Program-made: the position numbers and the translations under genes
Shown: in pieces, positions 1 through 64,000 of the stretch
Layout: each line of letters begins with the position of its first letter
How positions within the stretch are numbered: the stretch's first letter is position 1
Notes under the pieces: model-generated
Told to the model about the DNA's origin: nothing
Database searches by the model: none
The model's input: the letters and a program-made list of their open reading frames with translations, nothing else
NCBI GenBank assembly: GCA_963729605.1
Contig: CAVSNY010000007.1
Coordinates: 32,001-96,000, forward strand
Reading direction: 5' to 3'
Source: an uncultured Gammaproteobacteria bacterium
Lineage (GTDB): Bacteria > Pseudomonadota > Gammaproteobacteria > DRLM01
Length of the DNA: 64,000 bases

Positions 1-1128
1 CGCCTCGACATCGAGCTGGAAGACGGCGTCACCAAAACCATCGGCGTCACCCGCGCCCATTTGGAGGAAGACGCCGGCAAATCCCTGCACGAGGATTTTC
101 ACGGCCTCACCGGCATCGATTTGAACCGCGCCGGCACCCCGCTGCTGGAGATCGTCTCCGAGCCGGATCTGCGCTCCGCCAAAGAGGCGGTGGCCTACAT
201 GAAAAAAATCCACTCGCTGGTGCGTTATCTGGAAATCTGCGACGGCAATATGCAGGAAGGCTCGTTCCGCTGCGACGCCAACGTCTCGGTGCGCCGCAAG
301 GGCGAAGCAAAATTCGGCACCCGCGCCGAGATCAAGAACATCAACTCCTTCCGTTTCGTCGAGCGCGCCATCAACTACGAGGTCGAACGCCAGATCGAAT
401 TGATCGAAGGCGGCGGCAAGGTCGTGCAGGAGACTCGCCTTTACGATGCGCAGAAAGACGAGACCCGTTCCATGCGCAGTAAAGAAGAGGCCATGGATTA
501 TCGCTACTTCCCCGATCCCGATTTATTGCCGGTGGAACTCGACGCGGCCTGGATCGAAGAGGTGCGCGCCACCCTGCCCGAACTGCCCGACGCGAAACGC
601 GAGCGTTTCATATATGAATACGGCCTCAGTCCCTATGAAGCCGGCGTGCTCACCACCAGCCGAGAGTTGGCGGATTATTACGAAGCCACCGCCAAGGCCG
701 CCAATGGCGAGGCCAAGCTGGCCGCCAACTGGGTGATCGGCGATCTATTGGGCGCCGTCAACAAGGCCGGTTTGGAGATCACCCAGAGCCCGCTGTCGCC
801 TGAAACGCTGGCCGGCATGCTGCGCCGCATCGCCGACGACACCATCTCCGGCAAGATCGCCAAGACCGTGTTCGAGGCGATGTGGAACGGCGAGGGCGAC
901 GCCGACACCGTGATCGAAAAACACGGACTGAAACAGGTCACCGACACCGGCGCCATCGAAAAAGTCATCGACGACGTGATGGCCGCCAACCCCGGCCAGC
1001 TCGCCGATTACCGCGGCGGCAAGGACAAACTGTTCGGCTTCTTCGTCGGCCAGGTGATGAAGCTGAGCCAAGGCAAGGCCAATCCGGCGCAGGTCAACGA
1101 CTTGTTGAAGAAAAAACTCAGCGGCTAA
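1..1128 (+). CDS. gatB: Asp-tRNA(Asn)/Glu-tRNA(Gln) amidotransferase subunit B (5' end outside window)
   Basis: Frame open from base 1 (RLDIELEDG...[10 protein letters not shown]). Motifs [50 protein letters not shown]. Confidence 0.97.
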
Positions 1129-1144
1129 AACTGAGCCGCTTACC

Positions 1145-1339
1145 AACCACTCCTCGTAAACATCGCGCCGGCGTTCGCAACACCCCCTCCCCCGCAGCGG
1201 GGGAGAGACGCGGTGTGTTATGAACAAGCTCGGCGCGCATGCCCCCTCCGGGCCGCATAACAAACCACCCCTCGTAAACATCGCGCCGGCGTTCGCAACA
1301 CCCCCTCTCCCGCGGGCGGGAGAGGGCCGGGGTGAGGGC
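1145..1339. repeat. Two ~62-bp direct repeats (period 118 bp), each ending in a CCCTCTCCC...GGGAGAGGG REP-like hairpin
   Basis: AACCAC(T/C)CCTCGTAAACATCGCGCCGGCGTTCGCAACACCCCCTC... at 1145 and 1263; second copy continues GGGAGAGGGCCGGGGTGAGGG. Confidence 0.85.
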
Positions 1340-1644
1340 GCCACGCTGACCCGCCATCAGTGCGCAAGCACGCTGCCCTCCCTCATCCGCGGCCCCCGTT
1401 TCACGAGAGGGAAGATGTGTTCCGATATTTTTCAATGCCAAACGGACAAAGCTTGGCTTACCCCCGTCATTCAATTTCAAAATTGAGACGGAGTTCTCAA
1501 TTCAAGATACGGTTCGCCGAAGAATAATCCGACGTCCGAAACTCATGACCCGCGCCGTTTATTAAAAAACGAGCTTGAGACGGCGGCTATAATGCGCGCG
1601 CGTTTCGCGCCGATCTATTCGTTGAATAGTTTTTACATGAGACG

Positions 1645-2589
1645 ATGGACGTGCTGCAGCGCCGCGCTTATTTTTTATTACCCCTGCTGGTTGCCCTGCT
1701 GATGGCGGCGCCTTCGCAGGCCAAACAACTTTACAAATTCCAAGACGAGGACGGCCGCTGGCATTTCACCGATGTGGCGCCAGTCACCACTCAACCGGTG
1801 CAATCGCGCGCCGTGCGGGTTGCGCCGAAAGACAAGATCGTCGTCAGTAGCCGCGGACCGGACGCCGAACACGATCTCTATATTTACAATAGTTACTACG
1901 GACCGGTGGAGGTCATTCTCGATTTCACCCAGGTCCGCAACGTCGTCGCCCAACCCCCTTTGCCGCACCGCTTCGTCATCCCCCCGCGCCGGGAGATCCG
2001 CGCCGTGGGCCTCAAGGTCGCCGACAAGGGGCACGCCTTCGAATACAAGATCCAGGTCTCCCCGCTGTTGGGCGACTCCGCGGCGCAGCACGATCCGCAA
2101 ACCGCGTACCGCGTACCCTTCGATACCGGAAAGACCTTCACGGTCACTCAAGGTTTTTTCGGCGGCTACAGCCACAACACGCCTTACAGTGAATATGCCG
2201 TCGATATCGCCATGCCCGAAGGCACGCCGATCGTGGCCGCCCGCGGCGGCGTGGTGATGGACATCGAACGGGACTTCTTCGGCAACGGCCTGGACATGGA
2301 GAAATATGGCGCGCGCGCCAACAGCGTGCGCATCCTGCATGACGACGGCACCATGGCCGAATACGCCCATTTGAAATTGGAAAGCGTGCGGGTCATTCCC
2401 GGCGCGCGGGTGACGTCCGGCCAGCTGCTCGGCGAATCGGGCAATACCGGTTTCTCCAGCGGTCCCCATCTGCATTTCGCGATACATAAAAATCAGGGGA
2501 CGGCGACGCGCTCGCTGCCGTTTCAATTCCGCCTGCGCGACGGCGAGCTGGTAACGCCGCACACGGGGCTGAAGCTGACCGGTTATTAG
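1645..2589 (+). CDS. M23 family metallopeptidase with signal peptide and N-terminal DUF4124-like segment
   Basis: LYKFQDEDGRWHFTD; AVDIAMPEGTPIVAARGG, YAHL, GNTGFSSGPHLHF (HxH Zn ligand). Confidence 0.88.
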   Translation: MDVLQRRAYFLLPLLVALLMAAPSQAKQLYKFQDEDGRWHFTDVAPVTTQPVQSRAVRVAPKDKIVVSSRGPDAEHDLYIYNSYYGPVEVILDFTQVRNVVAQPPLPHRFVIPPRREIRAVGLKVADKGHAFEYKIQVSPLLGDSAAQHDPQTAYRVPFDTGKTFTVTQGFFGGYSHNTPYSEYAVDIAMPEGTPIVAARGGVVMDIERDFFGNGLDMEKYGARANSVRILHDDGTMAEYAHLKLESVRVIPGARVTSGQLLGESGNTGFSSGPHLHFAIHKNQGTATRSLPFQFRLRDGELVTPHTGLKLTGY

Positions 2590-2826
2590 GCCACGGCCTT
2601 CCGCGGCCGGTTTTTCTTAAGAATTTCCGCTATCAATCTAAAATCGCGGACGCCAGCCTCAGAGAACGGAGAATTGGGATGTTGCGCATCGGGTGGATTC
2701 ACCTGTTGAGCGGCTTCGACCAGGACACACCATCATTGATTTTTCCTCCGTGAGCCTCCGTGGCTTAACTGCTTTCAGGATAAATAACCCAGTATATTAG
2801 TCGGTCAAAGGGCGCCAAAAAACGCA

Positions 2827-2874
2827 TTGACATTTTTTATCGCGGCCCATAATAATGTATCCACAATACATCTT
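2827..2874 (+). promoter_or_regulatory. Sigma70-like promoter overlapped by an NsrR-type operator upstream of the globin gene
   Basis: TTGACA at 2827, AT-rich -10 candidates at ~2848-2856, and ATGTAT-ccaca-ATACAT-CTT at 2855-2874 matching the gATGyAT-N5-ATrCATc NsrR consensus. Confidence 0.65.
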
Positions 2875-2906
2875 TGTTATACCGTCATTTCTAGCAGGAG
2901 GTTGTC

Positions 2907-3275
2907 ATGAGTCAAAGTCTTTATGAGCAGATCGGTGGAGAGGCGGCGGTGAACGCGGCGGTGGATATTTTTTATCGCAAGGTCTTGGCCGATGACCGCA
3001 TCAGTCGTTTCTTCGAAAGCGTGGACATGGAAAAACAAGCGGCCAAACAAAAGGGGTTTCTAACCTTCGCCTTCGGCGGCCCCCATCACTACACCGGCAA
3101 GGACATGCGCCAAGGCCACGCCCACTTGGTCAAACAAGGCCTGAATGACAGCCATTTCGATGCCGTGATGGAAAACCTGGCGGCCACTTTGCAAGAACTG
3201 AACGTGCCGCAAAACCTCATCGCCGAAATGGCCGCCATCGCGGAAAGCACCCGCAACGACGTGCTGGGCCGCTAG
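2907..3275 (+). CDS. glbN: Group I truncated (2/2) hemoglobin
   Basis: SLYEQIGG, VDIFY (TyrB10), QAAKQ, FGG, proximal His in GHAHL, HFDAV; AGGAGG RBS. Confidence 0.9.
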   Translation: MSQSLYEQIGGEAAVNAAVDIFYRKVLADDRISRFFESVDMEKQAAKQKGFLTFAFGGPHHYTGKDMRQGHAHLVKQGLNDSHFDAVMENLAATLQELNVPQNLIAEMAAIAESTRNDVLGR

Positions 3276-3295
3276 GCCGCACCGGGGGCGACGCC

Positions 3296-4297
3296 GTGCC
3301 GCGTATTCGTTTCGAGCAACACACCTACGTTTTGGCCGATGACGAATCGGTGCTCGACGGTTTGACGCGGCACGGCGTCGCCGTCCCTTCTTCCTGCCGC
3401 AGCGGTATTTGCCAGACCTGTCTGATGCGCGCGGTGCACGGCGACGTGCCCGCGGCGGCGCAGCACGGCATCAAAGAAAGTCTGCGCGAACGCCGGTATT
3501 TCCTCGCCTGCTCGTGCAGGCCCACGGCCGACCTGGAAGTCGCCCTGCCCAGCGATGACGACGTCCCGCTCACCATGGCGGAGGTCATCGGCAAAGATCC
3601 GCTGAATGCCGACATCACCCGTTTCCGCCTGCGGGTACCGGCCGGTTTCGCGTATCGCGCCGGGCAATTCATCAATCTGCATCACCACGAACACGTGCGC
3701 AGTTATTCCCTCGCCAGCGTGCCGCAAACCGAGGATTATCTCGAGCTGCACGTCCAGCGCATCGACGCCGGCCGCGTGAGCGGCTGGCTGCATGACGAGT
3801 GCAAGTCGGGCGATCCACTCACCTTGCACGGTCCCTTCGGCGATGCTTATTACCGCAAAGGCGATCCCGACCAGGCCTTATTGCTGATCGGCACCGGCTC
3901 GGGCCTCGCGCCGCTGTGGGGCATCGCCCGCGACGCCTTGGCCCAAGGCCACCGCGGCGCCATCCATTTATTTCACGGCAGCCGCGCCGCCGCCGGACTC
4001 TATTTGGTGGACGAGCTGCGGGCGCTCGCGCAAGCCCATTCCAACTTCAGCTACACGCCCTGCGTTTCCGGCGGCGGGCCGGCGGAGAACGTCAGCGCGG
4101 GCCGGGCCAATGAAATCGCGCTGCAACAATTTCCACGACTGAAAGGCTGGCGGATCTTTTTGTGCGGCAACGCCGAGATGGTGAAGGGCGCCAAGAAAAA
4201 GGCCTTTCTGGCCGGCGCCGCCTTGCAAGACATTCACGCCGACCCCTTCGAATTCAGCGCAAAACCCGCCGCGAAAAACGCCGCCGCCCTGGCTTGA
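3296..4297 (+). CDS. 2Fe-2S ferredoxin / FAD / NAD(P)H-binding oxidoreductase (FNR-like)
   Basis: CRSGICQTC...C cluster motif, RSYS FAD motif, GTGSGLAP NAD motif, FLCG; starts 20 bp after the globin. Confidence 0.9.
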   Translation: MPRIRFEQHTYVLADDESVLDGLTRHGVAVPSSCRSGICQTCLMRAVHGDVPAAAQHGIKESLRERRYFLACSCRPTADLEVALPSDDDVPLTMAEVIGKDPLNADITRFRLRVPAGFAYRAGQFINLHHHEHVRSYSLASVPQTEDYLELHVQRIDAGRVSGWLHDECKSGDPLTLHGPFGDAYYRKGDPDQALLLIGTGSGLAPLWGIARDALAQGHRGAIHLFHGSRAAAGLYLVDELRALAQAHSNFSYTPCVSGGGPAENVSAGRANEIALQQFPRLKGWRIFLCGNAEMVKGAKKKAFLAGAALQDIHADPFEFSAKPAAKNAAALA

Positions 4298-4422
4298 GCC
4301 GCGCGGCCCCGGCCTTAAACTGCGCGGCTGAAACATGAGTTCGTAGGCCGGCGTCCGCGCGTGCGATTTTGATTATCCCGCTCCACGAGAAGATGGCTCA
4401 TCGGCCAGCGCGGCCACGCCGA

Positions 4423-4956
4423 TCACGTCCCGTCGAAAAACGCCGCCTCGTCTTCGCTCAAGACGCCGGCCGGCGGGGACGGTTTCAGCGCCGCGGGCGC
4501 CGCGCGCCGCTCGTGGTTTGCCGCGACCCGGATCTTATCCAACAACAAACCGTATTCCCCTTTCACTTGCACGACGCGGAAGGTGTAAATCATCACGTCG
4601 GCGAGCGCCGCCAACCAGGTCCGCGCACCCGGCGGGGACTGCGGCGCCAGGGCGATCAAGCGCACGGGAAGCACCGCTTCGCGCAAAGCGGGATACAGGC
4701 GATACAACCAGGGTTCTTGTTGCGCCACCATGTCCGCCGCCCGCAATCCCGCCAGCAACACCGCGGCGGGGTCGGCGCCCATACTCACCAGGGTGGGACG
4801 CCGCGCGGCGTCCAGCGCCAGCAGCACGTCGCCCGGCACGGGGAAGGCATCATCCAGTAAATGGTGGTCGCCGATCAGTCCCGGCAGGGTTTCCATGGCC
4901 AGTCTTTTCAATATATCCGGCGTTACGTTCGCGATTGAGACGATGATCAAGCTCAT
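4423..4956 (-). CDS. Hypothetical protein, third gene of the ParA-CBM operon
   Basis: 177-aa ORF with a GGGGG RBS-like stretch before ATG 4956. Start is uncertain and overlaps the 3' end of the upstream ORF. Ends in an acidic/aromatic tail (LSEDEAAFFDGT). Confidence 0.6.
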   Translation of the reverse strand: MSLIIVSIANVTPDILKRLAMETLPGLIGDHHLLDDAFPVPGDVLLALDAARRPTLVSMGADPAAVLLAGLRAADMVAQQEPWLYRLYPALREAVLPVRLIALAPQSPPGARTWLAALADVMIYTFRVVQVKGEYGLLLDKIRVAANHERRAAPAALKPSPPAGVLSEDEAAFFDGT

Positions 4957-5698
4957 AAGGCCCCCGCTTGGAATTATTGTGTGGGCCATCCTCCCGGCCC
5001 TTGCCGGCTTCCATGCGGGCTTCGCGCGCCAGGCGCAGAAAATGATTGAACGCGGTCAGGGCGATCCGTCCCGGCGCTTCGCCCAGGCCGTTCTCGAGCT
5101 CCACTATCCGCAGGCTGATCCCCAGAAAACGCGCACCGCCCTCCACCAGTTTTTCGGCGTATTGCCGCCGTTGGTTTTTATGTTCGGTCAAACACGCGAT
5201 CGCTAAACTCTCCGGCCGCGACACCGCCTTGATCCGCACATAGGTCCGCCGCAAGGCGTCCGCGCCCGGCAGCAACACGAAGAGGGCGCACGCGCAATAA
5301 TGCAAGAGGCCGGCGGACAAACGCGGCACGGGGAGCAGACAGCAGTGCGGAATCTTGCCGCGCTCGCCGAATACCTGTTCCAAACGCCGCCCGACCGCGG
5401 CCTCGTCATACCAATCATCCGCCCGCGTCATCGGCAAGACCAGGCGGCCGTCGTCGTCGGCCGGCGCCGGCCCATCCTCGCGGCGGCGGGACACGGCCAG
5501 CTCGATCACGTCGACGCCCTGGGCGCGGAGGGCGAGACGCAAACGCCTCGCCACCCCGTATTCCTCCGCGTCCGCGCAGCACACCGGCAACAGCACGGTC
5601 TGCGGCGGTCCCTCGCCGCGCTCGCTCAAAAAATAATGGCTGATCCGCCGCAGTCCCTCGCGGCCGTCGACCGGCGGGTCGAGGCCGGACCGCGGCAT
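4850..5698 (-). CDS. Hypothetical protein; C-terminal half resembles FlhG/FleN/MinD but there is no Walker A motif
   Basis: ATG overlaps the upstream stop (TGATG, 5696-5700). DALRRTYVRIKAV...AEKLVEGGARFLGISL resembles FlhG TDAYALIK...F.KL....RFL.V.L by eye. Confidence 0.65.
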   Translation of the reverse strand: MPRSGLDPPVDGREGLRRISHYFLSERGEGPPQTVLLPVCCADAEEYGVARRLRLALRAQGVDVIELAVSRRREDGPAPADDDGRLVLPMTRADDWYDEAAVGRRLEQVFGERGKIPHCCLLPVPRLSAGLLHYCACALFVLLPGADALRRTYVRIKAVSRPESLAIACLTEHKNQRRQYAEKLVEGGARFLGISLRIVELENGLGEAPGRIALTAFNHFLRLAREARMEAGKGREDGPHNNSKRGPYELDHRLNRERNAGYIEKTGHGNPAGTDRRPPFTG

Positions 5699-6798
5699 CA
5701 GCGCAGGACCCGCAACAGCGAATTGCTGCCGCCGAAGCTATTGGGCACCCGCATGGGATTGGCTGGGTCTTCCTGCCATTTGCCGCCGATGATGACCCGG
5801 TATTGATAGGCGCCGGGCGAGACCTTTAACACCTTTTGTATGGTGTCGTTGACGGTGCGGGTTTCCACCTCGTGATCGGGAATCCAGCCGTTGAAGTCAC
5901 CGGCGATCTGCATGTCCTTATTGATCAAATGATGGTAACTCAGCACCACCCGCCGCTCCCGGCCGTTTTCCATGCTCTCGCTGAAGGTCATGCCGGGCAC
6001 CCGCTGCATGCCGATCTCCGCGGTCTCGCGCCCGCGCCGCGGCGGCAGATCATGGCCGGTCAGCCATTCCACCAGTTCGGCGAAATCCTCGGCGGCGGCG
6101 GTGCGCGGCGCGTGATCGAGGAGCGGCCGGCCGAGATAGGCGGCCTCTTTCACCTTGACGGTGGATCGCACCCGCAGCGGGGTGACCTCGCGGGGCCAGC
6201 GCTCCTCGAGTTCCGCCAGCAGACGCCGGGTGATGCGGGAACGCAGATCGACCAGACTGGGCAGCAGATCGATCCGGATATCCAAATCATAACGGTCGCT
6301 CACCAGGTCGATGGTTTCCCGCAGCCGCGCCACGCCGTCCAAGGCATAAGGACTCAGGTCCACCGGGATCAACACCCGCGTGGCGGCGCGCAGCGCGTTG
6401 ATGGACAACATACCCAGGCCGGGCGGACAGTCGATGATGATGTGGTCGTAATAATTCGCCACCGGCTCCAATTGCTTGAGCAAGGTCTTTTCCCGTTCCG
6501 GTTTGGCCGCCAGCAGGTGTTCCACCCCCGCCAGGGTTATCGCCCCCGGAATCAGATCCACACCCGGCACCACCTTGTAAAAGATGACGTCCATCAGGGA
6601 CGCCGATCCCGCGAACACCTCATACAAACCCGGCAGCGCCGCGGCCGGTATCCCCAGCCCCAGGGACGCATGGCCTTGCGCGTCCATATCGATGAGCAAT
6701 ACCCGCAAACCCTTGCGTCCCAAACCGGCGGCCAGATTGATGGCCGTGGTGGTTTTGCCGCACCCGCCTTTTTGATTGGCGATCGCTATCACATTCAT
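5698..6798 (-). CDS. ParA/Soj family ATPase fused to a C-terminal AMPK-beta-like glycogen-binding (CBM48-like) domain
   Basis: GGAGGA RBS before ATG 6798. Deviant Walker A NQKGGCGKTT, LIDMDAQG, IIDCPP. C-terminus IAGDFNGW...PGAYQYRVIIGGKWQEDPANP...NSFGGSNSLL. Confidence 0.88.
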   Translation of the reverse strand: MNVIAIANQKGGCGKTTTAINLAAGLGRKGLRVLLIDMDAQGHASLGLGIPAAALPGLYEVFAGSASLMDVIFYKVVPGVDLIPGAITLAGVEHLLAAKPEREKTLLKQLEPVANYYDHIIIDCPPGLGMLSINALRAATRVLIPVDLSPYALDGVARLRETIDLVSDRYDLDIRIDLLPSLVDLRSRITRRLLAELEERWPREVTPLRVRSTVKVKEAAYLGRPLLDHAPRTAAAEDFAELVEWLTGHDLPPRRGRETAEIGMQRVPGMTFSESMENGRERRVVLSYHHLINKDMQIAGDFNGWIPDHEVETRTVNDTIQKVLKVSPGAYQYRVIIGGKWQEDPANPMRVPNSFGGSNSLLRVLR

Positions 6799-7391
6799 AC
6801 ACTGTCCTCCGTTAGCAGAGCCCACACGGCGTGACGCCGCATCCTCAGGTATGAAGGCATCCCTGCCCATTGCCGCCACGGCGCGTCCCGCCGCGTTGTG
6901 CCGCCCCATGCCCCGGCCCATGACGGCGGCACCGCGAATGCGACAGTTTTTGCCCGTCCTTGCAACGGGACTGAAGAGGGCAACCGTCTTCACCGTCTCG
7001 TGACGTCATGTAATGGCGCGCACGCCCGCTCCGTCCCAAATCGGCGAGCCGGTCGTAAACGGCATGCGGCGGATTTGCAACCGGCGACCTCGCCGGCGCC
7101 GAGGACGTGCTCGGTCAGGGCGGGCATTCGCATCCAACAGGAGAAGGGAAACCAGACGGGGAGATCAAAGGAATCGGCGACGGAGGGGATGAAACCTCCC
7201 TTCCGGCGGCCTGAGGACGGCCGGCGCCGGATAAATTCAAGCGAGCTTCACTAGGGCGGAGCGAGCTTCCCGCGGCAACCATACCACCCCCTTTGCCGGG
7301 AGGCATTTTTAACGCTTAAGTAAAGTTGCCGAACCAGGGCTTGTCAAGCCGCGGGCGAGTGCGCCGCCGTTTCGTGCCGCATCGCTCGTGA

Positions 7392-9404
7392 TCAACTCGA
7401 ACCCAGAAAATTCCGCAGATTGGCGAGATGGGCCTGACCGCGCTCCTGGCGTTTTTCGGGATCGGCCTGGCGGTCGCCGCCTTCCCACTGCAAATCATCG
7501 GCGGGCAGCTCCGCCAAAAACCGGCTGGGCTCGCGTGGCAGCATGTCGGCGCCGCGTTTGCGTTTGGCGGCGATGGTGAAGGTCAAGGTCTTGCGCGCGC
7601 GGGTGATGCCCACATAGGCGAGCCGCCGTTCTTCCTCGAGCTTGCCTTCCTCGACGCTGCTGCGGTGCGGCAGACACTCCTCCTCCATCCCCACCAGAAA
7701 CACATGGGGAAACTCCAGCCCCTTGGCGGCGTGCAGGGTGAGCAGATGCACGTTGTCGGTCTGGGCGTCCTCTTCGTTGCGCTCCAGGATATCCATCAGG
7801 CTCATGTGCGCCACCAGCTCGGCGAGGGTTTTCTCCTCGGTGTTTTGTTCGGCGATGCGCTGCATCCAGGCCACCAGCTCCCAGACGTTGGCGATGCGCT
7901 TCTCGGCGGCGCGATCGTCCTTGGAATTGTCGCGCAGCCATTGTTCGTAGCCGCTGCCGGCGATCATCTCCCGCACCACCGCGATGGGATCGCCGCGCCG
8001 GCCGCGGTCGCCGAGATCGGTCAGCCAGTTGGCGAAATAGTCGAGGCGATCGGCGGCGCGCTCCGACAAGTGCTGGCGCAGTCCCAGCTCGAAGCAGGCG
8101 GCGAATAAACTGACGCCGCGCGCGCTGGCATAGTCCGCCAGCTTTTCCAAGGTGGTTGGACCGATCTCGCGGCGCGGCACGTTGACCACCCGCAAAAACG
8201 CGCTGTCGTCCTCGGGGTTGATCAGCAAACGCAGGTAAGCCATCAGGTCGCGCACCTCGCTGTGGGCGAAGAACGAGGTGCCGCCGCTCAAATAATAGGG
8301 GATGCGCTGCTCGCGCAAGGCCTTTTCGAACAGGCGCGACTGATGATTGCCGCGATAAAGAATCGCGTAGTCGCGGTAGTCGGTGCGGTGTTTGAATTTG
8401 TGGCTGAGAATTTCCGAGATCACCGTCTCGGCCTCGTGTTCGTCGCTGCGGGTCTCGATGACCCGCAGCGGATCGCCGTAGCCCAGCTCGCTCCACAATT
8501 TTTTCTCGAAGAGGTGGGGATTGTTGGCGATCAGCGCGTTGGCGGCCTTGAGGATGCGGCCGCTGGAGCGGTAATTCTGCTCCAGCTTGATCACCTTCAA
8601 GCCGGGAAAATCCTCCTGCAGCAGCGCGAGATTTTCCGGTGCCGCGCCGCGCCAGGCGTAGATCGATTGATCGTCGTCGCCGACCACGGTGAGCGCACCG
8701 CGCACCCCCACCAGGGAACGCACCATATGATATTGGCTGGCGTTGGTGTCCTGGTATTCGTCCACCAGCAGATAACGGATGCGGTTCTGCCAGGCGCCGA
8801 GGATATCCGGCTGTTCGCGGAACAGCAGCGCAGGCAGCAAAATCAAGTCATCGAAATCGACGGCGTTATAGGCCCGCAAATGCCGCTGATACTGCGCGTA
8901 GACGCTGGCCGCCAACACCTGCGCCGCGTCGCCGTCGGCCGCGGCGAGCGCCTGCTCGGGGTCGAGCAGCAGGCCTTTCCAGCGCGAGATCTGCCACTGG
9001 ATATTATTCACCTGGCTGTCGTCGTTGAACTCGCGGCGCAGCAGCTCGCGCACCAGGCCCGCGCTGTCGCCGGCGTCGAAAATCGAAAAGCCGGCGCGGT
9101 AGCCCAGCGCCGCCAGCTCGCGGCGGATGATGTTCAAACCCAGGGTGTGAAAGGTCGAGACCTGCAAACCCTTGGCCTCCTTGCCGCCCAGCAGTTCGCC
9201 GACCCGGCCCTTCATCTCGCGCGCCGCCTTGTTGGTGAAGGTGACCGCCGCGATGTGGCGCGCCTCGATGCCGCATTCCTTGATGAGATAGGCGATCTTC
9301 TGGGTGATGACGCGGGTCTTGCCGCTGCCGGCGCCCGCCAGCACCAGCAGGGGGCCGTCGAGATAACGCACCGCGGCGCGTTGAGCGGGATTCAAGCCGG
9401 ACAT
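7392..9404 (-). CDS. rep: ATP-dependent DNA helicase Rep
   Basis: LAGAGSGKTRVITQKIAYLI, VDEYQDTN, VGDDDQSIYAWRG, LEQNYRS, TLHAAKGLEFP, EEERRLAYVGITRA; 670 aa with Rep-type C-terminus. Confidence 0.93.
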   Translation of the reverse strand: MSGLNPAQRAAVRYLDGPLLVLAGAGSGKTRVITQKIAYLIKECGIEARHIAAVTFTNKAAREMKGRVGELLGGKEAKGLQVSTFHTLGLNIIRRELAALGYRAGFSIFDAGDSAGLVRELLRREFNDDSQVNNIQWQISRWKGLLLDPEQALAAADGDAAQVLAASVYAQYQRHLRAYNAVDFDDLILLPALLFREQPDILGAWQNRIRYLLVDEYQDTNASQYHMVRSLVGVRGALTVVGDDDQSIYAWRGAAPENLALLQEDFPGLKVIKLEQNYRSSGRILKAANALIANNPHLFEKKLWSELGYGDPLRVIETRSDEHEAETVISEILSHKFKHRTDYRDYAILYRGNHQSRLFEKALREQRIPYYLSGGTSFFAHSEVRDLMAYLRLLINPEDDSAFLRVVNVPRREIGPTTLEKLADYASARGVSLFAACFELGLRQHLSERAADRLDYFANWLTDLGDRGRRGDPIAVVREMIAGSGYEQWLRDNSKDDRAAEKRIANVWELVAWMQRIAEQNTEEKTLAELVAHMSLMDILERNEEDAQTDNVHLLTLHAAKGLEFPHVFLVGMEEECLPHRSSVEEGKLEEERRLAYVGITRARKTLTFTIAAKRKRGADMLPREPSRFLAELPADDLQWEGGDRQADPEKRQERGQAHLANLRNFLGSS

Positions 9405-9789
9405 GATTTTGACCTACGCTACCACTGCAAATGAGGCGCCATTTTCCGCAAAGTTGGAGTGGCGCCAGGGGCCTGCATTGTACCTGAATTGACGCCGTAG
9501 CCTGCGGCCAAGTGGCGGTCTCGGCCATCGGCGCCGCCGCTGGTTCGTCAGGGCTGAAATCGCCTTGACAAGACGGCGATTTGTCTACAACCGGAAGGTA
9601 ATCGGGCACTCATGATGACCTTGTCAACGCGCCCGCGGGTCGAGATACAAATTATTTATCTCGTTATGGCGCCGCCCCATCTCCGCGTAAAAATTGCCCG
9701 GACTTGAAAAGTATGCATAAACGTATCGCGGCGATTATCCGCGCGTTCCGTAATTGCTTAAACCTAATACAAAAAAATTTTCGGTACGG

Positions 9790-9804
9790 TGGCATGGAAA
9801 CTGC
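9790..9804 (+). promoter_or_regulatory. Possible sigma54 (-24/-12) promoter
   Basis: TGGCATGGAAACTGC (GG-N10-GC) ~60 bp upstream of the oxidoreductase start, after an AT-rich tract. Confidence 0.35.
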
Positions 9805-9864
9805 CTTTACTTATTATTCGCGTAAATTGCCAAATCCACTGTACTCCACGGAGGGCGAGACATC

Positions 9865-11397
9865 ATGGAAGAAAAAATCCATTTCTCTGTATGGAAAAAT
9901 ACCGCGCCGCGCGTAACGTATCCCGCATTGACTGACGACGTGCAAGTGGATGTTTGCGTCGTCGGTGCCGGCATTGTCGGCATCACCACCGCCTATTTGT
10001 TATTACGCGAAGGCAAATCCGTGGTCGTGCTGGATGACGGTCCGGTAGGCTGGGGTGAAACCGGCCATACCACCGGCCATTTATGCACCCTAATCGATGA
10101 CCGGTATTTTCATTTGGCCGAGGTCCACGGCGAAGACCAGGCGAAACTCGTGGCGGAAAGCCACATCGCGGCCATCGATCTCATCGAGTCGATCATCCAG
10201 CAGGAAAATATCGACTGCGATTTCGAACGCCTCGATGGTTATTTATTCGTACTTAAAGGTGATTCAACGGAGCCGCTTAAAAAAGAGCTGATTGCCGCCC
10301 GCAGCGCCGGTCTGCAAGTCGAATGGGTGGAGCGCGCGCCCTTTCGGCACTTCGAAACAGGGCCGGCTCTACGCTGCTCCCGTCAAGCACAGTTTCATTC
10401 ATTGAAATATCTAACGGCGCTCAGCGGACTCATCGGCCGGTTGAGTGGAACCCTATACACCGGGACTCACGTGGACAGCGTGAAAAAAGGCCTGCCCGCG
10501 CAAGTGGTCGCCGCCACCGGCGCGGTGGTGACAGCCGATGCCGTGGTGATTGCCACCAACGTACCGATGATCGATCGCGTCGCCATGCATACCAAGCAGG
10601 AGGCTTATCGCACTTACGTCATCGGCGGACCGATCGATTCCGGCGAATTGGAAAAAGCCTTGTATTGGGACACGCTCGATCCTTACCACTACGTGCGTTT
10701 ACAGCGGACGGACGAGCAGGGCGGCGAGCGGTGGATGCTCTTGATCGGCGGCGAGGACCACAAGACCGGACAAGGCGAAAATGAGCGAGAGCACTTCGAA
10801 CGGCTCGAGGCGTGGGCGCGTCAACGCTTTCCTTCTCTGGGCGACATCGAATATCGCTGGGCCGGGCAAATCATCGAACCGCTGGACGGCCTGGCTTTCA
10901 TCGGCCGTAATCCCGGCGACGACAACATTTATATCGCGACCGGCGATTCCGGCAACGGGCTCACTCACGGAACCATTGCCGCGCTGATGTTCCGCGACCT
11001 TATCTTCGGCCGCGATAATCCTTGGCGGAAACTGTACGATCCGTCCCGCAAGATCACCGGCGAGATTAAGGAATATCTCCGCACCAGTCTCAACGTAATG
11101 AATCAATACGCGGACTACGTCACCCCGGGCGATGTGGATTCGACGGACGACATCGCGCCGGGCACCGGTGCGGTAGTCCGCGAGGGACTGCGAAAATTAG
11201 CGGTCTATCGCGATGAACATGGCTTTCTGCACAAGCACTCGGCGGTATGCCCGCATCTCGGCTGCCTGGTAAGATGGAATAACGCCGATCATTCCTGGGA
11301 TTGCCCTTGCCACGGATCCCGCTTTGAAGCCACCGGCAAACTGCTCAACGGCCCGGCCAACAAAGATTTGGAAACCATCTCGAAACATGGACGTTGA
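9865..11397 (+). CDS. FAD-dependent (DAO-family) oxidoreductase with C-terminal Rieske 2Fe-2S domain (YhfW-like)
   Basis: VVGAGIVG Rossmann motif; Rieske CPHLGC...WDCPCHGSRF. Confidence 0.92.
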   Translation: MEEKIHFSVWKNTAPRVTYPALTDDVQVDVCVVGAGIVGITTAYLLLREGKSVVVLDDGPVGWGETGHTTGHLCTLIDDRYFHLAEVHGEDQAKLVAESHIAAIDLIESIIQQENIDCDFERLDGYLFVLKGDSTEPLKKELIAARSAGLQVEWVERAPFRHFETGPALRCSRQAQFHSLKYLTALSGLIGRLSGTLYTGTHVDSVKKGLPAQVVAATGAVVTADAVVIATNVPMIDRVAMHTKQEAYRTYVIGGPIDSGELEKALYWDTLDPYHYVRLQRTDEQGGERWMLLIGGEDHKTGQGENEREHFERLEAWARQRFPSLGDIEYRWAGQIIEPLDGLAFIGRNPGDDNIYIATGDSGNGLTHGTIAALMFRDLIFGRDNPWRKLYDPSRKITGEIKEYLRTSLNVMNQYADYVTPGDVDSTDDIAPGTGAVVREGLRKLAVYRDEHGFLHKHSAVCPHLGCLVRWNNADHSWDCPCHGSRFEATGKLLNGPANKDLETISKHGR

Positions 11398-11515
11398 CAT
11401 CGGCGCGGGGCTTCGAACCTACACGGGGCAGGGAGCCGCTGAAGCGTACCTCGACCGACGCTTGAATACCGAGACACGCATCCTCTTTGCTTATAGAGGC
11501 CGGTATTAAGGCGAA

Positions 11516-12454
11516 TTACTTTTTATCCATGTCGTCGTTCGTGATTGGTCTCGGATCGACCGAATCGACCAACTGCGCCAGCATCGGTTTGCTGGCCTCG
11601 CCGAAATAAATAGAGCGGTGCGGAAAAGGAATTTCTATCCCCGCGCTGTCGAAGGCCTTTTTCACGCGGCGCTGAAACTCCCGCCCGACCTCCCATTGCT
11701 TGATGGGGTGGGTTTTAAGCCGGCCTTTGATGATTACCGCCGAGTCGCCGAATTTATCCACGCCGAAGACCTCCACATCCTCCTGCATCAGCAGACCGAA
11801 GCGCGGATCCTGGCGCAGCTCCGCCCCCACGCGATGTAGCACCTCCACGACCTGATCGGTATCTTCTTTGTAAGCCACCCTGATCTCAAACACGAAGGCG
11901 GACCATTCCCGCGTCATATTGGCCAGGGTAGTGATACTGCCGTTGGGAAAGACGTGCACCACCCCGGCCAGATCGCGCAGGACGATGGTGCGGAAGTTGA
12001 CCCGTTCCACCAGACCGCCGGTGCCGTTGATGATGGCCACGTCGCCCACCCGCACCTGATTCTCGAGGATCATGAAAAAGCCGGAGATGATGTCGCGCAC
12101 CAGATTTTGCGCGCCGAAACCCACCGCCAGGCCGACGATGCCGGCGCTGGCGAGGATGGGACCGACGTCGATACCCACTTCGCGCAACACCAGTAAAAAA
12201 CCCATCAGCCAGACCACGATGACCACGCCTTGCCGCAACAGGCGCACCAGGGTTTCGGCGCGTTTGGCCGCCTCGGTCGGCACTTCGCCGGCCTCCTCCC
12301 CCTTGTGGACCAGGCTGCGCTCCAGCCGGCGCAACAAGCTGCGCACGACCAGCAGGAGTATCCACACCACGATCAGGATCAACAGGATCCGCATGCCGCT
12401 GAAAATAATATCCCGCCACTCGACCGTACTGAAATACTCTTGCAATAACTCCAT
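11516..12454 (-). CDS. Small-conductance mechanosensitive channel (MscS family)
   Basis: LASAGIVGLAVGFGAQNLVRDIISGFF, VRVGD, FPNG, GIEIPFP. Confidence 0.92.
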   Translation of the reverse strand: MELLQEYFSTVEWRDIIFSGMRILLILIVVWILLLVVRSLLRRLERSLVHKGEEAGEVPTEAAKRAETLVRLLRQGVVIVVWLMGFLLVLREVGIDVGPILASAGIVGLAVGFGAQNLVRDIISGFFMILENQVRVGDVAIINGTGGLVERVNFRTIVLRDLAGVVHVFPNGSITTLANMTREWSAFVFEIRVAYKEDTDQVVEVLHRVGAELRQDPRFGLLMQEDVEVFGVDKFGDSAVIIKGRLKTHPIKQWEVGREFQRRVKKAFDSAGIEIPFPHRSIYFGEASKPMLAQLVDSVDPRPITNDDMDKK

Positions 12455-12487
12455 CGGACCAAACCTCGCGTTTTAGATAGTCGCCAT

Positions 12488-14875
12488 TTAACGGCCCAGC
12501 CGCTCGGCCAGCGGCCGATACTGCAAGCCGTAAAACATCTCGAGATAACGGCGGGTCTCGTCCCGTTCCAGATTCGTTACGTATTTCCAGAAACCGTAAA
12601 TACGCGACAGGGTCATCATCCGCTCGGCATACAGCTCCCAGGTGTAGCGGCTGCGCACGCGCTGCACCGCGCCGCCGGCGATTTTTTCCCAATAGGTCTC
12701 GTCGGCGGCGCAACGTTCGAAGAAATCGGCCATGCGGTCCGCGGCGCGGTCACCGTGATTGGGATCGATGTGAAATCCGGATACGCCGTCGACGATGATT
12801 TCCAAAGGGCCGCCGTACATGGTGGCGAAGGTCGGCAGGCCGGACGCCATCGCCTCGATCACGGTAAGACCGAAGGCCTCGAACAGCGCCGGCTGAACGA
12901 AGGCGCCGCGGCGGTCGGCGATGTAGCGGTACAGTTCACCGCTGAGGTTTTTGTCGAGGCGTAAGCCCAGCCAGCGCAGTTCGCCATCCAGTTGATGCGC
13001 ATCTATCAATTCATGCATGCGCGCGATCTGATGCTGTTCCTCGGCGTCGCCGGAGCGGGCCGCGTCCACGTAACCGCCCACCACGACCAGGTTGGCCGCC
13101 TCGCGCAACCGCGGATTGTTGCCGTACCATTCGACCAGGCCGGTGATGTTCTTGATGCGGTCGAGACGGGCCATGGTGAAGAGCAAGGGTTTGTTGGCGT
13201 CGCTGAGCGCGCCGCGGCAGTCGGGATAATCGCGCTGATAAATCATCGCCTCGATCTCGGCATGGAGGCCGCTCAGGCGCCGCGCCGTTTCATGATAGGG
13301 AAAATAGACCTCGGCGTCGGCGCCGGGCGAGACGATGTTGAATTTCGGGTCGAAGGGATCCATGCCCTGCACCACCCGATACAGGCCGGGCATGGTGTAG
13401 GCGCTGTAACTTTCATATTGACCGACGCTGTCCTCGCGGCCGGCGATTTCCTGATAGGTGCTGGTTATGATGAAATCCGCCGCGTTCATCGCGATCAAGT
13501 CCGCGGTGAATTGGCAGCTGAAATGATACTGCGGCTCGTTGTCGCGCCAGTAAAGATCGGACAGCAGATATTTGGTCTTCTCCAGGGCGTGGGCGATATT
13601 GCACTGGGTGACATGCAGGCGTTGCGACATCAACGTCGCCACCAGATTGCCGTCGGAGTAATTACCGACGATCAGATCCGGCCGGCCGCTCAATTCGGCC
13701 AGCACTTCCTTTTCGGCCTCCACCGCGAACCGTTCCAGATAGGGCCAGATTTCGAAGCGCGAAATCCAGTGCGGCACCACCTCGCCCTGCGCGCCGCGAA
13801 ACGGCACGCGCAAGATGCGCGCGTTGCGGGTGCCGACCACCGATTCCAGGCGCTGATCACAGCAGGTGCCCGGCGGCGCGTCGGGAATGAGACGGGTGAC
13901 GATGAGAATTTGCGGTTCGATATCCAGTCCCTGTTCGTCGAGCCGGGCGCGCATCTCTTTTTCCAGGGCGCGCACTTGATCGAGAATGTACACCACCTGG
14001 CCGCCGGTGTCGGGCAGACCCAGCACGTTGGCCTGGCCGAAGTAACCGTGCGGCGACAGGATCGTCATATTGAAGATCATCGGCACCCGGCTCAGGAATT
14101 GTTCGAGCGCCGCCGGCGCCGGCGCCTCGAGCAGATCCGAGAGCAAGGTGATGGTCTCGCGCATCCGTTCGACATCGCGGCCCCAGCCGATCTCCAGACC
14201 CAAGGCCTGCAAGGCCGGGCCCACGACATCCCAGCCGGCGGTGCGCTCCTGGCCGCTGAGATAGGCGTCGGCGTGGCGCAGGGCCCGGCGCAAGTCCGCC
14301 ATCTCGCTGATCCGGTTATTGAGCATCAACTGGCGGCCCTGGCATTGATGCACCCGCAGAAAATCGAGCAGACGCCGGTCGCCCTTGCCCAGTTCCTGAA
14401 ACAGTTGGCTCGACAAACGGCGATTGAGAAATTCGACCCCGCGGCCGATGGAGCGCGCCTCATGCAGCTTGGGAAATTCGCGATTGAAGGGCCCGATGTC
14501 GAATTCCAGCGTCCACTCGTTGCCGTCGCCGCCGCCGATCAGGCGTTCCTTGAACTGGAGATACACGGCGGTGGAAACCGTTTCGATCTGCAAGGATTCG
14601 AGATGGATGCGTAAATAATTCCAGCGCGCCACATAACGGCGGGTGGCGAAATAAAGCCACGGTGTCCCCACCGCCGCCTCTTGCGTGATTCTGATGGTGT
14701 CCGCCAAGGGCGAATCCAGCAATGCCGTCTGCCCGTGCTCGCGACAAAAGGCGTTGAACTCGTCCCATAATTCGGAGCGCAATAAAAACGGTCTACCAAG
14801 GGCCGCGTAACGCCGCAATAACAGATAGACGGCGTCGCGGTGGGTCTGCACGAAGCTGGCGATGTCTTCACTCAT
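12488..14875 (-). CDS. sus: Sucrose synthase (GT4)
   Basis: [69 protein letters not shown]; 795 aa. Confidence 0.95.
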
Positions 14876-17030
14876 GGGACACCCCCTCCCGGCCGTCGGC
14901 CTCGCTCATGGCGCCGAAGAAGTCATAATGCTCGATGCCTTCCAAGATGCCCCAGGCATAATGACCGTCGGCGAAATAGATGCGCTCGCGGCCGCGCAAT
15001 TTCTCCAGCTCTTCACTGTGATTGCCGACCACCACGCCCAGGGTGTTGCCGGTCAGCATTTCTTCATCGTTGCCGGAATCGCCCACCACCAGAATGTGCT
15101 CGACGGGGATGCCCCATTTCATCGCCAGATAGCGGATGGCGCAACCTTTGGAGGCGCGCACCGGCAACAGATCGAGATACAGACCGTGGGAATAGACCAC
15201 ATTGGCGTGCAGCTTGCGGCGGCGCAGGCGGCGGGATATTTCGGCGATGGGCGGCGCCTCGGGGGCGACGAAGTAACTGAGCTTGAAGGGCAGTTGCTCG
15301 CTGGCGGGCTGCGGCAGAATGCCCGGTATATCCCGCATGGCTTCCTGCAACAGCGCGGGCTGCCAGCGGTAAGCGAGATGACGCTGATAACCCACGTCCG
15401 ACATGTGGCGCGGTCCGTAATAGATTTCGGTGCCGACCGCGGTGACGATCAAGTCGGGCACCGGCACTTGCCATTCTTTCAATATTTGCAGGGCACTCTC
15501 CAAGCGCCGCCCGGTGGCGACGCCGAACCCCACCCGGCCGTTGGTCCGCCGCAGACGTTCGACCAATTTCTTGAGCGCGGACCGGTCGCCGATCAAGGTA
15601 TTGTCGATGTCGCTGACCAGCAAACGGTCGGCGGTCGGCAAGGGATTTCTCTCCGCCACCGCCCGCTGGCTGCGTTGAGGTTTGTCGTGCAGGGTGTCGA
15701 TGGATTTCATATAACTCTCCACGTGGGAAGACCAGGAAAAATTTTGGGCGCCGGCCAGACCCGCCTCCGACCACCGCGTCCAACGCGCGTCGTCGCTCAA
15801 GGCGGAATGGATGGCCTCGCCCATCGCCTTGGCGTTCAGGGGATCGATGAGCAGGCCGTTCCGGCAGACCTCGATGATGTCGCGCGGCCCGCCGTCCTCG
15901 GTCGCCACCACCGGCAGACCGCTGGCCGCCGCCTCGATCAAGGTCAAACCGAACGGCTCGGTGAGCGCGGGATTGACGAACAAGCCGCGACTTTCCGCCG
16001 CCAGCCGGTAAAGATCCGGCACGTCATCGGATTGATGGTGTTTCGGATAGGCGACTTTGCCATAAAGATCGTAGCGGTCGATCAGCAATAGAATTTCGGT
16101 CAACACGCCGCGCGCGCTTTTATCCATCGCGGCGATGTCGTCGCGATTGCCGGCGACCAGGATCAGATTGGCCCGCTCGCGCAACGCGGGATGTTCGCCG
16201 TAGGCCTTGATCAGAGTGGCGATGTTTTTGCGTTCGTCGGCGCGCGACAAGGCGAGGATCATCGCTTGGCCGGGGTCGCGGAGAAAACGGCGAATATCCG
16301 GGTAAATCCCCGGTTTTTTCGTTTGCGTATCCGTCGGGTAGAAATGGGTGAGATCGACGCCGGGCGGTATCACCCGCATCCGCGCCGGCTGATAATTGTC
16401 GTAGATGCGGTATTGGCGCTCGACTTCCTGACGGGTACTCGCCACCACCAGCGCGGCGTTGTCGAGAGCGAATTCCTCGGCCTCGATGCGCTGGGTCATA
16501 TTGTATTGCTTTTCGATCACCTCGTTTTTCACGCCTTGATCGAGCAGGCGGCGTTTCTTTTCCCGACCCAGCGAATGACCGGTGAACACCAGCGGCACGC
16601 CGAGCAAGGCGGCCAGCCGCGCGCCGACGTAACCGGCGTCGGCGTAATGGCTGTGAATCACGTCCGGCACCCGTCCTATCCGGCGGATGTGTTGCAAGGC
16701 ATGATCGGCGAAGCTGTCGAGATGGGGCCACAACACTTCCTTGCGTAGGTAGCGGCGCGGCCCGCAGGGAATGCGCACGATGCGCGCCTTGGCCGCGAGT
16801 CGTTCTTCCGGCACGGCGTAGCTGTCATTCACTTTGGGATCGCTGATTTGACGAGTGAGCAGATCGACCCGCGCCACGCGGGGATGGGCGGCGAGCGCGG
16901 CGGCCAACTCGACCACGTATTTGATCTGGCCGCCGGTGTCGGCGTCGCGGCCCAACTCCATATCGTATCCGCGCACCAGGCCATGCACGCTGATGAGCAT
17001 GATGTATAAACCTTCGGCTTGCTGCTTCAT
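14868..17030 (-). CDS. sps: Sucrose-phosphate synthase with C-terminal HAD sucrose-phosphate phosphatase domain
   Basis: [36 protein letters not shown]; HAD motifs SDIDNTL and GDSGND. Start moved to ATG 17030, which overlaps the upstream stop. Confidence 0.93.
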
Positions 17031-17947
17031 GCCGACCAGTCCCGCAAATAGCGCTGATATAGCGCCCGATCCTCGGCAATCGCGCCACGCTGGCGACACA
17101 CCGCGGCGGCGAAATCCGCCGCGCGCTCGGCGAGCACCGGCAGCGCCCAGCCGTTCAACAAGCCGCATATCGCGACCGCGCTGAACGCATCGCCCGCGCC
17201 GACGCTGTCGATCAAGCCGCTGACCGCCACCGGCGCGGCCTGATGAATTTCCTGCTCGGTAATCAAAATGGCGCCGCGCTCGCCGCGCGTCACTATCAAC
17301 AACTCGCCGCCGCAGGCGCGCCGTAAACCGTCCGCGCCGTCGAGCAGATCCGCCTCGTCGCGCAAACGACGCTGCAGCAGCACCGCCAATTCGTGTTCGT
17401 TGAGTTTGATCCAGCGCGCACGCCGCAAGGCGTCCTCCAGCCAAGCGAGCCGCCACCAGGGATCGCGCAGATTGATGTCGAGAAACACCGGCACGCCGCC
17501 GTCCCGCACGATGTCCAAGCCGGCACGGGCGGTCGCATGACGGGCGATCAGGCTGCCGTGATACAACAAATCAGCCGGCTGCCGATCCAGCTCGGCCCGC
17601 AGCGGCGCCGCGGCGATGAAGTCATAGGCCTGCTCGGCCAGGATATCGAAGCGCGGCTCACCGTCGACGAAACCGACCTGTACCCGGCCGGTGGGATGCG
17701 CGGAATCCCGCTGCACGGCGCGCGCATCCATGTCCCACGCCGCCATCGCCGCGATGACCTGCGCGCCCAATTCATCGTCGCCGATCCGGCTGATCAATAG
17801 CGGGGAGAGACCAAAACCGCGCAGATGCCAGGCCACGTTGAACGGCGCGCCGCCCAGAGTCGCGGTCCCGTCGGGATAGACGTCGTGCAATACCTCTCCG
17901 AATATGAGAGGCCGCGACGCCGACACGGCTACACGATTTTGTTTCAT
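17027..17947 (-). CDS. PfkB family sugar kinase, probable fructokinase
   Basis: FGEVL, GGAPFNVA, DINLR, IKLNEHE, DSVGAGDAF; first gene of the sucrose cluster. Confidence 0.88.
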   Translation of the reverse strand: MKQNRVAVSASRPLIFGEVLHDVYPDGTATLGGAPFNVAWHLRGFGLSPLLISRIGDDELGAQVIAAMAAWDMDARAVQRDSAHPTGRVQVGFVDGEPRFDILAEQAYDFIAAAPLRAELDRQPADLLYHGSLIARHATARAGLDIVRDGGVPVFLDINLRDPWWRLAWLEDALRRARWIKLNEHELAVLLQRRLRDEADLLDGADGLRRACGGELLIVTRGERGAILITEQEIHQAAPVAVSGLIDSVGAGDAFSAVAICGLLNGWALPVLAERAADFAAAVCRQRGAIAEDRALYQRYLRDWSA

Positions 17948-18548
17948 ACGGCTTCCAATCGCTGCGGTGGCATATCGAAACACACCGTCTAAAAAATGCT
18001 CGACACCGCGTTATGCGCGGCTGATTTTTGATTTAACGCTGCAAACGGCGGCTGAGGACCGTATACCGGAAGGTCCGGTTTTTGGTGATGGCATCCCCGC
18101 ATTTCGCGGAAATACGCCAGTATCAATGATCTTTCGACGCGGCATGCGCCTAAAAATCGCGTATTAAATTGAGTGCTGATATCGACTCATGGGAATTTCG
18201 TGCCAAAAGACCTTAACATTTATCGGCGGTGATTTCAAAGATACGCGGCGAAAAGCCGCGTGGAGAGATAGATTATGAAGCCGCTTTTCCGTAAATTTCC
18301 GTTGAATGAAAGAATTTTTCCACTGATCGGCGCTCGCGCGGCGGACGGCGGCGCAGAGCCGCCGGCTGCGCGAGCGGATGGTAAATTTTACACGGAGGTG
18401 AGCGGTGGCTTGAAGTTATGGGGTATTTGAATCAACCCGGAGGACCGCCGGTCGATATCGATCCGACCACGCCGACACGGCCGTAAGAGACCCGCGACGC
18501 AATAACTTCATGCCGGATTGGAGTGCGTGGTCAATGTAGAAACGGAAA

Positions 18549-18578
18549 CATCCCCTCCTCGACGCAAGGAGGGGATGA
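18549..18578. repeat. CCCCTCCT...AGGAGGGG hairpin (REP-like family B; possible terminator after glmS)
   Basis: CATCCCCTCCTcgacgcaAGGAGGGGATG; same core as hairpins at ~21601 and 24044-24372. Confidence 0.6.
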
Positions 18579-18626
18579 CCAAACAACGCGCGCGTGATTC
18601 ATCCGGCGCGCCGCACGAGCGCGCCT

Positions 18627-20459
18627 TTACTCCACGGTGACGGATTTAGCGAGATTGCGCGGTTGATCGACGTCGGTGCCCTTCAGCACCGCGACGTGAT
18701 AGGCCAGCAATTGCAGCGGGATGGTGAAGACGATAGGCGCGATGGGGTCGGGCACCGGGCCGATCTTGAAGAACTCGATGTGCGGATCGGCCTCCACGTC
18801 CACCGAATCGTCGGCGAACACGATCAGCTCGCCGCCGCGCGCCTTAACCTCGTGAAGATTGGATTTGAGTTTTTCCAGCAAATCGTTGTGCGGCGCCACG
18901 GCGATCACCGGCATGTCGGCATCCACCAGCGCCAAGGGGCCGTGTTTGAGTTCGCCGGCCGGATACGCTTCGGCGTGTATGTAGGAAATCTCTTTCAACT
19001 TGAGCGCGCCCTCCATCGCCACCGGATATTGCGTGCCGCGGCCGAGAAACAAGGCGTGATGTTTGTCGGCGAAACGCTCGGCGAGTTTTTCGATCTGGGC
19101 ATCCAAGGCCAGCGCTTGCTCGATGCGGCCCGGCAGGCTCTTCAGTTGCGCCACCAGATCGATTTCGGTTTGCGCCGACAAGCCATGACGGCGGCCCAGC
19201 ACGATCACCAGCATCAGCAAGGCCACCAATTGGGTGGTGAAGGCCTTGGTCGACGCGACGCCGATCTCGGGACCGGCGCGCGTCATCAGCGACAAGTCGG
19301 TCTCGCGCACGATCGAGCTTTCCGGCACGTTGCAGATCGCCAGTGAAGCGCCGAAGCCGCGTTGCTTGGCCTCTTGCAGCGCGGCCAAGGTGTCGGCGGT
19401 TTCGCCCGATTGGGAAATCGCCACCACCAAGGAATTGCGGCGCACCACCGGCTGGCGATAACGAAACTCGCTGGCCACCTCGACGCTGCACGGAATGCCC
19501 GCCAGCGATTCGAACCAATAACGCGCCACCATGCCGGCGTGGAAACTGGTGCCGCAGGCGATGATGTGCACGCCTTGCACCTTGCTGAAAATTTCCGCGG
19601 CGCCGAGGCCGAAGGCCGTCTCCAATATCGTTTGACCGTTGATGCGGCCTTCGAGGGTTTCCGCGACGGCGCGGGGCTGCTCGAAGATCTCCTTCTGCAT
19701 GTAGTGGCGATATTCGCCGCGTTCCGCCGCGTCGGCGGTGAGCTCGCTCACCTTCAGCGGCCGTTCGACCACCTCGCCGGCCGCATTGAATATCGTCAAG
19801 CGGTCTTTGGTAAGTTCCGCGACATCGCCGTCCTCGAGAAAGATGAAACGCTGGGTCACCGGAATCAGCGCTGCCACGTCGGAGGCGATGAAGTGTTCGC
19901 CGATACCGACGCCGATCACCAGCGGGCTGCCGCGCCGCGCCGCCACCAGCACGCCGGGCTCGGTCTTGCTCACCACGCCCAAGGCATAGGCGCCGTGCAA
20001 TTCACCCACCGTGGCCTGCATGGCCTTGAGCAGGCTCTTGCCGCTCTCCAAGTGATGATGGATTTGATGCACCACCACTTCGGTGTCGGTCTCCGAGGTG
20101 AACTCGTAACCGGCCTTGCGTTGCGCGGCGCGCAGGCTCTCGTGATTTTCGATGATGCCGTTGTGCACCACCGCCACGATCTTGCGGCAGATGTGGGGAT
20201 GGGCGTTGGACTGGGTGGGTTTGCCGTGAGTCGCCCAGCGGGTGTGGGCGATGCCGCTGCGGCCGTGCAATTCCTCGGCCTTGGCCATCGCCTCCATCTC
20301 CCGCACCTTGCCCGGCGCGCGCACGCGATGCAGACTGTGATCGGCGTCCAGCACCACTACCCCGGAGGAATCATAGCCCCGGTATTCCAGCCGCTTCAGG
20401 CCTTCGATCAAAATAGGAACGACGTCCCGTTCCGCCACCGCGCCCACGATACCGCACAT
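18627..20459 (-). CDS. glmS: Glutamine-fructose-6-phosphate aminotransferase
   Basis: [33 protein letters not shown]-terminal [11 protein letters not shown]. Confidence 0.98.
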
Positions 20460-20847
20460 AAAAATTCCTTACTGCAAAATTGCAATGGTTAAATCAGCTC
20501 GCCGTGAGACGGAGATCCCAGCGGACGAATCAAGGGGAGAACGGCGTTACCCCTTTTTGCAAATCCCAACGCCAAGGTCTTCGCGGCAAGCCGCGGGATG
20601 TTTGAAATTAACTTGAAATTTATCCGGCAAAATTATCTCACACCGATTTCCTTTTTTATATCGGCCGGCGGTCCGTCTTTCTTTGGCCCGCCTCGTGCAA
20701 GCTACTACGGCTTGAGCTGGGCCGGGAAAGAGGTATGCTTTTAAGCACGCTTGGCCTTTTACCCCTGCCCAGCCAGGCATTATCCCCCCGGCGCCGACCC
20801 ATCCCCGTCGCGCCGCCCCCGTACCATCGCTATCTAAGGAGAGAAGC

Positions 20848-21564
20848 ATGAAACATTCGATTCCCGCCGCTATTGTCTTGTTTGGCCTGGCCTCGACCCC
20901 GGTCTTGGCCGACGACCTCGACCAGATCGAGTTTTTGACCCAGGACCAGTTCAGGGACATATCGGAGGACTTGGGTGCGGCCCTCAGTTATAAACCGCTA
21001 GGTCCAGCCGAACCCCAAGGTTTGACCGGTTTCGACATCGGCCTGGAAGTGACCGCCACCCAATTGAAACACAAAGACAGCTGGGATGCCGCCAGTTCGG
21101 GCGATGCGCCCGACACCTTGTACGTGCCCAATATCCACGTCACCAAAGGCTTGCCCTTCAATATCGACGTCGGCGCCATGTACAGCGCCGTGCCCGACAG
21201 CAACATCAATCTGCTGGGCGCCGAGATCCGCTACGCGATACTCCCCGGCGGCCCGGTCTCGCCCGCGGTATCGATACGCGGCACGTACACCAAACTGAGC
21301 GGCGTCGATGACCTCGACTTCGACACCAAGGGGGTGGAATTGTCGGTCTCCAAGGGTTTCGCCATGTTGACGCCCTACGCCGGCATCGGTCGGATCTGGG
21401 TGGACAGTCAAGCCGACACCCCGACCCTCAGCGACGAGAGCTTTCAGCAGAACAAAGTTTACGTCGGCGCCAACCTCAATCTGGCGGTGATCAATCTAGG
21501 GGTCGAATACGATAGAACCGGCAACACCAATTCTTACGGCGTGAAGGTCGGCTGGCGGTTTTAA
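20848..21564 (+). CDS. Hypothetical outer-membrane beta-barrel protein
   Basis: AAGGAG RBS, signal peptide, alternating beta-strand pattern, C-terminal YGVKVGWRF beta-signal. Confidence 0.7.
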   Translation: MKHSIPAAIVLFGLASTPVLADDLDQIEFLTQDQFRDISEDLGAALSYKPLGPAEPQGLTGFDIGLEVTATQLKHKDSWDAASSGDAPDTLYVPNIHVTKGLPFNIDVGAMYSAVPDSNINLLGAEIRYAILPGGPVSPAVSIRGTYTKLSGVDDLDFDTKGVELSVSKGFAMLTPYAGIGRIWVDSQADTPTLSDESFQQNKVYVGANLNLAVINLGVEYDRTGNTNSYGVKVGWRF

Positions 21565-21655
21565 ACCCGCGACAACAGGCGTGGCCCATCACCGGCGGGA
21601 CACCCCTCCCTGTACCAGGAGGGGTGATTTCCGTTTCTGAATTGACGATATTACG

Positions 21656-22375
21656 CTAGAAACTATAGAGCAGATTCACCCCGGTCAAGGTATCGGTGTG
21701 TTCACCGCGGGCGCCGACGATGTCGCTGTTGTAGCGTACGGTGTAAGTGATTTTCGAGGAAAGATTGCCGACGATCGTCATCGTCAAACCGGTAACCGAT
21801 TCGATGAAGGTGTTCTCTTCGCCGAACTCGATACGCAGCGCTTCGGACAATTTGGCGTGTTCGGAAAGCCTGCCCTCGTATTTGCCGCCGAGAAAGCCCA
21901 GCGCTTCGTTCTCGGCCAAACCGGCGGTGTCGGGGCTCGCCACATATTCAGTCTGGCGCGCGCCGACACCGATCTCGGCTTCGAGCTTGTGCGTTTCGTT
22001 ATCGAGCAACTGGCGACCATAACCGACCACCTCTGAAAAACGGTTATCGATGGCCGAAAATTGATCCTGATCATAACGCAGAATGCCGAACGCATAATCC
22101 TTGCCCGTCAGGAAATAACGCGGCCGATAACCCAGCGCATAACGCTCGGCGGTCCGCGCGCCCAGATCTTCGGCGTAATACGCCTCGGCGAATAGGTTGT
22201 GCAGCCAGCGCAAGGCTTCGCGGTCGGCGTTGATCCGGCCATTCGCAACCGTGGTCTCGGTATTGCCGGTCGAACTGTTGACGCCCAACTCCGCCTCGCC
22301 TTTCCACTCGGCGTGCCCCGTGCCGGAAACCAGCATCGCCACGCATCCCGCCGTTATCAAGTTTGGTTTCTTCAT
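21656..22375 (-). CDS. DUF481/YdiY family outer-membrane protein
   Basis: Signal peptide, WKGEAELG...TGNTET, GYGRQ, DTLTGVNLLYSF. Confidence 0.82.
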   Translation of the reverse strand: MKKPNLITAGCVAMLVSGTGHAEWKGEAELGVNSSTGNTETTVANGRINADREALRWLHNLFAEAYYAEDLGARTAERYALGYRPRYFLTGKDYAFGILRYDQDQFSAIDNRFSEVVGYGRQLLDNETHKLEAEIGVGARQTEYVASPDTAGLAENEALGFLGGKYEGRLSEHAKLSEALRIEFGEENTFIESVTGLTMTIVGNLSSKITYTVRYNSDIVGARGEHTDTLTGVNLLYSF

Positions 22376-22417
22376 CCTACTTCTCCATCTCGTGAATTAT
22401 TGAATCGGTGAAATGAA

Positions 22418-22766
22418 CTAAAACCTATCTCAAAATTGGAACAAAAATCCCAAACCGGAGGCGTCATTCCCCCTCTCCCGCGAGCGGGAGAGGGGAAGGG
22501 GTGAGGGTGGTCGGACAACCACCGTCACGATACCAGGGCATCCTGCCTCCCCTCTCTCCCCTCACCCTATCCCTCTCCCGCCCGCGGGAGAGGGTATCTG
22601 TTCTGAATTTTTCTGTGCCTAACTGAATATTGCTTGCCCCAGTTGTCAGTCTCTCGTAAAAAATCGCAACGGGGATTGCAAGACAGCGCTCGTCGGCAAA
22701 TAAGCCATCGTCATGGGCGACCCGCCCGTTGAATATGCTCACAGTCGATTTTGAGATCGATTCTAA
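22418..22766. mobile_element. Degenerate ~345-bp MITE-like element containing two REP-like hairpins
   Basis: CTAA direct repeats (22418, 22763) flank imperfect inverted ends AACCTATCTCAAAAT / ATTTTGAGATCGATT; inverted CCCTCTCCC hairpins at 22471-22507 and 22559-22594. Confidence 0.45.
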
Positions 22767-23071
22767 TGGATCGAAGCACATAATTCCCCGGGTATAGGGA
22801 AGAATCTTCAATCCGGTTTTTTAGTTACCGGTCACTAAAAACGGCTTCCGCTACCGCGCGCGGCAAGAAATGCGGCGATGAGATTCAACGCGACTGCATG
22901 ATGAAGTTGAAATACTAAAGCCTGCGCCGCCCTCATGCAATTTTTGAAAAATTTACACACTTGGAATTTTCGCTGAGGCGCCCCGCGACCATATCGATCC
23001 ACGCGAATAACGGCTTTTCCGTGAAATAAGGTGCGGCGGCACGCCTCGGAGAGAGGCGCACGGCCGCCGCG

Positions 23072-23872
23072 TTATTCCGCGGGTGGAACGGCGTTCAAGG
23101 CGGCGGATAAGGCATTCATCTCGTGCGGCGTGAGCGCGCGGCTCTCGCCCTTGGCGAGTTCACCCAGGGCGAGCGGCCCGATCGCCACACGGATCAAACG
23201 CAGCACCTCAGCGCCGCAGGCCTCTATCAAACGGCGAATCTGCCGGTTTTTTCCCTCATGCAAGATAATTTCCAGCCAGCTGGTTTTTCCACCGGCGCGC
23301 AGCAGTCTCACTTCGCTCACCTTCAACAAGGTGCCGTCCTCCATGGGCAGGCCCTCGCGCAACAGGGCGAACTGCCGGTCGGTAAGCTGGCTGCTCAATT
23401 GCACATGATAGGTCTTGCTCAGGTGCGAAACCGGATCGAGCAAGCGGCCGGCCCATTCCGTATCGTTGGTGAACAACAACAAACCTTCGCTGGCCTTGTC
23501 CAAACGCCCCACCGGGGCCAAGCCGTGATCCGCCTCATCCGCAAAACAACTATAAACCGTGGCGCGTTCGTGTTCGTCGCGCGCGGTGGTCACCAGGCCG
23601 CGCGGTTTATTGAGCATGACGTAACGTCTGGGCACGGCGCGCGCGGGCACACCGTCGAGACGCAGTTCATCGCGTTCCAATATCACCGGCGATTCCGGAT
23701 CAACGATTATTTTACCGTTGATGCTGACGCGGCCGGCACGCACCCATTGCGCGGCGACGCTGCGCGAAGCAAGACCCAACTTGGACAAGGCGCGCGCCGC
23801 GCCGACACGCCGGCCGGGCGGTTTGTCTGGAATTTTATTGGGCCTGGTAGGCCGCCGGGTGGACACGGGCAT
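23072..23872 (-). CDS. RsuA/RluE-type 23S/16S rRNA pseudouridine synthase with S4 domain
   Basis: LSKLGLASR, LNKPRG, VGRLDKASEGLLLFTND, EGKNRQIRR, LIRVAIG. Confidence 0.9.
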   Translation of the reverse strand: MPVSTRRPTRPNKIPDKPPGRRVGAARALSKLGLASRSVAAQWVRAGRVSINGKIIVDPESPVILERDELRLDGVPARAVPRRYVMLNKPRGLVTTARDEHERATVYSCFADEADHGLAPVGRLDKASEGLLLFTNDTEWAGRLLDPVSHLSKTYHVQLSSQLTDRQFALLREGLPMEDGTLLKVSEVRLLRAGGKTSWLEIILHEGKNRQIRRLIEACGAEVLRLIRVAIGPLALGELAKGESRALTPHEMNALSAALNAVPPAE

Positions 23873-24043
23873 TGAAAAACATCTACTCGAAGTATTGGCG
23901 ATGCTTACTTTAACGCGTTTCATCATCGCCAGTCATGCGAGCTGGTTTTATTGGGCCAATTCGAGGCCTGGTATCGGCAGTTGGTCCAAGCCCAGAGGAT
24001 TTACTTGGCGTTAGCGAAGACGATGGTATTGCCGTAAGCGCCA

Positions 24044-24372
24044 ATGAATACGCCACTCAGATGCGAATACCGTTGCAACCACCCCGCCCCTGCGGGGCAC
24101 CCCTCCTTGAGACAAGGAGGGGAGAGGCTGTTCCGACTTTACGGTGTCCCATACTTGCTTATCCTGACACGACCACAGCGATTTCGTAAGCACCACGCCT
24201 TGCGCGACTGCGTCAGTACTCCCCTCCTCAACCGAGGAGGGGTGGCGCGTTTAGCGCCGGGGTGGTGGATTTTAAAAGCGCGGTGGATGAATACGCCGCT
24301 CGGATGCGAACACCGCTGCGTTCAACCACCCCGCCCCTACGGGGCACCCCTCCTTGAGACAAGGAGGGGAGA
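24044..24372. repeat. REP-like cluster: two ~85-bp direct repeats with an inverted related unit between them
   Basis: ATGAATACGCC...AACCACCCCGCCCCT(G/A)CGGGGCACCCCTCCTTGAGACAAGGAGGGGAGA at 24044 and 24287; inverted variant at ~24219-24266. Confidence 0.85.
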
Positions 24373-24473
24373 TAGGTGCTTCTGTATTCATGAGGGATTA
24401 CACGTGGTACGTGGCCTTCACCGCCCAAGCCGCAAGGTCGCGAGCGGCCTTCGCTAACGCGGCGAAACCGCGC

Positions 24474-25847
24474 TTATTCCACCTTCTTTTTCTTCACCGG
24501 CCGCTTCCAGCCTTTGCGGGTCTGCTGCGGCGCGCGGCTCAAAGTGAGTTCGCCGGGCGGCGCGTCTTTGCTGATGGTGGAACCGGCGCCGATGGTGGCG
24601 CCGGCACCCACCGTCACCGGCGCGATCAATTGCGTGTCGGAACCGACGAACACGTCGTCTTCAATGACGGTTTGATGTTTATTCGCGCCGTCGTAATTGC
24701 AAGTGATGGTGCCGGCGCCGACATTGACGCGTTTACCGATGGTCGCGTCACCGACGTAGCTAAGATGATTTACTTTCGAACCCTGGCCGATCTCCGCCTT
24801 TTTGATCTCGACGAAATTGCCAACGTGCACGTCGTCGGCGAGCACCGTACCGGGGCGGATGCGCGCAAACGGCCCGATACGCGAGCCCGCGCCGATGCCG
24901 GCTTCCTCGATGACGCAATTGGCTTGCACGACCACGCCGTCGGCGATGCTGACGTCGCGCAGATAACAGTTGGGGCCGATGCTGACGTCGTCGCCGATAA
25001 TCACCTTGCCTTCGCATACCACGTTGACGTCGATCACCACGTCGCGACCCACGCTGAGCTCGCCGCGCACGTCGAAACGCGCGGGGTCGCGCAAGGTCAC
25101 GCCTTGCGTCATCAAGGTTTCGGCTTGTTGCAGTTGATGGATGCGTTCCAGCTCGGCGAGCTGCGATTTATTGTTGATACCCATGATCTCGGCGATCGCG
25201 GCGGGATGAACCGTCTTCACCGCCACGCCGTCGCGCACCGCCATGGCGATGACGTCGGTGAGATAAAACTCGCCCTGGGAATTTTTATTGTCCAAACTTG
25301 CCACCCACTGCCGCAGCCGCGCGGCGCTCACCGCCAGCATGCCGGTATTGATCTCGTTGATGCGGCGCTGCGCGTCGCTGGCGTCCTTGTGCTCGACGAT
25401 GGCGATCACGTCGCCCTGCGCGTCGCGGATGATGCGGCCGTAGCCGGTGGGATCGTCGAGGTGCGCGGTCAATAAACCCAGGGCGCCGCCTTCGGCCGCG
25501 GCCAATAAACGTCGCAAGGTGTCGGAGCGGGTCAGCGGCACATCGCCGTACAACACCAACACTGTTTGCTCGGCCCCGATGTCGGGCAGCGCCTGCGCCA
25601 CCGCGTGGCCGGTGCCCAGTTGCTGTTGCTGCTGCACCCACTGCACCGGCAGCTCGCTCAGCGCGGCGCGCACCTGTTCACCGCCATGACCGTACACCAC
25701 GTGCATCGCGTCCGGCGTCAAACTCTGCGCGGTGCGGATGACATGGGCCAACATCGGCCGGCCGCCGATGGCGTGCAGCACCTTCGGCAACTTGGAACGC
25801 ATGCGGGTGCCTTGACCGGCGGCGAGAATGACAACACTGAGTTTCAT
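24474..25847 (-). CDS. glmU: Bifunctional UDP-GlcNAc pyrophosphorylase / GlcN-1-P acetyltransferase
   Basis: [27 protein letters not shown], hexapeptide repeats, [16 protein letters not shown]. Confidence 0.98.
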
Positions 25848-26361
25848 AGAGTTACTGTCCGTGCATGGTTATTTAAATTTAATCACCCATCAATTTTCGC
25901 GTTGAGCATGGTTGCCTATCCAGAAACACGACGAACCATCATCCACTTCAACGGCAAGAGCGCGATATTAAGTAGCCTGGGTTGAGCGGGAGCGAAACCC
26001 GGGAGTCCACCGTGTCACCTACAAACAACGTGTACGCAGATTATCGTAATAACAGCCAAATTCAAACACGCGGGGTGCGCGTGTGGACTGGCGCATCTTG
26101 TTCAACGCCCCGGACTGAATCCAAGTACAAAGTATCCGGGCAGATATCCTGCTCATGCGGCCACACGACTGTGCCGTCCCAATACCCGCGACTGCTTAAC
26201 CAATTCGTCCTTATTCACGGTCGTAGGGCGGATGCGTGTAACGCGATCCGGCGAATGCTTGGCTTGAGGACAAACACATCATGTGAGCCATGCACTTACT
26301 TCACAATGCTTCATCGCGTAGCCATTCGGCGGAACGCCCGTTGGGCTTCCGCCCTACGTGC

Positions 26362-26406
26362 TACGCCGCCTTTTGGCGCAGCGTCCCCTAGAACGAAAGG
26401 TTATGC
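26362..26406 (-). mobile_element. Truncated attC site (left half only)
   Basis: Minus strand GCATAAC-CTTTCGTTCTAGGGGACGCTGCGCCAAAAGGCGGCG overlaps the stop of ORF 26401-26601, then is cut off by a REP. Confidence 0.6.
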
Positions 26407-26601
26407 ATCGCCGGGTGGACCGATCTCTTCGGCCAATTGCTGCAACCAGGACACAACGGTGGGGATGTCGTGAGGAAGCATCATGACGATGGCGGGGTCT
26501 TCGCCCATTGAGTGGTCTTGTTTAAGGCAGATAAACCCGCCTTCAGAGATGTAAGCCTCTATGGTGTCTCGGCCAGGAAGTTTCATTTTGTTTTCAGACA
26601 C
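26401..26601 (-). CDS. Small hypothetical protein, probable integron cassette gene
   Basis: 66 aa, AGGAG RBS, lower GC, stop TAA lies inside an RYYYAAC-like inverse core site. Confidence 0.55.
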   Translation of the reverse strand: MSENKMKLPGRDTIEAYISEGGFICLKQDHSMGEDPAIVMMLPHDIPTVVSWLQQLAEEIGPPGDA

Positions 26602-26796
26602 GGAGAGCTCCTATGAATGTTATGACTGTGAAGACTGGCCTGGAGGTAAGTGGGCGAGTGGTATTCGAGACCGTTTTATCGCCACCTCACAAGCGAAGTC
26701 CACGTAGGTTGGGCTGAACTTGTGAAGCCCAACACATTAACGCCTGCCGTAGTTTCTGTCTCATTGCACGTAGTACGTTTAAATAACGCACTAGAA

Positions 26797-26870
26797 AAAT
26801 CAGATCGCCGTTCGGCTAAGTCATCTAAGAAATAGATTCCTCCTGCTGCATCGGCTCTCTGGTAGCGCAC
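26797..26870 (-). pseudogene. 5' remnant of a REP-associated tyrosine transposase (RAYT, IS200/IS605 TnpA-REP)
   Basis: MRYQRADAAGGIYF..LAERRSD resembles the RAYT N-terminus (MxYRR..xGGTYFFTVxL.xR); bracketed by an inverted pair of nearly identical GTAG REPs. Confidence 0.65.
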
Positions 26871-27148
26871 CTTTCATTTTTCACCTGTGATGTTGGGCTT
26901 CACGAGTTCCGCCCAATCTACGCGGGCTGCGCGATGCGCATTGCGTTCCCAAACGTGAAAGAAGATTCGTCCATAACATGACCTCCCCTCGCATGAAACG
27001 CTCTTGGCGGCGCTGGCCAACTGGTTAACTATCACCGCGTTGGGTGCAATGAACAAAGCGCATTGCACCGGATGTAATCATCATCTTCGGCGCAATGCCC
27101 GTTGGTTATTGCGCCCTACGCGCTGGGCCTGCCGTGCCATCCCATGAT

Positions 27149-27235
27149 GCCTAGCATCTCGCGTAACTGGCAACCCAAAGCTGCATAGAGAAGCAGCGCA
27201 GCTTTAGGTTGCCGATGTTTACGCGATTGTTATGC
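27149..27235 (-). mobile_element. attC site (87 bp) with mutated R' core
   Basis: Minus strand GCATAAC-AATCGCGTAAAC-ATCGGCAACCTAAAGCTGCG...GCAGCTTTGGGTTGCC-AGTTACGCGAGAT-GCTAGGC; long imperfect palindrome directly at the gene stop. Confidence 0.8.
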
Positions 27236-27613
27236 AGAGCATTTTGGATCGATTACAAATGTTGTTTGATCAAATTGCTGCCAAGCTCCCGTACCCACAC
27301 CATCTACAACTAATATTGTTATGATTCCAAAATCTATAAATACACCGAGAAGTGTAGTGGCATCAAAAGATTTTGATACTGGTATTGTTACGGCTTCACA
27401 GCCTTCTTTTCTGGCGGTTATCGTGTAATCCATTTTCTTTTTAAATGTAGTTACCCCGTTTCCTTTGCCTATGTACTGCTCGTTAACATAGAGCTTTACA
27501 TCATCGCCATTGCTTCTTATTGCTACCTGTTGAGACGATCCATTGAACATGGTTGCACACCCAGAAAGGGCGATAGTAGTGGCAATCAATGTAGAAGCTA
27601 TCGTTGTTTTCAT
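27230..27613 (-). CDS. Cassette-encoded lipoprotein with PEGA-like domain
   Basis: Lipobox LSGC, CATMFNGSSQQVAIRS, C-terminal hydrophobic segment then VDGVGTGAW; low GC; bounded by attC sites. Confidence 0.75.
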   Translation of the reverse strand: MKTTIASTLIATTIALSGCATMFNGSSQQVAIRSNGDDVKLYVNEQYIGKGNGVTTFKKKMDYTITARKEGCEAVTIPVSKSFDATTLLGVFIDFGIITILVVDGVGTGAWQQFDQTTFVIDPKCSA

Positions 27614-27654
27614 GTGTTACCTCGTTGGTTGTTGTTGGTTGTTGGTTGTTTTTT

Positions 27655-27734
27655 GCATATCATTTAGCTTGAGGGGCGCGGAAACAGGCGGCGAAGCCGG
27701 CTTTGGGTCGTCCATCTCGAAGCGTTTGTTAGAT
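27655..27734 (-). mobile_element. attC site (80 bp) with mutated R' core
   Basis: Minus strand ATCTAAC-AAACGCTTCGAG...CTCAAGCTAAAT-GATATGC directly after the stop of ORF 27735-28118. Confidence 0.75.
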
Positions 27735-28118
27735 TTATTCAAGTTTGATTGCTTCTGCTGTGCAAGTAACACTTTCCCAGCAGTTATAAGTTGTTGTTGT
27801 GCCACGTGGGTGGTCGCATTGTAGGTTTGCTATTCCATCAGCCCCCATCTGCTGGGCCCAATAGCGAGCTTGAAAAATGGCATCGCTTTTCGTTGCAGCG
27901 TGATCCCATACTTTGTTTTTGCATGAGATACCTTCAACGATATTAATGACCTTGAACTTACGGTCGATGAGTTGGGTTTGGTTGTAAATCGCCACTTCAT
28001 TTACGGCTCGACGCTGTTCGGGTGGAATGTCTTCCATTTTTACCACTGGTACCATTGCCCCACAGCCTGCTAGTAATGCAACCACCAACCAAAGGGGGAT
28101 TTGATTTTTGATGTGCAT
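27735..28118 (-). CDS. Cassette-encoded lipoprotein, RcsF/YbjQ-like fold
   Basis: Lipobox LAGC; VEGISC...AQQMGADGI..LQC...NCWESVTCTAEAI (four Cys in an RcsF-like pattern); AGGAG RBS; low GC. Confidence 0.7.
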   Translation of the reverse strand: MHIKNQIPLWLVVALLAGCGAMVPVVKMEDIPPEQRRAVNEVAIYNQTQLIDRKFKVINIVEGISCKNKVWDHAATKSDAIFQARYWAQQMGADGIANLQCDHPRGTTTTYNCWESVTCTAEAIKLE

Positions 28119-28284
28119 AGAATGGCTCCTGAAAATCTAATTTATATTCGACGCCTAATTGGGGCCTTTCTTTACGCCAATGTGGTGGATAATCCAAAAG
28201 CTGTCAATACAGTCAACGACGTCTCTACGCGTCTTTCAATATGTGCCCTGATTAAAAAGATTTACGTCATGCCGCCGCGCAAAT

Positions 28285-28312
28285 AAAAAAGGCCGCATTA
28301 AGCGGCCTTTTT
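28285..28312. terminator. Bidirectional intrinsic terminator of the atp operon
   Basis: AAAAAAGGCCGC-atta-aGCGGCCTTTTT, ~22 bp downstream of the atpC stop. Confidence 0.85.
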
Positions 28313-28334
28313 CATATCCAAAAGCTTTTCTACC

Positions 28335-28766
28335 TCACCGCCCCGTCTTCTTCCGCAGACTCTGGATCGCCTTGAGCTGGGCGATGGCTTCGGCCAGTTC
28401 GGCTTCGGCTTGGGCCAAGCTGATCTCGCCTTTTTGATCGGCGAGGGCTTGTTCGGCGCGTTGCTTGGCGGCGATGGCGGCGGCTTCGTCGATGTCCTTG
28501 GCGCGGGCCCCGGTGTCGGCGAGGATGGTGACGATGTGCGGTTGCACTTCGAGCATGCCGCCGGAGACGAAGAAGTATTCTTCGGTGCCTTCGGGGGTGC
28601 GGATGCGCACTTCACCGGGTTTGATCTTGGTGATCAACGGCGTGTGGCGGGGCATGATGCCCACTTCGCCCATTACCGCCGGCGCGAAGATCATGGTGGC
28701 GGGGCCGGAGAAAATCTCCGCTTCCGCGCTCACGATCTCGACTTGCATGGTTGTCGCCATAGTCAT
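28335..28766 (-). CDS. atpC: ATP synthase epsilon subunit
   Basis: EIVSAEAEIFSG, GEVGIMPRHTPL, VSGGMLEVQP; operon position. Confidence 0.96.
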   Translation of the reverse strand: MTMATTMQVEIVSAEAEIFSGPATMIFAPAVMGEVGIMPRHTPLITKIKPGEVRIRTPEGTEEYFFVSGGMLEVQPHIVTILADTGARAKDIDEAAAIAAKQRAEQALADQKGEISLAQAEAELAEAIAQLKAIQSLRKKTGR

Positions 28767-28886
28767 CTCTCTTTGCTGCCGGTCCGTCGCCCCCAGTGTA
28801 AGAAGAGGGCGAGGGTGGTTATTGCTGTCTTTGCGACCGGGCTGGCGGCTGGATATTCGCCGGGGCTTAATCCATCTCGGCCGGCC

Positions 28887-28923
28887 CCCTCTCCCCGTCC
28901 CTCTCCCGCGAGGGGAGAGGGGG
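28887..28923. repeat. REP-like hairpin (family A) between atpD and atpC
   Basis: CCCTCTCCCCGTCCCTCTCCCGCGAGGGGAGAGGGGG. Confidence 0.7.
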
Positions 28924-28945
28924 AGGTGGAGTACATAAATTTAAT

Positions 28946-30349
<1,404 letters not shown>

Positions 30350-30436
30350 TCAAAATCTGCTTTGCGCCCACCGCGTGTCGGCGAGCCGCACCAAACATTA
30401 CATGTAGCGTGCGACGTGCGCACGATCCAATCTTAT

Positions 30437-30473
30437 CCCCTCTCCCCTAGCCCTCTCCCGGAGGGCGAGGGGG
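30437..30473. repeat. REP-like hairpin (family A) between atpG and atpD
   Basis: CCCCTCTCCCCTAGCCCTCTCCCGGAGGGCGAGGGGG. Confidence 0.7.
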
Positions 30474-30491
30474 AGGTGGCGAAAAAATCTT

Positions 30492-31352
30492 TTATACTGC
30501 CGCCGCGCCGCCGACGATCTCGGAAATCTCCTGGGTGATCGCCGCCTGCCGCGCCTTGTTGTAGACCAGCTGCAAGCCCGAGATGAAATCACCGGCGTTG
30601 TCGGACGCCGCTTTCATCGCGACCATCCGCGCCGCCTGTTCACTGGCGATGTTTTCCACCACGCCCTGATACACCAGCGACTCGATATACCGCATCAACA
30701 AATCGTCGAGCACATCCTTGGCCTCGGGTTCGTAGAGGTAGTCCCAATGATGTTGGAGCTCTACGTCGGCCGCGCCTTGAATGGGCAGCAACTGAATGGC
30801 TTGCGGCTTCTGCGCCATGGTGTTGACGAACTGGTTGTACACCACGTACAGACGATCGATGCGGCCTTCGTTGTAGGCGTCGAGCATGATCTTCACCGTG
30901 CCAATCAAATCGCTGATCTTCGGCGCGTCGCCCAGATGGGAGACGTGGCCGACGATGCTGCTGCGCAGGCGCTTGAAGAAGGCTTCGGCCTTGGCGCCGA
31001 TGGTGCAGACATCGACTTCCGCGCCTTTTTCCCGCCATTCACGCAAGGCCATCAACGAGGTCTTGAAGGCATTGGTGTTGAGGCCGCCGCACAAACCGCG
31101 GTCGGTGGAAATGATGATGATGCCGACCCGTTTGACCTCGCGCTCCTTCATGAACGGATGCCGGTATTCGGGATGGGCCTGGGCCAAGTGACCGACGATG
31201 TCGCGGATTTTATCCGCGTAAGGCCGGCTGGCGCGCATGCGCTCCTGCGCCTTGCGCATCTTGCTGGCCGCCACCATTTCCATGGCGCGCGTGATCTTCT
31301 GAGTATTTTTAATACTCTTGATCTGCGTACGTATCTCTTTACCGACCGCCAT
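30492..31352 (-). CDS. atpG: ATP synthase gamma subunit
   Basis: [42 protein letters not shown]. Confidence 0.98.
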
Positions 31353-31368
31353 TAGCTAAAGTCCTCGC

Positions 31369-32910
<1,542 letters not shown>

Positions 32911-32931
32911 TTTTTAAATCCTCTTCCGACC

Positions 32932-33468
32932 TTAGCGGGCCAAAGCCACTTGCAGCTTCGCCAATTGTCCCAACACGGAACCGTCAATGACCAAATCTCC
33001 CGCGCGAATGATCGCGCCGCCCAGCAGGCTCTGATCGACCTCGCTGGTCACGGTCACTTCCCGGCCCAAACGTTTTTTCAATGCCGCCGCCACCTGTTGC
33101 TTTTGCGCGTCGTCCACCGGGAACGCCGAGACCATATGGGCCTCCACGGTCCGCTCGGCATCGGCGCGATAGCCTTCGTACAGCGCGGCGATTTCCGGCA
33201 ACACCTTCAAGCGGCCGTTCTCGACCAGCAATTGGATGAGGTGTTGCGCCTCTTTAACGAACCGAGCGCCGCCGATGCCGATGACCAGCTCGGCCAGTTG
33301 CGCCTTGGATACCCGCGGATTACCCACCAGGGCATTGATCCGCTCATCCGACACAACCGCCGCCGCCAGCCGCAGCATCTCCGACCAGCGCGGCAACTCG
33401 TTGCGTCCCCGCGCCAGCTCGAATACGGCCAGGGCATAGGGACGCGCGATGGTGGTTTTCTCTGCCAT
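32932..33468 (-). CDS. atpH: ATP synthase delta subunit
   Basis: TIARPYA, LLGGAIIRAGDLVIDGS. Confidence 0.96.
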   Translation of the reverse strand: MAEKTTIARPYALAVFELARGRNELPRWSEMLRLAAAVVSDERINALVGNPRVSKAQLAELVIGIGGARFVKEAQHLIQLLVENGRLKVLPEIAALYEGYRADAERTVEAHMVSAFPVDDAQKQQVAAALKKRLGREVTVTSEVDQSLLGGAIIRAGDLVIDGSVLGQLAKLQVALAR

Positions 33469-33483
33469 GAGTGTCTCGCCCTG

Positions 33484-33954
33484 TTAAATCTGCGCCACTA
33501 AATCTTTGAGCAGATCGCCGTGGGCCTTCGCGTCGATTTCCCGGCTGAGGATGCGCTGGGCACCCGCCACCGACACCGACACCACTTGGCCGCGCAGCTG
33601 CTCCTTGGCGCGATTGACCTCCTGGTCGATCTCCGCCTTGGCGGCGAGCAACAAACGCTCGGCTTCGGTACGGGCACCTTGCTTGGCCTCTTCGACGATT
33701 TCGCCGCCACGCTTTTCCGCTTGGGCGATGATCTCACCGGCCTGGGCCTTGGCTTCGCGCACCAATTCCTTGGCGTGCTCTTCCGCGCGCACCAATTCGT
33801 GCTGGCCCTTGTCGGCCGCGGCCAACCCGTCGGCGATACGCTTCTGGCGGTCCGTCATCATCTTGGTAACGGGACCCCACAGCAGCTTGTTGACGAACCA
33901 GATCAGCGCCACGAAGGCGATAATCTGGGCAATCAGGGTTGCTGTAATATTCAC
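33484..33954 (-). CDS. atpF: ATP synthase b subunit
   Basis: MNITATLIAQ, single TM helix, RQKRIADGL, 156 aa. Confidence 0.96.
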   Translation of the reverse strand: MNITATLIAQIIAFVALIWFVNKLLWGPVTKMMTDRQKRIADGLAAADKGQHELVRAEEHAKELVREAKAQAGEIIAQAEKRGGEIVEEAKQGARTEAERLLLAAKAEIDQEVNRAKEQLRGQVVSVSVAGAQRILSREIDAKAHGDLLKDLVAQI

Positions 33955-34002
33955 GATCAGCTCCTCGTCAGGTTATGACGTTTACAACGTCAAGCAACTC
34001 GC

Positions 34003-34296
34003 TTAGACGCCGGCGGCGCCCAAAGCGGATTGCAGGGCACCGACGAAGGGGTTGGCGAACAGGAACCACATCGCGAAGGCCAAGATGATGAAGGGGAACG
34101 ATTCCATCAAACCGGCGAAGATGAACATATTGGTCATCAGCGCGGGGCGCATCTCGGGCTGGCGCGCGATACCTTCCAGGGTCTTGGCGCAGATCAGGCC
34201 CCAGCCGATGGCGGAACCCAGGCCGGCGGCGGCCAGAATCACGCCCACGCCGACGGCGGTGTACGCGTAGATCATGGAAATCATTTCAGCTGTCAT
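34003..34296 (-). CDS. atpE: ATP synthase c subunit
   Basis: Helical hairpin with ARQPE loop and carboxylate in AGLMESFP; AGGAG RBS. Confidence 0.95.
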   Translation of the reverse strand: MTAEMISMIYAYTAVGVGVILAAAGLGSAIGWGLICAKTLEGIARQPEMRPALMTNMFIFAGLMESFPFIILAFAMWFLFANPFVGALQSALGAAGV

Positions 34297-34355
34297 AACA
34301 TTGTCTCCTTAAAAAATATAACTAAAAATCTATTGATAAAACCGGTCAAACAAGC

Positions 34356-35216
<861 letters not shown>

Positions 35217-35226
35217 TTAAAAAACT

Positions 35227-35607
35227 TTACGATCCGCCCCGCATGGCGACCAGATACACCAGTTGCGCGGCGATAAATCCCGCGACGGTGGGCAGCGGTT
35301 GAAGATTCAACATCGCCAGGCCTACGCCAAACAGGACCGCCACCAGCAGAAAACGCTGGGCGGCGCTCAAATACAAAATCAGCATGCTTTTTTTATGGTC
35401 GCGGGGCGCGGCGTTGGCGGCGCGCCTCACACCTCGGCTCAGCAGGAAGGCGACGACTACGCTGATCAACCCGCCGTATAAAGCGGACAGCGCCTCCCAA
35501 TGCCCTTTAACCAAAAAAAAACCCGCCGCCACCAGGACAAGCACACCCAACTGGAGTCCCAAGACCCGGCGGGTGGCACTGCCTATCTCACTTGCGTCGG
35601 CGTTCAA
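35227..35607 (-). CDS. atpI: ATP synthase protein I
   Basis: Four-TM small protein directly upstream of atpB; TTG start. Confidence 0.8.
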   Translation of the reverse strand: MNADASEIGSATRRVLGLQLGVLVLVAAGFFLVKGHWEALSALYGGLISVVVAFLLSRGVRRAANAAPRDHKKSMLILYLSAAQRFLLVAVLFGVGLAMLNLQPLPTVAGFIAAQLVYLVAMRGGS

Positions 35608-35610
35608 ATT

Positions 35611-35814
35611 CTATCCGTGCCCACTGCCCAGCAACCGGTGGGCCTTAATGATGCCGCCCACGAAACCCAGGCCGCCCAGCAACATCATGAATACCGGACT
35701 GGTCAGCAGCCAGGCATCCAAGGCGAAACCCAGGCCGAAGCCGGTGATCACCATCGCGGCGAGATGGGTGCCGACACCGATCAGCAGCATCCCGGCCCCC
35801 TTTGAGTTCTGCAT
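35611..35814 (-). CDS. AtpZ/ATPase_gene1 family two-TM protein
   Basis: GFGLGFALDAWLLTSPVFM matches the G...D.W..T.P pattern; first gene of the operon; start moved to ATG 35814. Confidence 0.75.
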   Translation of the reverse strand: MQNSKGAGMLLIGVGTHLAAMVITGFGLGFALDAWLLTSPVFMMLLGGLGFVGGIIKAHRLLGSGHG

Positions 35815-35843
35815 GGGCGAAGGGCCTCTAAAACAGGCGCGAG

Positions 35844-35956
35844 AGTATAAGCGAGCGCCTGCCGGGCCGCAAGCATCGAGCCTAGCCCAGCGGCGCACTG
35901 CGCGCCCCATTGCAGCCGGGCGGGCGCAGTATAGAAGACTCATTCTTAAGGGTCAA
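35844..35956 (-). promoter_or_regulatory. Tandem sigma70 promoters of the atp operon
   Basis: TTGACC-N17-TATACT (35956-35928) and TTGCGG-N17-TATACT (35872-35844). Confidence 0.7.
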
Positions 35957-36138
35957 TGTAAAAACCGGCTATTTATGGCCGCCCTATAAGAGGGCGGTGC
36001 GCCATGGAAGAGGCCGGTGCTTAACGGGCTGCCGGGGGCGCGACTACGGTTGACAGGAGCGGACCGCAACGGGCACCGCCACGCTCGCCTACCCCAGCGA
36101 TCCGAAGCCTGACCGTTTCACCGATGTGCAAACGGGGG

Positions 36139-36642
36139 TTAGACCACCCTTGTCGGTGACGTATCTTTATATAAAACGGATCGCGCCAGTAGCGCATCTA
36201 CGAACTTGGCGAATTCCGGGTAGTAGTTTCGGTAACTCTCGTGAATATGACGGAACTCCTCGTCCGCTATGTAAAACTCAGTCCACAGTTCCCCCCAGTG
36301 ACTGCCAAGTGGATCGCTCAGGCCCATATTCTTCAGCGTGTGCAGGAAGGCAAGATATTCATAGTGCTTCGCCATCATGATGGACTTGCGTATGGCTTTA
36401 TCGTCATTCTTGTACAGGGTGTCGTACTGTTCTTGAGAAATGTAATTGGTCGGTTTCAAGTGGAACTCCGAAACCTCTTGGTCTGAAACCGGTTCATAGG
36501 TACGCCAGTACATCTCAAACCGGTCTCGCAACAGATGCGCCTTCGAAAGACGATTTTGAATGACCGTTTGCCACAACAGGACGAGCAACGTGATCATGAT
36601 GACGATGACGTTCGCGAGCTGTATCAGGTCTCCAATATCCAT
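36139..36642 (-). CDS. Hypothetical protein with N-terminal TM helix; probable solo integron cassette
   Basis: 167 aa, lower GC, GAGGA RBS; GTTAGGT core upstream (36664-36670) and GTCTAAC inverse core overlapping the stop. Confidence 0.7.
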   Translation of the reverse strand: MDIGDLIQLANVIVIMITLLVLLWQTVIQNRLSKAHLLRDRFEMYWRTYEPVSDQEVSEFHLKPTNYISQEQYDTLYKNDDKAIRKSIMMAKHYEYLAFLHTLKNMGLSDPLGSHWGELWTEFYIADEEFRHIHESYRNYYPEFAKFVDALLARSVLYKDTSPTRVV

Positions 36643-36704
36643 GGTTGAGTCCTCGTATAAGGCACCTAACCAGCCTCGGCAAACCGGCCGCCCTCAGGCA
36701 AGTT

Positions 36705-37592
36705 CTATTTGATGTGGGCGAGTATGCCCTCCAGTTCGTCGAGGCTGTTGTACTGGATCACCAGCTTGCCCTTGCCCTTGGCGCCGTGCTGTACCTCCAC
36801 GCCGGCGCCCAGTTTTTCCGATAAGTCTTCCTGCAAGCGGCGGATGTCGGGATCGAGCCCGGTCTTTTTAATCGGCGCGGGGGTGGCGCCGCCGGCGAGC
36901 AGGCGCCGCACCAAGGATTCGGTCTCGCGTACCGACAGGCCTTTGCTCACCACCTGTCGCGCGGCGGCGCTTTGCGCCGCGCCTTTCAAGGCCAGCAGGG
37001 CGCGGGCGTGACCCATCTCCAGCTCGCGGTGTTCCAGCATGCGTTTCAGGTCATCGTGTAAATCCAGGAGCCGCAGTAAATTGGAAACCGCCACCCGCGA
37101 GCGTCCCACCGCCTCGGCCACTTCCTGGTGAGTGAGATCGAATTCCTTGATCAAACGCTGCAAGGCGTTGGCCTCTTCCATGGGATTGAGATTTTCCCGC
37201 TGGATGTTTTCGATGAGGGCCATGGCCATGGCGGCCCGGTCGGGCACATCGCGCACCACGGCGGGAATGTCTTGCAACCCCGCCAGCTGCGCCGCCCGCC
37301 AGCGCCGTTCGCCGGCGATGATTTCGTATTCGCCCTTGCCGTCGGGCTTGACCACGATGGGCTGCACCACGCCCTGGGCGCGGATCGAATCGGCCAAGTC
37401 TTGCAGGCTTTCCGTGTGCATATCCACCCGCGGTTGATATTTACCGCGGCGGATCAGGTCCACCGGCAGGTGGCGCAGCTCGCTGTCCTGCGGCGGTTTG
37501 GCCGTACCGGCGGGCGGGGAGGACGGGGCGGGCTCGAGATTGCCGAGCAGCGCGTCCAATCCGCGACCCAGTCCACGCTTTTTAGTCACCAT
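36705..37592 (-). CDS. parB: Chromosome partitioning protein ParB
   Basis: KKRGLGRGLDALL, YQPR, IIAGERRWRAA, ENIQRENLN, HTH. Confidence 0.97.
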   Translation of the reverse strand: MVTKKRGLGRGLDALLGNLEPAPSSPPAGTAKPPQDSELRHLPVDLIRRGKYQPRVDMHTESLQDLADSIRAQGVVQPIVVKPDGKGEYEIIAGERRWRAAQLAGLQDIPAVVRDVPDRAAMAMALIENIQRENLNPMEEANALQRLIKEFDLTHQEVAEAVGRSRVAVSNLLRLLDLHDDLKRMLEHRELEMGHARALLALKGAAQSAAARQVVSKGLSVRETESLVRRLLAGGATPAPIKKTGLDPDIRRLQEDLSEKLGAGVEVQHGAKGKGKLVIQYNSLDELEGILAHIK

Positions 37593-37637
37593 AATGTGTG
37601 TCCGTCCGTTTGAGCGGGCTTTTGAGTGGCTTGGGGC

Positions 37638-38441
37638 TTAAGTCGCCGCGGCCGCCGCGGTATGCGTTGCACGCGATTGTTCGGCCCGCCGCAGCACTTC
37701 GCCGGCCAGGGCGAGGTAGGCCTGCGCGCCGCGGGAGGTTTTATCATAAAGCAGCACCGGCAGGCCATGGCTGGGCGCCTCGGCCACCCGCACGTTGCGC
37801 GGGATCACCGTGCGGTACAAGCGCTCGCCAAAGTGGTTGACCAGCTGCGCGGAGACCTCGTTGGCCAGGTTGTTGCGCGGGTCGAACATGGTGCGCAACA
37901 CGCCTTGCACCTGCAAGGCGGGATTGAGCGTGGCGCGGATCTTGTCCACGGTTTTCATGAGGGCCGACAAACCCTCCAGCGCGTAATACTCGCATTGCAT
38001 GGGAATCAGCACACCCTCGGCGCCGACCAGGGCGTTGAGGGTCAGCATGTTCAACGAAGGCGGGCAGTCGATGAGGATGTAGTCGTAGTCGGCGCGCACC
38101 GCCGCCAAGGCGCGCTTGAGACGCTGTTCGCGCTGCGGCAAGTCCAGCAGCGCGATCTCGGCGCCGGTCAGATCATCGTTGGCCGGCAGCAGATCGAACC
38201 CGGACTGTCCCGCCGGCACCGTCACCGCGCGGATCTCGCGTTCTTCCACCAGCACGTCATAAATAGACGACGCCACGGTGCGCTTGTCCACCCCGCTGCC
38301 CATGGTGGCGTTGCCCTGGGGATCGAGGTCGATCAGCAACACCCGGCGTTTGGTGGCCGCCAGCGAGGCGGCCAGGTTGACCGAGGTGGTGGTCTTACCC
38401 ACCCCGCCCTTTTGATTGGTGATGGCGATGATGCTGCTCAA
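37638..38441 (-). CDS. parA: Chromosome partitioning ATPase ParA/Soj
   Basis: NQKGGVGKTT, DLDPQGNAT, IDCPPSL, QCEYYALEG, IPRNVRVAEAPSHG; TTG start at 38441 inferred. Confidence 0.96.
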   Translation of the reverse strand: MSSIIAITNQKGGVGKTTTSVNLAASLAATKRRVLLIDLDPQGNATMGSGVDKRTVASSIYDVLVEEREIRAVTVPAGQSGFDLLPANDDLTGAEIALLDLPQREQRLKRALAAVRADYDYILIDCPPSLNMLTLNALVGAEGVLIPMQCEYYALEGLSALMKTVDKIRATLNPALQVQGVLRTMFDPRNNLANEVSAQLVNHFGERLYRTVIPRNVRVAEAPSHGLPVLLYDKTSRGAQAYLALAGEVLRRAEQSRATHTAAAAAT

Positions 38442-38574
38442 TCCCGTATGCCTTATATGCTGTGAGCGTTTCGATGGTCCGGCGATTATACGGCAGGGCG
38501 CGGGCGGCGCCACCCCGCGCGCCGCCGGAAAAGCGTTCACGCATCAACTTAACTGCCGTGACGCTGTTAATAAA

Positions 38575-38712
38575 GCAAGCTCTGACTTTATTCAGGCCCG
38601 CGGCACACGCAGGCGCCGCCATTTTCAATGGGTGGTTGGCCCCGGCGGGCGCAAGGACGCGCGGGAGTAGCGGTGTGCTGAAAATGCCGGCATGGAATTA
38701 TTTTTAGCGCTC
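38575..38712. mobile_element. Degenerate copy of the ~150-bp MITE
   Basis: Shares CTCTGA..TTATTCAG, CCCGCGGCACACG, GCCGCCATTTTCAATGG and ATGGAATTATT with the 45161 copy. Confidence 0.6.
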
Positions 38713-38858
38713 GTCGAAAGGGTGAGGCAAAACCGGCGCTGGGCGCGATGCGAAGGGAAGCTCATCGACCCGCGGGCCGTGGCGGCCTGCTTGGGGTGGC
38801 AGCGGGCGAGCACATCCCCGTCGGGGACGCCGACCTCCGCCCGCTACCCGGGAGGCGG

Positions 38859-40352
38859 TTAGACGCGGAAGCGGTCCACCTTCGACTTCAGCTCGACGGC
38901 GACGTCGGCGAGCGTTTGGCTGGTATCTTGGGCCTGTCTACCCATCTCCGCCGTCTCGTTGCTGGTATCGCGGATGGAGTGAATGCCGCGATTGATCTCC
39001 ATCATGACCGCGCTTTGTTCCTCGGCGGCGCTGGCGATTTGATTGGTCATGTCGCTGATGCGGGCCACCGACTCGATGATATCGTGCAAGGACCGTCCGA
39101 CGACTTCCGATTCCTTGGCGCCCTCTTGCGCGAGGGCGCCGCCCTGGGCCATGACCTGCACGGCCTGTTCGGAGTTCTGCTGCAAGCGTTCGATCATGGC
39201 GTGAATCTCGCGGGTCGAGTCCTGGGTGCGACTGGCCAGGGTCCGCACCTCGTCGGCCACCACGGCGAAACCGCGGCCCTGCTCGCCGGCCCGCGCCGCC
39301 TCGATCGCGGCATTGAGGGCGAGCAGATTGGTCTGATCGGCGATACCGCGGATTACGTCCACGATACCGCTGATATTGTTTGCATCGGCGGCGAGCTGTT
39401 TGATGACCGCCGCGGCCCGGTCCACTTCCTGGGCCAGGTTCACGACCAGTTTAATGGCCTTGTTCACCACCTGCTGACTGGTACTGGCGTCCTGGTTGGC
39501 GGAACTGGCCAGCTCCGCCGCCGTGCCGACGCTGCGGGCCACATCGCCCACCGACGAGGTGATTTCGTCGATCGCGGTCACGACGTGATCGGCTTCCGAC
39601 TTCTGCCTTTCTGTGGCGTGATGCGTATCGGTGGTCAGTTTATCCAATTGCTCCACCGTAGCCGCCAGCCGTTCGGAGGCGTCCACCACCGATTTAATCA
39701 TGTGGTGCACGCTATCCATATAACGCTGAAAACCCTGCGACACCGGGCTGTGGCTCGTGTGCGGACGCCAGGTCAAATCGATGATGCCGTCGTCTCGCGC
39801 CAGGTATTGGGTGACGCTGTACATCTCCTCGCTCTCCACCAGATCGCGCCGGCCGAGGACCGCCATATACACCAGAATGGCCGCCTCGAACACCACGAAC
39901 GCCGCGTGGGTGAGCACGAGACCCAAGCCGGTGCCGTGGTCGAACACATGCACCCCGTAACCCCATTGCTGCAGGTAATTGAAGACCAGATGATGAAGGG
40001 CGATGACCACGGTCGCCATGATCACCGGCCGCCAATCGCGGTAAAAAAGCAGAAAGGCCAGCAGGGCGAAAATGCCGAAGTGCATCTCGATCATGCCGTG
40101 GCCCTGATGAATCAGCAGGCCCGAATACACCATAAAAGCGGCCGCGATCACCAGGCGGCTGGCCAGCGACGCGGGATGGAAACGGGCGACCAGGGTCGCG
40201 ATCAACGCGGCAGGCAAACCCACCAGCAGCGCCGCTTGCCAGGTGTCGTGCCAACCGGCCAGGCCCAACGAGAGCATGAATAATCCCCAGCAGACTCCCA
40301 CCATGATGCGGTCGCCCTGGCGGTAAACTCTAAAATGCAATGGACCTGTCAT
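38859..40352 (-). CDS. Methyl-accepting chemotaxis protein with multi-TM N-terminal sensor
   Basis: [37 protein letters not shown]; several TM helices including [11 protein letters not shown]; start uncertain. Confidence 0.92.
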
Positions 40353-40552
40353 TAATTTTTTTCCTGAAGACGGGCTTGTATACCCAATTTTCATGAGTAA
40401 TCGGCCGCCGCGAAAAAAAATTAAGCTGGCGAGAGGATCGTCGCCGTATGTCAGGGGATTCCGTCCGCCTCTCGGCGGTGGGTATGTACCCCAAATAAAA
40501 TTGGGCTCTTCGGAAAAATTAGTGGGTAGAAATATAAGCGGCGGATTTGTAG

Positions 40553-40733
<181 letters not shown>

Positions 40734-40831
40734 GCCGGAAACCGGTCTCGACATCTTTCGTAGGCCAAGCAAGACCAGGCGCTTCATGCGCCGCCGTTTT
40801 TTGCTCTTCTCGCCGAGATCATGACCGGCTC

Positions 40832-41491
40832 TTAAACGTCCCGCCGCACGCGGACCAAGTGTCGTTCTTCGCCGAGCTCGGGCACGTGGAGACGAAGAAT
40901 GTCTTCCACTTGAAAACCTTTGGGCAGATCCGCCGCTTCCTCGGCGGGGTCCCGGCCCTTCATCGCCAGCATCAACCCACCGGGGCGGCAGAGCGGGCCG
41001 GCCACCGTGACGAACTGGCCGATGTTGCTGAAGGCGCGGGAGATGACGGTGTCGAATAACTCGGCGGGCCGATAGGCCTCCACCCGCCCCGTCTCCACCT
41101 CGACATTAGCCACACCCAGCTCACCCACCGCCTGGACGATGAAACGGGTTTTTTTGGCGACGGAATCGATCAAGGTGAAATGCAGGCCGGGCAACGCAAT
41201 CGCGAGCGGAATGCCGGGCAGGCCCGGCCCGCTGCCGACGTCCAACACCCGCGGGCCTTGAACATAGGGCGCCGCCGCCAGGCTGTCGAGCAAATGCCGG
41301 ATGACCATGTCGCGCTGCGAGGTCACGGCGGTGAGGTTGTAGACCCGATTCCATTTGTCCAGCAGCGCGGGATAACGCAGCAGGGCCGCTTGGTCCTCGA
41401 CGGGTATATTCATCCGCAAGGCGATCAAGCCGCGCGCGAGTAACTCGGCGAGGGGCGCGGGATTGGAAGAACGGGTTCCGGGTTTGGCCAT
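40832..41491 (-). CDS. rsmG: 16S rRNA m7G527 methyltransferase
   Basis: [32 protein letters not shown]. Confidence 0.96.
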
Positions 41492-41521
41492 GGCGATGCG
41501 GCGGGTTGCGTGATTTGAAGG

Positions 41522-43141
41522 CTACACTTTATCACGGCCGGCGCGCGGCGGCCGGTCAGCGGGATGTTTCGCCGACCCGCCATCGGCCCAGGTCAGCCGA
41601 TTGCGGCCGGCCTTTTTGGAGAGATAAAGCATCCGGTCGGCGCGCTCCATGATGCCGGCCATGATCTCGGGCACCCTTTGCAAACTGGCGCGCACCGATT
41701 GCAGGTCATGGGCCTCGCTGCGCCAGGTGACGCCGCCGAACGAGGCGGTGAGCCGCACCTCGGCCCGCTCGTGGGGAAACAGCAGTTTTTCTATGGCGCG
41801 GCGCGCCCGCTCGGCGGCGATGCGCCCGCCGTCGGCATCGGTCTCCGGCAGCAGCAGACACATCTCTTCACCGCCGATCCGCGCCCCGACATCGGCGCTG
41901 CGCAACGTAGTCTTCAACACGCCGCTCACCGATTGCAGCACCGCGTCCCCGAACGGATGGCCGTAGCCGTCGTTGATTTTCTTGAAGTGATCGAGATCCA
42001 CCATCACCAGCGACAAAGGCCTGCCGGAACGGCTGTGGCGGCCGATCTCGGCGCCGAACAGTTCGTCGAAACGGCGCCGATTGACCAAGGTGGTGAGCGG
42101 ATCGTAATAAGCCAATTGCGCCAGACGCTCGTAGGCCAGTTGCAATTCTTCCGCCAGCCGCTCCCGTTCGGCGAGGGCATGCTCCAACCGCGGCGCACGA
42201 TCTTGCGCGTGCTCGGCGGTTTCGATCAACTCGCGGTTGGCGCGCCCGAGGATGTCATCGAAAGAGGGTTGCGGGCCGAGGCTTAAATTGAGGACGCCGG
42301 CCGCTTCCTGGACATAGGCGGGCACGGCGGCGAACAACTGGTCGGCGGTGGCGGCGTTGAAACCGAAATAATCGCCCAGCAGTTTCCGGCAACGGACCAG
42401 GGCCAGCCGTTTGTCGGTCGCGGCGAAGACCGCGGCTATCCAATCGGCGCAGGTGATGATGCGGGTGATGTTCAATTGCGCCAGAGGAGCCGCGTCGTGA
42501 AAATCGCCGTGGTGATTGGCGAGGGGAAAGGCCAAGTCGTCAGGCAGCGTCCAACTCTTGCACAACAAGGTCGCCACCTGGTCGTGGGTGGTGCCGAAAC
42601 GGGCCTGTTCCTCGCGATAACGCTCGTCGGGATTCAAGCCGCGCAGCCGTTCCCAGTCGGCCGCCTGTTCGGGAAACGTTAAAAACAGGCTGAGCAAACC
42701 GATGTCCTGCAACATGCCCACCGTGAAGGCCTCGTCCATGTCCACGCCGGTCATTTCCGCCAGCAGGCGCGCGCCGACGGCGCGATGCAACACCGTTTCC
42801 CAATAACTCAAGGCATCGAAACCGGGCAGACCGCCGATACGCAGGCTTTCCCGCGCGGAAAATCCCAGCACGAAATTCCGCAACGAGCGGTTGCCCATCA
42901 CCACCACCGCCTGCGCCACCGAATTCACCTCGCGGCCGATACCGAAAAACGGCGAATTGACCACCCGCAACAATTCCGCCACCAGCGCGGTGTCACTGCT
43001 GATGATGTCCGTCAACTGGCGGCTGGTGATGCTGGAATCGGCGACGGCGTGCATGACGCGGATCGCGACTTCGGGCGGCGACGGCAGATCGCCGGGCGTG
43101 ATGCGGCCGAGCTTGGTGAATAGGACCGCCGTATCATTCAT
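41522..43141 (-). CDS. HDOD-GGDEF diguanylate cyclase (paralog 1)
   Basis: LLRVVNSPFFG, GMLQDIG; DPLT, DLDHFKKINDGYGH, RSAD I-site, GGEEM. Confidence 0.92.
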   Translation of the reverse strand: MNDTAVLFTKLGRITPGDLPSPPEVAIRVMHAVADSSITSRQLTDIISSDTALVAELLRVVNSPFFGIGREVNSVAQAVVVMGNRSLRNFVLGFSARESLRIGGLPGFDALSYWETVLHRAVGARLLAEMTGVDMDEAFTVGMLQDIGLLSLFLTFPEQAADWERLRGLNPDERYREEQARFGTTHDQVATLLCKSWTLPDDLAFPLANHHGDFHDAAPLAQLNITRIITCADWIAAVFAATDKRLALVRCRKLLGDYFGFNAATADQLFAAVPAYVQEAAGVLNLSLGPQPSFDDILGRANRELIETAEHAQDRAPRLEHALAERERLAEELQLAYERLAQLAYYDPLTTLVNRRRFDELFGAEIGRHSRSGRPLSLVMVDLDHFKKINDGYGHPFGDAVLQSVSGVLKTTLRSADVGARIGGEEMCLLLPETDADGGRIAAERARRAIEKLLFPHERAEVRLTASFGGVTWRSEAHDLQSVRASLQRVPEIMAGIMERADRMLYLSKKAGRNRLTWADGGSAKHPADRPPRAGRDKV

Positions 43142-43226
43142 GGAATCATTCCTCGTCCGTTATTTCTCCGTTGCCGTTGCCATCAGACCAGTGCGTCACC
43201 CTACGCCGCCCGCACGCCTCTTTCAC

Positions 43227-44759
43227 TCACTTGAGCTGCATCCAGTTGACCTGATTGCGCCCGTTGTTCTTGGAATAATAAAGCGCCTTGTCGGCCGTAT
43301 CGATGAGGGTGTCGTGGATGGCTTCCAGATTGATCTCCCGGTTGCCGTTGCCGGACCAGCTTCCGCCGCCGATCGAGACGCTGACCCGCACCGCGGTCAG
43401 CCCGCCGCCGAAGCGCAAGCCGGCGATCGTGTCGCGCAGACGCGCGGCCGCGATCTTGCCACCTTCGACATCGGTATCGGGCAACAATACACAGAGCTCA
43501 TCGCCGCCGATACGCGCCGCCACGTCGGAAATGCGCAAAGCGCGTTTCACCGCCTGCGCCACCGTCCGCAACACGTCATCGCCCAATAAATGGCCATAGG
43601 TGTCGTTGATCTGCTTGAAACCGTCCAAATCCACCATCAGCACCGACAAGATCTGCCTCGAACGGTTATGACGGGCGATCTCGGTTATAAAAATTTCATC
43701 GAAACGCCGGCGGTTCACCAAGGATGTAAGCGGATCGAAATAAGCAAGCTGGGCGAGACGCTCGAAGGCGGTCTGCAATTCTTCGGCGAGCCGTTCGCGC
43801 TCCAGCAGGGCCGTTTCCAGGTTTTGCAGCGGCGCTTCCCCGCGGTGATGCTCCTCGAGCATCGAGCGGTTGGCGTTGGCCAGCAGCTCTTCAAACGGCG
43901 GTTGCGGCGTTACCTGCAAACCCAAAGCGGCGGCGGCCTCGTTCATCGCCGCCGGGATCCGGGCCAGCAGCGCGCCGCCGGCATGCTGGTCGAGATTGAA
44001 ACACTCGGCCAGAAAATGCCGGCAACGGGCCAGGGCCAGCCGCTTGTCGGCGGCGGTATACACCGCGGTCATCCAATCCACGCAGGCGGTGAGCTGACAA
44101 AGTTTTTTGATGTAAGGCGGAAAATCCTCGAGGAGTTGATCATGGCGATGGACCAAGGGCAACGACAACTCATCCGGCAATCGCCAGCGTTCCGCCAACA
44201 TCTTGCCCACCCGCAGATGGGTCACGCCGAACAATTCCATCTCGCGGCGGCGGCGCTGATCCGGCGCGGCGCGGCGCAACTCGGGCCAGGCCGGCGCGAT
44301 CTCGGGATAGGCGGTCAACAGCGCGAGCAAACCCACGTCTTGCAGCATGCCCAAGGTGAAGGCGTCGTCGCGGTCGACGCCCACCGCCTCGGCCAACAAC
44401 CGGGCCGCCACCGCGCGGCGCAAGGTATCTTCCCAATAAACGCGGGCATCGAACTGGGCGATGGACTGCGCCCGCAAGGTCTCGCGCGCGATGAAGACCA
44501 GGGCCATATTGCGCAGCAAACGCTGCCCCAGCACCAGGACCACCTGCTCCATTTTGGTGGCGGGCCGGCGCAGACCGAAAAACGGCGCGTTGACGATGCG
44601 CAGTAATTCCAGGCTGAGCGCGGTATCGGTGCCGAGTATCTCTTGCAAATCCTTATTGGTCACCTCCGGATCGCCGCAGGCGCGGACGATGCGCAGGGCG
44701 GCTTCGGGGGCGGAGGGTAAATCCTGGGGCATGAGCGTGCCGAGCTTGGTCGTTATCAT
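43227..44759 (-). CDS. HDOD-GGDEF diguanylate cyclase (paralog 2)
   Basis: LLRIVNAPFFG, GMLQDVG; DPLT, DLDGFKQINDTYGH, RISD I-site, GGDEL; start uncertain. Confidence 0.92.
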   Translation of the reverse strand: MITTKLGTLMPQDLPSAPEAALRIVRACGDPEVTNKDLQEILGTDTALSLELLRIVNAPFFGLRRPATKMEQVVLVLGQRLLRNMALVFIARETLRAQSIAQFDARVYWEDTLRRAVAARLLAEAVGVDRDDAFTLGMLQDVGLLALLTAYPEIAPAWPELRRAAPDQRRRREMELFGVTHLRVGKMLAERWRLPDELSLPLVHRHDQLLEDFPPYIKKLCQLTACVDWMTAVYTAADKRLALARCRHFLAECFNLDQHAGGALLARIPAAMNEAAAALGLQVTPQPPFEELLANANRSMLEEHHRGEAPLQNLETALLERERLAEELQTAFERLAQLAYFDPLTSLVNRRRFDEIFITEIARHNRSRQILSVLMVDLDGFKQINDTYGHLLGDDVLRTVAQAVKRALRISDVAARIGGDELCVLLPDTDVEGGKIAAARLRDTIAGLRFGGGLTAVRVSVSIGGGSWSGNGNREINLEAIHDTLIDTADKALYYSKNNGRNQVNWMQLK

Positions 44760-45160
44760 AGGTATAGTGGCCATGGTCGTTGTCGACGCGGCGGACACCT
44801 GCGCAAAATTCCGCATGGGCCGATCGCGATCATTTTTATTGATGCGGCATGAAGCCGTTTAAAGCCGCATCCCCCTCGCTCCATCTCTCGCAAAGAGAGG
44901 CGGGCAAGCAGATCGGCCGGCGAAGTCAAATTTCATCCGGCCGAAGTACTACTTGAGAAGGGATAAATACGCCGCGTTGTTAACGGCCGATTCACGGCAA
45001 ACTTAAGATTCCGTTGCGTGATATCGGGCTTGCGACTATCCATTTCACTCATCCCCCGCCGCATAATACGGGAGACCCACTCACCGTACGGCTTGCGTCA
45101 GGTGGGCGACGCTTTTTACTAAATTACCGCGCTTGAGCACGCCATCGGCGCTACCGCGTT

Positions 45161-45318
45161 TTAAGGAACCTCTGATTTATTCAGAGGTTCCCGCGGCACA
45201 CGGAGGTGCCGCCATTTTCAATGGTGTCAGCCATTGAAAATGAAGGGCAGCGAAAATCACCTTTTCGCTTTCCCGTGCTCTGAAAATTCCAGGATGGAAT
45301 TATTCAGAGCCTCCTTAA
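45161..45318. mobile_element. ~150-bp MITE with IS5-like terminal inverted repeats and TTAA flanks
   Basis: TTAA-GGAACCTCTGATTTATTC...GAATTATTCAGAGCCTCC-TTAA; no ORF; homologous copy at 55167. Confidence 0.8.
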
Positions 45319-45327
45319 TTTATCAAC

Positions 45328-47214
45328 TCAGGCGGACTTACGGCCCGCGCGTTTTTTCAAATGCACCAGCAACAAGGAGATCGCGGCGGGCGTGATGCCG
45401 GGGATGCGCGCCGCTTGCCCGAGGGTGACGGGGCGGATGCGCGCCAATTTTTCCCCGACCTCCGCCGACAGGCCGCGCACCTGGCCGTAATCGAAATTTG
45501 GCGGCAGCGGACTTTCCTCGTGGCGGCGCTGGCGTTCGATCTCGTCGTGTTGACGATCGATGTAACCGGCGTATTGCGCCTGGATCTCGACTTGCTCGGC
45601 GACCTTGCCATCCGCCACGCCGGGACCGACGCCGGGCAGGCTCATCAGACTCGCGTAATTCACGTCGGGGCGCCGCAGCAAATCCATGGCGCGCGCCTCG
45701 CGGTTCAAGGGTCCGCCCAGTACGCGTTGCGCATCGTCGTCACTCAGTTGGCCGACGCGTACCCAGGTATCGCGCAGACGCTGCTGCTCCTGCGCAATGG
45801 CCTCGCGTTTTTGCTCGAAGGCGGCCCAGCGCGCGTCGTCCACCAGACCGAGTTCGCGGCCACGCGCGGTGAGGCGCAAATCGGCGTTGTCCTCGCGCAG
45901 CAGCAAACGGTATTCGGCGCGGCTGGTGAACATGCGATAGGGTTCTTGCGTACCACGAGTAATCAAGTCGTCGACCAGCACGCCCATGTAGGCCTCGTCG
46001 CGGCGCGGACACCACGCCTCTTTGCCTTGCACTTGCAGCGCGGCGTTCATGCCGGCGATCAAGCCCTGCGCGGCGGCCTCTTCGTAACCGGTGGTGCCGT
46101 TGATCTGGCCGGCGAAGAACAGACCGCCGATGTGTTTGGTTTCGAGCGAGGGCTTAAGATCGCGCGGATCGAAGTAGTCGTATTCGATGGCGTAGCCCGG
46201 CCGGGTGATGTGGGCGTTTTCGAAGCCGCGGATCGAGCGCACCAGCGCGTACTGCACGTCGAAGGGCAGCGACGTCGAAATGCCGTTGGGATAGATCTCG
46301 TGCGTCGTCAAACCTTCCGGTTCGACGAAGATCTGATGCGTGTCTTTATCGGCGAAGCGCACCACCTTGTCTTCGATCGACGGGCAGTAACGCGGGCCCA
46401 CGCCTTCGATCACGCCCGAATACATCGGCGAGCGGTCGAGGCCGCCGCGGATGATCTCATGCGTCCGTTCGTTGGTGTGGGTTATGAAACACGACACCTG
46501 CCGCGGGTGCTCGGCCGCACTGCCGAGATAGGAGAACACCGGCACCGGCGTGTCGCCGGGCTGTTCGCTGAGCTGGCTGTAATCGATGCTGCGGCCGTCG
46601 ATGCGTGGCGGCGTGCCGGTCTTCAAGCGGCCGACGCGCAGCGGCAATTCGCGGAGACGCGCGGCCAGTGCGTTGGCGGGCGGGTCGCCGGCGCGGCCGC
46701 CCTGGTAATTGGCGAGGCCGATGTGGATGCGGCCGGCGAGGAAGGTGCCGACGGTGAGCACCACCGTGCGGGCGTGGAAGCGCAGGCCCATCTGGGTGAC
46801 GACGCCGGTGACGCGGTCCCCCTCGACCAGCACGTCGTCGACGCCTTGCTGGAACAGTTGCAGATTGGGCTGGTTCTCCAGCACGGCGCGGATCGCCTGC
46901 TTGTACAGCGCGCGGTCGGCCTGGGCGCGGGTGGCGCGCACCGCCGGGCCCTTGGCGCCGTTGAGGATGCGGAACTGGATGCCGGCGCGGTCGGCGGCCT
47001 GCGCCATCGCGCCGCCGAGGGCGTCGATTTCTTTCACCAAATGGCCCTTGCCGATGCCGCCGATCGCCGGGTTGCAGCTCATCTGGCCGAGGGTCTCGAT
47101 GCTCTGGGTGAGCAGCAGGGTGCGCATCCCCATGCGCGCGGCGGCGAGCGCCGCCTCGGTGCCGGCGTGGCCGCCGCCGATCACGATCACGTCGAAGGTC
47201 TGCTGATGCTGCAT
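45328..47214 (-). CDS. mnmG: tRNA uridine 5-carboxymethylaminomethyl modification enzyme MnmG/GidA
   Basis: [48 protein letters not shown]. Confidence 0.98.
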
Positions 47215-47366
47215 TGATTCACCCCGCGCAGCGCGCGTCAAACAAGTCGGCCGAATTATATAACCGCGCATTCTATCCCCTTTTAAGGGCTAGTCCAACG
47301 GCGGAAGAGGGGATAAAGTTTGAACTCACCGCGCCGCTACCCGCCCTGTGCGCTTTACTCTAGTGA

Positions 47367-48357
47367 ATGACCATCATGACAGCACCGGTTACCAAGCCCA
47401 ATCTTCATCCCGGCCATCTTGACGGCGCGGCCCCCGCCGCGCGCAAGGCCGCTCTCGATCAGGTGATCGCCGCCGCCGGCGGCATCATCCTCGGCAAGGA
47501 ACGGGAGCTGCGGCTGGCGCTGGCCTGCCTCGATTGCTCGCGGTCATTTGCTCATCGAAGATTTGCCCGGCGTGGGCAAGACCACCCTCGCTCATGTGCT
47601 GGCCCGCGCGCTGGGCTTGCAGTTCCGGCGCGTCCAATTCACCAGCGACCTGCTGCCGGCGGATATCCTGGGCGCGTCGGTCTACGACCGCGACAACGGC
47701 GGCTTCACCTTCCATCCCGGCCCCATCTTCGCGCAGCTGGTGTTGGCGGACGAGATCAACCGCGCCACGCCGAAGACCCAAAGCGCCCTGCTGGAGGCCA
47801 TGGAGGAATATCAGGTGACGGTGGAGGGCCGCACCTACACCTTGCCCGAACCCTTCTTCGTGCTGGCCACCCAGAATCCCAGCCATCAGATCGGCACCTT
47901 CGCCTTGCCCGAGTCGCAGCTCGACCGCTTTTTGATGCGGCTGGAACTGGGTTATCCGGACACCCAGGCCGAACGCGCCCTGCTGCAGGGCCGCGACCGC
48001 CGCGAACTGATCGCGAACATGGCGCCGGCCATGACGCCCGCGGCGCTGATCGCCATCCAGCAAAATCTGAGCGGCACCCACGTCAGCGAGGCGATGCTCG
48101 ATTATATCCAGGCCATCTTGCACACCAGCCGCCTCTCGCCGCATTACCGCGAAGGCCTGTCGCCGCGCGCCGGTCTCGGCCTGGTGCGCGCCGCCCAGGC
48201 CTGGGCGGTGTTGGCCGGCCGCGCTTACATCATGCCCGAAGACGTGCAGGCGGTCTTGCCGGCGGTGGTCCGCCACCGTCTACAGCCCGCCGCGGACTTC
48301 AGGGATCACAGCTCCGACGAGTTATACAAACCGCTGGCCGCCGTGCCCATCCCCTGA
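47367..48357 (+). pseudogene. MoxR family AAA+ ATPase with a one-base frameshift near 47531 (true lesion or sequencing error)
   Basis: IILGKERELRLALACL is in one frame and IARGHLLIEDLPGVGKT...DEINRA..KTQSALLEAM...QLDRF is in the next. Confidence 0.85.
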
Positions 48358-48362
48358 CCCAC

Positions 48363-49346
48363 ATGAAATCGGCCATCGCCGCCTTCGGCCGGCAGCTCTG
48401 GACGGGGCTGGGCTTCGACAGATTCTTTCCCCACGCCGTGCCGCGCGGCCGGCAAATTACGCTCGAGCGGCGCCGCATCTACGCCCTGCCCACCCGTTAC
48501 GGTCTCCTGTTCGCGCTGATGTTGTTCGTGATGCTGCTGGGCTCCATCAATTACAACAACAGCCTCGGTTTCATGTTGACCTTTTTGCTGGCGAGCATAG
48601 GGCTGCTGTCGATCTTATATACCTATCGCAACATCGCCCGCCTCACCCTCACCAGCGGCCGGGCGGTGCCGGCCTTCGCCGGCGGCGTGGCGCACTTCGT
48701 GGTGCAGATACGCAACGACGACCGCCTGCCGCGCAGCGCCATCCAGCTCGCCGTCAAACACGGCGAGGCGGCGCTGACCGACTTGGCGGCGCAAGACACC
48801 ACGTCGGTCGAGATCCGCGTGCCGGCGCTCAAACGCGGCCGTCTGGCCCTGGAGCGGATCACCGTCTCGACGGTGTTTCCCCTGGGTCTGGTGCGGGCCT
48901 GGGCCTACGCCCAACTGGACATGCAGTGTCTGGTCTATCCCCAGGCTGGCCCCTACCGGCCCTTGCCGCGCACCCGCCGTCAGGATCAAGGCGAACACCC
49001 CGGCGCCAATCCGGGCCCCGACGATTTTCTCGGTTTCCGCCCGTATCAGGCCGGCGACTCGATACGCCACGTACATTGGAAGGCCCTGGCCCGCGCCCTG
49101 CCCATGCTCACCAAACAATTCACCGCCAGCGAATCGCCCGAGTTGTGGCTGGACTGGTCGGCGCTGCCGCCCCTCGATAGCGAAGCCCGTTTGCGGCAAT
49201 TGTGCCGCTGGGTGCTGGACGCCCATCGCGGCGGACGCGCCTACGGCCTGCGCCTGCCGGGGGTGGAGATCGCGCCCAATCAAGGCGAAGGCCATCAACA
49301 ACGCTGTCTCGAGGCCTTGGCCCTCTACGAGGAACCGCGGCGATGA
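48363..49346 (+). CDS. DUF58 family protein
   Basis: RIYALPTRYG, FPLGL, DFLGFRPYQAGD...HWKA; typical position after MoxR. Confidence 0.9.
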   Translation: MKSAIAAFGRQLWTGLGFDRFFPHAVPRGRQITLERRRIYALPTRYGLLFALMLFVMLLGSINYNNSLGFMLTFLLASIGLLSILYTYRNIARLTLTSGRAVPAFAGGVAHFVVQIRNDDRLPRSAIQLAVKHGEAALTDLAAQDTTSVEIRVPALKRGRLALERITVSTVFPLGLVRAWAYAQLDMQCLVYPQAGPYRPLPRTRRQDQGEHPGANPGPDDFLGFRPYQAGDSIRHVHWKALARALPMLTKQFTASESPELWLDWSALPPLDSEARLRQLCRWVLDAHRGGRAYGLRLPGVEIAPNQGEGHQQRCLEALALYEEPRR

Positions 49347-51319
49347 AGGCGCGCGCGACGACGCCGCTGCGCGATCACACCCTGTTTCAGCTGCTCGCGG
49401 TGCTGGGTTTGGTGGTGCTGCCCCACGCGACTCACCTGCCGTTCTGGCTCACCGGACTGGTGTTCAGTCTCGGCGCGTGGCGTTTCGTCGCGGCGCGGCA
49501 AGGGCTGCGGTTGCCCGCCGCCTGGATACGGGTGCCGCTCACCCTGCTCACCCTCTCCGCGGTATTCGCGCATTACGGCACCTTGCTCGGACGGGATTCC
49601 GGCGCGGCGCTGCTGATCGCCATGCTGGGTTTGAAACTGCTGGAGGTGCGCGAGACCCGCGACGTCTACGTGGTGGCCTTCCTCGGCTATTTTTTAATCA
49701 TCATCCATTTCCTGTTCACTCAATCCATGCCGATGGTGGTGTACATGCTGGTCATCGTGACCTTGCTCACCGCCGTGCTCATCGATCTCAACCGCGACCG
49801 GACTACGCCGTTGCCGGTCAATCTGCGCCTGGCCGGATCGCTGGTGGCCTACGCGCTGCCGCTGACGCTGGTGTTGTTCATTTTGTTTCCGCGCATCAAC
49901 GGCCCCTTGTGGGGCATGCCCAACGACGCCTACAGCGGCCTGACCGGTTTGAGCGAGGAGATGGCGCCGGGGCGGATCAGCCAGCTGAGCCTGTCGGACG
50001 CGGTGGCCTTCCGTGCCAGTTTCGAAAACCAGTTACCCAGTCCACAACAGCGCTATTGGCGCGGTCCGGTGTTCACCCACACCGACGGCGAAGGCTGGCG
50101 CGGCGAACGGCATTGGAACCCGGCCTACTCCGAGCAACCGCCCAGTTACCGTTACTCCGGCGCGCCCTTCCACTATTCGGTGATGGTCGAACCGCACAAC
50201 CGGCCGTGGCTGTTCGCGCTCGACCTCCCCGCCCGCGTGCCGCCGGCCAGCCGGATCACCGGCGACTTTCAATTGCTGGCCGACCAGCCCCTGCGCGAAC
50301 GGCGGCGTTACGACATGATCTCGTATCCCGACTACCGCACCGGACCGTTGAGCGAGGAAGAGCGCCACCTCAATCTGCAACTCCCCGCCGCCGGCAATCC
50401 GCGCGCCCGCGCGCTGGCCGCGGCATGGCGGCGCGACACCCGCTCGCCGGCGGAGATCGTGCAAACGGCCTTGCGCATGTACCGCGAGCAGGACTTCGTC
50501 TACACCCTCTCGCCGCCGCTGGTGCGCGAAGAATTCGTCGACGGTTTTCTCTTTACCACCCGCAAAGGGTTTTGCGAACACTACGCCGGCAGCTTCGCGT
50601 TTTTGATGCGCGCCGCGGGCATCCCGGCGCGGGTGGTCACCGGATATCAGGGCGGCGAACTCAACGATCTCGGCAATTACCTCATCGTGCGGCAACGCGA
50701 CGCCCACGCCTGGACCGAGGTGTGGCTGGAGGGCTTAGGCTGGTCGCGGATCGACCCCACCGCCGCGGTGGCGCCGGAGCGCATCGAGCGCGGCATCGTT
50801 CCCGGCTCGCGGCAAGAAGGGGAAGCGGTGCGCTTCGAATCGGCGCACGGCCAATTGTTCAACCAAATGTGGCGCAATCTCCGCCACGGCTGGGACGCGC
50901 TGAACACGCGCTGGAATCAATGGGTGCTCGGTTTCGACATGCAGCGCCAAACGCAATTGTTGTCCTGGCTGAGCCTGGCCGGTTTTTCCTGGCAGGCGGT
51001 GGCCACCGCCTTGATGACGCTGATCGGCGCCGTGCTGGGCTTGCTGGTGTTGCGGCGGCTCAACGCGGAACGGCGCGGCGACGATCCGGTGGTGCGGCTC
51101 TATCGACACTACTGCGAAAAACTCGCGCGGCGCGGCCTGCCCCGCGCCGCGGACGAAGGCCCCGACGATTACGCGCAACGGATCATTCATGCCCGCCCCG
51201 ATCTGGCGCGCCAAGTCCGCTCCATCAACGCCCTCTATGTCGCAGTGCGCTACGGCGGACACGACCCGCGCATCGCCTTGACCCGCCTGCGCCGCGAGGT
51301 GCGGACCTTCCGGCCGTGA
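49343..51319 (+). CDS. TgpA-like transglutaminase (DUF3488 + TGase + DUF4129)
   Basis: Multi-TM N-terminus; GFCEHYA, GIPARVVTGYQGG, AHAWTEVW, DPT catalytic-triad motifs; ATGA overlap with DUF58. Confidence 0.92.
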   Translation: MKARATTPLRDHTLFQLLAVLGLVVLPHATHLPFWLTGLVFSLGAWRFVAARQGLRLPAAWIRVPLTLLTLSAVFAHYGTLLGRDSGAALLIAMLGLKLLEVRETRDVYVVAFLGYFLIIIHFLFTQSMPMVVYMLVIVTLLTAVLIDLNRDRTTPLPVNLRLAGSLVAYALPLTLVLFILFPRINGPLWGMPNDAYSGLTGLSEEMAPGRISQLSLSDAVAFRASFENQLPSPQQRYWRGPVFTHTDGEGWRGERHWNPAYSEQPPSYRYSGAPFHYSVMVEPHNRPWLFALDLPARVPPASRITGDFQLLADQPLRERRRYDMISYPDYRTGPLSEEERHLNLQLPAAGNPRARALAAAWRRDTRSPAEIVQTALRMYREQDFVYTLSPPLVREEFVDGFLFTTRKGFCEHYAGSFAFLMRAAGIPARVVTGYQGGELNDLGNYLIVRQRDAHAWTEVWLEGLGWSRIDPTAAVAPERIERGIVPGSRQEGEAVRFESAHGQLFNQMWRNLRHGWDALNTRWNQWVLGFDMQRQTQLLSWLSLAGFSWQAVATALMTLIGAVLGLLVLRRLNAERRGDDPVVRLYRHYCEKLARRGLPRAADEGPDDYAQRIIHARPDLARQVRSINALYVAVRYGGHDPRIALTRLRREVRTFRP

Positions 51320-51543
51320 GCGGGATAATTAATTCGCTCATCGCGGGGCGGGGACGCACGGCACCTGTCGTCTTAATAATTGACTTATGAGTAAATTAGC
51401 TATTGCAGTTTGCTCGCCCTGTCGTGTTTAATGAGCCCCGTGCGAAAAATAAAAACCAATCCGCGTCTTTAGAATGAGATGGGGTCGCGCTGAAGCGGAC
51501 CGGCTTGGTAACCGAGATTGCTGATAGTTCGGAACACATAATA

Positions 51544-54402
51544 ATGATAGACCGTGGTAAACGCTCGCCACAGCCAGATCACAGCACACCCTCAGCCGCC
51601 GAGCACCTTTTGTTAGAGTGCATCCGGCGCGCGCAGCAGCAATATATCGACGCCCGCGATGCCCGCGACTTGTTCAATGAATTGCTCAACAATTTTCTGG
51701 AACTGACCGAGAGCGGCTTCGGTTTCATCGCCGAAATCCGCCACGACGAAAACGGCGTGCCCTTTCTCAAGAGCCGCGCCCTCAGCAACATCGCCTGGAA
51801 TAAGGCCACCCGTACGCTGTATCAGCGCCACGCCTTGCAGGGCATGGAGTTCCGCAAACTCGACTCCTTGTTCGGCGCGGTGATCACCAGCGGCGAGGCG
51901 CTGATCGCCAACGATCCGCAACACGACCCGCGCCGCGGCGGCACGCCCAAGGGTCATCCGGCCCTGGACTGTTTTCTGGGGTTGCCCTTGTCGTACGGCG
52001 GCCGGCTGATCGGCATGGTGGGCTTGGCCAACCGGCCGGGCGGTTACGATCACGCCTTGATCGATTATCTCGCCCCGCTGCTGGAGACCACCGCCACCTT
52101 GATCAAGGCCTATCACCATCAAGTCCAACCCGCCGGTGCGGAAAACGGCTTGCTGGAAACCCAGGCGTCGTTGCAGGAACAACTCGCCGCGCAAACCCGC
52201 GAGCTGCGGGACGGCAATAAAAAATTGCGCAAGGAGGTCAAGGAACGGCAACGGCTGGAAGCGGCCCTGCGCGACGTGGCGGCGGCGGTCTCGGCCAGCA
52301 CCGGCGATCGATTTTTTCGTTCGCTGGTGGAGGCGCTCACCCGGGTGTTGCGGGTGGATATGGCCTTCATCAGCGTGATGACCGGCGAGCGGGCGAGCGC
52401 CGAGATCATCGCCTTGTGCGATCGGGGCACCATCATCAGCAATTACCATTACCTCCTCGCCGACACGCCCTGCCAAGACGTATTGGAAGGCCGACCGAAT
52501 TATTTTCCCCGCGACCTGCGCCGCCACTTCCCTCACTGCCCCTTGGCGGACCAATTCGGACTGGAGAGTTTTCTGGCGGCGCCTTTCTTCGACACCGGCG
52601 GCCAGCCGCTGGGCTTGGTGGCCATCGCCCACCGCAAGGCGCTGAGCGAGCCGCAACCCGCCGAGGCGATCTTGCAAATCTTCGCGGCGCGCATCGCCGC
52701 CGAACTGATCCACCAGCGCGACAATGAAAAAAACCGCAAACTGTCGCTGGCCCTCGAACAAACCGCCGACGCGGTGATGATCACCGACAGCGAGGGCGTG
52801 ATCGAATACACCAATCCCGCCTTCACCGCGATGACCGGCATCCCGGCCGGCGAGGCCCTCGGCAATAAACCCAGCATCGTCAAATCCGGCAAACACGATG
52901 TCACGTTTTACCGCACGATGTGGTCGGTGCTGCTGGCCGATCAGCCGTTTCGCGACATCCTCATCAATCGCAAAAAGAACGGCGAGCTGTACTACGAAGA
53001 AAAAACCATCACGCCCCTGAAAGGCGCGGACGGCGAGATCACTCACTACATCTCCACCGGCAAGGACATCACCGAACGCATGCAGACCCAGGAGCGGCTG
53101 CATTATCTGGCGTATCACGACGTCTTGACCGGCCTGCCCAACCGCCAACTGTTCATGGAGCGTCTCGAACACGCGCTGGCCTCGGCGCGCGGCACCGGCC
53201 GCCAGCTCGCGGTGTTATGCCTCGACGTGGATTGTTTCAAGATCATCAACGATACCCTCGGTCACGAATTCGGCGACCGGGTGTTGAAAGCGCTCGCGGA
53301 ACTGTTGTCCGCGCAAACCGGGCCGGGCGATACGGTGGCGCGTTTGAGCGGCGACGAATACGCGGTGTTGCTGGAAAACATCGCCCATGACACCGAGGTA
53401 CCGCACAAGGTGGGCGCCATTCTGCACACCTTGTCCCAGGCCTTGCGCATCGATGACCGTGAGCTCTACACCACCACCTGCATCGGCATCGCGCTGGCGC
53501 CGGCCGACGGCGGCGACGCGCACACCCTGCTGCGCCACGCCGACACCGCCATGTACCGCGCCAAGGAACAGGGCCGTCATTGTTTTCAATTTTATTCGGC
53601 GGACTTGAGCGCCACCGCCTTCAAGCGGCTGGACCTCGAAACCAATCTGCGCCGCGCGGTGGAACGCGAAGAATTTTATCTGTGCTTCCAGCCGCAGGTC
53701 GATTTGCGCAGCGGACGGGTGATCGGCGCGGAGGCCCTGCTGCGCTGGCGACACCCCGAGCGCGGTCCTGTCAATCCCATGGAATTCATCACCACCCTCG
53801 AAGACACCGGCCTGATCGTGGCGGTGGGCGAGTGGGTGTTGCGCCAAGCCTGCCAACAGGCCACGGCTTGGCGCGGCCGCGACGGCGCGCCGCTGCGGCT
53901 GTCGGTCAACGTCTCCGGCCGGCAATTCCAGCAGCCCAGCCTGGCCGCCAGCCTGCAAGCGATCTTGGCGGAAAAAAATCTGCCCGCCCACGCCCTCGAA
54001 CTGGAAGTGACCGAGAGCGTGCTGATGCAAAACGATCCGGTCACCGAACGCAGCCTGCAGGAATTGCAGGCGCTGGGCATCCGCCTCGCCATCGACGATT
54101 TCGGCACCGGCTATTCGTCGCTCGGCTATCTCAAACGCTTTCCGGTCGACACCTTGAAAATCGACCGCTCCTTCATCCGCGACGTCACCAAGGACAAAGA
54201 CGACGAGGCCATCATCGCCGCGGTGATCGCCATGGCGCGGGCCCTGGAATTGAATGTGGTGGCGGAAGGCATCGAGACCTCGGCGCAACTGCATTTCCTG
54301 CAACGGCAGGGCTGCGACGTCGGCCAGGGTTTCCTGTTCAGCCAGCCCGTCTCGGCGCCGGATTTGAACACCTTGCTCGACTCGGTGTTCTCGGTACGCT
54401 GA
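51544..54402 (+). CDS. GAF-GAF-PAS-GGDEF-EAL c-di-GMP signalling protein
   Basis: GAF (IANDP..DPRRGGTPKGHP..FLGLP), PAS/PAC, SGDEY variant, EAL (AEALLRW, IDDFGTGYSSL, KIDRSF, AEGIE). Confidence 0.92.
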   Translation: MIDRGKRSPQPDHSTPSAAEHLLLECIRRAQQQYIDARDARDLFNELLNNFLELTESGFGFIAEIRHDENGVPFLKSRALSNIAWNKATRTLYQRHALQGMEFRKLDSLFGAVITSGEALIANDPQHDPRRGGTPKGHPALDCFLGLPLSYGGRLIGMVGLANRPGGYDHALIDYLAPLLETTATLIKAYHHQVQPAGAENGLLETQASLQEQLAAQTRELRDGNKKLRKEVKERQRLEAALRDVAAAVSASTGDRFFRSLVEALTRVLRVDMAFISVMTGERASAEIIALCDRGTIISNYHYLLADTPCQDVLEGRPNYFPRDLRRHFPHCPLADQFGLESFLAAPFFDTGGQPLGLVAIAHRKALSEPQPAEAILQIFAARIAAELIHQRDNEKNRKLSLALEQTADAVMITDSEGVIEYTNPAFTAMTGIPAGEALGNKPSIVKSGKHDVTFYRTMWSVLLADQPFRDILINRKKNGELYYEEKTITPLKGADGEITHYISTGKDITERMQTQERLHYLAYHDVLTGLPNRQLFMERLEHALASARGTGRQLAVLCLDVDCFKIINDTLGHEFGDRVLKALAELLSAQTGPGDTVARLSGDEYAVLLENIAHDTEVPHKVGAILHTLSQALRIDDRELYTTTCIGIALAPADGGDAHTLLRHADTAMYRAKEQGRHCFQFYSADLSATAFKRLDLETNLRRAVEREEFYLCFQPQVDLRSGRVIGAEALLRWRHPERGPVNPMEFITTLEDTGLIVAVGEWVLRQACQQATAWRGRDGAPLRLSVNVSGRQFQQPSLAASLQAILAEKNLPAHALELEVTESVLMQNDPVTERSLQELQALGIRLAIDDFGTGYSSLGYLKRFPVDTLKIDRSFIRDVTKDKDDEAIIAAVIAMARALELNVVAEGIETSAQLHFLQRQGCDVGQGFLFSQPVSAPDLNTLLDSVFSVR

Positions 54403-54626
54403 CGCGGCCCGCGCCTTCTCGCTCGCCGCGCGCCTCCCCGTTGAAAAAATCCCCAACCCGCCGCGCAACGCCGGCGCGGCACGCCGTTTTCCCCCCGCAC
54501 CACGCCGCACCATCCGCAAAACACTGAGTGAACAGCACGATTTTTTGGACCTAAAGAATGGTTTTTGGCGTGCCGACAGCATCGACGTCCGAGAGGTATT
54601 TAACACAGATCATCGAGGGGGATGTT

Positions 54627-55121
54627 ATGCACGTGGTAGGGAGTGAAGGGTCGATTGCGGTACGGGGGAAAATTCAGCAAATCTCGCGGCGCGCGGCGCC
54701 CGGTAACCGGACTCAACTTCATCCCCCAGCAGCCGGCATCGCCCGGCGCGGTGAGTCCGGCTTCACCTTGATTGAATTGGTGCTGGTGATCGCGATCCTC
54801 GGCATTCTGGTCACCTTCGCCGTGCCGCGTTTTACCGCCTTGTCCGGCGAGGCGCAAATGGCCGCCACCGAATCCCTGGCCGGCACGCTGGGTTCGGCGG
54901 CGGTGATGAATTTCGCCAAAAAGAAGGCCACGGGCGCCGCCAGGCCGATCATCGCCTGCGAAGGCACCGCCTTATTGCTGGACGAGGGTGCCTTGCCCGC
55001 CGGGTATACGATTGCGTCGAACGTCTTCGGCGGCGATGCCCGCGAGGGCGCATCGAAGAGCTGCAATTTGCAAGGGCCCGATGCCACCCTGGCGAGTTTC
55101 CGCACGATCAAGGTCGATTGA
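54627..55121 (+). CDS. Type IV pilin / MSHA-like prepilin
   Basis: G|FTLIELVLVIAILGIL N-methylation motif, two Cys; GAGGGG RBS; start uncertain. Confidence 0.8.
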   Translation: MHVVGSEGSIAVRGKIQQISRRAAPGNRTQLHPPAAGIARRGESGFTLIELVLVIAILGILVTFAVPRFTALSGEAQMAATESLAGTLGSAAVMNFAKKKATGAARPIIACEGTALLLDEGALPAGYTIASNVFGGDAREGASKSCNLQGPDATLASFRTIKVD

Positions 55122-55166
55122 TCCGATCCTCCATCAAGCCGCTTTACCGTCCACGATCCATTTGGC

Positions 55167-55323
55167 TTAAGGAAGCTCTGAATAATTCCATCCTGGAATT
55201 TTCAGCGCACGGGAATCGAAAATGTGATTTTCGCTTCCCTTCATTTCAATGACTGACACCATTAGAAACGGCGGCACATCCGTGTGCCGCGGGAGCCCTC
55301 TGAATAAATCAGAGGTTCCTTAA
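55167..55323. mobile_element. ~150-bp MITE, second intact copy (opposite orientation)
   Basis: TTAA-GGAAGCTCTGAATAATTCC...TGAATAAATCAGAGGTTCC-TTAA; reverse complement aligns with 45161-45318. Confidence 0.8.
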
Positions 55324-55776
55324 GTGAGCGGCCGGCCGCCGCGCGTCCCAAACTTGACCTCTTCCAAACCGGCCTCGATGACCGCCATCACGCCGCGCGC
55401 TAAATTCCCAGGCTTTTTCCCACTGGACCCTCGCTCGCCTCGAACAAAATTTCGTTGAGAAAACACCCGCACCGTTTAATCGCCAAGACGCGAGATGCAC
55501 CGAGAGAAAATTTCTTCTATGGCTTTCTCAGAAGAAAAATCTTGGCGTGTTTGCGTTTTGGCGGTTTGAGCAAAAATAAATCCGGCGCCCTCGACGGCAA
55601 GAGAAATGCATTGTCCCGCATCGGCAGGCGGCCGTCAGCCCGGCAATGAACAACATCGACATTCCGCGGCGGAATCGCGGCGTTGAATACGCTTGGTTTT
55701 TTCGAAACTGGCGCATTTCCGGCCGCGTTCGGACAACTGGATTTTGAATGGGCCTTTGAAGCTTTGGGGTGTAGTC

Positions 55777-56940
55777 ATGGAAGTTTTTACAAACGATCGG
55801 CGGATGTCCGTACCCGGAACGATAACGATGCAGGGATGGCGCGGACCGCTGCTGATGGTGGGCGCCTTATTTTATTTCTGCTCTTTCTCCACCGCGCAGG
55901 GCGGCCCTCTTTTCAATCCGGGCGGCGCGATCGGCGCGGGACATAGCGAAGGGGTGGCCGTCGCGGACCTCGACGGCGACGGCGATACGGACGCCTTCAT
56001 CGGCAAATTCAACGGCGCCAACGAAGTGTGGCTCAACCGCGGCGACGGCACTTTCGAAAATTCTGGTCAGCGTTTGGGCGACACCTTCACGCGCGGCGTC
56101 GCGCTCGGCGATTTCGACGGCGACGGCGACCTCGACGCCTTCGTCGCCAATTACGGCCAGCCCAGCGGGGTCTGGTTCAACGACGGCAAGGGCCGCTTCC
56201 GCGACGGCGAACAGCGGCTGGGTGAAGATACGATCAGCTGGGACGTGGCGGCTGGCGACGTGGACGGCGACGGCGATCTCGACGGGCTGGTCGCCAATCA
56301 CGGCGGCGGCAATCATCTCTGGCTGAATGACGGCCGCGGCCGTTTCGCGCGCACCCCGGTCGCGCTGGGCGACAGCGCCACCTGGGACATCGTCCTCGCC
56401 GACCTCGATGGCGACGGCGATCTGGACATCTACGAAGGCAATCACGGCCAGCCCAACCTGGTGTGGTTCAACGACGGTAAAGGCAACTTCCGCGACAGCG
56501 GCCAGCGACTGGGCGATTCCCATACCTGGGGCGTCGCGCTGGCGGACTTGGACGGCGACGGCGACCTCGACGCCTATGACGCCAATTGGTCGAACGAACC
56601 GAATCAGGTCTGGTTCAACGACGGTAAAGGCAACTTCCGCGACAGCGGCCAGCGGCTCGGCAAGGAAGACAGCGAGGCGGCGGCCGCCGCGGATTTCGAC
56701 GGCGACGGCGATATCGACGTCTTCGTCGCCAATGGCGCGGGCGGCCAGCTGTGGCTCAACGATGGACACGGGCGTTTCCACAACGCCGGTTTGAATTTCG
56801 GCAAGCGCGACGGCAAAGACGCCGCCGCCGCCGATCTGGACGCGGACGGCGATGCGGACGTCTTGGTGGTGAATGACGGACCGAACGAGCTGTGGATCAA
56901 TCAGCGCGTTCACCCGCGCGGCGCTAAGGGCGCGAATTGA
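55777..56940 (+). CDS. FG-GAP/VCBS repeat protein (seven DxDGDGDxD repeats, probable secreted beta-propeller)
   Basis: Seven ~48-aa repeats, each D(L/F/V)DGDGD.D...W.N; hydrophobic signal-like segment; start uncertain. Confidence 0.85.
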   Translation: MEVFTNDRRMSVPGTITMQGWRGPLLMVGALFYFCSFSTAQGGPLFNPGGAIGAGHSEGVAVADLDGDGDTDAFIGKFNGANEVWLNRGDGTFENSGQRLGDTFTRGVALGDFDGDGDLDAFVANYGQPSGVWFNDGKGRFRDGEQRLGEDTISWDVAAGDVDGDGDLDGLVANHGGGNHLWLNDGRGRFARTPVALGDSATWDIVLADLDGDGDLDIYEGNHGQPNLVWFNDGKGNFRDSGQRLGDSHTWGVALADLDGDGDLDAYDANWSNEPNQVWFNDGKGNFRDSGQRLGKEDSEAAAAADFDGDGDIDVFVANGAGGQLWLNDGHGRFHNAGLNFGKRDGKDAAAADLDADGDADVLVVNDGPNELWINQRVHPRGAKGAN

Positions 56941-57014
56941 ACGCGCATTCGCCCGTTGAATCGCGCCCGTCCGACCCGACGGCGATTTTTGCATCACGAG
57001 AGGCTCGAACCACG

Positions 57015-58532
57015 ATGGCGAAGGTATTGGTCATCTGCGGTCATCCGCGCAAGGACAGTTACTGCGGCGCGCTGGCCGAGGCCTATGCACTGGGCGCGCG
57101 CCGCGCCGGCGTGGATCTGGACATGTTGTACGTGGCGGATCTGCGATTCGATCCTCACGTGCATTTCGTATCACCCAATCAGCAAGTCACCGAACCGGAC
57201 ATCCTCGCCGCGCGCGCCGCCATCCAGGCGGCCACGCATCTGGTCTTCGTTTATCCCAATTGGTGGGGGACGATGCCGGCCTTGCTCAAGGGTTTTCTCG
57301 ACCGGGTCTTGGCGCCCGGCTTCGCCTTTCACGAAGATGAACAACAGCCCGGGCGTTATGTCTCTCATCTTGACGGCCGCAGCGCGGAGTTGCTGGTGAG
57401 CATGGATACGCCGCCGTGGGTGTTTCGCCGCCTGTTTCATGCCCCCGGCGACAACGCGATGCGGCACGCGACCCTCGGCTTCTGCGGGATACGCACCTTG
57501 CGCGCCCGCCATTTCGGCCCGGTGAAACCGGCCGCGCCCGCGCAACGGGATCTTTGGTTGCAAGAGGCCTATAAGGCGGGGGAAGAGATTTTCCTGAATT
57601 TGGAAAAGGCGCGGCGCAAGGCCCGCCGCGCCGCCTGGGTAAAATTGATGCGTCTGCAATTTTATCCGATGACCTTTCTCGCCTACACCATCGGCGCGCT
57701 GGCGGCCGCGCAAGTCGCCGGCCGGTTCGACGCCGGTGTTTTCTGGCTGGGTTATTTATTTATTTTCGTGGTCGAGGTCATCACCGTATTCAGCAATGAA
57801 TACTTCGACTATCCCAGCGACAAGCTCAATCAAAACGCCGGGCCGTTCAACGGCGGCTCGCGGGTGCTGGTCAAAGGCGAGTTGAGTTTCGGCGCGGTGC
57901 GTCGCGCGATCATCATGCTGGCGATCGGCCTGTTGCCGCTCGGTTATTTTTTATTTCAGCGTAACGACGCGCTGACCTCGGCAGACGGTATGCTGATCGC
58001 CGCCATCGCGCTGCTGGCGGTGAGTTACACCGTACCGCCGCTGAAACTGGTATATCGCGGCTGGGGAGAACTCACCGTGGCCGCCACCCATAGCGCATTG
58101 GTGGTGCTGTGCGGTTATGCATTGCAGTCGGGGAGATGGACCGACCCGTATCCCTGGCTGGTGAGTTTGCCGCTGTTCTTCGCGATCCTGCCGTCGATTA
58201 TTTTATCGGCGATCCCCGATTACGCTGCCGACTTCGCCACCGGCAAACGCACCGCGGTAGTGTCCCTCGGTCCGCGCGGCGCGGTCGCCACGGCCATGGC
58301 GTGCACCGCCGGCGCGGCGTTGGCCGCCGTATTTTTACATTGGACGGGATTCTTCCCCGGTCCAGCGGGCTGGTTGATTTATCTGATCTTGCCCCATGCG
58401 GGGTGGCTGCTGCACCGTTTGCGGCGGTTTTATCGCGAAGGCGCGCCATGCCGTCCCATCGACGATCTCATGATGTTGTCCCTCACCTATATCTTGTGGT
58501 TCGTGCTGGTGCCGCTGCTGGTGGTTTGGTAA
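57015..58532 (+). CDS. Flavodoxin-2 NAD(P)H:quinone oxidoreductase fused to a UbiA/MenA-family prenyltransferase
   Basis: [28 protein letters not shown]; then [41 protein letters not shown] with multiple TM helices. Confidence 0.85.
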
Positions 58533-58593
58533 GGCGCGCCGCCGTCCGCTTATCGCAAGCATTCATTTGGATTTGAACAGACAGGGGGGTTTT

Positions 58594-59931
58594 ATGCGCG
58601 CAATCATTTCCACACCCTTGCTCGCCGCCGTGGTGAGTCTGACCCTGGTGGCCTGCGGCGAAAAGGCCATCTTGCCGGAAGAGGCGGGCATGGGTCCGCA
58701 ACCCATCTTGCCGCCGCCCAACACCACACTGATACCCACCGTGCATATCGCCCCGGCCAAATCTTGGCCGGCGGGTGCGACGCCGACCGCGGCCAACGGC
58801 CTCGCGGTGAAGATGTACGCGAACGAATTGGATCACCCGCGCTGGCTTTACGTGTTGCCCAACGGCGATGTGCTGGTGGCGGAAAGCAATGCGCCGCCGC
58901 GGCCGCAAGACGGCCAAGGCATCAAGGCCTGGGTGATGAAATGGATGAAGAAACGCGCCGGCGCGGGCGTGCCCAGCGCCAACCGCATTACGCTGTTGCG
59001 CGACGCCGACGGCGACGGCGCGGTGGAAACCCGTTCGGTCTTTTTGAGCGGCTTGAATTCGCCGTTCGGCATGGCGCTGGTCGGCAACGATCTTTATATC
59101 GCCAACACCGATGCCATTGTGCGTTTTCCTTATCAAGACGGCGATACCACGATCGGCGCCGCCGGCGTCGAAATCGCCGCGCTGCCCGCCGGTCCGCTCA
59201 ATCACCATTGGACCAAAAACATCATCGCCAGCCGCGACGGCACGCGGCTCTACGCGACGGTCGGCTCCAACAGCAATGTAGGCGAGAACGGTATGGATAA
59301 AGAAGTGAATCGCGCCGCGATACTCGAAGTCGACATCGCCACCGGACAGACGCGGGTGTTCGCCTCCGGCCTGCGCAATCCCAACGGTTTGGCCTGGCAG
59401 CCGCAGACCGGCGAACTGTGGACGGTGGTCAACGAACGCGACGAGTTGGGCAGCGATCTCGTGCCCGACTATCTCACCTCGGTGAGGGACGGCGGCTTTT
59501 ACGGCTGGCCTTACAGCTATTACGGCCAACACGTCGATACGCGCGTCAAGCCGCCGCGTCCCGATCTGGTCGCCACGGCGATCGCGCCGGATTACGCGCT
59601 CGGCAATCACGTCGCACCGCTCGGGTTGGTTTTCTACGAAGGGGATTTATTACCGGATGCCTATGTCAACGGCGCCTTCATCGGCGAACACGGCTCATGG
59701 AATCGCAAACCGCGCAGCGGTTACAAGGTAGTCTTCGTGCCCTTCGCCGACGGGCGGCCCGCCGGCATGCCGGTGGATGTGTTGAGCGGTTTCGTCAACG
59801 CCGACGGCGACGCACTGGGCCGTCCGGTCGGCGTCGCCGTCGATAAAGCCGGCGCACTGCTGGTCGCCGATGACGTCGGCAATACGATCTGGCGGGTGAC
59901 ACCCGCCATAACCACCGCGGCGCGGCCTTGA
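58594..59931 (+). CDS. L-sorbosone dehydrogenase family PQQ-dependent sugar dehydrogenase (lipoprotein)
   Basis: Lipobox LVAC; [51 protein letters not shown]. Confidence 0.9.
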
Positions 59932-60067
59932 TCCAAGGTTTTAAGCAGGTCTTGTACCGGGGAAATCACATGTCTCGCGGCGCGCGACTGTTGGATTAAT
60001 ATTTCCATCAGCTTGACTCCCCGCGTGGAATCGTAAGGGGGCTTGAATAAATCAGTGGCCCCTACGA

Positions 60068-60757
60068 TTAATTCGGCGAAGAGTCGGCGCTCTGATTGGA
60101 GAAGCGCACGCTGTTCGGCGCATTGGTACCCCCGGTAATCACGAAGGTCATGGCCTCTTCCATGGTCCAGTCGGTCATCACCACGTCGGTGAGGGGCAAT
60201 ATCTCGATATAACCGGACGTGGGATTGGGTGAAGTGGGTATGTAAACCGCGGCCAGCTCGCGGCCGGTGTCTTGATCGGTAAATACCTTGGTGACGAAAC
60301 CCACCGCCTTCATGCTGGGCGATGGAAAAGCGACCAGTACCACCCGCTGTCCCGTAACCGGCGGCTGGCGCAAGGTCTGGAGAAACCGCTTGGTGGCGTT
60401 GTAGATGACTTTCACCAGCGGCAGGCGCGCCACCAGGCCTTCAAAATAGTTGATCAGTCTGCGTCCTATCACGAAGGTGGCGAACAGGCCGAGCAGGTAA
60501 AGTCCGATCAGCGTGAACAGCACCGCCAAGGCATATTGCACCGAGGGGTTGATCAGCCAGTCGGCCCCCGCTTCGGAAAAAGGACGGATCAGCCGCGCGA
60601 GCGCCTTCAGCGGAGGCGCGCCGATCTTGGCCAGCAACCCGAACAGGAAATCGAATACCAACCAGGTCACCCACAGCGGCGCCGCGGTAAAAAAACCGAT
60701 GAGAATATGACGCATGAAACGGGGCGTTTTATGCCCGGGGTGGGTGGAATCAATCAT
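60068..60757 (-). CDS. DUF502 membrane protein
   Basis: P.WVT, RLPLVKVIY, VLVAFP, VYIPTSPNPTSGY, EEAM..VITGG. Confidence 0.88.
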   Translation of the reverse strand: MIDSTHPGHKTPRFMRHILIGFFTAAPLWVTWLVFDFLFGLLAKIGAPPLKALARLIRPFSEAGADWLINPSVQYALAVLFTLIGLYLLGLFATFVIGRRLINYFEGLVARLPLVKVIYNATKRFLQTLRQPPVTGQRVVLVAFPSPSMKAVGFVTKVFTDQDTGRELAAVYIPTSPNPTSGYIEILPLTDVVMTDWTMEEAMTFVITGGTNAPNSVRFSNQSADSSPN

Positions 60758-61151
60758 GGCGATCCTTTCGCGGAGCGGGGTCTGACAACGACGGCGGCGA
60801 CGTTGCGGACGGTGTTTCAATTTCCTGGTCTTTCGCCGACGACATGCCGTCGGGCGGCGGCGCCAGCGACTGTAGCTCGAGATGGAGCGCCGCTTTGGCC
60901 AATAAATGAGCGCTTACCGGCGCGGTGATGAACAGGAATAGCGTGATCAGCACTTCATGCAGACTGATGCCGCCGTCCTGCGTGCTGAAATAAAGGGCCG
61001 AGGCGATGAGCAGGCTGCCGACCCCGAGGGTGGTGGCCTTGGTGGGACCGTGCAGCCGGGTGTAGAAATCCTCGAGCCGCGCCAGTCCCAGCGAGCCGAT
61101 GAAGGTGAACGCGGCGCCGATCAGGATGAGCAATGAAAGAAGGTATTCCAT
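60750..61151 (-). CDS. mrpG: Na+(K+)/H+ antiporter subunit G
   Basis: DFYTRLHGPTKATTLG, TAPVSAH. Confidence 0.93.
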   Translation of the reverse strand: MEYLLSLLILIGAAFTFIGSLGLARLEDFYTRLHGPTKATTLGVGSLLIASALYFSTQDGGISLHEVLITLFLFITAPVSAHLLAKAALHLELQSLAPPPDGMSSAKDQEIETPSATSPPSLSDPAPRKDRHD

Positions 61152-61155
61152 GGCG

Positions 61156-61425
61156 CTACTCGATGATGTCGCCGCGCAGCAGATACTTGCAGAACGCGAC
61201 GGTGCCGACGAAACCCATCAGGGCGATCAGCAGGGCCGACTCAAAAAACATCGCGCTGGACAGCTGGATCCCCAGCAGCACCAGCAGCGCAATGGTGTTT
61301 ATGTAAAGCGTATCCAGCGCCAAAATACGGTCCGGCGCGCTGGGTCCGCGCAGCAGCCGCCAGAAGTTCAGGGCGATGGCGGCGGCGACCAAGGTGAAGG
61401 CGATGGTGACGGCGATATTCAGCAT
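61156..61425 (-). CDS. mrpF: Na+(K+)/H+ antiporter subunit F
   Basis: RLLRGPSAPDRILALD. Confidence 0.93.
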   Translation of the reverse strand: MLNIAVTIAFTLVAAAIALNFWRLLRGPSAPDRILALDTLYINTIALLVLLGIQLSSAMFFESALLIALMGFVGTVAFCKYLLRGDIIE

Positions 61426-61913
61426 GTTTCGAAAACCTCTTTCAAGGGGGCTTCATAGCGCTGTTTGATGGTGTCGACCAGCGCATCCGCATCGGCCACG
61501 TCCAGGGCATGAATCAACAGGCTTTTACGATCGGGGGCGAGCTGCGCCGACACCGTGCCCGGGGTCAGGCAAATGGTGTTGGCCAGCAGGCTGATGGCGA
61601 CGTCCGAGGTGAGATCCAGCGGCATCACGATGAAGGCCGGCCGCAGCGCTTGCGGCCGGCCCAGAATGAGCCGCGCCACCGTCACGTTCGCCACCAGGAT
61701 GTCGTACAGCACCACGGCGATGAAACGCAGGGCGGTCAGGGGCCGGCGGATGTGTAACTGTTCCGGCCAAAAGCGCCGGGTGAAAAAGGGGATGGCCCAG
61801 CCCAACAACAGGCCCAACACGAGCTGGCCGAACGCCGCGCTATTGACCAGCAGCAACCAAACGACGGCCAGGGCAAGCGTGAGGAGGGGATGAGGCAGCA
61901 GGCGCCGCATCAT
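61419..61913 (-). CDS. mrpE: Na+(K+)/H+ antiporter subunit E
   Basis: DILVANVTVA, LANTICLTPGT, LLIHALD, IKQRYE; ATGA overlap with mrpD. Confidence 0.93.
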   Translation of the reverse strand: MMRRLLPHPLLTLALAVVWLLLVNSAAFGQLVLGLLLGWAIPFFTRRFWPEQLHIRRPLTALRFIAVVLYDILVANVTVARLILGRPQALRPAFIVMPLDLTSDVAISLLANTICLTPGTVSAQLAPDRKSLLIHALDVADADALVDTIKQRYEAPLKEVFETC

Positions 61914-63436
61914 GGCGTCGGCTCCGGCGCCGCGCCCAGCACCGCGTGAATATAACCGTCGGCTTGCAGCAACTGGTCGGCGGTGGCGCGGGCAAAATCC
62001 GTCGCGGGCCCGGCCCAGATCGTCAGCCCCAGCCCCAACAACAGCAGGCCGATAACGGGCGCCGCGTCGCCGGCCACGGGTGGCGCGGTTACCGGCGCTG
62101 CTCCGTCTTCGGCGGCGTGCGGCCGGTAGAACAGTAAGCTGCCGCTGCGCGCCAGGGCAACCAGTCCCAACAGGCTGGTCAGCAGCACCAGCGTCATGAT
62201 CCATGGCAGGGCTGGATGGGTCAGCGCGGCGTGCAGCAGCAGAAACTTACCCAGGAAACCGGACAGCGGCGGCAGGCCCGCCATCAGCACCGCGGTGATG
62301 AAAAACAAACCGCCCAGGAAGCGCGGGCTGGCGATGGCCGGACCGGGATCGAGCCGGTCGCCCAGTTCGCCGCGGCGGCCGGCAATGGCGTCGGCCAGCA
62401 GAAACAAGGCCGCTGCCGCGAAGGTGGTATGCGGCAGATAATAAAGCCCGGCGGCGATGCCGGCGCCGGAATTGAGGCCGAAGGCCGTCAGCAGCGAGCC
62501 GACCGAGGCCACCACCAGATAGGCGGTTTGTTGTCGCAGCGCGGTACTGGCCACCGCGCCTAACATGCCGATCGTCAAGGTGGCGAGGGCCAGCGGCAGC
62601 AACCAGGGTTCGATCAGGTGGGCGGCGCCGCCGGCGCCGCTGCCGAAGATCAGCGTATAGATACGCAGGATGCTGTACGCCCCCACCTTGGTCATGATGG
62701 CAAACAGCGCCGCCACCGGCGCGCTGGTATGGGCATAGGCGGCGGGCAGCCAGAGATACAGCGGCAGCAGCGCGGCCTTGAGCGCGAATACCCCGAACAG
62801 CAGCAGACCCGCCGCCCGCACCAAGGCGATATCTTCAGGCGGCACGGCGGCCATTTTCACGGCCAGGTCGGCCATGTTGAGCGTGCCCAGCACGCCGTAG
62901 AGTGTCCCCACGGCGAAAAGGAACAAGGTGGACCCCGCGAGATTGATCACCACGAAATGCAGACCGGCGCGGGTGCGCAAACGTCCGCCGCCGTGCAGCA
63001 TCAGCCCATAGGAGGCGAGCAGCAGGATTTCGAAAAAGACGAACAGGTTGAACAGGTCGCCGGTCAGAAAGGCGCCGTTCAGGCCGAACAGCTGCAACTG
63101 GAACAACACGTGGAAATGCTGGCCGGCGCGGTCGGTGCCGCGCAGCGCGTAGAGCAAGGCGAACAGCGCGAGCAAGGCGGTAATGAGCAGCATCCAGCCC
63201 GCGAGCCGGTCCGCCACCAGCACGATGCCGTAGGGCGCCGGCCAGTCGCCCAAGGCATAAACCAGGATCTCGCCGCCGTCCACCGCCGCCATGATCGCGA
63301 GCGCCAGCCCGATCTGCGCCACGACCGCGGCGACGCTCAGCAGCCGGCGCAGATCGAGATTCAGAGGGCGCAACAACAGCAGGAGTATGCCTGCTATCAG
63401 GGGCGCGATGACCGGGGCGATGACCAGGTGGTTCAT
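61910..63436 (-). CDS. mrpD: Na+(K+)/H+ antiporter subunit D
   Basis: W.APYGIVLVAD, TGDLFNLFVFFE, WLP.AY, TKVG, GLPPLSGF. Confidence 0.95.
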   Translation of the reverse strand: MNHLVIAPVIAPLIAGILLLLLRPLNLDLRRLLSVAAVVAQIGLALAIMAAVDGGEILVYALGDWPAPYGIVLVADRLAGWMLLITALLALFALLYALRGTDRAGQHFHVLFQLQLFGLNGAFLTGDLFNLFVFFEILLLASYGLMLHGGGRLRTRAGLHFVVINLAGSTLFLFAVGTLYGVLGTLNMADLAVKMAAVPPEDIALVRAAGLLLFGVFALKAALLPLYLWLPAAYAHTSAPVAALFAIMTKVGAYSILRIYTLIFGSGAGGAAHLIEPWLLPLALATLTIGMLGAVASTALRQQTAYLVVASVGSLLTAFGLNSGAGIAAGLYYLPHTTFAAAALFLLADAIAGRRGELGDRLDPGPAIASPRFLGGLFFITAVLMAGLPPLSGFLGKFLLLHAALTHPALPWIMTLVLLTSLLGLVALARSGSLLFYRPHAAEDGAAPVTAPPVAGDAAPVIGLLLLGLGLTIWAGPATDFARATADQLLQADGYIHAVLGAAPEPTP

Positions 63437-63759
63437 TTGTGTTTTCCGTCCACGTGGTCGTTGCCCAGTTCGGCGCGGGCCTTGAGGGCCAGCATGATGA
63501 CGAAGGCGGTCATGGCGAAACTGATGACGATGGCGGTGAGCACCAGGGCCTGCGGCAGCGGATCGGCGTAAGCGGCCGCGCCGGCGGTGATGACCGGCGG
63601 CTGACCGATGGCCAGCCGCCCCATGGCGAACAGGAACAGATTGACCGCGTAAGACAGAAAGGTCAGGCCCAACACGACCGGAAAGGTGCGGCCGCGCAAG
63701 GCCAGATAGACGCCGCAGGCGGTGAGCACGCCGATGATCAGGGCCATCAAGGCTTCCAT
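63433..63759 (-). CDS. mrpC: Na+(K+)/H+ antiporter subunit C
   Basis: [17 protein letters not shown]; start moved to ATG 63759. Confidence 0.93.
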
Positions 63760-64000
63760 CGGCGGCCCTCCTTTCCGATCTTCGGACCGTGGCTGGTGTG
63801 GTGCAGCATTCCCAAATGAATAAGGATGAGCAGGGTGGCGCCCACCACCACCAGGTAAACGCCGAGGTCGAAGGCCATCGCCGAGGCCAGTTCGAACTCG
63901 CCCACCCAAGGCCAGTGCAAATGGGTGAACGTCGAGGTCAGGAACGGATGGCCGAACAGCCAGCTCGCCAAGCCGGTGAGCGTGGCGATCGCCAGCCCCG
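63747..64000 (-). CDS. mrpA: Na+(K+)/H+ antiporter subunit A/B, 3' end (start outside window)
   Basis: PFLTS...[15 protein letters not shown] MnhB-domain C-terminus directly upstream of mrpC. Confidence 0.85.

What the first reader, a model, noticed from the sequence alone, without database searches (positions are those of the whole stretch)
4423..6798. Candidate glycogen-granule positioning system: ParA ATPase fused to a glycogen-binding domain, plus two coupled partner genes
Seen: a second ParA, distinct from the chromosomal parA-parB at 36.7-38.4 kb, with intact KGGCGKTT and IIDCPP. It keeps basic residues at the positions Soj uses for nucleoid binding (DLRSRITRR, RSTVKVKEA) and ends in ~85 aa with AGDFNGW, YQYR, GKW..DP.NP and N.FG..NS. 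It is coupled (TGATG) to two hypothetical genes, with no parB adjacent. Established: these motifs define the AMPK-beta/CBM48 glycogen-binding fold, and ParA/MinD ATPases position non-DNA cargo (McdA carboxysomes, PpfA/ParC chemoarrays, FlhG flagella). Inference: the operon spaces or segregates glycogen granules, or links carbon storage to the cell cycle. I know of no characterised example.
Basis: partly seen in the sequence, partly recalled or inferred. Interest (0 to 1): 0.85.

Follow-up and report, generated by a model that had tools for sequence, protein, structure and literature searches.

The report
ParA ATPase fused to glycogen-binding module
This is a real, conserved three-gene operon whose ParA-type ATPase carries its own glycogen-binding domain; a 2026 preprint already described the layout and guessed an immune role, but the evidence here points more to a role in handling stored glycogen, and nobody has tested either idea.

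Summary
On the minus strand, 5698-6798 encodes a 366-aa Soj-like ParA (AAA_31, E 3.8e-51) with a C-terminal AMPK1_CBM domain that passes Pfam's cut-off. It keeps the glucan-contact positions of AMPK-beta.

ORF2 (4850-5698) is a MinD/FlhG-fold protein without a Walker A motif. ORF3 (4423-4956) has a NucS-like nuclease fold without the E-x-K motif.

The triplet recurs in distant gammaproteobacterial families, usually behind a MerR-like gene. Yet ORF2 and ORF3 are missing from all sister genomes, which keep parA-CBM under purifying selection.

A preprint of 22 Oct 2026 (10.64898/2026.10.19.760177) already describes this "ParA-CBM system" and predicts immunity, citing a fast-evolving CBM. In this clade the CBM is not fast-evolving, and the flanks I checked are housekeeping genes.

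All carriers have glgA, but nearly all also have RuBisCO, so the glycogen link is confounded.

Best reading, at 0.4: the protein ties alpha-glucan to the nucleoid or distributes it. Function is untested. It is a new member of a recently described kind.

The parts
5698..6798 (-). parA-CBM gene, 366 aa plus stop. The ATPase domain is residues 1-250 (6049-6798), the variable linker is 251-285 (5944-6048), and the AMPK1_CBM domain is 286-366 (5701-5943).
   Evidence: The ORF and its sequence come, and the Pfam matches to AAA_31 and AMPK1_CBM. The closest solved ATPases are Soj/ParA and the closest solved CBMs are those of AMPK beta. A family of 47 fusion proteins exists. In the family alignment, W305, Y333, W341 and N359 are invariant and R334 is nearly invariant.
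4850..5698 (-). ORF2, 282 aa. It has a degenerate MinD/FlhG/ParA-like fold without a Walker A motif and a conserved N-terminal motif, RLxxISHHFLSE (here LRRISHYFLSE). The last ~47 aa overlap ORF3, are modelled with low confidence (pLDDT under 50) and differ in length and sequence among homologues.
   Evidence: The start overlaps the parA-CBM stop. It has no Pfam or NCBIfam hit. Homologues were found by phmmer and by locus reading. The model has pLDDT 64.8. The top fold hits are FlhG 4rz3 at E 2.1e-7, FleN 5j1j and MinD 4v02. None of 13 family members has GK[ST] or KGG. A 97%-identical 282-aa protein exists in another assembly.
4423..4956 (-). ORF3, 177 aa from ATG 4956 (188 aa if from 4989). 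It has a NucS/EndoMS-like PD-(D/E)XK fold without the E-x-K motif and a conserved C-terminal motif, LSxEExAFF (here LSEDEAAFF).
   Evidence: The alignment of 8 homologues is. The model has pLDDT 82.5 and pTM 0.72. The best fold hits are EndoMS 5gkj at E 1.2e-3, 5gke, NucS 2vld, and the Shedu nuclease domain 8ti9. The strand at the motif position reads [LI][VIA][SCA][FMY][DG] in 8 of 8 sequences. The protein atlas lead was NucS_C.
6799..7391 (-). Intergenic region of 593 nt between the rep helicase gene and parA-CBM. The MerR-like gene that precedes parA-CBM in other families is absent here.
   Evidence: tblastn with four MerR-like proteins finds nothing in the window, and the own genome has no match. 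No sigma-70-like site was found. The insertions and deletions listed among environmental contigs cluster here, at 6898-7068. The GC pattern is non-coding.

Best explanation
The locus is a chromosomal, mainly vertically inherited member of the "ParA-CBM system", in its variant with an inactive second ParA and an inactive nuclease-fold protein. I think it serves the cell's own alpha-glucan store rather than defence.

**Shown**
- The main protein is a Soj-type deviant-Walker-A ATPase with an AMPK-beta-type carbohydrate-binding module. The two are joined by a fast-changing linker of about 35 residues.
- The module keeps the residues that contact glucan in AMPK beta, and it is under purifying selection.

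**Inferred mechanism**
- With ATP bound, the ATPase dimerises and binds nucleoid DNA non-specifically. The Soj R189-equivalent position is Lys here (K215) and Arg in the family consensus.
- The two CBMs of a dimer hold glycogen. Polyvalent glycogen particles are thereby tethered to the nucleoid and spread over it, so they are inherited by both daughter cells. ATP hydrolysis releases them.
- ORF2 (a pseudo-MinD with the conserved N-terminal peptide RLxxISHHFLSE) and ORF3 (a pseudo-nuclease with the conserved C-terminal peptide LSxEExAFF) would be accessory modulators of the ATPase cycle or of DNA contact. They are dispensable, because sister species keep parA-CBM alone.
- In other families a MerR-like regulator precedes the operon.
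For: **Domains and residues**
- Pfam: AAA_31 at 3.8e-51 and AMPK1_CBM at 29.4 bits, above the 26.8 cut-off.
- The alignment to AMPK beta CBMs (2lu3, 1z0n, 2f15) pairs GDFNGW with GSFNNW, YQYR with HQYK, GGKW with DGQW, and GGSNSLL with GT(I/V)NN.
- In 43 family members W305, Y333, W341 and N359 are invariant, and R334 is conserved in at least 90%.
- The ATPase is closest to Soj/ParA, and VKVKEA aligns with VRLSE(C/A).

**The CBM is constrained**
- Across 9 loci from different families, mean identity is 52.1% for the ATPase, 21.6% for the linker and 52.0% for the CBM.
- dN/dS against three sister loci is 0.13-0.19 for the whole gene and 0.06-0.18 for the CBM. Neighbours give 0.04-0.09 (rep), 0.07-0.11 (trHb) and 0.19-0.25 (FNR).

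**Stable housekeeping context**
- The order rep then parA-CBM holds in all 8 loci of family f1, across two genera.
- Families f162 and f200 share flanking ORFs on both sides of the module, including two c-type-cytochrome-like ORFs just upstream.
- Flanks in L057 and L060 include lgt, an rRNA-type methyltransferase, FBPase, an aminotransferase, a Mg-chelatase-like protein, an ammonium transporter and a GGDEF protein. No defence or mobile-element family appeared among the 10 flanking ORFs scanned.
- PADLOC gives only weak P-loop or HTH matches.
- GC content is even across 3.5-7 kb.

**Glycogen genes**
- The own genome has glgA (574 bits) and glgB.
- 14 of 14 carriers in a sample of 401 genomes of the class have glgA.

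**The partner genes are real**
- They show coding GC patterns and have conserved homologues next to parA-CBM.
- DNA contigs from three studies cover 4200-7100, and every listed insertion or deletion lies outside the three ORFs.

**A separate carboxysome candidate exists.** The genome has another ParA-like gene about 7 kb from a RuBisCO gene, so this ParA is not needed for carboxysomes.
Against: - No binding, localisation or phenotype data exist.
- The glgA association is confounded. 13 of 14 carriers also have RuBisCO, and 86% of RuBisCO-positive genomes in the sample have glgA. Within RuBisCO-positive genomes the comparison is 13 of 13 against 128 of 151, p = 0.13.
- glgC in the own genome reads only as frameshifted pieces.
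- Distribution is patchy, at 15 of 401 genomes. ORF2 and ORF3 evolve fast, at 16-29% and 27-31% identity to the window's proteins. They come and go between sister species. These are traits the preprint reads as signs of conflict.
- A ParA that holds its cargo directly differs from known ParA ratchets, in which a separate partner sits on the cargo.
- One genome (G172, locus L054) keeps only a 116-aa CBM ORF with no ATPase domain.
- No glycogen gene lies next to the operon in the loci I read.
- The 43-sequence alignment was collected by searching with the CBM region, so its 76.8% (CBM) against 62.8% (ATPase) figure is biased towards a conserved CBM.
Confidence: 0.4

Rival explanations
1. Immune sensor, as proposed by Li, Burroughs and Aravind (2026 preprint). 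The CBM detects a carbohydrate that signals infection, such as glycosylated virion proteins, cell-wall or capsule precursors, or polysaccharide depletion. This triggers ParA multimerisation that limits the invader. The inactive REase senses DNA.
For: - The preprint describes exactly this architecture and its variant with an inactive second ParA plus an inactive REase.
- Distribution is patchy, at 15 of 401 genomes.
- The partner genes are present in this genome but not found in 5 sister genomes.
- ORF2 and ORF3 diverge fast.
- Nuclease-fold domains, including the Shedu nuclease domain, are among the fold hits of ORF3.
Against: - The stated basis, rapid divergence of the CBM, is not seen in this clade. 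The CBM changes no faster than the ATPase core (52.0% against 52.1% identity) and has the lowest dN/dS of the gene's three parts in two of the three sister comparisons.
- The glucan-contact residues are invariant or nearly so.
- The gene sits in the same housekeeping context across genera and families.
- No active effector is encoded.
- There is no meaningful PADLOC match.
- 13 of 14 carriers are RuBisCO-bearing genomes, a tie to lifestyle that is unusual for defence genes.
- I could not see the preprint's supplementary figures, so its full evidence is not assessed.
Confidence: 0.2
2. Glycogen-status switch rather than a positioning machine. As in AMPK, the CBM reports the amount or state of glycogen. 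That changes the ParA ATPase/dimer cycle and hence its binding to DNA or to the MerR-like regulator, coupling carbon storage to transcription or to the cell cycle.
For: - The CBM is of the AMPK-beta type.
- A well conserved MerR-family gene (44-61% identity between families, 82% between two loci of one genus, with a conserved C-terminal part) lies directly upstream in 7 of 10 loci from other families.
- Response-regulator or GGDEF genes lie nearby in some loci.
- From established knowledge: ParA-family proteins can act as transcription co-regulators, for example Soj, P1 ParA and FleN.
Against: - The MerR-like gene is absent from this genome and from the window and 7 family-f1 loci searched, where parA-CBM is still under purifying selection.
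- No target genes are evident.
- The MerR-like gene may simply regulate the operon.
Confidence: 0.2
3. The CBM-like domain binds something other than cytoplasmic glycogen, such as another glucan, a protein partner or a different cargo. The system would then position or regulate that cargo in autotrophs.
For: - The association with RuBisCO (13 of 14 carriers) is about as strong as that with glgA (14 of 14).
- The Pfam score is only just above the cut-off.
- A sucrose synthase / SPS-SPP / fructokinase cluster lies 6-11 kb away in the window.
Against: - All canonical glucan-contact positions are kept.
- The genome has a separate ParA-like gene near RuBisCO.
- There is no signal peptide or transmembrane segment that would place the domain outside the cytoplasm. 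This is from reading the sequence; I ran no predictor.
Confidence: 0.1

Closest known systems
ParA-CBM system (branch ConB5), variant with a second inactive ParA and an inactive REase. Li, Burroughs & Aravind, bioRxiv 10.64898/2026.10.19.760177, 22 Oct 2026. I read sections 11, 27 and 29, the abstract, and passages found by term search.
   Same: The architecture is the same: ParA with a C-terminal AMPK1_CBM, followed by a fast-evolving catalytically inactive ParA-like protein and an inactive restriction-endonuclease-fold protein. I reached the same domain calls independently.
   Different: The preprint predicts immunity from a "rapidly diverging" CBM. In this gammaproteobacterial clade the CBM is conserved and the context is housekeeping. 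The word MerR does not occur in the preprint's main text (0 occurrences), whereas I find a MerR-like gene upstream in 7 of 10 loci. This genome and its family lack that gene, and its sister species lack ORF2 and ORF3.
Chromosomal Soj/ParA (solved: 8ray, Thermus Soj 1wcv/2bek, Helicobacter Soj 6iub)
   Same: It is the best sequence relative of the ATPase domain, at E 4.3e-44 to 3.6e-35. It shares the deviant Walker A KGGxGKT, and a basic residue aligns with the R of NVRLSE.
   Different: There is no ParB or parS partner. There is an extra linker plus CBM. The gene is separate from the genome's own parAB at 36.7-38.5 kb.
McdA/McdB carboxysome positioning system and other cargo-specific ParA/MinD ATPases (PpfA, ParC, FlhG)
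   Same: This would be a ParA-family ATPase dedicated to a non-DNA cargo in an autotroph. The genome holds about nine ParA/MinD-like loci.
   Different: McdA is a much weaker match (6non, E 4.4e-16). In those systems a separate adaptor sits on the cargo and stimulates the ATPase. Here the ATPase itself carries the cargo-binding domain, and the candidate partners are dispensable in sister species.
AMPK beta-subunit carbohydrate-binding module (CBM48 type; 1z0n, 2f15, 2lu3, 4y0g)
   Same: It is the best solved relative of the C-terminal domain, at E 2.3e-6 to 6.3e-6, with the Trp / Lys-or-Arg / Trp / Asn positions aligned.
   Different: It is fused to a bacterial ParA ATPase rather than to a kinase scaffold. 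Binding has not been tested.
PhaM of Ralstonia eutropha, which tethers PHB granules to the nucleoid.
   Same: It is a functional analogy for the proposed mechanism: a protein that binds both a storage granule and DNA, so that granules are shared between daughter cells.
   Different: It is unrelated in sequence and fold, is not an ATPase, and handles a different polymer.
FlhG/FleN/MinD (for ORF2) and NucS/EndoMS (for ORF3)
   Same: Fold similarity. ORF2's model matches 4rz3 at E 2.1e-7, 5j1j and 4v02. ORF3's model matches 5gkj at E 1.2e-3, 5gke and 2vld.
   Different: ORF2 lacks the P-loop in 13 of 13 relatives, and ORF3 lacks E-x-K in 8 of 8. Neither has a Pfam or NCBIfam match. TM-scores are modest, at 0.38-0.49.

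Membership tests
ParA/Soj deviant Walker A ATPases (Pfam AAA_31 / CbiA) | Profile match above the curated cut-off | tested here: met
   AAA_31 scores 174 bits against a cut-off of 27, and CbiA scores 59 bits against 25.4.
ParA/Soj deviant Walker A ATPases (Pfam AAA_31 / CbiA) | Deviant Walker A KGGxxGK[ST] with the signature lysine, plus Walker A' and Walker B aspartates | tested here: met
   The motif reads NQKGGCGKTT. K10, G11, G12, K15, T16, D37 and D123 are invariant in 43 family members.
ParA/Soj deviant Walker A ATPases (Pfam AAA_31 / CbiA) | ATP-dependent dimerisation and non-specific DNA binding | not testable with these tools
   Only the alignment speaks to this: VKVKEA aligns with VRLSE(C/A) of solved ParA/Soj, and the consensus has R at that position. 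That this position is the DNA-binding Arg (Soj R189) is recalled, not retrieved.
AMPK1_CBM / CBM48-type glycogen-binding module | Profile match above the Pfam gathering score | tested here: met
   The score is 29.4 bits against 26.8, over residues 287-364. In the whole genome it is 32.8 bits and the only hit. Relatives score 30.4-43.6 bits.
AMPK1_CBM / CBM48-type glycogen-binding module | Conserved glucan-contact residues: two Trp, Lys/Arg and Asn | tested here: met
   They align to AMPK beta. W305, W341 and N359 are invariant and R334 is conserved in at least 90%. They are kept in 9 of 9 loci from different families. Which residues contact sugar in AMPK beta is recalled.
AMPK1_CBM / CBM48-type glycogen-binding module | Binding of glycogen or cyclodextrin | not testable with these tools
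   This needs a pull-down or calorimetry experiment.
ParA-based cargo positioning system (ParABS / McdAB type) | A partner protein on the cargo that stimulates the ATPase, encoded next to it and co-inherited | tested here: inconclusive
   ORF2-like genes follow parA-CBM in 9 of 10 loci and ORF3-like genes in 7 of 10 loci of other families. Both are missing in 8 of 8 sister loci and not found in 5 of 5 sister genomes. No interaction has been shown.
ParA-based cargo positioning system (ParABS / McdAB type) | Defined cargo whose placement depends on the ATPase | not testable with these tools
   The only indicators are the CBM and the presence of glgA, and the co-occurrence is confounded with autotrophy.
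ParA-CBM system, variant 2 (Li, Burroughs & Aravind 2026 preprint) | ParA with C-terminal AMPK1_CBM, joined by genes for an inactive second ParA and an inactive REase | tested here: met
   Supported, compared with the text of section 29.
Prokaryotic conflict (defence) systems | Fast-evolving sensor domain | tested here: not met
   The CBM is 52.0% identical against 52.1% for the ATPase across families. CBM dN/dS is 0.06-0.18. ORF2 and ORF3 are fast-evolving, however.
Prokaryotic conflict (defence) systems | Location in variable or defence islands, or beside mobile elements | tested here: not met
   The window's neighbours are gatB, an M23 peptidase, a truncated globin, a ferredoxin reductase and rep. 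Flanks are conserved in f1 and between f162 and f200. Flanks are housekeeping in L057 and L060. Only these contexts were examined, not all carriers.
Prokaryotic conflict (defence) systems | Sporadic distribution with gain and loss among close relatives | tested here: met
   15 of 401 genomes of the class have a match, and 9 of 12 in the order. ORF2 and ORF3 are present in this genome but not in sister species.
Prokaryotic conflict (defence) systems | An effector such as a nuclease, NADase or pore-former | tested here: not met
   ORF3 lacks the E-x-K motif in 8 of 8 sequences, and ORF2 lacks a P-loop in 13 of 13. No PADLOC family scored better than E 8.6e-5, on the P-loop only.

The most novel reading that the evidence does not exclude
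This is the first dedicated partitioning system for a polysaccharide storage granule. A nucleoid-binding ParA ATPase grips glycogen directly through its own CBM48-type module and so spreads and segregates glycogen particles in autotrophic Gammaproteobacteria. A pseudo-ParA and a pseudo-nuclease tune its ATPase cycle or its DNA contact. It would also be a ParA that works without a cargo-bound activating partner, since sister species keep the ATPase alone.
Probability: 0.25. Interest if true: 0.8.

Novelty: new member of a known kind. Interest (0 to 1): 0.55.

Why it matters
ParA/MinD ATPases are known to place chromosomes, plasmids, carboxysomes, chemoreceptor arrays and flagella. No system is known that places or partitions glycogen, the commonest bacterial carbon store. 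My literature searches for such a system found only the one preprint.

A ParA with a built-in glycogen-binding module is the most direct candidate for that role. It would also show a variant of the ParA mechanism in which the ATPase itself holds the cargo.

The preprint proposes the opposite, an immune sensor. The two ideas make different and easily tested predictions: glycogen binding and granule distribution on one side, phage protection on the other.

The comparative data here sharpen the question and point to natural "minimal" versions to work with. These data are the conserved CBM, the stable housekeeping context, the restriction to RuBisCO-bearing genomes, the optional partner genes, and a conserved upstream MerR-like gene that the preprint's main text does not mention.

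Tried and rejected
- **Complex prediction.** The job with parA-CBM (alignment A1) and ORF2 residues 1-235 (alignment A2) returned "no answer", with scores of 0.00 and 0.00 against a mark of 0.32 and no controls run. It counts neither for nor against binding.
- **Sequence searches with ORF2.** The word-based search found only one 97%-identical protein. The exhaustive phmmer run gave 5 hits at E up to 0.001, three of them useful. No Pfam, NCBIfam or PADLOC family matched ORF2 or ORF3. A profile of ORF3 found nothing among PDB sequences.
- **Related loci in genome contigs.** The search with the CBM region returned only 2 close loci.
- **Promoter and terminator scan of 4200-7500.** No promoter-like sites were found, and 5 terminator-like sites against 3.6 expected. 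This was uninformative.
- **Insertion or mobile-element origin of the 1.4-kb ORF2-ORF3 stretch.** blastn against the sister loci found no remnant, and the GC content is even. Whether this genome retained or regained the two genes is unresolved. By rep identity it is closest to L023 and L024 (98-99%) and further from L035 (91%). That implies several losses or one gain. parA-CBM and FNR are more diverged at synonymous sites than rep (dS 0.41-0.58 and 0.74-0.77 against 0.16-0.28), which could reflect recombination.
- **glgA co-occurrence as specific support.** I rejected this after the RuBisCO control.
- **Reads and contigs.** One joint in run X4 (4510 to 6376) and one in X3 have sides of 22 and 21 letters. 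They are the kind the tool warns about, so I ignored them. Contigs from one RNA library (X17) lie on 4824-4976 and on parts of 5791-6547. The tool states that this does not show transcription, so I make no claim about expression.
- **Small-share runs.** I did not use them for habitat.
- **Atlas searches.** I used them only as leads (MinD/ParA-like; NucS_C) and then tested those leads by folding.

**Unpublished or unscored genomes.** One search flagged genomes G151 and G305 as unpublished. Both are glgA-positive non-carriers and are counted in the 196 of 400 tally and in the tables. No other claim rests on them. G258 was not scored.

Full report
**What is there**

On the minus strand of the window, three ORFs run head to tail between the rep helicase gene (7392-9404) and a convergent ferredoxin-reductase gene (3296-4297).

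- **parA-CBM (5698-6798)** starts at ATG 6798 behind a GGAGG and encodes 366 aa.
  - Pfam finds AAA_31 (E 3.8e-51, residues 1-174), CbiA, and an AMPK1_CBM domain at residues 287-364 (E 9.5e-7; 29.4 bits against a curated cut-off of 26.8).
  - It is the only AMPK1_CBM match in the 3.48-Mb genome.
- **ORF2 (4850-5698, 282 aa)** starts with the ATG of a TGATG that overlaps the parA-CBM stop.
It starts at 4956 (or 4989) and overlaps the end of ORF2 by 107 (or 140) nt.
- Both ORFs have coding-type GC at the three codon positions. The GTG-extended 431-aa version of the first gene does not.
- The chromosomal parA-parB pair lies at 36.7-38.5 kb and is separate.

**The main protein**

- The ATPase domain is closest to chromosomal Soj/ParA structures: 8ray at E 4.3e-44, and Thermus and Helicobacter Soj at about 1e-35. 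It is far from McdA (4.4e-16), MinD (about 1e-18) and FleN (1.6e-12).
- The deviant Walker A (KGGCGKTT) and the Walker A'/B aspartates are invariant in 43 relatives.
- VKVKEA aligns with VRLSE(C/A) of the solved ParA and Soj chains, so a basic residue sits where Soj has its DNA-binding arginine (the role of that arginine is recalled).
- The C-terminal domain aligns with the AMPK beta-1 and beta-2 CBMs at E 2.3e-6 to 6.3e-6. GDFNGW pairs with GSFNNW, YQYR with HQYK, GGKW with DGQW, and GGSNSLL with GT(I/V)NN.
- In the family alignment W305, Y333, W341 and N359 are invariant and R334 is nearly so.
- So the domain assignment is sound, and the glucan-contact positions are kept. Which positions contact sugar in AMPK beta is recalled knowledge.

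**The two downstream proteins**

Neither matches any Pfam, NCBIfam or PADLOC family.

*ORF2*
- It has very few sequence relatives. The word search found one 97% twin, and the exhaustive phmmer run found 5 hits.
- With homologues taken from related loci (alignment A2, 13 sequences), the model has an alternating beta-alpha fold (pLDDT 64.8).
- Its best solved matches are FlhG (4rz3, E 2.1e-7), FleN (5j1j) and MinD (4v02).
- None of the 13 sequences has a GK[ST] or KGG motif. It is a pseudo-ATPase.
- It carries a conserved N-terminal motif, RLxxISHHFLSE.

*ORF3*
- With 8 homologues (A3) it folds confidently (pLDDT 82.5, pTM 0.72).
- It matches the nuclease domain of EndoMS/NucS (5gkj at E 1.2e-3; 5gke, 2vld) and the Shedu nuclease domain.
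- Where these enzymes have E-x-K, all 8 sequences read [LI][VIA][SCA][FMY][DG].
- It ends in a conserved motif, LSxEExAFF.

**Is the triplet conserved?**

*Close relatives: no.*
- The order holds 12 genomes, and 9 of them (two of five genera) have the fusion.
- In all 8 fetched loci of this family the order rep then parA-CBM is kept. L024 and L034 gave identical statistics and may be one record.
- tblastn finds no ORF2 or ORF3 in any of the 8, and blastn finds no remnant.
- HMM searches of 5 whole sister genomes find neither gene.
- In two same-genus loci the ferredoxin-reductase gene follows parA-CBM within 21-278 nt.
- parA-CBM in these genomes is under purifying selection:

| Gene or part | dN/dS against three sister loci |
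|---|---|
| parA-CBM, whole gene | 0.13-0.19 |
| parA-CBM, CBM only | 0.06-0.18 |
| rep | 0.04-0.09 |
| trHb | 0.07-0.11 |
| FNR | 0.19-0.25 |

*Distant relatives: yes.*
- In an even sample of 401 genomes of the class, 15 match the CBM region. Fourteen match at E 1.4e-13 or better, from nine families.
- I fetched 10 loci from other families and read them:

| Feature next to the CBM match | Loci (of 10) | Exceptions |
|---|---|---|
| Full-length fusion | 8 | L054 has only a 116-aa CBM ORF with no ATPase domain; L062 is cut by the contig end |
| ORF2-like gene directly downstream | 9 | Not in L055 |
| ORF3-like gene after that | 7 | Not in L055, L059, L061 |
| MerR-family gene directly upstream | 7 | Not in L055, L059, L062 |

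- The MerR-family gene is 44-61% identical between families (82% between the two loci of one genus) and matches Pfam MerR_1.
- An HMM of ORF3 finds 11 of 401 genomes. Ten have it next to parA-CBM, and one (G086) is an orphan lacking the C-terminal motif.
- The MerR-like gene is absent from the window, from 7 family-f1 loci and from the own genome.
They are also optional: this genome is the only one of its family seen to have them.
- DNA contigs from three metagenome studies (biofilter, wetland, soil) cover 4200-7100 at about 97-98% identity. Single contigs bridge the ORF3-ORF2-parA junctions. All ten listed insertions or deletions fall in intergenic DNA (4307, 4342, 6898-7068). One of these runs may be the source of the assembly.

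**Prior art**

A full-text search for AMPK1_CBM with ATPase found a preprint posted 22 Oct 2026 by Li, Burroughs and Aravind (10.64898/2026.10.19.760177).

[quoted passage not shown] - That is this locus.
[quoted passage not shown] The work is computational.
- MerR does not occur in the main text.
- Other searches found no paper on a ParA that positions glycogen: "ParA-like" with "glycogen granules"; "MinD family", ParA, glycogen, cargo; "ParA ATPase", glycogen, positioning; "ParA-CBM"; and glycogen, ParA, McdA, granules. The library lacks most subscription journals.

**Immune or cellular?**

For this clade the preprint's stated argument does not hold.
- Across 9 loci from different families, the CBM is as conserved as the ATPase core (52.0% against 52.1% mean identity). 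Only the linker is fast, at 21.6%.
- In the 43-sequence family the CBM is more conserved (76.8% against 62.8%; 28 of 81 invariant columns against 36 of 250). That set was gathered with the CBM as query, so it is biased.

The context is stable and housekeeping.
- rep then parA-CBM holds across two genera.
- Families f162 and f200 share flanking ORFs on both sides of the module, including two c-type-cytochrome-like ORFs just upstream.
- Flanks in L057 and L060 are lgt, a methyltransferase, FBPase, an aminotransferase, a Mg-chelatase-like protein, an ammonium transporter and a GGDEF protein.
- No active effector is encoded.

On the other side, three traits are conflict-like. The distribution is patchy, ORF2 and ORF3 diverge fast (16-31% identity to the window's proteins), and they differ between sister species.

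**Glycogen link**

- The own genome has glgA (574 bits) and glgB (957 bits).
- Its only glgC-like locus reads in many frames. This is either assembly error or decay.
- In the class sample, 14 of 14 strong carriers have glgA, against 196 of 400 overall.
- As a control I scored RuBisCO. 13 of 14 carriers have it, against 164 of 401 overall.
- glgA is present in 86% of RuBisCO-positive genomes. Within that group the contrast is 13 of 13 against 128 of 151, p = 0.13.
The positive support is weak, though.
- What the data do show is that the system is confined to autotrophic, glycogen-making Gammaproteobacteria. That fits a carbon-storage role better than defence.
- The genome has about nine ParA/MinD-like loci, one of them roughly 7 kb from a RuBisCO gene. 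Carboxysomes therefore probably have their own ParA.

**Verdict**

The domain call and the linkage of the three genes hold. The genes are not universally kept together, and the glycogen association is confounded. The function is untested.
- The layout is no longer unpublished.
- My best explanation, at 0.4, is a cellular system in which a nucleoid-binding ParA holds alpha-glucan through its own CBM and tethers or distributes glycogen, with ORF2 and ORF3 as optional modulators.
- The rivals are the immune sensor (0.2), a glycogen-status regulatory switch (0.2), and a non-glycogen ligand or cargo (0.1).
- The search of earlier findings, the listing of cluster members, the VIA-align libraries and paper supplements were unavailable.

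Noticed in passing
window 12488-17983 (minus strand): A cluster lies 6-11 kb from the finding: sucrose synthase (795 aa), a fused sucrose-phosphate synthase / sucrose-phosphate phosphatase (862 aa), and a PfkB-family sugar kinase (318 aa). This is a second soluble-carbohydrate pathway close to the glycogen-binding ParA. The same arrangement was not looked for in other carriers.
   Followed up: partly
own genome G000:C7:1124068-1127529 (outside the window): The only glgC-like locus is readable only as pieces in several frames with stops. The adjacent second glgB copy has a frame change between profile positions 78 and 75. The peptide pieces remain well conserved. This looks like local assembly error or very recent decay. 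It bears on whether this strain makes ADP-glucose.
   Followed up: partly
own genome G000:C2:179971-188129 and C6:407914 (outside the window): There are two RuBisCO large-subunit genes. A 223-aa ParA-like ORF lies about 7 kb downstream of one of them and is a candidate McdA. In all, about nine ParA/MinD-like loci are in the genome. No AMO/pMMO family match was found, but the control genomes did not match either.
   Followed up: no
L053, L054, L056, L057, L058, L060, L061 (e.g. L057:6984-7466): A MerR_1-family gene of 151-205 aa, with a conserved C-terminal part (e.g. ...SLVVTGDVVLVFH...ALTGQEWVFPVAEL...), lies directly upstream of parA-CBM in 7 of 10 loci from other families. It is absent from this genome. 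The word MerR does not appear in the preprint's main text.
   Followed up: partly
L054:8570-8920 (genome G172): Here the CBM stands alone as a 116-aa ORF, 200 nt after the MerR-like gene, with no ATPase domain. ORF2-like and ORF3-like genes follow it. A genome of the same genus (G336, locus L056) has the full 375-aa fusion. This is a natural deletion variant or a decaying copy.
   Followed up: no
L073:8002-8658 (genome G086): This is an orphan ORF3-like gene (E 1.4e-30, profile positions 1-142). It lacks the C-terminal LSxEExAFF motif, and no ParA-like ORF is beside it. The genome had no CBM match.
   Followed up: partly
P0044-P0047 (532-641 aa) and L059:8401-9963: These are long forms of the fusion. 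In P0045 and P0047 roughly 270-370 residues separate the ATPase (1-175) from the CBM (residues 543-623 and 450-524). The L059 ORF has an N-terminal extension of about 100 residues, with a 28-35-residue match to the MerR-like HTH.
   Followed up: no
window 2907-4297 and sister loci: The truncated-globin and ferredoxin-reductase pair next to the operon is conserved in the genus. Synonymous divergence from sister genomes is much higher for FNR (0.74-0.85) and parA-CBM (0.41-1.08) than for rep (0.16-0.68). This hints at recombination in this segment.
   Followed up: no
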